64,000 nt of DNA. It comes from Octopus sinensis (Eukaryota). A program made the translations under genes and the position numbers. This document shows, in pieces, positions 1 to 64,000 of the stretch; positions within the stretch are counted from its first letter, which is position 1, and the number at the start of each line of letters is the position of its first letter. The notes beneath the pieces are model-generated. The model made no database searches. It worked only from the letters and a program-made list of their open reading frames with translations, and was not told the DNA's origin. Location of the stretch: assembly GCF_006345805.1 (NCBI RefSeq), contig NC_043019.1, positions 11,221,360-11,285,359 on the forward strand, given 5' to 3'.

Positions 1-751
1 GCCGACACAATTTCTTTGGATGCAGATCCATTGTCTGTTGAGACCAACAGATGCCTTTTACAGCAATAAATGGTGTTTCAACAATCTTGTCTTAAGAATT
101 AATATTATTACTTCTTTAATTAGTCTTAGCAATCAGTAGCACCGTGTAATCAATCAGGCTTATTACTTCATTGATTAGTAGTCTTAACAATCAATATTAT
201 CAATCAGTTTAAGGCAGTGAGCTGGCAGAATAATGCTGGCCAAAATGCTTGGCGGCATTTCGTCTGTCTTCATGTTCTGAGTTCAAATTCCACTGGGGTC
301 GACTTTGCCTTTCATCCTTTTGGGGTCAATGAAATAAATACCTGTTGAACACAGGAATCAATGTAATCAACTTGCCCCTCCCCCAAATTGCTGGCCTTGT
401 GCCAAAATTTGAAAGCGATGTTATTAATCAATTAGGATTATTATATCAGTAATTAGTCATAATGATGTTATTGCTTAATCAATCAGGATTATTATTTCGG
501 TGATTAGTCATCAGTTGGGATTAATAGTACAGCAGTTAGTTTTAACAGTCAACATTATTGTTTAATCAATTAAGATTGTTTAGCAATTTAATTTGTCTTA
601 CCAATCAATATTATTCACTCTTTAGAATTTAAACACAGCCCACACCTGGCCCAAAATATTCTATCTATTTTATGTTCAAAGGGGCCACATCTGGCCTCTC
701 ACACCTACCCTATAATGTTGTTTTAAAAATAAACAGTCACATCATAAAAAT

Positions 752-1163
752 TATGTGTAGTAGTGGTGCGCGCACACATTATTAGCCATTTGAAAAGACT
801 ATGGAATTTACAATTAACTGCACCAGGGTTCCTCTTCCCCAGGGAACCAGACCTAATGATATACCTGCGGATGTAGGTCCAGCCCCTGCTTTGCCAGGTC
901 CTGTCTCTGATCACGTTGCACCTCCAAGGGCATCCATTGACGGTGATGCCCTCAATCTTAACAGACGGGTATCACCTGATGGTGAAGAGTCAGCTCCCAA
1001 CCAAACAACACCAAACAAACACCCACTCTCTTACCCTGATGTAATCTCCAGGGATACAGGCATCCAGCAACAGGACCTCCGTAATGCCATGATGGACCAT
1101 GAAGTCTGGCGTAGCATGGTAAATTCCATTGTCTCGACCACGGTCGAACAATAATAATAATAA
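752..1163 (+). mobile_element. LINE remnant (RTE/Proto2-like C-terminus, (TAA)n tail) nested in a piggyBac-type MITE
   Basis: SYPDVISRDTGI...DLRNAMMDHEVWR* followed by (taa)n; MITE halves at about 617-751 and 1164-1265; ataaaaat on both sides. Confidence 0.65.
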
Positions 1164-1860
1164 ATAAAAATCTCAAAGCTGCAAGGTTATGCATGATTAA
1201 TTCCAAACATTTTTGAATAAATAAGCATTACGGTTAACGGAGAAATCTGAGTGCTAACGAGTTAAAGAAGTTTTTTGATGACTGGATAGATCTTCATATT
1301 TCTACAAGTCTTTTGGTTTCCTTGTTATAGGGGAAAATTCTTTATGATTCTGTTGTGTCTGGGGAGAGTCATTTTCTTTTTGTGCCTTATAATGTAACAC
1401 ACTCACTGGTAAAATTTCCACTTATTTCTTATTTTTATTTTCCTAAAATTCTTTATGATTAATATATTGCAACGTCTCTACAACTCTTTAGCATTGTAAC
1501 TTACCATATCCAGCTCAAATATTCTAGCTGTTTTATGTCAACACTGGTCAGATCCAGCCTCTCACACCTACCCTACAAAATCATTCTGAAAATACACTAT
1601 CACAACATCAAAATCTTGTTAACTTAAAACAATGCAAATAAATAAATAAATAGTTTGATTCCGACTGAACATCCTACTCTTTCGACTTGCATATCTGAAC
1701 CTCTTCCCGAACTTTCAGCACTTCTCCTCCTCCATATACCAGCATTCCACCCAGATTACCACTGGATCTACTGACTCTACTTTCACAGATTTCACTGGAT
1801 TTTTTCATTGAATAAATAAACATTACTTTTGAGAGAGTAGTCTGAATTCTAAAGGATTAA

Positions 1861-2080
1861 CCCTTTCGTTACTGTATTTATTTTGAGATGCTCTGTGTTT
1901 CTTTCAATTACTTTAAATATAACAAAGAATTTAGTAAAAGAACTTAGTTATCACAAAGCTAGTGTTAGGAACATTAATTGTGTCTAAGGTTTGGTGGAAG
2001 ATTTTAATTCAAAACTAATGAAAACAAGACATTTGTACTCAGAGCCAGAGCTGGTTTCAGCTGGGTTGGTATCAAAAGGG
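1861..2080. mobile_element. piggyBac-type MITE (second copy 2105-2325)
   Basis: TTAA|ccctttcgttac ... gtatcaaaaggg|TTAA. Confidence 0.8.
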
Positions 2081-4479
2081 TTAAAAATATCATGGTGACT
2101 TTAACCCTTTTGTTACCTTATTTCTATTGAGATACTCTGTGTTTCTTTCAATTAATTTTAAATATAACAAAGAATTTATTAAAATAACTTAGTTATCATT
2201 CATCTAGTGTTAGGAACATTAATTGTGTCTAAGGTTTGGTGGAAGATTTTAATTCAAAACTTATGAAAACAAGACATTTGTATTCAGAGCCAGACCCAGT
2301 TTCAGCTGGGTTGGTAACAAAAGGGTTATAGAAGTTTTCTTGACAATTGTAGAAGAATCTTCTTATTTCTACAAGTTTTTTGGTCTCGTTATAGGGAAAG
2401 ATTCTATTTGCTGCTAATATACTCCTACACCTCCTTGGTCATTTAGCATTTAATCTGGCCATATCTGGCTCAAATATTCTATTTATTTTATATTCAAACT
2501 GGCCAGATCCAGCCTCTTTGACCTACCTTACAAAGTCATTCTAAAAATAAACAATCACATCATCAAAAATCTTGAAGCTATGAGATAATGCACGATTAAT
2601 TGGAAACTATATGAATAAATAAGCATTACATTTGATGGAGTAATCTGAATGTTAAAGGGTCAATCAATATCAGCTGTCAGAGTTCTAGTAACGAGTGTCG
2701 GCTCTTTAGTAATAAGTATGGATGGCCTTAAGAGACATAATTATTGTCTGGGCCAGCCTTTTGTGTCCTGATTTCTGTTCCCCTGCCCTCCCATACCATC
2801 CATCCTATCACGAGATTTTTCACCTAACAAGAAATGGAACAGGGCCTTAGAGACCTAGGGCCCTGGTTGATGATGGGTAGGTCTTGAATACTAAATGGTA
2901 GTATGACGTTTCAATCAGAGCAACGTGCTGGTTGCATCTATGCATACTAAAGTGAGATAAAGTCTGGGACAAAAAACTTGTTGTAGTAGTAGTAGTAGTA
3001 GCTGCAGCAGTGGTTGTGGTGATGCCACTGCTTCTGTATAGAGGCAGTGTACTGTGGGACCCGATACCCTTGTTGCTAACCCTTTAAATTTTCCAAATAA
3101 GGTTTATTTGTTCCCATACATATCATCATCATCATCATCGGCGCAGGAGTGGCTGTGTGGTAAGTAGCTTGCTTACCAACCACATGGTTCCGGGTTCAGT
3201 CCCACTGTGAGACAACTTTGGTAAGTATCTCCTATCATAGCCCTGAGCCAGCCAAAACCTTGTGAGTGGATTTGGTTCATGGAAACTGAAAGAAGCATGT
3301 TGTGTGTGTGTCTTTTGTATGGTTTGGTGTCTCCTTGTATTGACATTATGTTATAGCTGTAAAATGATTGTCCCTGTCATACGAGTGGTGTCTTTCTGAC
3401 ACTGAGCAAGAATATGTCTTGCCATGGGGAAATATTACCTTGCTTGGAAACAGGTGAGGGTTGGTGACCGGGTGGGCATCCAGTCATAGAAAAATTTGCC
3501 TCAAATAAACTTCATCTGTCCCATGCAAGCATGGAGAACTGGATGTTGAGATGGTGTTGATGACAACAACAGTGAAGATGATGATGGTGACGATGATGGC
3601 AGTGATGATGATGATGACGATGGCAATGATAATGTTGCTGCTGGTTTCCATGAAAATTCTCTCTCTTCGTTTCACTCGCAAGGCATTGATTGGCCTGAGG
3701 TTACAGAATATAAGACACATGCCAACGAGCCCATGGTGCCACTTTGCAGGACAGAACCCTGTGTTTGTCCCCCCAACATCGCTTGACAACCGATGCTGGT
3801 GTGTTTACATCCCCGCAACTTAGCGGTTCAACAAAAAGAGACCGATAGAATAAGTTACTAGGCTTCCAAAGAATAAGTCCTGGGGGTTGATTTGCTCGAC
3901 TAAAGTTGGTGCTCCAGCATGGCCGCAGTCAAATGACAAAAACAAATAAAAGGTGGCAAGCCGGCAGAATCATTAGCATGCTGGACAAAATGCTTCGTGG
4001 AATTTCGTCCATCTCTACATTCTGAGTTCAATACCACATGGTCGCAAAGCGGTATTCTTAACCACCCAGCCATGCCTGCCCTCCCCAACTCCTCTAAGTA
4101 CCAGAATCAGTTTCATTATCACCTTGACCTTCCTTCTCTCACCAAAAATCTGGCCGTGTGCCAACGAGAAAAAAATCATTACTAATATATAATGGTACTT
4201 TGTACTTTAACAATTGTTGCTTTGCCGTGTGTGCGTGTGTGTCTTACTAATCTTACATGGCAATCGGTATTATCAACTTACCAATTATGACTACAAGTAC
4301 TGGGTGTAGGGGTATGTGCGTGTGTGTTGTTGTTGTTGTTTATTTTCTCAGTTGTGCATAGAAATGTAGCTTTAGGAATCTACTTCGGTGTCGTCTCTAT
4401 CTTCGCTATCGACAGCATTGCCATCGCAAGCATTGTATATCACCAGCAGCATGAACATTGCCAACATATCGATGCCACC

Positions 4480-5010
4480 ACCAGCATCATCACGACCAAT
4501 GCTGCCACCAACACAAACACCATAACTACCACCACCACCACCATCAACACTGCCACCAACACCATCGCCACCATCACCAACACAACCACCATCACCAATA
4601 TCACCATCAACACTGCCACCAACACCATCACCATCACCAACACCAACACAACCACCACCACCAACACCATCACCACCATCACCAAAACCATCAATACCAC
4701 CACCACCATCGCCAACACTACTAACACCACCACCAACACTACCACCATCACCCATACCACCACCACCATCACCAACACAACCACCATCACCAACACCATC
4801 ACCAACACCACCACCATCACCAACACAACCACCAACACCACCACCAACACCATCACCAACACCACCACCATCACCAACACAACCACCATCACCAACACCA
4901 CCACCACCACCATCACCACCAACACCATCACCACCAACACCAACACCACTACCATCACTAACATCATTGCCAACATCGTATGTCACCAACAATACCACCA
5001 CCACCATTAT
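4480..5010 (+). repeat. Degenerate (ACC/ATC/AAC)n trinucleotide satellite
   Basis: visible trinucleotide periodicity; a complementary (GGT/GTA) tract follows at 5140-5420. Confidence 0.9.
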
Positions 5011-5641
5011 ATAATACCATCAGCGCTAACATCACTACAACTACCATCACCACCACACCCTTGAGATAAAGATGATTCTCTAGAAAGATTAAAGCACTGA
5101 AATACCAAAGAATTCATTAAGAATGCTTGGATAGTTTTGTTAGTGTGTGGGGTGGTGGTAGCAGTGGTAGTAGTAGTGGTTGTGGTAGTGGTGGTAGTTG
5201 TGTGGTGTCATTGTAGTGGTATGGTTATTATAATAGTTGTGGTGGTGGTGATAGCAGTGGTATGATGGTGGTAGTGATAATGGTATGGTTATTGTAGCAG
5301 TAGTAGTAGTGATGGTCATGGTAGTGGTCTGCTTATTGTAGCAGCTGTGGTGGTGTTGACAGTACTGGTGGTGTGATGGTATGGCTGTTGGAGTGGTTGG
5401 GTGGGGGTGTTGTGATGGAAGGGAAAGTGAAGTTTTGGATTCTTTCAAGAAAATTTATGGAATTTGGCAATATTTTTACAGTTATTATCACGTGTTGTTG
5501 TTGAAGTTGGTAATTTTTTTTTGTGAGGTGGTGAAAATGGCAAAAGTAGTTTATATATGAATATATGTATATCTATATGTATGTATAGTAATAATAATAA
5601 TAATCCTTGGGTGGAATTTATTTGTATATATGTACATATAC

Positions 5642-6048
5642 AGGCGCTGGAGTGGCTGTGTGGTAAGTAGCTTGCTTACCAACTACATGGTTCTGGGTTC
5701 ATTCCCACTGCGTGGCACCTTGGGCAAGTGTCTTCTACTATAGCCTTGGGCCGACCAAAGCCTTTTGAGTGGATTTGGTAGACGGAAACTGAAAGAACCT
5801 GTTGTATATATATATATATATGTATGTATGTGTGTGAATATGTTTGTGTGTCTGTGTTTGTCCCCCAACATTGCTTGACAACCGATGCTGGTGTGTTTAC
5901 GTCCCCGTAACTTAGCGGTTCGGCAAAAGAGACCGATAGAATAAGTACTTGGCTTACAAAAGAATAAGTCCTGGGGGTCGATTTGCTCGGCTAAAGGCAG
6001 TGCTCCAGCATGGCCGCAGTCAAATGACTGAAACAAGTAAAAGAGTAA
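5642..6048 (+). mobile_element. tRNA-derived SINE, family A (most abundant), with central (TA)n(TG)n tract
   Basis: head ggcgcaggagtggctgtgtggtaag...ggttcagtccc; tail ggtgctccagcatggccgcagtcaaatgactgaaacaagtaaaagag; other + copies about 6325-6755, 17045-17410, 36251-36498, 38275-38712, 52978-53440. Confidence 0.9.
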
Positions 6049-7071
6049 TGTCCAGGCAAGGATACATACGTACTCATACATGCACACAAACGCATGCATG
6101 CATACATACATGATGGGCTTCTTTCACACATATATATACATACATAAATACAACAGGCTTCTTTCAGTTTCCATCTACCAAATCAACTCACAAGTCTTTG
6201 GTCGGCCTGAGGCTATAGCAGAAGACATCCCTGGTACTGCACAGCAGGCCTGAACCCCAAACCACTTGTTTGGAAAGCAAACTTGTTACCTACATATATA
6301 CACTCCTCTGCCTGTATATATTATAGGTGCAGGCATGGCTGTGTGGTAAGTAGCTTGTTTACCAACCACATGGTTCCGAGTTCAGTCCCACTGCGTGGCA
6401 CCTTGGGCAAGTGTCTTCTACTATAGCCTCGGGCCGACCAAAGCCTTGTGAGTTGATTTGGTAGAGGGAAACTGAAAGAAGCCTGTTGTATTTAATTATG
6501 TATATACATATATATATATATGTGTGTGTGTGTCTTTGTATCTGTGTTGTGTTCTACCCCTGACCCCTCAAACCATCACTTGACAACCAATGTCGGTGTT
6601 TAGATCCCCATAACTTAGCGGTTCAGCAAAAGAGACTGATAGAGTAAGTACTGGGCTTACAAAGAATGAATCCTGAGATCAATTTCTTTGACTAAAACCC
6701 TCAATGGCAGTGCTCCAGCATGGCCACAGTCATATGACTGAAACAATTAAAAGAATATATTTATATATATATATATAAAAGCTATAAGATAATGAGTGAT
6801 TAATTTAAAACAATGTGAATAAATAAACATTGTATTTGACAGTGTAATTAGTGCTAAAGGGCTAATCCACCTGTCTAATTAAATGCCTGTTTCTAACGAA
6901 GATGTAGTTGGCATATTCAACAATTGCCTGTTGATAGGCAATTCATGAGAATATTGCCCATGTGATCTACAGAATCTGATCAATCACAACTTCATGTTGA
7001 ATAAGCTCCAATGATGATCAGTTCTTTCGACATCCTTCCTTCTGAGCCTGTCGACCAGTATAAGTTCAGTA

Positions 7072-7484
7072 CTCTCTTTTACTCTTTTACTTGTTTCAGT
7101 CATTTGACTGTGGCCATGCTGGAGCACCGCCTTTAGTCGAGCAAATCGACCCCGGGACTTATTCTTTGTAAGCCCAGTACTTATTCTATCAGTCACTTTT
7201 GCCGAACCGCTAAGTGATGGGGACGTAGACACACCAGCATCGGTTGTCAAGCAATGCTAGGGGGACAAACACAGACACACAAACACACACACATATATAT
7301 ATATATAATATACATATATACGACAGGCTTCTTTCAGTTTCCGTCTACCAAATCCACTCACAAGGCATTGGTCGGCCCGGGGCAATAGCAGAAGACACTT
7401 ACCCAAGGTACCACGCAGTGGGACTGAACCCGGAACCATGTGGTTGGTTAGCAAGCTACTTACCACACAGCCACTCCTGCACCT
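7072..7484 (-). mobile_element. SINE family A, minus-strand copy
   Basis: reverse complement of family A; other - copies about 7955-8440, 15870-16325, 24935-25345, 34530-34885, 40181-40587, 45747-46182, 54142-54580, 61717-62134. Confidence 0.9.
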
Positions 7485-8530
7485 AGTACGTTGCGACTAC
7501 TTGACAAAGACCTTTGGGATGCAGCAGAGAGAGCTGAAAATACAAAAGCAATGAATAATAATTATTAATATACACACATGCATACATACATGCACATATG
7601 TTACATAACCATAGCTATCCACCACATGCTGGTACAGACATGTCCTCCGTCTCCTGCTAGAGATGGAGGACATGTCTACCAGGGCTTTACTCTCATTCTA
7701 TGCTGCAGCTGTGGGCTGGAAGAAGCTTTGTGGCAGACCCTGCACCAGATGACTGGGCATGATTGGGGAAGAGCTCCAGAGGCTTGACATCATCTTGGAG
7801 GATGCAGAGAGGCTGGTATGGGATCACAAGTGATGGGGAGCCCTGGTGGACCAAGCCAAGCCAAGCTTGCAAGCAACTAACAACACTTAATCTGCTGCTA
7901 CCATTTCACCAAGAACAAAATCTCTCTCAATGTTTTTTATGTGTTCTTTTATTCTTTCTTTTATTCCTTTACTTGTTTCAGTCATTTGACTGCGGCCTTG
8001 CTGGAGCACCGCCTTTAGTCAAACAAATCAACCCAGGGCTTATTCTTTGTAAGCCTAGTACTTATTCTATTGCTCCATTTTGCCAAACTGCTAAGTTACA
8101 GGGATGTAAACACACTGACATCGGTTGTCAAACAATGGTGGTGGTGGTGGGGGGGACAAACACAGACACACACACACACACATACATACATGTATTGTTG
8201 AAATTTACAGAAAAACGAAAGACGAAGACAGGTGTATAAACAACAAGCAGGTCTTTTATGTTTCAAGCCTGCGCTCTTCAACGGAAAGCAACACGAAGAA
8301 ATATATATACGATGGGCTTCTTTCAGTTTCCGTCTAACAAATCCACTCACAAGGCTTTTGTAGAAGTCACTTGCTCAAGGTTCCATGCAGTGGGACTGAA
8401 CCCAGAACCATGTGGTTCATAAACAAGCTACTTAGCACAAAATTTTTTTTTTATCAAAAATCTCAACAGACTCCAGTGTTCTTCATACAAAGATAATTAA
8501 GGTGTGTGTTTATCTCTTTGCTATTTCCAG

Positions 8531-8612
8531 TGTCAATGTCTCGATTTTGGGGTCTCGAGACCAACTTTGTATCCACAACCAGGTAAAGAAGGAGACCAGC
8601 AATGTGAATAAG
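8531..8612 (+). CDS. RTEL1: RTEL1 internal exon (82 nt): VNVSILGSRDQLCIHNQVKKETSNVNK, first Fe-S Cys
   Basis: ttccag| acceptor, AAG|gtaagg donor; matches the RTEL1 segment VLGSREQLCIHPEVKK; phase 0 join to the exon at 32067. Confidence 0.9.
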
Positions 8613-8764
8613 GTAAGGACCTTGCATCAGTTCATCTTCTGAAGTTGTATTAAAAGTTTTATCTGTAGGACTATCAAGTCTGATCGTATTAGTGTGGAAA
8701 AGTGTTGGAGTTTTCCACAATCACTTGTACACTTAATGTATTTCTCACATAGAATCACCATCAT

Positions 8765-8797
<33 letters not shown>

Positions 8798-8800
<3 letters not shown>

Positions 8801-9137
8801 AGATGTACTCGCATAGCAAGTGATTTGATCTGAGATCGTGTGCTGGAACGAAAGCAATTGCAGCGTGGAAGGTGTTCGTAAGCCATTTAAGAAACACACA
8901 AAAGCCGTTCGATTCACTTCAACATTTAAGTTTCATTTATCAAAATATTTTCGTCGCTTTAAGACCGCGACCTGTTCACTGACAAAAATCCGTGCAGCAC
9001 GGATTTTTGTCAGTGAACAGGTCGCAGTCTTAAAGCGACGAAAATATTTTGACAAATTAAACTTAAATGTTGAAGTGAATCGAACGGCTTTTGTGTGTTT
9101 CTTAAATGGCTTACAAACACCTTCCACGCTGCAATTG
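8798..9137. mobile_element. Inverted (fold-back) insertion in a (TA)n tract, probably a Penelope-like retroelement terminal-repeat pair
   Basis: 141-bp arms 8855-8995 and 8997-9137 around a single A, 4 mismatches; extra 57 bp on the left; (TA)n on both sides; hammerhead-like motif inside. Confidence 0.6.
9006..9056 (+). ncRNA. Candidate minimal type I hammerhead ribozyme, G3:C8 variant (mirror copy on - strand at 8936-8986)
   Basis: stem I tttgtca/tgacaaa; core GTGAACA plus extra G; stem II gtcgc/gcgac; GAAA; palindromic ATAT; UH = TT. Confidence 0.55.
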
Positions 9138-9167
9138 TATATATATATATAAGGTTTTCCAGAAGTA

Positions 9168-9680
9168 GAGGTGCATTGGCCCAGTGGTTAGGGCAGCGGA
9201 CTCGTGGTCGTAGGATCACTGTTTCAATTCCCAGACCGGGCGTTGTGAGTGTTTATTGAGTGAAAACACCTAAAGCTCCACGAGGCTCCGGCAGGGGGTG
9301 GTGGTGAACCCTGCTGTACTCTTTCGCCACAACTTTCTTTCACTCTTTCTTCCTGTTTCTGTTGTACCCGTATTTCAAAGGGCCAGCCTTGTCACACTCT
9401 GTGTCATGCTGAATCTCCCCGAGAACTACGTTAAGGGTACACGTGTCTGTGGAGTGCTCATCCACTTGCACTTTAATAAATGAGCTGTGACGTCATTGGT
9501 GCCAAGTTGTATCGGCCCCTTTGACTTTCCCTTGGATAACATCGGGTGCATGGAAAAGGGGCTGGTATGCATGGGTGACTACTGGTCTTCCATAAACAAA
9601 CTTGCCCAGACTTGTGCCTCGGAGGGTAACTTTCCTGATGCAATACCATGGTCAAACATGACCGAAGGGGGTCACAACAA
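9168..9680 (+). mobile_element. tRNA-headed SINE, family D (other copies about 30877-31188, 36071-36248, 50516-50675; diverged 12765-13045, 33600-33840)
   Basis: A box tggcccagtgg, B-box-like gtttcaattccc; 11-bp TSD ttccagaagta at 9157-9167 and 9681-9691. Confidence 0.8.
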
Positions 9681-10074
9681 TTCCAGAAGTAACAATTTCA
9701 GTAAAAACAGGCAATTTTTTAGAAACTCAATCTTATTTATGTTTTTCATGTTTAATATGTGTTAGAAGTGTTTCAGTTTTTAATTTTGTTTATAATTTTT
9801 TTTCAATAATTTTCTTTTCATTCCTGTTGGGTCCCACTTAGCTGTACATGACAGCTTTTTTTTTTTTTCAATTTAGCTGCAATCATTTCCTCTGTGTCTG
9901 TCCCCAGGATGGAGCAATAGTTTAGCTGAATGCATTCAATCAGTAATACAGGAGATAACTCCTGAAATGCTTCAAAATATTATATTAAGGATAGATTTTA
10001 AATTTTGCAGGGATACAGATGGAGGACATGTTGAAAAATTTCAATAAGGTTTTCATATAAGATTTATAAATCTA

Positions 10075-10603
10075 CTAGCAGTATCGCCCGGCGTTGCTTG
10101 GGTTTGTAAGGGAAATAACTATATAAGCATTTTTAGAGAGTTATAGCCAAAAAATGCATTAAAAATGGAATAAAAAATGATGGTAATTTTTTTTTTAAAT
10201 CGTTGACTCAGTGTCTTCAAGCCATAAAGTCGTTCTAAAAGAACGCTGGTCTCCTTGACAACGCTTTACGACGTTGATTTCCTTATACTCCCTCCCCCAC
10301 AGCTTCACGAGGGAGAGAAGAAGGGGGAGAAGCAAACAGGTGCAGGGGTGACCATGGACGCCAACTCCGCCGCCATCGACACACGAAAAAATATGCATTA
10401 AAATGGAATAAAAAATGATGTTAAATTATTTTTAAAATCGTAGACTCATCGTAGACGCGCGCTAATACTCAGACAGGCTCGATATGAATCACGACTATAA
10501 GATACCCGAATTTGATTAAACTGCACCGCAAAATGTGGGAGTAGTTAGGAATCTAAATCGAAGGGGACAGACACTCACACAACTACAGTTTTATATATAT
10601 AGA
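10075..10603 (-). mobile_element. Non-autonomous Helitron
   Basis: - strand starts A|TCTATATATATAAAA and ends with an imperfect GC hairpin (cccaagcaacgccggg) followed by CTAG|T; inserted at an AT dinucleotide, no TSD. Confidence 0.8.
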
Positions 10604-12187
10604 TTTGTTTTGGTATCACAATTAAATAATCAACATAAAATTCTGTCAGTTTTTTATAAAAGATTTGACTGATTTCATTGAAATAGTTAACTCTGAGACA
10701 CCCTGTCTATACTATGTAATATGGCTTTGTGTGTGTGTGTGTAGGTAGGTGCAGATGTGTGGTAAGAAGTTTGCTTTCCAACCATTTGCCTCTGAGTTCA
10801 GTCCCACTGGGTGGAACCCTGGGCAACTCTCTTTTACTGTATTCCAAGATTGGCCAAAGCCTTGTGAGTGGATTTGGTAGATGGAAACTGAAAGAAACCT
10901 TGCCAAATATTCACATATAACTCTGTGAAGTGGTTGGCATTAGGAAGGGAATACTGCCATAGAAACCATGCCAAAGCATAAACTGGTACTCGGCACAGCC
11001 TTCTGGCTCATCTGTTCGTGTTGAACTATCATCCGACCCTGCCCAGGGCTAAAAAAACGATGTTAAATGATAATATTGATGATGAAATACTCCTCTCAAC
11101 AATGCTTTGCCTTACCGAAGTTTCTAATAGAAGACACTTGCTGGAGTTTCCACTCAGTGGGATTGAAACTGGACCCATGGGATTGGAGAAGGAATTTCTT
11201 AACAGCGCAGCCATGCTTGTATCTATATTTGCACTCACTCAATACAACTTTACTGTATATATACAAATTACGAACTCCCTCATCTATGCAAACATGTATG
11301 CGTCATATGTGCACACACACATACACGCATGTCTGCGTGTGTTATATAGTGTGTGTGTATATATATGTGTGTGTATTTGTATATGTATATATGTTTATAT
11401 ATTTATATATACATTTGTGTGTGTATATTTATGTATATATGTGTGTATATATTTATATATACATTTGCGTGTGTATATTTATGTATATGTGTGTGTATTT
11501 GTATATATGTGTCTGTATTTGTATATGTATATATGTGTGTGTATTTGTATATGTATATATGTGTGTATTTGTGTATATATATATATGTATATATGTTTAT
11601 ATATTTATATATACATTTGTGTGTGTATATTTATGTATATATGTGTATATATTTATATATACATTTGCGTATGTATATTTATGTATATATGTGTGCGTAT
11701 TTATATATATATACATACACACACATGTACAAACATATACACATGTACAGAAACATTTATACACACACACACACACACACATACAAACACACCTATTCAC
11801 TCTAGTAGATGTGTATACATAGATGACAAACTACGCACATCTTCATCTCTCCAGTTGCTGCTGCAGATTTTCAAAAAGTCATCACCATAGAAACGCCAGC
11901 ATTTATCATTCTCTCTGTATTTCCTCCTCTGTGTCATTGACAGTGGTCGGTGCAGTCTGTTGCTGCTCATAGTACTCAGCTGCCCCAATATATCATTATA
12001 TATGCACATATGCAAGTACTATACACACATACACACATTTGTGTGTATGCAGATATACATGCACAGGCACACACACACACACACACGTGTGTATGCATAT
12101 ATATATGTGTGTGTGTGTGTGTGTATATCTGTGTGTGTGTGTATATATATGTCTGTGTATATATATATATATATCTGTGTGTGTGTG

Positions 12188-12218
<31 letters not shown>

Positions 12219-12322
12219 CTCTGTGTGTGTGTGTGTATATATATATGTATATATATATATATATTATATATATATATATATATATCTGTGTGTGTATGTA
12301 TATATATATATATATATAGCCA

Positions 12323-12391
12323 GCCGAAATAGCTCAGTTGGGAGAGAGTTAGACTGAAGATGTAAAGGTCCCTGGTTCCCTGGTTTGGGCA
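12323..12391 (+). pseudogene. tRNA-Phe(GAA) retro-pseudogene followed by trailer, LINE-type tail and poly(A) (to about 12480)
   Basis: gccgaaatagctcagttgggagag..ttagactgaaga..taaaggtccctggttc follows the canonical eukaryotic tRNA-Phe; 4-nt T-loop deletion and stem mismatches. Confidence 0.85.
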
Positions 12392-53220: not shown

Positions 53221-54379
53221 TGTGTGTGTTTGTGTGTCTGTGTTTGTCCCCCTAGCATTGCTTGACAACCGATGCTGGTGTGTTTACGTCCCCGTTACTT
53301 AGCGGTTCGGCAAAAGAGACCGATAGAATAAGTGCTGGGGCTTACAAAAGAATAAGTCCCGGGGTCGAGTTGCTCGATTAAAGGCGGTGCTCCAGCATGG
53401 CTGCAGTCAAATGACTGAAACATGTAAAAGAGTAAAAGAGTATCTATAAATAATTAAAAAAAATAGCATCAACTCTAATTTTATTATCATGTGCCAATAT
53501 TAGAAACCATTATTTTCTTATCATTGACAGAAATGGTAAAGCAGCAGATACCAAAATGCCAGTCCAATACATGAATCAATTTAAGCAATTATAGCTGTTC
53601 TCCAAATATGGTCTGGCACTGCGCCTAAATTAGACATCATTGTTATTCTCCTTGTCATTTTGCATTAGCTTTTCCTCATCAACACAAATAAGACAGATAT
53701 GGTTTTTTTTTTTTTTTGCTCAGCTTCTCCCCAACTCCTGTCGACCCCAGTACTCAACTGGTACTCAACTGGCAGAAACGTTAGCATGCCGGACGAAATG
53801 CGTAGCCGTTTTTCATCTACCGTTACGTCCTGAGTTCAAATTCCGCCAAGGTCGACTTTGCCTTTCATCCTTTCGGGGTCGATGAATTAAGTACCAGTTA
53901 CGCACTGGGGTTGATGTAATCGACTTAATCCGTTTGTCTGTCCTTGTTTATCCTCTCTGTGTTTAGCCCCTTGTGGGTAGTTAAGAAATAGGTACTTATT
54001 TTATCAACCCTGAAAGAATGTTGGTTCCTAAATTTTTGCAGGCTGCCATCCCCTTGGCCCCCAGGTCATATTTCTAACACCTCCACCCCAACTCACCACC
54101 AGGAAAATAGACCTCTTTTTACAGCAAGTTTAAAACAATGCTCTTTTTACTCTTTTTACTTGTTTCAGTCATTTGACTGCGGCCATGCTGGAGCACCGCC
54201 TTTAGTCAAACAAATCGACCCCGGGACTTATTCTTTGTAAGCCCAGTACTTATTCTATCGTTCTCTTTTGCCGAACTGCTAAATGACGGTGACGTAAACA
54301 CACCAGCATCGGTTGTCAAGCAATGCTAGGGGGACAAACACAGACACACATACATAGACACACACACACACACACACAC

Positions 54380-54413
<34 letters not shown>

Positions 54414-56229
54414 GACGGGCTTCTTTCAGTTTCCATCTACCAAATCCACTCACAAGGCTTTGGTCAGCCCAAGGCTATAGTAGAAGACACTTGCCCAAGA
54501 TGCCACGCAGTGGGACTGAACCCGGAACCAACCATGTGTTTGGTAAGCAAGCTTCTTACCACACAGCCACTCCTGCGCCTATTTCACTTAACCTAATCAA
54601 CCCATTATTTTGGGTTGTTTTTACATCCATCACCCCCTTTGGCCACCCTGTTATTGCCCCACTTTTCTTCAATCCATCCCCACCCCAGCCTGATCTTCCC
54701 ACCACCTCCAAGGAGGGGCAGTACTGCCCACTTTGGGAACCACTCAGAGGTTTATTATGTTGCTGTGTATGTCAGGTTTCCCCTCATAGTTATTAATGGT
54801 TAATTTTTAACCCTGGGTCTCCTTCCTATTGCCAACTACTTCACAGCATGGATTGAGTGCATATGCATATTTTCCATCATCCCACCACCGCAAGAGATGT
54901 CACCTGTATTTCATTAGACCACCCAACCCCAAAGAAGTTTTCTGCCAAGACTAAAAATTCCTCTTTCTTCTGTATCACATCTTACAGCGTTTCGCTTCCT
55001 CTAAGCAGGTTGCCTTTGCTGCATCTTTCGGAGTCTACATTTCCTTTATGTTGTGAGAGCAGAACTCCTTCCACATCATCATCATCATCATCGTTTAACG
55101 TCCGTTTTCTGCGCTAGCACGGGTTGGACGGTTCGACCGGGGTCTGGGAAGCCAGGAGGTTGCACAAGGCTCCAGTCTGATCTGGCAGTGTTTCTACAGC
55201 TGGATATCCTTCCTAACGCCAACCACTCCGTGAGTGTAGTGGGTGCTTTTTACGTGCCACCGGCACAGGAGCCAGGGGAGTCTGGCAGCGGAAGCCAGTC
55301 AAGGCGGCGCTGGCATCGGCTACGTTCGGATGGTGCTTTTTATGTGCCACCGGCATGGGTATCACAATTATACATTAGCATGCTGGGCAAAATGCCTAGT
55401 GGAATTTCATCCATTTTTATGTTCTGAGTTCCAATTCTGCTGGGGTAAACTTTGCTTTTCATTCTTGATTAAATAAATACCAGTGATTAAATTGAGTACC
55501 AGTGAAACACTGGGGTCAATGTAATCAACTAGTCCCCTCCCCCAATATTTCAGGCTTTGTGCCTTTAGTATCAAGGATTATTATTATTATTATTACCATC
55601 TGAACGTGGCCGATGCCAGTGCCTCCTTGACTGTGGGTGAATTGTGCAAGAATGGCCAGTATAAATGGACCAATTTTCAGGTTTCGCCTGTAATTGAAAA
55701 AGGTGTTATAAAAGGAGAAAGGGGCTCTCTACCCACCTTTTTTGACCAGGCTCCCGTTGGCTTTTATGGGTTTTTCCACCAGGAACCTTTCATATTCCCC
55801 CTATTGGGAGTTTTTCGTTGTTATATTATTTGATTGTTACACTGTTTTTACACAATTTTTTCACAAACGGACAAAACCCTTTGTAACCTTTCGTCCTGTT
55901 TTGTCCCTTTATGTTTTCTAATCATGTGTGGCCAATAAAAAGAATTAATTATTATTATTATTATAAGGCAATGAGCTTACAGAATTGTTAGCGCAACAGA
56001 CAAAATATTTAGCAGCATTTCCTTCATCTTTATGTTCTGGTTTTAAATTCCACCGAGGTCAACTTTGCCTTTCATATATCAGGAGTTGATAAAATTAAGT
56101 ACCAGTTAAACACTGGGAGGTCAATGTAACTGACTAAACCCCTCTCTAAAATTTCCAAACTTTGTGCCTACAAGGGATAAAATTATTACCACTTTGTCCA
56201 CCAAACTCTTTCTCTCTTTCTCTTTCTAG

Positions 56230-56330
56230 TTACATCTTTGACCTGTTCATGAAAGTAAACATCAACAAGGAGAACAAGTTCATTTACCTCACCCTTTTGG
56301 AGAAGATTGTCAGTTATTTAACAGCTGACT
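56230..56330 (+). CDS. RTEL1: RTEL1 exon (101 nt): (S)YIFDLFMKVNINKENKFIYLTLLEKIVSYLTAD
   Basis: ttctag| acceptor, T|gtgagt donor; SYIF(D/E)LF motif. Confidence 0.9.
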
Positions 56331-56619
56331 GTGAGTACTGCTTTTTGCCTTCAGTGGGTTCTATGATTTTTACTCCAATTTAGCTAAAATAGTTCCTGCT
56401 TTTGAGTCTACTGTTACCTCGTTTTGGTTAAACTGTTGACACTTTGAGCACAGTTTGAGTATACTTTTGACCGGCTCAAATTTCACCACCACCACCACCA
56501 CATTCAAATCCCCACCTATTGCACTTAAATTTTCTCTATACCCTTGAATTTCCAAATTGCACTCAGCTCTCCATCCCCTCTCCCAAAATCCTCAACCCTC
56601 CCCCATGCCTGCATATTCA

Positions 56620-57090
56620 CACAACACCCTCAAATCCACCCAACTCCCCCCGACCCCCCCCAACTCCCCCCGACCCCCTCAAATCCACCCGACCCCCTCA
56701 AATCCACCTGACTCTCTCAAATCCACCTGACTCTCTCAAATCCACTCGACTCCCTCAAATCCACCCGACTCCCTCAAATCCACCCGACTCCCACTTTTCC
56801 TCCCGACTCCCCCAAATCCACCTGACTTCCTCAAATCCACCCGACTCCCTCAAATTCACCCGACTCGCTCAAATCCCTCCTAACACTTTCAAATCCCCTC
56901 CAACACCCTCAATTTAACCTCAACACCTTCAATTCACCCTCAGCATACACAAATCCAACCAACATCCACAAATCTACCCAACACCCTTAAACTCACCAAA
57001 CACCCTCAAATCTCCCTCAACACTTTCAAATCCCTCCAAACACATTCAAATTTCCCCCAATGCCCTCAAATACACCCAATACCCTTAAAT
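56620..57090 (+). repeat. C-rich ~20-bp minisatellite
   Basis: unit close to ccctcaaatccacccgact. Confidence 0.85.
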
Positions 57091-57150
57091 TCATCCTCCT
57101 CTCCTCCGTCATGCCCACCACCATAACATCAATCTCTTTTACCGTTCCAG

Positions 57151-57212
57151 CTTCTGCCGGTATCTTCAATACAAAAGGTTCTGGAGTTTCCAAGTTTTCT
57201 GACTGTCTTCAG
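57151..57212 (+). CDS. RTEL1: RTEL1 exon (62 nt): (S)SAGIFNTKGSGVSKFSDCLQ
   Basis: ttccag| acceptor, CAG|gtgagt donor; resembles AGVFTNTAGLQKLADIIQ. Confidence 0.88.
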
Positions 57213-57384
57213 GTGAGTGTGGAAACAGACTGGTTTCCTCTCAGTGTTATTTATTTCATTTTGCAATTAATGTAACACATTCACACACACACAATTATTT
57301 GCAATGTTATCAACCTCCATATCTAAATCACTAGAATTTTCCCATTTTATACTAGTTCCACTCTAATGCACATTCTCATGCTCT

Positions 57385-59440
57385 TTATACTCACTCCCAC
57401 ATTCTCTTACACTCACCCCCACATTGTCTTACACTCACCTTCACATTTCCCTTATACTCACCCTCACATTCTCTTACACTCACCTTCACATTCTCTTACA
57501 CTCACCCCCACATTCTCTTACACTCACCCCCACATTCTCTTACACTCACCCCCACATTCTCTTACACTCACCCCCCACATTCTCTTATACTCACCCCACA
57601 TTCTCTTATACTCACCCCACATTCTCTTACACTCACCCCCACATTCTCTTACACTCACCCCCACATTATCTTACACTCACCTTCACATTTCCCTTATACT
57701 CACTCTCACATTTCCCTTATACTCACTCTCACATTTCCCTTATACTCACTCTCACATTCTCTTACACTCACCCCCACATTCTCTTACACTCACCCCCACA
57801 TTCTCTTACACTCACCCCCACATTCTCTTACACTCACCCCCACATTCTCTTATACTCACCCCACATTCTCTTACCTCACCCCCCATTCTCTTACACTCAC
57901 CCCACCCCCAACATTCTCTTACACTCACCCCCACCATTCTCTTACACTCACCCCCACATTCTCTTACACTCACCCCACATTCTCTTACATCACCCCCACA
58001 TTCTCTTACACTCACCCCCACATTCTCTTACACTCACCCCCACATTATCTTACACTCACCTTCACATTTCCCTTATACTCACCCTCACATTCTCTTACAC
58101 TCACCTTCACATTCTCTTACACTCACCTTCACATTTCCCTTATACACACCTTCACATTTCCCTTACACTCACTCTCACATTTCCCTTATACTCACTCTCA
58201 CATTCTCTTACACTCACCCCCACATTCTCTTACACTCACCCCACATTCTCTTACACTCACCCCCACATTATCTTACACTCACCTTCACATTTCCCTTATA
58301 CTCACCCTCACATTCTCTTACACTCACCTTCACATTTCCCTTATACTCACCCTCACATTCTCTTATACTCACCCTCACATTCTCTTACACTCACCTTTAC
58401 ATTTCCCTTATACTCACTCTCACATTCTCTTACACTCACCCCCACATTCTCTTACACTCACCTTCACATTTCCCTTATACTCACCCTCACATTCTCTTAC
58501 ACTCACCTTCACATTTCCCTTATACTCACCCTCACATTCTCTTATACTCACCCTCACATTCTCTTACACTCACCTTTACATTTCCCTTATACTCACTCTC
58601 ACATTCTCTTATACTCACCCTCACATTCTCTTACACTCACCTTTACATTTCCCTTATACTCACTCTCACATTCTCTTACACTCACCCCCACATTCCCTTA
58701 CACTCACCTTCACATTTCCCTTATACTCACCCTCACATTCTCTTACACTCACCTTCACATTTCCCTTATACTCACTCTCACATTCTCTTACGCTCACCCC
58801 CACATTTTCTTACACTCACCTTCACATTTCCCTCATACTCACCCTCACATTCTCTTACACTCACCTTCACATTTCCCTTATACTCACTCTCACATTCTCT
58901 TACGCTCACCCCCACATTTTCTTACACTCACCTTCACATTTCCCTCATACTCACCCTCACATTCTCTTACACTCACCTTCACATTTCCCTTATACTCACT
59001 CTCACATTCTCTTACGCTCACCCCCACATTTTCTTACACTCACCTTCACATTTCCCTCATACTCACCCTCACATTCTCTTACACTCACCTTCACATTTCC
59101 CTTATACTCACTCTCACATTCTCTTACGCTCACCCCCACATTTTCTTACACTCACCTTCACATTTCCCTTACACTCACCACCACATTGTCTTACACTCAC
59201 CTTCACATTTCCCTTATACTCACCCTCACATTCTCTTACACTCACCTTCACATTTCCCTTACACTCACCCCCACATTCTCTTACACTCACCCCACATTCT
59301 CTTGCACTCACCTTCACATTTCCCTCATACTCACCCCCACATTCTCTTACACTCACCCTCACATTCTCTTACACTCACCCCCACATTCTCTTACACTCAC
59401 CTTCACATTTCCCTTATACTCACTCTCACATTCTCTTGCA
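57385..59440 (+). repeat. ~21-bp C-rich minisatellite, about 2 kb
   Basis: unit cacattctcttacactcaccc and variants (ttcacatttcccttatactcac). Confidence 0.95.
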
Positions 59441-59678
59441 TTTTGCCTGGTGTGCTAACAATTCTGCCAGCTCGCCACTCTAATAATAATAATAATAATA
59501 ATAATCCCTTCTGCTATAGGCACAAGGTCTGAAAATTTGTGGGAATGGCCTAATCGATTACATAAACTCGAAGAGGATGAAAGCCTTCCTCTGTGGAATT
59601 GGAATACTGCTTATTATTGCACCAGCTCACCACCTGAATGATGATGATGCTGTATCCATATTTGCCTTTTTCTTTCAG

Positions 59679-59741
59679 ATTGTATTCAAGGAATCCGACC
59701 CCAATGACCAAAGCAATTCCCGTATTTCTGATAATTATATG
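59679..59741 (+). CDS. RTEL1: RTEL1 exon (63 nt): IVFKESDPNDQSNSRISDNYM
   Basis: tttcag| acceptor, ATG|gtaagt donor; QIVF junction as in RTEL1. Confidence 0.87.
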
Positions 59742-61456
59742 GTAAGTGTTGAAGCACATACCTTTCTTCTTGTCCCCTTTTCTCTCTCTCCTTTTCTCCA
59801 CATCCCTTTTCCCTTCTCCCTTTATTTTGTTTTGTTTCCTCATTCCACTAACTTCATCATCACCATCTGTCCATTTTCCATGCTGGCATGGGTTGACCTG
59901 TTTGACAGGAGCTGTCCAGCTGAAGAGCTGCTTGGGCCTTATGTCTGTTTTGGCATGGTTTCTACAGCTGGGTGCCCTCCCCAACTCCAACCACTTTACA
60001 GAGTGTACTGGGTGCAGTTATGTGACATCATCATCATCGTTTAACGTCCGTTTTCCATGCTAGCATGGGTTGGACGGTTCAACTGGGGACTGTGAAGCCG
60101 GAAGGCTGCATCAGGCCCAGTCTGATCTGGCAGTGTTTCTACGGCTGGATGCCCTTCCTAACGCCAACCACTCCATGAGTGTAGTGGGTGCTTTTTACGT
60201 GCCAGGGGAGGCTGGCAGCAACCACGATTGGTTGGTGCTTTTTATGTGCCACCAGCTCGGAAGCCAGTCAAGGTGGCGCTGGTATCTGCCACGTTCGGTT
60301 GGTACTTTTTACATGCCAGCAGCACAGGTATCACAACTACAATTTCCATTTGATTTTTATTTCTGGTACTTTTTATTTGGTACCAGTGCCCACAAGCCTG
60401 CAAAATTAGGATCACTTAGCTGAAGAGGGATGCCTGTATGCAAGGTCAACCGTGGTTTTACTTAGCTTGATGTATCTTCTAAAGCACAGCAACAGCCAGG
60501 TTTCACAGTCCTTCGTTATCCCCTCTGTGAGGCCCATCATCTGAAGATCCTTTCTCATAAATTTCATCCCACATCTTCCTGGACCCTTCCTGTAACTTAA
60601 AGGTGTACCCTGACTCCTCTTCGTCATACTTTAACCACTCTTCACAGTGCAGAAAGCCACCTCCCTCAGTTCTACTCCCCCTCAGTTCAGGGGTCTTGTC
60701 TCGTCTTGTGAGTTACTTGGTGACTTTACTAGTGCAGGTGCCACATAAAACACACCCAGTACATCCCTTAATGTGATAGGTGTTTAAGAAGGGCATCCAG
60801 CTGTAGAAACCATGCCAAAGTTGACTTTGGAGCTTGGCACAGTCCTCTGGCTCACCAGTTCCTGTCAAGCCAGCCAACCCATGCCAGCATGGAAAAAGAT
60901 GTTAAACAGTGAGGTGCCAAGCTGGCAGAAACAATAAGGCGGTGAGCTGGCAGAAACGTTAGTACGCTGGGTGAAATGCTTAGCGGTATTTCGTCTGCCG
61001 TTATGTTCTGAGTTCAAATTCCGCTGAGGTCGACTTTACCTTTCATCCTTTCGGGGTTGATAAATTAAGTACCAGTTACGCACTGGGGATCGATGTAATC
61101 GACTTAATCTCTTTGTCTATCCTTGGTTGTCCTCTCTATGTTTAGCTCCTTGTGGGCAATAAAAAAATAAGATGTTAAACAGTAATAGTGATGATGATGA
61201 TGAAAGAAAATGGACATTACCTTCTTAGCCATTATTAAACCCTTATGAGAAAACTTGCCATTCCTCAATAAGTTCCCTTTCCCTTACACACTACTACAAG
61301 TACCAAAAACCTGGCCGTCTTCAAACACTAAAGTCCCTACCATCCTCCCCTCCCCTTAAATTTAACTTGCAGACAAAACAGAAATGTTGAGTTGAAATGT
61401 TTTTCAGGATATCAAAGCTGTGTATTTTGTTAACTTTTTAAATTGCCTGGTTACAG

Positions 61457-61535
61457 GTTCACATTGCAGAGGTGACGGTTAAACCGAAACAAAAATCAAT
61501 GGACTCTTGGATAAAATCTTCAGAAGCACCACAAA
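61457..61535 (+). CDS. RTEL1: RTEL1 exon (79 nt): VHIAEVTVKPKQKSMDSWIKSSEAPQ
   Basis: ttacag| acceptor, A|gtaagt donor; Y-x-VHI...D-x-W pattern. Confidence 0.88.
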
Positions 61536-63422
61536 GTAAGTACTTAAATCTATTCACTTCAGTTCTGGGATTGCTAATTAGCCTTTAGGAAATGCATGAA
61601 CATCTCATAATCATTGCACAACACCACTAGGTTCCTCTTGGGCCTCTGTTGCCAATTATTATTATCATTTAAGGCGACAAACTAGCACAAATGTTAGCAT
61701 ACAGGGCAAAATGCTTACTCTCTTTTTCTCTTTCTTTTTTACTTGTTTCAGTCATTTTGATTGCGGCCATGCTGGAGCACCGCCTTTAGTCGAGCAGATC
61801 GACCCCGGGACTTATTCTTTGTAAGCCTAGTACTTATTCTATCGGTCTCTTTTGCCGAACCGCTAAGTAACGGGGACATGAACACACCAGCATCGGTTGT
61901 CAAGCAATGCTAGGGGAACAAACACAGACACACAAACACACACATACATATATATATATACACATATATACGACAGGCTTCTTTCAGTTTCTGTCTACCA
62001 AATCCACTCACAAGGCTTTAGTCGGCCCGAGGCTATAGCAGAAGACACTTGCCCAAGATGCCACGCAGTGGGACTGAACCCGGAACCATGTGGTTGGTTA
62101 GCAAGCTACTTACCACACAGCCACTCCTGCGCCTTTGGAATTTCATTTGTTTTTACGCCTTTAAGTTCAAATCCTGCTGTGGCTAACTTTGCCTTTCATC
62201 CCTTCAGGGTTGATAAAATGAGTACCAGTTAAATACTAGGATTCATGATTAGAAGACACTTTCGACCAGTCAGAATTCTGTTTGCATAATCAGTTTGATC
62301 GGTCACCGTCCTCTGTCGGTTGAGTAAAGTGTCATCCAAGCTGATATTTATTGGTAATTAAAATTATTTTGCAACACTTGTGCATATTTATCAGCTTTGT
62401 TTTTGTTGATAAGAATTATCAACAACTTTTCCTGTGATCGTGATTTGAGAAGCCATGCAGAAGTATTCTAAAGATCAGACATAATCTCTTGTGGGCAAGA
62501 AGTGTAAAATAAAGTTTATTATAAACACCACAAATGCTTCGTAATTTGATAGCTTTCGGTGTGATACTTGTTAAACAGAAGTTATGCTACATACAACTAA
62601 ATTGAAAACCTTTTCTCCCTGACCATATCAGCAATTCTGAAAACTTTTGGGTGTGAATTTTACACAAGTAGAATCTTTTTTTTAAATAATTTTTATCTTG
62701 AAAATCACCTGTGTAAATTACACAGGTGTGCAAATTACATGGGTTTTTATGCTATTCCTTCTCTCAACATTTCAGGCCTTGTGCCTATAGTAGAAAATTA
62801 TTCATCATCATTTAGCGTCCGCTTTCCATGCTAGCATGGGTTGGACGGTTCAACTGGGGTCTGGGAAGCCAGAAGGCTGCACCAGGCCCAGTCTGATCTG
62901 GCAATGTTTCTATGGCTGGATGCCCTTCCTAACGCCAACCACTCCGTGAGTGTAGTGGGTGCTTTTTACGTGCCACTGGCACAGGTGCCAGACGAGGCTG
63001 GTAGACGGCCACGATCAGATGGTGCTTTTTACGTGCCACCGGCATGGGGGCCAGGTGAGGCTGGAAATGGCCACGATCATATGGTGCTCTTTACGTGCCA
63101 TTACTGCTGCTGCTGCTACTACTACTACTACTGTTAAGGTGGTGAGCTGGAAGAGTTGTTTGCACACTATACAAAATGCTTACTGACATTTCGACTGTTC
63201 TTAGCTAAAATTCTACCAAGGTTGACTTTGCCGTTCATCCTTCGGAGGTTGCTGAAATAAATACCAGTCAAGTGTCGGGACTGATGTAACTACCCCCCCC
63301 CCCTCAAGTTTCAAGCCTTGTGCCTGGTGGCGGCGATGGTGGTGGTATGTATTTTCTGCTCTTACTTTCTCCTCTTCGTATCCGTTGCTTCTAAACACAC
63401 ACATTCTCATCGACTTGTGTAG

Positions 63423-63555
63423 GACGAGAACTCAGCTACTGGTGTTTCTGTCCGGGTTTCACAATGAAGGAACTCGTGTCTCACGGTATCAAGTGCTTGA
63501 TCCTGACAAGTGGCACGCTGTCACCGATCAGTTCTTTCTCCAGTGAACTGAAGAT
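63423..63555 (+). CDS. RTEL1: RTEL1 exon (133 nt): (R)[43 protein letters not shown], motif III
   Basis: tgtag| acceptor, AT|gtaagt donor; LSYWCF-x-PG and LILTSGTL-x-P favour RTEL1 over BRIP1, DDX11 or XPD. Confidence 0.96.
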
Positions 63556-64000
63556 GTAAGTATTTTGTATCTCTTTCATTGCTCTTGCTTCCATTGTGTG
63601 CACACACGTAAAAGGGGAGGAGGAGGGGGTAGGTTTGATTGATTTTTGTCACTGTGAAGGAGAGTGCTTATTGTTTCTTGTGTTAGCCTCACGTAAGCAA
63701 ACCCCTAAACTTCACAGGTATACCTGTACCTATTGCACCTGTATGTATGTATATATATATATCTACCCCTACACTCTCAATGATACTATAAAAAGAGACG
63801 AAATTCCTGAAAAAATTCAATCTGACGACTTCACTGGAGTGGATGCTAGCGCTAATATATGATTTATAAAAACATGTGACATATTAATAAATATTTGTAA
63901 ATATAAAACCATCCAGATTTCTGAGTACCTTATTTCTTTTAATATATAATACCTGTACATCATCTCCAAACCTTCTAATATATATATACACACACACACA

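Follow-up and report, generated by a model that had tools for sequence, protein, structure and literature searches.

A Penelope-like element in an Octopus sinensis intron carries a minimal hammerhead motif with a flipped 3:8 base pair

Hammerhead ribozymes of Penelope-like elements

In the hammerhead ribozyme, the base pair between nucleotides 3 and 8 positions the catalytic 2'-OH, and its G3:C8 form is the classic rescue mutant by which the pair was proven. The motif described here harbors this form in a natural sequence, a 64,000-nucleotide stretch of the Octopus sinensis genome referred to below as the window. The closest described systems are the minimal hammerheads within the pLTRs of Penelope-like retroelements, or PLEs (Cervera and de la Pena 2014, PMC4209133). 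As in the octopus motif, these hammerheads are of type I, with an unpaired nucleotide that separates 9 from 10.1, a G10.1-C11.1 pair, GAAA, a tiny palindromic stem III and an NUH cleavage site; they reside in the pLTR, are found in thousands of truncated copies, and include pairs of motifs on opposite strands, described there at distances of 100-700 bp. The octopus motif differs in its core, which is GUGANCA, and in its extra nucleotide, which is G here whereas the published consensus is H.

Compensatory changes at 3:8 are also known in nature. The U3-A8 variants (Perreault 2011, PMC3088659), which include those of the Schistosoma Cercyon PLEs, represent such a change, but in the octopus motif the purine and pyrimidine sides are exchanged, so that C occupies the site that contributes its 2'-OH to catalysis. 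The same base pair as in the octopus was engineered, as C3G/G8C, into the hammerhead of the anole Poseidon element PAc (Frangieh 2024, PMC11167929), a system that also shares the PLE context and a tail ascribed to two reverse transcription start sites. However, the anole mutant is a laboratory construct with partial rescue, whereas in the octopus the pair is a natural, fixed, high-copy state; furthermore, the anole tail measures 30-40 bp rather than 57 nt, and the cut lies downstream of the likely ATG rather than upstream of it. At the level of the whole element, the nearest counterparts are the PLEs with a C-terminal endonuclease (EN), Neptune and Nematis (Craig 2021, PMC8557442), which resemble the octopus element in the order of the reverse transcriptase (RT) and a GIY-YIG domain with CCHH, in a CxxxCxxC linker, in their (TA)n bias and in the presence of an inverted 5' copy. 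Unlike them, the octopus element has an insert of about 133 amino acids between RT motifs A and B, and inserts of this size, that of the IFD, are ascribed there mainly to PLEs with an N-terminal EN.

The minimal PLE hammerheads, their extra nucleotide, the UUU triplet and the opposite-strand pairs are therefore all in print (PMC4209133), as is natural U3:A8 (PMC3088659). The octopus core appears not to be. A hand count of the 56 rows in the PMC4209133 alignment gives 53 CUGA, 3 UUGA and no GUGA, the descriptors used there having required those cores, and no GUGA core is found in the 34 rows of File S2 of Craig (PMC8557442), whose descriptors could not have caught one. G3:C8 was found in the full-text literature only as an engineered laboratory mutant, in a search whose scope excluded Lünse 2017 and Perreault 2011 figures and supplements. 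Passages of an Octopus vulgaris repeat annotation (PMC13282606) name Penelope-like families and do not contain the word ribozyme, and portions of bioRxiv 10.64898/2026.07.22.740005 and PMC10085705 hold nothing bearing on the swap. The expectation that searches with CUGANGA would miss the motif is supported, and descriptor-based ribozyme surveys should admit all Watson-Crick 3:8 pairs.

The insertion and its element

The locus lies within the gene of a DEAD_2 iron-sulfur helicase, and comprises the following features, given in window coordinates.

8531..8612, + strand: host exon of 82 nt, bounded by AG..GT, from a DEAD_2 (XPD/FANCJ/RTEL1/DDX11-type) helicase gene (Pfam DEAD_2, E 4e-5; splice signals)
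8768..8797, no strand: (TA)15 microsatellite adjoining the 3' end of the element, its likely insertion target
8798..8995, - strand: direct PLE copy, the last 198 nt (3' part of the pLTR plus tail), 5'-truncated; top copies are 95-97% identical, and longer copies are joined upstream to an RT and GIY-YIG ORF
8798..8854, - strand: PLE tail of 57 nt, missing from the inverted copy and containing the ATG (8814-8812) that probably opens the element's ORF
8997..9137, + strand: inverted copy of the pLTR end, 141 nt, without tail
9138..9152, no strand: (TA)n run that borders the insertion on its opposite side
35691-35795 and 35964-36035, + strand: two downstream DEAD_2 exon matches of the same host gene (E 6e-7 and 1.3)

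Positions 8798-9137 constitute a PLE insertion that is truncated at its 5' end and starts 186 nt into the intron following exon 8531-8612. This exon, the peptide of which may be RTEL1-like, lies within a segment (8528-8614) that two contigs from probable-RNA runs match without differences, and beyond this segment the contigs differ from the genome (window positions 1-11300 were compared). This strand also has DEAD_2 exons at about 35691-36035 and upstream of the window; with exons on either side, the element is intronic, as the first-pass annotation had stated. The locus is an ordinary retroelement fragment within an intron. To the right of the insertion, at about 9165-9700, is a high-copy repeat with a tRNA-like head, probably a tRNA-derived SINE as judged by eye and from its high contig depth.

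The palindrome extends beyond the coordinates first reported for it (8936..9056). Its arms, at 8855-8995 and 8997-9137, are each 141 nt long with four mismatches between them, and the left arm runs 57 nt further, to 8798. A direct copy joined to an inverted 5' copy, a tail at one end and a (TA)n bias are all described features of PLEs (PMC8557442), and the tail has been ascribed to two RT start sites (PMC11167929). By extension from other PLEs, reverse transcription from two start sites 57 nt apart would generate one tailed copy and one tailless inverted copy. Where the tail begins, at 8836-8860 on the minus strand and shortly upstream of the likely ATG, a pyrimidine tract and the AG after it resemble a 3' splice site; Penelope itself has an intron in its 5' UTR (PMC8557442).

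The 198-nt arm has 1292 candidate copies in the 2.7-Gb genome, 40 scored examples of which, the window's own copy aside, are 95-97% identical to it. Judged by this closeness to its nearest relatives, the insertion is an unremarkable recent copy. The copies of the family have fixed 3' ends and variable 5' ends, and many consist of one arm only. Their 3' ends are bimodal, with 98 of the 185 distinct matches in the examined loci ending at arm position 190-198 and 56 at 136-146; (TA)3 comes next in 62 of the 98 full ends and 42 of the 56 short ends, and the tail is 56-57 nt long across copies. The architecture of a pLTR is seen, with 5' truncation, an inverted 5' copy, an optional tail and partial tandems. 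Longer copies continue upstream via a microsatellite-rich 3' region into an ORF, and at the other end the 57-nt tail of two copies (L125 and L127) passes straight into the ORF, translation from the tail ATG joining the reading frame of a further copy, L123.

These copies bear directly on the possibility that a MITE, a foldback DNA element or a miRNA-like hairpin underlies the palindrome, which would then be hammerhead-like by chance. Such a reading accounts for a long near-perfect inverted repeat between TA runs, and the best Rfam matches are indeed miRNA hairpin models, below threshold. However, the arms are unequal, many copies have a single arm, and a variable 5' break point is set against fixed 3' ends; moreover, the motif covaries across families whose flanks cannot be aligned. 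The longer copies run into an RT and GIY-YIG ORF, and with this linkage the MITE or foldback reading is already refuted and was rejected. In total, a chance hammerhead in such an element is scarcely credible.

The element is a PLE with a telomerase-like RT and a GIY-YIG domain. Open frames of about 715-1042 amino acids are found in several copies, and although the family ORF has no significant match in Pfam and no sequence match in the PDB, the three best Foldseek matches in the PDB to its structural model (pLDDT 88.5) are telomerase RTs (E 9e-8 to 5e-7), at low TM-scores of 0.32-0.37. Pfam RVT_1 is matched weakly in a sister family (E 0.002) and not in the window's family. At the C-terminus, the translation contains a VY..YIG motif with flanking C, C, H and H, and a relative, P0118, matches Pfam GIY-YIG at E 7e-7. 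In the window's family and its sister alike, the CxxxCxxC linker precedes the EN. RT motifs A and B are separated by about 133 amino acids (P0001 residues 165-298; L123 ORF), and by 131-136 in 75 relatives. This insert is of the size of the telomerase IFD, in a clade with a C-terminal EN, and the element possibly belongs to an undescribed PLE subclade. Its affiliation with Neptune and Nematis is tentative and suggested by the linker, the spacing of which is Nematis-like by eye. The linkage to an RT and GIY-YIG ORF for which the first-pass annotation had suggested looking is therefore present, and the G3:C8 motif lies about 1 kb behind the ORF in 10 of 12 ORF-bearing loci of the family, as located with a descriptor that required a 3:8 pair. 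No relative was found in the viral contigs scanned, and a genome search with a distant protein returned only the window's family and the sister family.

The motif and its 3:8 pair

Each arm of the palindrome holds one hammerhead motif.

9006..9056, + strand: motif of the inverted copy, running in the sense of the host pre-mRNA; G3 is 9013 and C8 is 9018, with a predicted cut after 9049
8936..8986, - strand: motif in the element-sense copy; G3 is 8979, with a predicted cut between 8943 and 8942

On the plus strand, stem I consists of 7 bp (9006-9012 with 9050-9056), and the core GTGAACA (9013-9019) is followed by an extra G at 9020. Stem II is formed between 9021-9025 and 9035-9039, after which come GAAA (9040-9043), ATAT (9044-9047) and TT (9048-9049). 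The mirror copy on the minus strand differs in that one stem I G-C pair becomes G-U, through the arm difference at 8939. N3-U4-G5-A6-N7-N8-A9, G12-A13-A14, A15.1-U16.1 and H17 are all present, but literal CUGANGA is not, on account of G3 and C8. The elements and coordinates given in the first-pass annotation, mirror copy included, were recovered throughout, and its reading of a minimal type I hammerhead holds, with the core, GAAA, A15.1-U16.1, H17 and the G10.1-C11.1 pair of stem II in place; its cleavage position after 9049 is likewise supported as a prediction. Three of its other suggestions need to be revised. The extra G had been regarded as a possible defect in activity, as had the UUU triplet; however, an extra nucleotide between 9 and 10.1 is conserved in PLE hammerheads and UUU is present in a published oyster PLE motif (PMC4209133), so that with precedent for both neither is a special defect. 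The motif is also not a divergent ribozyme family, but rather a core variant within the known PLE hammerheads.

The minimum-energy fold of the 51-nt plus-strand motif contains stems I and II (-13.0 kcal/mol, z -2.2). The minus-strand copy folds similarly (-11.9 kcal/mol), and the opposite strands fold less well. When a relaxed hammerhead descriptor is run over both strands of the 64-kb window it finds exactly 2 sites, whereas 30 block shuffles average 0.07, although these two represent a single observation because they are one duplicated sequence. No Rfam hammerhead model is matched, either at the gathering score or at E<=10. The same is true of 5 relatives, four of which have a canonical core, and the Rfam score is consequently uninformative on the swap.

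The G3:C8 pair is close to fixation in the window's family. One context pattern has 4443 matches in the genome, of which 4070 have G3:C8, 259 keep G3 but not C8, and 114 are without G3; the first 100 listed of these 114 include no C3:G8 subfamily. Variants that are shared within the family fall in loop II and the flanks and none falls in the core or stem II, in a sample that was partly pattern-selected. In the sister family, which was found by protein similarity at about 56% identity, a descriptor that left positions 3, 8 and 9 free locates the motif in 23 of 25 ORF loci, and every one of the 23 is C3:G8. All 23 (L103:5586-5638 and 22 further ORF loci) also have C9 in place of the conserved A9, while other sister-family copies keep A9. 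The equivalent of stem III in this family has A-U and G-C around a non-palindromic AA. A pattern for motifs without G3 has 3527 matches, among them subfamilies whose core is the fully canonical CUGANGA as well as a third family, for which one copy sits behind a PLE ORF that has decayed. A further pattern returns 32 older G3:C8 motifs with diverse loop II sequences, whose mutual identity downstream is 58-70% in the three compared. In an old heterogeneous G3:C8 set (L202-L231), loop III is 2 nt long and stem II gains a sixth pair, and no ORF was detected within 1.5 kb.

Between the window's family and the C3:G8 families, the 100 nt downstream are identical at 0.46-0.55, against 0.50-0.52 when shuffled, whereas 16-18 of the 22 positions of the core and stem II agree. 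Only the 3:8 pair and stem II were counted for covariation, because MAFFT leaves stems I and III out of register across lineages. In 51 aligned motifs, hand-picked from pattern matches and mostly collected with patterns that fixed the core and the other four stem II pairs, the 3:8 pair is G-C in 37, C-G in 12 and U-G in 2 and is never unpaired, while stem II pair 4 is G-C in 28, A-U in 14, G-U in 6 and unpaired in 3; each counted change probably represents one evolutionary event. The differing stem I sequences of relatives still pair over 3-5 bp, some of them bulged, as seen without a stem I register in the alignment.

More distant relatives come from metagenomes. A descriptor with positions 3, 8 and 9 free was applied to 44 of 80 loci, the weakly matching rest being left out, and gave 5 motifs. 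Each is on the same strand as the ORF, lies 103-136 nt behind the ORF match and has the extra G. Three are C:G and two U:A, and shuffles give 0-2 matches (mean 0.6). The 21 loci with DNA behind the ORF include 7 with a motif found by script, 6 with one found by eye (four near-identical, one decayed) and 8 with none, and G3:C8 is not found among the motifs of these 21. U3:A8 is present in 4 relatives, and in one metagenome relative (L263) it is accompanied by C9. Stem II pairs other than pair 4 all change among the metagenome relatives. The 17-row tree, which is midpoint-rooted and holds unnamed relatives only, groups the window's family with the sister family at 88/99, below the starred threshold, and puts G:C on one tip; the direction of change is a deduction from it.

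As the 3:8 pair and stem II covary while the flanks are at the level of shuffled sequence, G3:C8 is a real compensatory exchange, and the minimal type I hammerhead around it is conserved. The first-pass annotation had proposed such a swap, and C3:G8 in sister families, the 3:8 covariation and near-fixation at 4070/4443 bear it out; the stem II covariation for which it suggested looking is found as G-C and A-U at pair 4 within the genome and at the other pairs among metagenome relatives. An unrelated repeat family also contains a canonical CUGACGA minimal hammerhead, at L137:7496 on the plus strand, and a similar sequence follows the element in L030.

Predicted cleavage and its extent

We consider it probable that the palindrome is a truncated PLE insertion and that its motif is the conserved minimal type I hammerhead of the element with the 3:8 pair flipped to G3:C8, which is likely to cleave slowly, as a dimer or with the help of protein, in tandem full-length transcripts, and which is predicted to be inert at this locus. 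Biochemical work on other hammerheads bears on the rate. A G8C change slows cleavage by about 1e5-fold and C3G restores it only in part (PMC8495972); the double mutant is also partially rescued in vitro in another study (PMC3884650), and again in the anole PLE hammerhead, where cleavage needs the element's protein (PMC11167929). In view of this partial rescue, slow self-cleavage is plausible for the octopus family, and on our analysis fairly probable. Activity would be lowered rather than abolished, as the swap leaves position 8 its 2'-OH and preserves Watson-Crick pairing at 3:8. By analogy with other PLE hammerheads (PMC4209133; PMC6765202), a tandem pLTR-ORF transcript would be cut after U17, a site that lies 129 nt upstream of the likely ATG, to give unit-length RNA. 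Two motifs would complete stem III between them via the AATATT palindrome, or the element's protein would stabilize it, as it does in the anole element (PMC11167929). AATATT is palindromic, and the stem III duplex is marginal at -0.2 kcal/mol; a longer 10-nt palindrome could mispair the core, at -3.8 kcal/mol. The counter-points to this explanation are that the swap is one evolutionary event, that the sister family was amplified with C9, that 259 copies have G3 without C8, and that 8 of the 21 metagenome loci have no motif.

At the locus, the first-pass annotation had called the two copies paired and had named dimers as the presumed mode of cleavage of such hammerheads; a functional dimer of the two is not supported. 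They lie on opposite strands, such that one transcript contains one sense motif and its complement, the antisense arm coming first on either strand. The two arms are predicted to form a 141-bp hairpin of -242.8 kcal/mol in which the pairing probability of stem II is about 1e-20. On opposite strands and within such a hairpin the two motifs cannot be dimer partners, and an intramolecular dimer was rejected. With the ribozyme stems negligible at equilibrium, the model predicts that this copy is inert.

A hammerhead homologue that has lost useful cleavage is also conceivable, the fold with its Watson-Crick 3:8 pair having been kept for another job such as RT binding or template positioning, or surviving as a nearly silent relic. 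The incomplete rescue of G8C by C3G (PMC8495972) would suit this explanation, as would the C9 of the sister family. Mutating the hammerhead of the anole element does not impair its insertion in vitro, for which cleavage was found dispensable, and reads that end at the cut site are absent (PMC11167929); Cervera and de la Pena allow for "functions other than self-cleavage" (PMC4209133).

Copies with a broken 3:8 pair form a further point in its favor. Of the 259 copies with G3 and a base other than C at 8, about 41 of the first 100 listed are unpaired G3/G8 by hand count. In a small unselected sample, C8-to-G changes are seen in 4 of 110, in comparison with 7 C<->G changes in 4136 at other non-CpG C/G sites; C8-to-G is about as common as C-to-T and roughly 20x background, and it occurs repeatedly in single arms of inverted pairs. 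A source clade of G3/G8 copies was considered and rejected, because in 5 inspected loci the partner arms carry C8 and the copies are therefore not a clade, which itself speaks against a non-cleaving homologue. The excess may reflect either a hot spot or selection for uncut templates. Set against loss of cleavage is also the occurrence of three different Watson-Crick pairs at 3:8 across families that retain UGA and GAAA while their flanks are at chance, which is the pattern expected under selection for an active-site fold. We therefore regard a hammerhead that has ceased to cleave usefully as unlikely, and favor the slowly cleaving ribozyme.

The broader proposition is more tentative. This would be a natural, long-lived hammerhead lineage that runs on the flipped G3:C8 pair, comprising the young family, with its more than 4000 copies, and G3:C8 families of the same genome that are older and heterogeneous, with deliberately low cleavage dependent on protein or dimerization, beside a sister attenuated by C9, and it would form a class of PLE ribozymes that surveys with CUGANGA and UUGANAA missed. 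We hold this to be possible but doubtful. If it is true, some of the PLEs reported as ribozyme-less are perhaps among those missed, and the excess of unpaired G3/G8 marks templates that escaped cleavage. A fixed G3:C8 family beside C3:G8, U3:A8 and C9 sisters provides a ready series on how far Penelope elements need ribozyme activity.

Finally, the host helicase gene could have put this copy to use, either to cut its pre-mRNA with an intronic ribozyme or to regulate it through a dsRNA hairpin. It is intronic, lies 186 nt from the 5' splice site, has one motif in host sense and would form a very stable hairpin. Nevertheless, it looks like an ordinary young copy at 95-97% identity to its nearest relatives, 4 sites distinguish its arms, and sequestration of the sense motif is predicted, all of which make co-option very improbable.

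Elsewhere in the window, Rfam tRNA matches are found on the plus strand at 12323-12391 (34 bits, degenerate) and 34345-34417 (59.6 bits), and a C/T-rich tandem array of 2 kb with a 21-22-nt unit occupies 57389-59437.
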